A stretch of DNA of 32,000 bases from Faecalibaculum rodentium (GTDB lineage Bacteria > Bacillota_I > Bacilli_A > Erysipelotrichales > Erysipelotrichaceae): positions 2,340,001-2,372,000 of the forward strand of contig NZ_CP011391.1 in the NCBI RefSeq assembly GCF_001564455.1, given 5' to 3'. Made by a program: the position numbers and the translations under genes. Every line of letters begins with the position of its first letter. Within the stretch, counting starts at the first letter, position 1. This document shows, piece by piece, positions 1 through 32,000 of the stretch. The notes beneath the pieces are model-generated. The model worked only from the letters and a program-made list of their open reading frames with translations, made no database searches and was not told where the DNA came from.

Positions 1-17186: not shown

Positions 17187-18296
17187 TCACCCAATGGCTC
17201 TGCCGGTTTCGATGTCGAATACGTGGATCCTGGCGGGGTTGAAGGACAGTTCCACCTCGTCGCCCACCTGTGTTTTGGATTCCGGATCCACACGGGCTGT
17301 CAGCTGTGCTCCGTTGAAGTCTGTGTACAGGTAGATCTCTGCACCCAGGTTCTCGCGGACAGCCACTTTGGCCTTCGCTTTGGAGTCTTTGTACAGCTCC
17401 AGGTGTTCCGGTGTGTCATACAGATACTCCGGGCGCACGCCAATGGTCACTTCTTTGCCCATATAGCCGCCGTCTTTCAGGACCTTGCCCTTGGCCGGGT
17501 CGATGGCAATGTCTGTATCTCCGACACGGACAGCCACTTTTCCGTTTTTCTCCGTCACGGTCCCGTCCAGGAAGTTCATCTGGGGGGAACCGATGAAGCC
17601 GGCAACGAACTTGTTGGCCGGGTGATCGTACAGATACTGCGGAGTGTCGATCTGCTGCACTTCGCCGTCGCTCATGACCACGATCCGGTCACCGAGGGTC
17701 ATGGCTTCGGTCTGATCGTGGGTGACGTAGATCATCGTGGCGCCCAGGCGCTCGTGCAGACGGGAGATCTCGACACGCATCTGGCCGCGGAGCTTGGCAT
17801 CCAGGTTGGACAGGGGCTCATCCAGCAGCAGGACCTTCGGGTCGCGGACGATCGCACGGCCCATGGCCACACGCTGTCTCTGGCCGCCGGACAGGGCCTT
17901 GGGCTTGCGGTCCAGCAGTTTTTCCAGGTCCAGAGTCTTCGCAGCCTGAGCGACACGTCTGTCGATCTCGTCCTGCGGCATCTTGCGGATCTTCAGGGGG
18001 AATTCCATGTTTTCCTTCACTGTCATGTGGGGATACAGAGCATAGTTCTGGAAGACCATGGCAATGTCCCGGTCCTTGGGTTCCACGTCGTTGACACGGT
18101 TGCCGTCAATAATCAGGTCGCCTTCTGTGATGTCCTCCAGACCGGCGATCATACGCATGGTGGTGGACTTTCCGCAGCCGGAAGGTCCGACAAAGATCAC
18201 GAATTCGCCATCCTTGACATCCAGGTTGAAGTCCTTCACGGCCTGGAAGCCGTTGGGATAGACTTTCCTGATATTCTTCAATGATACTTCAGACAT
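17187..18296 (-). CDS. Sugar ABC transporter ATP-binding protein (MsmK/MsmX/MalK type)
   Basis: Walker [10 protein letters not shown], signature [10 protein letters not shown], Walker [12 protein letters not shown], and a C-terminal MalK-like regulatory/TOBE domain. ATG 18296 ([13 protein letters not shown]) has AGGAG 6 nt upstream. Confidence 0.92.
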
Positions 18297-18400
18297 ACAG
18301 TTCTCCTCTCGGCATTCATTCTGCACCCTGACTGTAACATCGGGACGGGAACCGGAAACAGAAGCAGAAATCGCCTGCTATATGGAAAAATGAAGTTTTT

Positions 18401-18440
18401 TGCCGCATCTGTTCATATCCTGTCGCATCTGTCCATATTC
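18401..18440. repeat. Tandem 20-bp direct repeat (2 copies, 17/20 identical), 105-144 nt upstream of the MsmK-type ATPase start
   Basis: TGCCGCATCTGTTCATATCC (18401-18420) is followed directly by TGTCGCATCTGTCCATATTC (18421-18440). Confidence 0.7.
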
Positions 18441-18500
18441 CGGGGGTCCTGTCCTGACAGCAGGATCAGGCTGACTGAAAGCGGCTGCAGGGCCGCGGCG

Positions 18501-18564
18501 CAAAAACGGAAGCCCGGGCCGGATCTCCCTTCCTGGGACACTGGTTCGGACTTCCGTCTTTTTT
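18501..18564 (-). terminator. Probable terminator of the NYN-like/esterase unit (symmetrical, A-run and T-run flanked)
   Basis: Stem ACGGAAG (18506-18512) / CTTCCGT (18551-18557) with an inner GGAAG/CTTCC stem (18508-18512 / 18529-18533). The minus-strand RNA ends CUUCCGUUUUUG. The plus side also has a T6 run. Confidence 0.5.
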
Positions 18565-18614
18565 CATGTTTCGTTTTTTTGTAGTACTGCGGACCCGCCG
18601 GGCTGCAGCGGTGC

Positions 18615-19433
18615 CTACTTCCAGAGGAAGTCAAACCATTCCGGGCTTTCCTTCTCCCAGCTTGCCTCGTCATGCCGGCCGCCCTTGACATAATTGATGT
18701 GGGTCATGATGCCTTTCCGGTTCAGCGGCTTGGAGAACCCCTGCAGCAGCTGCCAGATCCTGCGGCGGTTGCGCCGGAGTTCCGTCGAGCCCATGGACAT
18801 GTACAGGCGGGTGTCGGGATTCAGGTCTGCGCTGTTGATGAGTTCATGCAGCGGACCGGGGTACAGGAACAGAGACGGGGACAGGGCCGCGGCTTTGGAG
18901 AACACATCGTTGTGCTTCAGCACACCGTAATATGCCATGAGTCCGCCCATGGAGCTGCCCGCGACCGCTGTGGCCTCCCGCTGCGGCCAGGTCCGGTAAT
19001 TCTGGTCTATAACGGGCTTGAGTTCCCGGATGATCCAGTCAAAAAGCAGTTCTCCCTTTCCTTCGATGGGTCCCATGGGGGTGCGTGGATTGTCCCAGGG
19101 AGCGTATTCGTTCAGCCGGCTGTTACCTCTGTGGTCGCATTCCAGGCCGACGATGATGAAGGGCTTGTCATACTGGCCCAGGAAGGCATCAAGATTCCAG
19201 GACTTGCCGTAGGTGGCTTCGCTGTCCAGAAACAGGTTGTGTCCGTCGAACATGTAGATGACCGGATACCGTTCCTGGCTGTCCCTGTATCCCGCGGGCA
19301 GTCTGAGATGAATGGGGATGGACCGCTGCAGGCTTTCGCACCACAGCTCATGGTGCTGCACATCTCCGGTCAAAGGAGCCTGCTGTCCTGTCTCTTCCCC
19401 GCTCCGGGGTGCCTGAACAGAATCCGGCTGCAC
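18615..19433 (-). CDS. Alpha/beta-hydrolase 'putative esterase' family protein (esterase D / IroE-like fold)
   Basis: RYPVIYMFDGHN, nucleophile elbow GSSMGG, and a C-terminal GGRHDEASW (catalytic His region). The tracked GTG start at 19433 has no usable SD, so the true N-terminus is uncertain (see the A9 finding). Confidence 0.8.
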   Translation of the reverse strand: MQPDSVQAPRSGEETGQQAPLTGDVQHHELWCESLQRSIPIHLRLPAGYRDSQERYPVIYMFDGHNLFLDSEATYGKSWNLDAFLGQYDKPFIIVGLECDHRGNSRLNEYAPWDNPRTPMGPIEGKGELLFDWIIRELKPVIDQNYRTWPQREATAVAGSSMGGLMAYYGVLKHNDVFSKAAALSPSLFLYPGPLHELINSADLNPDTRLYMSMGSTELRRNRRRIWQLLQGFSKPLNRKGIMTHINYVKGGRHDEASWEKESPEWFDFLWK

Positions 19434-19438
19434 GGTAT

Positions 19439-20263
19439 CTACGCCAGCAGCCTCGGTTCCGCAACCTGTTTCTTCTTCCGCCTGCTCCTGCTGCGGTGTG
19501 TGGATCTTGCCGGATGGAGTTTTTTTTTAGGCCGGCTGAGCAGACTGTCATAATCTGCCTGCCCGTCTTCCTGACAGTCATAAGTGCCTGCCAGGGTGCC
19601 GGAGGAAAACAGCAGGTACTTGTCTGCATAGAAGTCATATTCGAACCAGGTCGCTGCACCGTTTTCGGTACTCTTTTTCTGGCTGATCCGCAGGCTCTTT
19701 CTCTGCGCGGGTGTCAGTGTCTCGCGGAATTTTGCGAAATCCTGGCAGGTCACGGCTTTGCGGCGCAGCATGGGATCCCGGGGCAGGCTGCCCTTGAAAA
19801 AGTCGCCTTTGCGCGGATCGGGTGTATCCTCCACAAACTGGCGAAGGCTCATGGTTTCCCGGGAAATGTCCAGCCTGGGGTTTTCTTCCGACAGCAGGTG
19901 TATGGCTCTGTCATAGCCTTTGTCGAAGGACAGTATCACATATCTGTCCTTTTTCTTCACACCGTCGGTGATCATGTTCGCAATGAAGGCGATGATGGCC
20001 AGGTCCATTTCATTTTTCTCCCGGCGCCGTTCATTGTCTGTCTCCAGGAGATCCACTACATGAAAGCGGGGATCGTCCAGCAGGCCGTATACCTTGCGGT
20101 ACACATTGATGTCAGACAGGAAAAACCATACTTCGGTATTGTCCGGCAGTGTCGAGGGGATCAGATTTCCGACATTCTCGGAATCGACAAACACCCGGCA
20201 CATCCCGCCTTTTTTCCCGTCCTTTTTCTTCTTTTTCTTTTTATCTTTCTTGTCCTTGGACAT
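19439..20263 (-). CDS. Hypothetical protein with a NYN/PIN-like nuclease-fold N-terminal domain and a poly-lysine N-terminus
   Basis: The pattern CRVFVDSENVG ... KNEMDLAIIAFIANM ... RYVILSFDKGYDRAIHLL resembles the three acidic-residue motifs of NYN/LabA-like domains; this is my judgement and no search was run. The start is ATG 20263 (MSKDKKDKKKKKKKDGKKGG), 8 nt after GGAGG. The track starts at TTG 20278. Confidence 0.6.
   Translation of the reverse strand: MSKDKKDKKKKKKKDGKKGGMCRVFVDSENVGNLIPSTLPDNTEVWFFLSDINVYRKVYGLLDDPRFHVVDLLETDNERRREKNEMDLAIIAFIANMITDGVKKKDRYVILSFDKGYDRAIHLLSEENPRLDISRETMSLRQFVEDTPDPRKGDFFKGSLPRDPMLRRKAVTCQDFAKFRETLTPAQRKSLRISQKKSTENGAATWFEYDFYADKYLLFSSGTLAGTYDCQEDGQADYDSLLSRPKKKLHPARSTHRSRSRRKKKQVAEPRLLA
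19520..19528 (-). repeat. A9 homopolymer (T9 on the plus strand) at the frame junction between the NYN-like ORF and the esterase ORF
   Basis: The minus strand reads CCT AAA AAA AAA CTC. Direct count from the sequence. Confidence 0.9.
20208..20257 (-). repeat. 50-nt polypurine (minus) / polypyrimidine (plus) tract encoding the Lys-rich N-terminus
   Basis: 47 of 50 plus-strand bases are pyrimidines (the purines are at 20219, 20243 and 20252). A pure 23-nt run spans 20220-20242. Confidence 0.85.
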
Positions 20264-20298
20264 ATGCATTTCCTCCAAAGGGTCACAATTCTGTCATC

Positions 20299-20307
20299 AT
20301 TATACCA
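20299..20307 (-). promoter_or_regulatory. Extended -10 promoter of the NYN-like gene
   Basis: The minus strand reads TGgTATAAT, with a perfect TATAAT at 20304-20299, about 36 nt upstream of ATG 20263. There is no convincing -35. Confidence 0.55.
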
Positions 20308-20411
20308 GACTGGGACAACCACTGTACCCGGGCCGGGTTTTGCTTGAGTTTTGCCAGCGCTGGGGATAAGCTGTAGTCAGATGAAAGCGTTTACAGAAAG
20401 GAAGGCCACAC

Positions 20412-20726
20412 ATGAAACACGAAGCAATCCGGGCCCACATTCAGGAACTGATCGACAAACGCGCCGAGTCTCTGATGGAAGATGACACACAGGCAAACTA
20501 TATCTCTGTTCTGGCCAAAATCTGGTCGGAGCTCGGCGACATCCCCGAAAGCAGTCTGGAATGGATGGATCCCAAGGATCTGGATGAACTGATCCTGACT
20601 GTTTACTATGCTCTGTCCCGTCAGCGTCATGCGATCACTGCCGGTGTGCAGAAGGAAGTGAACAAATACGTCCGCCACGAACAGAAGGACTGGGAATTTG
20701 CCCACATCATGGATTTCAACGAGTGA
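20412..20726 (+). CDS. Hypothetical acidic 104-aa protein, divergent from the NYN-like gene
   Basis: ORF with SD GGAAGG 7 nt before the ATG and its own terminator. The predicted protein is helical and I recognise no family. Confidence 0.6.
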   Translation: MKHEAIRAHIQELIDKRAESLMEDDTQANYISVLAKIWSELGDIPESSLEWMDPKDLDELILTVYYALSRQRHAITAGVQKEVNKYVRHEQKDWEFAHIMDFNE

Positions 20727-20738
20727 CTGACACTCCCG

Positions 20739-20773
20739 CAGGCAGTCCGCCATCCAGGTGGCTGCCTGTTTTT
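20739..20773 (+). terminator. Intrinsic terminator of the 104-aa ORF
   Basis: CAGGCAG (20739-20745) / CTGCCTG (20762-20768) is followed by TTTTT (20769-20773). Confidence 0.75.
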
Positions 20774-20798
20774 GCGTGGTACGGCTGTTATCGCCGGT

Positions 20799-20854
20799 CC
20801 CTGGTGCAGTCTGCATTGTGGTGCCGGCAGGGACTTCCTGCAGTCGGCACCAGG
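20799..20854 (+). other. GC-rich structured element with two mutually exclusive pairings
   Basis: The right arm CCTGCAGTCGGCACCAGG (20837-20854) can pair with GGTGCCGGCAGG (20820-20831; 12 bp with a 3-nt bulge). Alternatively it can pair with CCTGGTGCAGTCTGCA (20799-20814). No U-tract follows. Confidence 0.4.
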
Positions 20855-20912
20855 CATAAGCCGCATTCTCGTGTTCTCTTTATGTGAAATGAAGTGATAG
20901 TCAGCACTCTCG

Positions 20913-20940
20913 TTGTACGGGTGACAGAAACAGATATAAT
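20913..20940 (+). promoter_or_regulatory. Putative ftsH promoter
   Basis: TTGTAC (20913-20918), 16-nt spacer, TATAAT (20935-20940), 50 nt upstream of ATG 20991. Confidence 0.5.
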
Positions 20941-20990
20941 GAGTGCATGACTTTTATTCGGAAGCATAAGAAAGAAGTGATGTACTGAAT

Positions 20991-22913
20991 ATGAACAGAC
21001 AACCGAAACAGAAGAAATCTCTGTACAGATACTGGCTGATCACGCTGATCGTGCTGCTGGTCGTCAACCTGCTGATCGGGCCGATGCTGCAGGGAGCCAG
21101 GACCACACAGGAGAGCTACTCTTCCTTCCTGGACAAAGTGGAGGAAAAGGACGTCTCGAAGGCGGAGATCGACAACGGCACCATTTACTACGAGCTCAAG
21201 GGAGAGGACGGAAAAACCTATGCAGCCCAGGCGGTCAACGATCCGGACCTGGTGAATCGCCTGCGGGAAGCCGGTGTGGAATTCAGCGCCGTGAAACCCA
21301 GCACGACGTCCCCGTTCCTGTACTCCATGCTCTCACTGTTCCTGCCCTGGCTGCTGCTGTGGGGACTGGGATACTGGTTCTTCAGGCGGATGCAAAAAAA
21401 GATGTCGCAGGCTTCGGATTCCATGTCCTTCACACCCGGTGATGACCAGGACAAAGGTGGCGGATTCGGTGGCTTTGGCGGAATGTTCGGCGGCATGAAC
21501 GGCCTGGGCAAGTCCAATGCCAAGGTCTACAAAGGAGAGCAGACCAACACGAAATTCTCCGACGTGGCGGGTCAGGAAGAAGCCAAGAACAATCTGATTG
21601 AAATCGTGGACTTCCTGAAAAACCCGAAAAAGTACCAGGAAATCGGTGCAAAGATGCCCAAGGGCGCTTTGCTTGTGGGTCCTCCGGGAACCGGCAAGAC
21701 GCTGCTGGCCCGGGCGGTGGCCGGTGAAGCCGGTGTTCCCTTCTTTGCCATCTCCGGTTCGGAGTTTGTGGAGATGTTCGTGGGCCGCGGTGCGGCAAAA
21801 GTCCGTGACCTCTTCAAACAGGCCCGGGAGAAAGCCCCATGCATTGTCTTCATTGACGAGATCGATACCGTGGGCAAAAAGCGGGATGCCGGCGGCATTT
21901 CCGGCAACGACGAACGGGAACAGACCCTGAACCAGCTTCTGGCGGAAATGGATGGCTTCGATGGATCCAAAGGCGTGGTCCTGCTGGCCGCAACCAACCG
22001 GCCCGAAACACTGGATCCTGCCCTGACACGACCCGGCCGGTTTGACCGGCGGATCCCGGTGGAACTGCCGGATCTGAAGGGCCGGGAAGATATCCTGAAG
22101 CTCCATGCGAAAAACGTGAAGGCGTCTCCTTCCATTGACTACAACGAAATCGCCCGGGCCGCTGCCGGTACCTCCGGTGCAGACCTTGCAAACATCGTCA
22201 ATGAAGGTGCCCTGCTGGCTGTCCGGGATGGACGCAAACAGGTGACGCAGCGGGACATGGAGGAAGCCATCGAAATCGTAATTGCCGGCGAGCAGAAGAA
22301 AGGCGCAGTCATTTCTCCCCGGGAACGCATGATCGTGGCCTATCACGAAATCGGGCATGCCCTGGTGGCCGCGAAATCCAAGAACGCGGCTCCGGTGCAC
22401 AAGATCACCATCATTCCCCGGACCAAGGGTGCACTGGGCTACACCATGCAGGTGGAAGCCGAGGAAACGAATCTTCTGACAAAGGAAGAAGCCTATCAGC
22501 GGATTGTCACGTATACAGGCGGCCGGGCGGCGGAGGAACTGGTGTTTCATTCCATCACCTCCGGTGCTGCCAATGACATTGAGCAGGCCACAAAGCTGGC
22601 CCGTGCCATGGTGACAAGACTGGGCATGTCAGAGAACTTCGGCATGACGGCCCTGGAGTCTGTGAACAACGCCTATCTGGGCGGTGACACATCCCTGGCC
22701 TGCAGTGACGAGACTGCGGCAAAGATTGACGTGGAAGTGGTTGCCCTGATTGGCAGTGCCTACACGGATGCCACGAAAATCCTGAGCGACAACATCATGA
22801 AGCTGCATGAGCTGGCGAAGTATCTGTACGAAAAGGAGACTATCACCGGCGAGGAATTCATGGAAATCCTCAACAGACCGGCGGATGACTCCGCAGCCGC
22901 GGCTCAGGCATAA
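20991..22913 (+). CDS. ftsH: ATP-dependent zinc metalloprotease FtsH
   Basis: N-terminal TM helices, AAA Walker [12 protein letters not shown], Walker [12 protein letters not shown] region, and zinc motif HEIGHAL. 640 aa. Confidence 0.95.
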
Positions 22914-22922
22914 ACCCTCATC

Positions 22923-22948
22923 GCAGGTTCCCCGGAACCTGCTTTTTT
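22923..22948 (+). terminator. Intrinsic terminator of ftsH
   Basis: GCAGGTTCC (22923-22931), CC, GGAACCTGC (22934-22942), then TTTTTT. Confidence 0.9.
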
Positions 22949-22986
22949 GTATTTCCGGGACAGAAGACAGCGCTTCCCGGTTTACA

Positions 22987-23007
22987 GACTGGTATCCGAC
23001 TGTATCC
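22987..23007 (+). repeat. Tandem direct repeat GACTGGTATCC / GACTGTATCC, with a third GACTGTAT copy over the AEC start codon
   Basis: Copies at 22987-22997 and 22998-23007. A third copy, GACTGTATGG, lies at 23054-23063 and includes ATG 23060. Confidence 0.6.
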
Positions 23008-23059
23008 TCGCGGGCATCTGAGACACCATTTTGCAGGATTTGGTTTCATCATTGACTGT

Positions 23060-23980
23060 ATGGAAATGCTCAACTTACAGATACAGATATTTCTGCTGCT
23101 GGCCATTGGATGGATCCTGGGCCGGCTGAAACTCGTGGACAAACAGGCCCGTTTTTCCCTGTCCAGCCTGGTCATGGACCTGGTCCTGCCTGCGGCCATC
23201 ATCCGGTCCTTTCAGCTGGAAATGACACATGAAATCCTGGTGTCCACGTTCGCAGTTCTTGTGCTGTCCGTCCTGATTCAGATCGGATGCATCCTGCTCA
23301 ACAAATTTGTCTGGAAAGGCATCCGGGATGAAGCCATACGCACCAACCTGGAGTATGGTACAGTGGTGAACAACGCCGGGACCCTGGGCATGGTCATTGC
23401 CGAAGCGGCATTTGGCGAGGAAGGGCTGCTGTTCGCGAGTGTCTTCATGATCCCTGTCCGCATCATGATGTGGTCCTATGGCATCACACTGTATTCCCAC
23501 ACAGCCAGCCGGAAGGACGCCTTCAAAAAAGCCGCACTCCATCCGTGTGTCGTGGCTGTCTATATCGGTGTTCTTGTGCTCATTGCGCAAAACAGCGGTT
23601 TTGTGCTGCCGGCTGCTGTCCAGAGCACCCTCAATGCAGTAGCCAACTGCAACACAGCGCTGGTCATGATCGTCATCGGCACCATTCTCTCGGATGTGCA
23701 TGTACGTCACATGTTTGACAGGCTGTCCATCGGTTATTCCGTTTTCCGCCTTCTGATCATGCCGGGTGTCCTGCTCCTGCTTCGGTTTCTGCCCATTCCG
23801 GCTCTGGCAGCCAATGTCTGCATCCTGGAATCTGCCATGCCTGCAGCCAGCACCATGGTCATGCTGGCAGACAAGTATCACAGGGATCCGGCGTTTGCCT
23901 CGAAGATGGTGTTTGTGAGTACGCTGCTGTCACTGTTCACCATGCCCTTCTGGACCTGGGTCTTCAGCATCATTGCGTGA
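23060..23980 (+). CDS. AEC (auxin efflux carrier / malate permease-like) family transporter
   Basis: 306 aa with about 10 TM helices. The N-terminus IQIFLLLAIGWILGRLKLVD...LSSLVMDLVLPAAIIRSF is typical of the AEC family. There is no clear SD. Confidence 0.85.
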   Translation: MEMLNLQIQIFLLLAIGWILGRLKLVDKQARFSLSSLVMDLVLPAAIIRSFQLEMTHEILVSTFAVLVLSVLIQIGCILLNKFVWKGIRDEAIRTNLEYGTVVNNAGTLGMVIAEAAFGEEGLLFASVFMIPVRIMMWSYGITLYSHTASRKDAFKKAALHPCVVAVYIGVLVLIAQNSGFVLPAAVQSTLNAVANCNTALVMIVIGTILSDVHVRHMFDRLSIGYSVFRLLIMPGVLLLLRFLPIPALAANVCILESAMPAASTMVMLADKYHRDPAFASKMVFVSTLLSLFTMPFWTWVFSIIA

Positions 23981-24011
23981 TGACCATCGACCCTGTACAC
24001 ATACCAGTTTG

Positions 24012-24036
24012 TCCGGAGCCTGCTCCGGATTTTTCT
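24012..24036 (+). terminator. Intrinsic terminator of the AEC transporter gene
   Basis: TCCGGAG (24012-24018), loop CCTG, CTCCGGA (24023-24029), then TTTTTC. Confidence 0.88.
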
Positions 24037-24116
24037 TTGTGCAGATTGACCGGCTCACCGCCGGGACTGCCTGCATTCTGCCACCCATCCGGTAAACCAG
24101 GTTAACGATTTAACGC

Positions 24117-24145
24117 TTGGCACCTTTCTTTCACTTCCTTATCAT
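24117..24145 (+). promoter_or_regulatory. Sigma-70-type promoter placed so that the LacI-family mRNA would be leaderless
   Basis: TTGGCA (24117-24122), 17-nt spacer, TATCAT (24140-24145). The ATG at 24152 is 7 nt after the -10 and there is no SD. Confidence 0.5.
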
Positions 24146-24151
24146 GAAGTC

Positions 24152-32000: not shown

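Follow-up and report, generated by a model that had tools for sequence, protein, structure and literature searches.

A conserved A9 run at the junction of a PIN7-like gene and an esterase gene in Faecalibaculum rodentium is a candidate slippage site

Results

Organization of the locus

The stretch of Faecalibaculum rodentium DNA analysed here (the window; 32,000 nucleotides) carries on its minus strand a gene for a PIN7-like protein followed by an esterase gene (Table 1). The gene order FtsH, 104-aa ORF, PIN7-like gene and esterase is kept at orthologous loci, the pair was called as two genes at every orthologous locus that was fetched, and the loci of Dubosiella and OPF54 are without the esterase. 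The PIN7-like protein and the esterase are two genuine, separate genes in one operon. Relative to the PIN7-like ORF, the esterase is read in the -1 frame. The minus strand at the run reads ...AGC CGG CCT AAA AAA AAA CTC CAT..., the run (T9/A9) being the sole homopolymer of at least 8 nt in the window, which has a GC content of 57.6%. The original prediction had placed this A9 tract exactly at the frame junction, followed in frame 0 by a 26-codon tail that ends at the TAG, and its description proved exact on recheck, both for the surrounding sequence and for the tail after the run (LHPARSTHRSRSRRKKKQVAEPRLLA), in which four of the six Arg codons are AGA/AGG. It also stood up in holding that a TAA (19529-19527, formed by T 19529 and the first two A's of the run) closes the -1 frame where the tract begins, that this frame is open from 19526 onwards into the esterase ORF at GTG 19433, and that one extra A would give a product of 549 aa.

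Table 1. Position of the genes and sequence features of the locus within the window.
Feature	Position	Strand	Remarks
PIN7-like gene	19439..20263	-	ATG 20263 to TAG 19441-19439; 274 aa
T-A9 element	19520..19529	-	T 19529 and A9 19528-19520; encodes Lys246-248
In-phase A_AAA_AAA heptamer	19526-19520	-	inside T-A9
Frame-0 basic tail of the PIN7-like protein	19442..19519	-	26 codons
Open -1-frame stretch upstream of the annotated GTG	19434..19526	-	without ATG, GTG or TTG
Esterase gene	18615..19433	-	GTG 19433 to stop 18615; PF00756; 272 aa
Conceptual PIN7-linker-esterase fusion	18615..20263	-	549 aa from ATG 20263
Local divergence peak	19330..19600		window versus strains otherwise 98-99% identical

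The PIN7-like protein and its tail

The PIN7-like protein is made up of a Lys-rich N-terminal tail, a PIN-like domain, an alpha+beta C-terminal domain and a basic C-terminal tail. Its match to PIN7 (PF18475, residues 25-126) is sub-threshold, at 31.1 bits for a cutoff of 34; relatives of the protein have precomputed PF18475 hits, and D27, E29, D87, D114 and D118 are invariant or nearly so in the orthologue alignment. The best fold match was weak (E 8e-4, TM 0.30) and fell on chains 6h25_J, 5c0x_J and 4ifd_J, which we take to be the PIN-containing exosome subunit Dis3/Rrp44, and the PIN7 profile found no match among the sequences of solved structures. Orthologues recovered with the upstream half range from 99% down to 33% identity and are all 252-278 aa long. 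The AlphaFold (AF2) model, with a pLDDT of 77, is folded over residues 21-136 and 164-242 and disordered in both tails. The three Lys residues encoded by the run come directly after its last helix (232-242), where the disordered tail begins, so that a slip at the run would leave both folded domains intact.

The original prediction had described the tail as basic and low-complexity; the suspicion that it is out-of-frame junk is wrong, the tail being a family trait under purifying selection. Its protein pattern (KKK...R.R.KKK...L-[LMQ]-A-stop) is kept among orthologues down to about 60% identity, and distant members of the PIN7 family also have basic tails. Compared with the L022 type, which is 98-99% identical to it, the window has eight synonymous and three nonsynonymous frame-0 changes in the 26 tail codons, so that purifying selection acts on frame 0. 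Read in the -1 frame, this stretch would encode an acidic linker with many Pro, Glu, Thr and Ala residues, the sequence of which is not conserved. We also considered A9 as the edge of an inserted element and rejected this, as the tail 3' of the run is ancestral in esterase-less relatives.

Among otherwise near-identical strains there is a sharp peak of divergence around the tail (Table 1), with frame-0-synonymous change in the tail 26-fold above that in the gene body (Fisher p = 8e-7). This peak could be a recombination tract or could reflect diversifying selection on the -1-frame linker, and the second of these, if true, would imply translation of that frame.

The esterase and its translation start

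The downstream protein of the window matches the esterase family PF00756 with 84.7 bits (cutoff 22), and the GSSMGG nucleophile motif and a GG-x-H motif are invariant in the esterase alignment (A1). A low-complexity extension takes up roughly its first 24 residues, the conserved core beginning near 19361 (VQHHELWC). Almost all of the 4,860 esterase homologues are stand-alone proteins of 245-260 aa, and the nearest outgroup esterase is free-standing, with its own GGAG and after an intergenic region of 270 nt. A frame-offset anomaly in L012 is due to a 1-nt deletion within the esterase, away from the run.

An ATG or GTG is present at or near the PIN7 stop in every lineage, either in ATGA, GTGA or TAGTG overlaps or 2-14 nt downstream. 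The start codon lies 0-14 nt from the stop in eight of nine lineages, the exception being the L008/L022 type with its 68-nt spacer, and the start near the PIN7 stop coincides with the canonical esterase N-terminus. The window's esterase GTG had been said to have no usable Shine-Dalgarno sequence (SD); its SD is only weak, with a duplex dG of -5.9 kcal/mol versus about -8 to -10 for neighbouring genes. Anti-SD pairing is weak at the esterase starts of seven of the nine lineages (-1.5 to -6.6 kcal/mol), compared with an average of -7.9 for neighbouring genes and about -9 to -10 for the PIN7-like gene in most lineages. As the esterase starts are mostly without an SD, translation of the esterase probably relies on ribosomes delivered by the upstream ORF, a dependence that fits termination-reinitiation and also fits in-frame entry after a slip. 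A search for an internal promoter for the esterase found none. The idea that A9 serves as an A-rich enhancer of initiation at an upstream start of the esterase was discarded as not general, an in-frame GTG after the run being found only in L003, L004 and L011.

A start at or beside the upstream stop, combined with a weak or absent SD, is the arrangement by which translational coupling is recognized, and plain coupling is the main rival to a slip: the esterase would be made only by termination-reinitiation, A9 would be kept for an unrelated reason, and any slipped products would be noise. The overlapping or closely spaced starts in eight of nine lineages speak for it, as do the weak SDs, which are typical of coupled genes, and the fact that the canonical stand-alone esterase of about 250 aa begins exactly at the start near the PIN7 stop.

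Conservation of the run at the nucleotide level

A9 recurs in about 15 independent assemblies belonging to seven lineages, with PIN7 identities of 62-99% (the window, L008, L022-24, L001/2, L005/L025, L010, L003, L004 and L011-13; L008 and L022-24 are four independent assemblies of the same species as the window). Over nine lineages the run is A9 in seven, A8 in one and A7 in one, and among the roughly 15 assemblies there is no A10 or A8 indel variant, the only variant being a substitution (A8C, in L009). The original prediction had raised the possibility of an error in this homopolymer. In a sequencing or assembly error, or in a recent pseudogene, the true gene would be a single fused ORF; errors are common in homopolymers and a 1-nt indel would fit the frames, but A9 is reproduced across independent assemblies and lineages, the frame-0 tail is conserved as protein down to its terminal L-[LMQ]-A, and no fused ORF was found in the orthologue, PIN7-family or esterase-homologue searches. 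On these three grounds together we reject homopolymer error and pseudogene formation, which we regard as barely conceivable; in annotation, the basic tail should be taken as real and the junction should not be 'corrected' to one ORF.

A phase switch, which had also been suggested, receives no support from the same assemblies. Replication slippage toggling A9 and A10 between separate and fused forms would act on a classic substrate, homopolymer tracts being typical of DNA phase variation and a 9-nt tract being mutable (PMC1088944). The assemblies come from different samples, however, and differ by one substitution and no change of length; the products are cytosolic, not of the surface or restriction-modification type, and frame 0 downstream of the run is under purifying selection. 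We therefore consider phase variation very improbable.

The ten nucleotides of T-A9 are the longest invariant string in the 1,686 aligned nt of both genes over seven lineages, the next longest being 8 nt, and catalytic motifs reach 8 nt at most. At the three run columns in the codon alignment of eight lineages, Lys is spelled AAA in 23 of 23 cases, compared with a control value of 45% at 20 other conserved Lys columns of the two genes, and no control column has AAA throughout. The codons of a conserved internal KKK are AAG-AAA-AAG, and N-terminal tracts of up to seven Lys reach A7 at most. Same-codon identity at identical residues is only 0.4-0.6 between deep lineages, so shared ancestry fails to explain the all-AAA run. 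In every A9 lineage the run is preceded by T, despite a change of residue between Pro, His and Gly (CCT/CAT/GGT), and CCT makes up only 17% of Pro codons. We know of no mechanism that needs the conserved T. It can be noted that this T creates the -1-frame TAA at the edge of the run.

In both lineages with a shorter run a -1 heptamer remains in phase at this codon, A_AAA_AAC in L009 and A_AAA_AAA in L014, and one or other of these two heptamers is found at the homologous codon in 10 of 10 sequences. As the sole homopolymer of at least 8 nt in the window that is also conserved in orthologues, the run exceeds what chance would give, and on the comparative sequence evidence it is NEVERTHELESS under nucleotide-level selection.

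Frame relationship and relatives without the esterase

All nine lineages have the esterase in a -1 frame that is open from the run onwards, and the equivalent fusions (508-559 aa) are open in each of them. Distances from the run to the esterase core vary from 143 to 290 nt in one common phase, and the spacers of the four lineages with non-overlapping genes (2, 5, 14 and 68 nt) each equal 2 mod 3. When the frame-0 tail was resampled synonymously, the probability of an open -1 frame was 0.33-0.79 per lineage and 0.026 for L014; the product over eight lineages is 6e-4, a value that, given the relatedness of the lineages, overstates the significance. For any one lineage an open -1 frame is only weakly informative, because stops seldom arise in purine-rich tails. 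An ATGA-type overlap of 4 nt makes the -1 phase automatic, and to this extent the common phase is also what coupling would give. The run of nine is missing from the tail in more than 20 relatives that lack a downstream esterase; where the homologous KKK survives in them it is AAA-AAG-AAA, without the T, and their tails contain -1-frame stops. This association between run and esterase is confounded with phylogeny, because one clade has both.

The site combines three of the features by which a slippage site is recognized, namely an A/T run of about 8-9 nt or more, conservation beyond codon usage and an open alternative frame leading into a PF00756 esterase. Plain coupling, set against this, gives no account of the fact that no string of the locus is as conserved as T-A9 while long A runs are avoided in all other Lys clusters, nor of why the heptamer is kept in the shortened variants, why the run is broken in esterase-less relatives, or why the phase is kept in the four lineages in which the genes do not overlap. 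We see coupling alone as a serious possibility that nevertheless falls on the doubtful side.

Search for fusions, RNA signals and other slip outcomes

A profile search for a single-ORF PIN7-esterase fusion found none among the 179 family members in 1.84 billion representatives, and there was likewise none among the 4,860 esterase homologues; the long members of the PIN7 family owe their extra length to disordered extensions only. A search with the conceptual fusion itself returned matches to the esterase half only; poly-Lys words swamped the candidates, and each half was then searched separately. With no natural fusion found, nothing independent shows that the fused architecture is useful, and the lack of one is a further point for coupling. 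Orthologous loci answer the original idea of a frameshift fusion in a mixed way: they carry two genes, which counts against it, but in most of them the esterase has no normal SD, and conservation of the homopolymer is strong, which counts for it. Single-ORF orthologues, which it had proposed to look for, were not found, whereas always-split pairs with a conserved A run, its other expectation, were.

No conserved RNA structure was found downstream of the run, the folds of individual lineages being inconsistent (z-scores from +1.7 for the window to -3.3) and the consensus fold reaching -3.6 kcal/mol with a positive covariation term. The locus has no match in Rfam and no upstream SD-like stimulator motif was found; neither of the elements expected of a stimulated -1 frameshift, a structure at 5-9 nt or an upstream SD-like element, is conserved. 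The other slip outcome, with one A fewer, gives non-conserved extensions of 17-65 aa, and an early stop designed into this slipped frame, as in dnaX, is absent.

The run might alternatively act as a translational attenuator or pause, its AAA codons slowing or destabilising ribosomes and so tuning both the output of the PIN7 tail and the number of ribosomes that reach the esterase, with no functional fusion. Iterated AAA codons lower protein output, and selection acts to keep them out of coding regions (PMC4363877, PMC4552401), and esterase translation does seem to depend on upstream ribosomes. Against this, A9 and A10 gave little sliding in an E. coli cell-free system, in which robust effects needed A11 (PMC4363877), and the conserved T and the open -1 frame would be left unexplained; we consider attenuation improbable. 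For the same reason, the little sliding seen with A9 and A10 in vitro, ribosome sliding is unlikely at this A9 run (PMC4363877).

Discussion

Our analysis suggests that the locus may consist of two genes and a programmed slip site between them, at which either the insertion of one A by RNA polymerase or a -1 ribosomal frameshift would yield a minor PIN7-linker-esterase fusion, a proposal that we regard as evenly poised between being right and being wrong. The main products would be two separate proteins, the PIN7-like protein of 274 aa, which ends in the conserved basic tail, and the esterase of about 250-270 aa on its own. Selection would keep T-A9, at the border between the last folded helix and the disordered tail, as the slip site. 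In a minority of events RNA polymerase would add one untemplated A, or the ribosome would slip by -1 on the in-phase A_AAA_AAA. In the resulting fusion, about 549 aa long, the acidic linker would take the place of the basic tail and lead directly into the esterase. Of the earlier idea of a frameshift fusion, what stands is a probable minor product, for which the comparative evidence speaks. The comparison shows the two genes, the conserved tail, the nucleotide-level conservation of T-A9, the common phase and open frame, and the association with the esterase; that slippage takes place, at which level and how often, and that the fusion has a function, is inferred.

The two mechanisms of slipping each fit part of the data. 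Slippage by RNA polymerase fits the exact A9, the lack of a conserved RNA structure and the lack of an Rfam match, and -1 ribosomal frameshifting fits the heptamer that is retained in the A7 and A8C variants, with no conserved stimulator; sequence alone gives no separation between the two. A broader and more tentative reading, to which we give slightly less than an even chance, is that T-A9 is a clade-wide, chromosomal, non-mobile recoding site in Erysipelotrichaceae of the mouse and human gut, by which a defined fraction of a PIN-like protein (a putative RNase) is fused to an esterase, both proteins also being made separately. The hypervariability of the linker would then reflect selection on the trans-frame product. 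If the fusion is real, its physical coupling to an esterase would be the first functional clue for the PIN7-like family, which is very small and uncharacterised.

Confirmed cases of recoding or slippage in non-mobile bacterial chromosomal genes are few and include prfB, dnaX, mxiE and copA. In many bacteria, selection against slippage-prone runs sets in at a length of nine nucleotides (PMC1088944). The nearest parallel is mxiE of Shigella flexneri, in which two overlapping ORFs are fused by a +1 insertion: as at the present locus, a run of nine identical bases lies where the overlapping frames meet, and one untemplated nucleotide produces a longer fusion, as it would here (PMC1088944). The downstream ORF of mxiE, however, is not expressed independently, and only the fusion is functional, whereas here both parts are complete, independently conserved genes, the frame-0 product is constrained and slippage is only predicted. 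The dnaX gene of Thermus thermophilus uses the same motif (PMC1088944, PMC3711429), a sense-strand A9 late in the ORF, and gives two products from one gene. Its slipped frames reach an early stop and yield a shorter product, whereas here the loss of one A would add an extension of 17-65 aa and the gain of one A would read through a whole second enzyme.

With the -1 frameshifting of E. coli dnaX and of IS3-family transposases, at A_AAA_AAG or A_AAA_AAA, the locus shares an in-phase X_XXY_YYZ heptamer and a second ORF in the -1 frame. The heptamers that recur at frameshift sites include A_AAA_AAA, A_AAA_AAC and T_AAA_AAA (PMC3711429). At the -1 sites known to be efficient, shifting is stimulated by a hairpin or pseudoknot downstream or by an SD-like element upstream. 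Here no such stimulator is conserved, and the conserved element extends past the heptamer to T-A9. ATGA-type coupled genes resemble the present pair in that the start overlaps or abuts the upstream stop with no SD in most lineages, but nothing in ordinary coupling constrains a homopolymer that lies 50-140 nt upstream of the junction. The locus is a candidate for a further case of a known type of recoding site, as judged from its sequence, and if this holds, the optional fusion of two independent and complete genes would be an unusual use of recoding.

Sequence variation at the run and in the downstream frame

In all A9 lineages, the base directly before the A9 run near the 3' end of the PIN7-like gene is a T (position 19529, minus strand). 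This T persists across changes between Pro, His and Gly codons, and in the -1 frame, which is the frame of the esterase, it creates a TAA together with the run. A run of A8C (KKN) is found in one locus (L009, 1640-1648), on a contig of low coverage (about 3x), and two other assemblies of the same species carry A9 (L005, 3679-3687; L025, 1897-1905). The A8C variant still contains a slippery heptamer, A_AAA_AAC. In L014 the -1 frame is open despite a PIN7 tail of 36 codons (P = 0.026, synonymous resampling); the tail of this locus (1380-1450) also contains a tandem duplication (GQSLSKK/GQSLSRK).

Comparison of the window with two strains that are 98-99% identical to it (L022 and L023) revealed a sharp peak of divergence at 19330-19600. 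The 26 codons of the PIN7 tail differ by eight synonymous and three nonsynonymous changes, whereas the 248 codons of the body differ by only five and two, respectively (Fisher p = 8e-7), and in-frame indels also separate the window from these strains in the linker 3' of the tail. The peak could be a recombination tract, or it could reflect diversifying selection on the -1 frame.

A single-nucleotide deletion relative to L011 and L013 lies within the esterase gene of L012 (about 1990-2000; GTGCGCCTGCCC to GTGCGCTGCCC). It is not located at the A run. Either the assembly is wrong at this point or the gene is a pseudogene specific to this strain.

Genomic surroundings

The 104-aa ORF keeps its position between FtsH and the PIN7-like gene in every orthologous locus, and the PIN7-esterase operon may end at the terminator-like hairpin.

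Features flanking the PIN7-like and esterase genes (window coordinates)
Feature	Position	Strand	Remarks
104-aa ORF	20412-20726	+	No Pfam match; divergent from PIN7-like gene
FtsH	20991-22913		
Terminator-like hairpin	18363-18379	-	About 240 nt 3' of esterase stop, ahead of ABC-transporter ATPase gene

The PIN7-like family

The family, comprising the window gene (19439-20263, minus strand) and members P0066-P0224, is very small, with 34 representatives at E <= 1e-10 among 1.84 billion. Its proteins contain a PIN-like domain (21-136) and an unannotated alpha+beta domain (164-242), and both ends are disordered tails rich in Lys/Arg. The C-terminal domain is present twice in an OPF54-type relative of 367 aa (L007, 3025-4128; L026; L027), marked by two copies of ...YR.AQK...W[IV]EFDPYA.QWVPF.... 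No solved structures related by sequence to the family were found; the top fold match, a weak one, is a PIN-containing exosome subunit, which we take to be Dis3/Rrp44.
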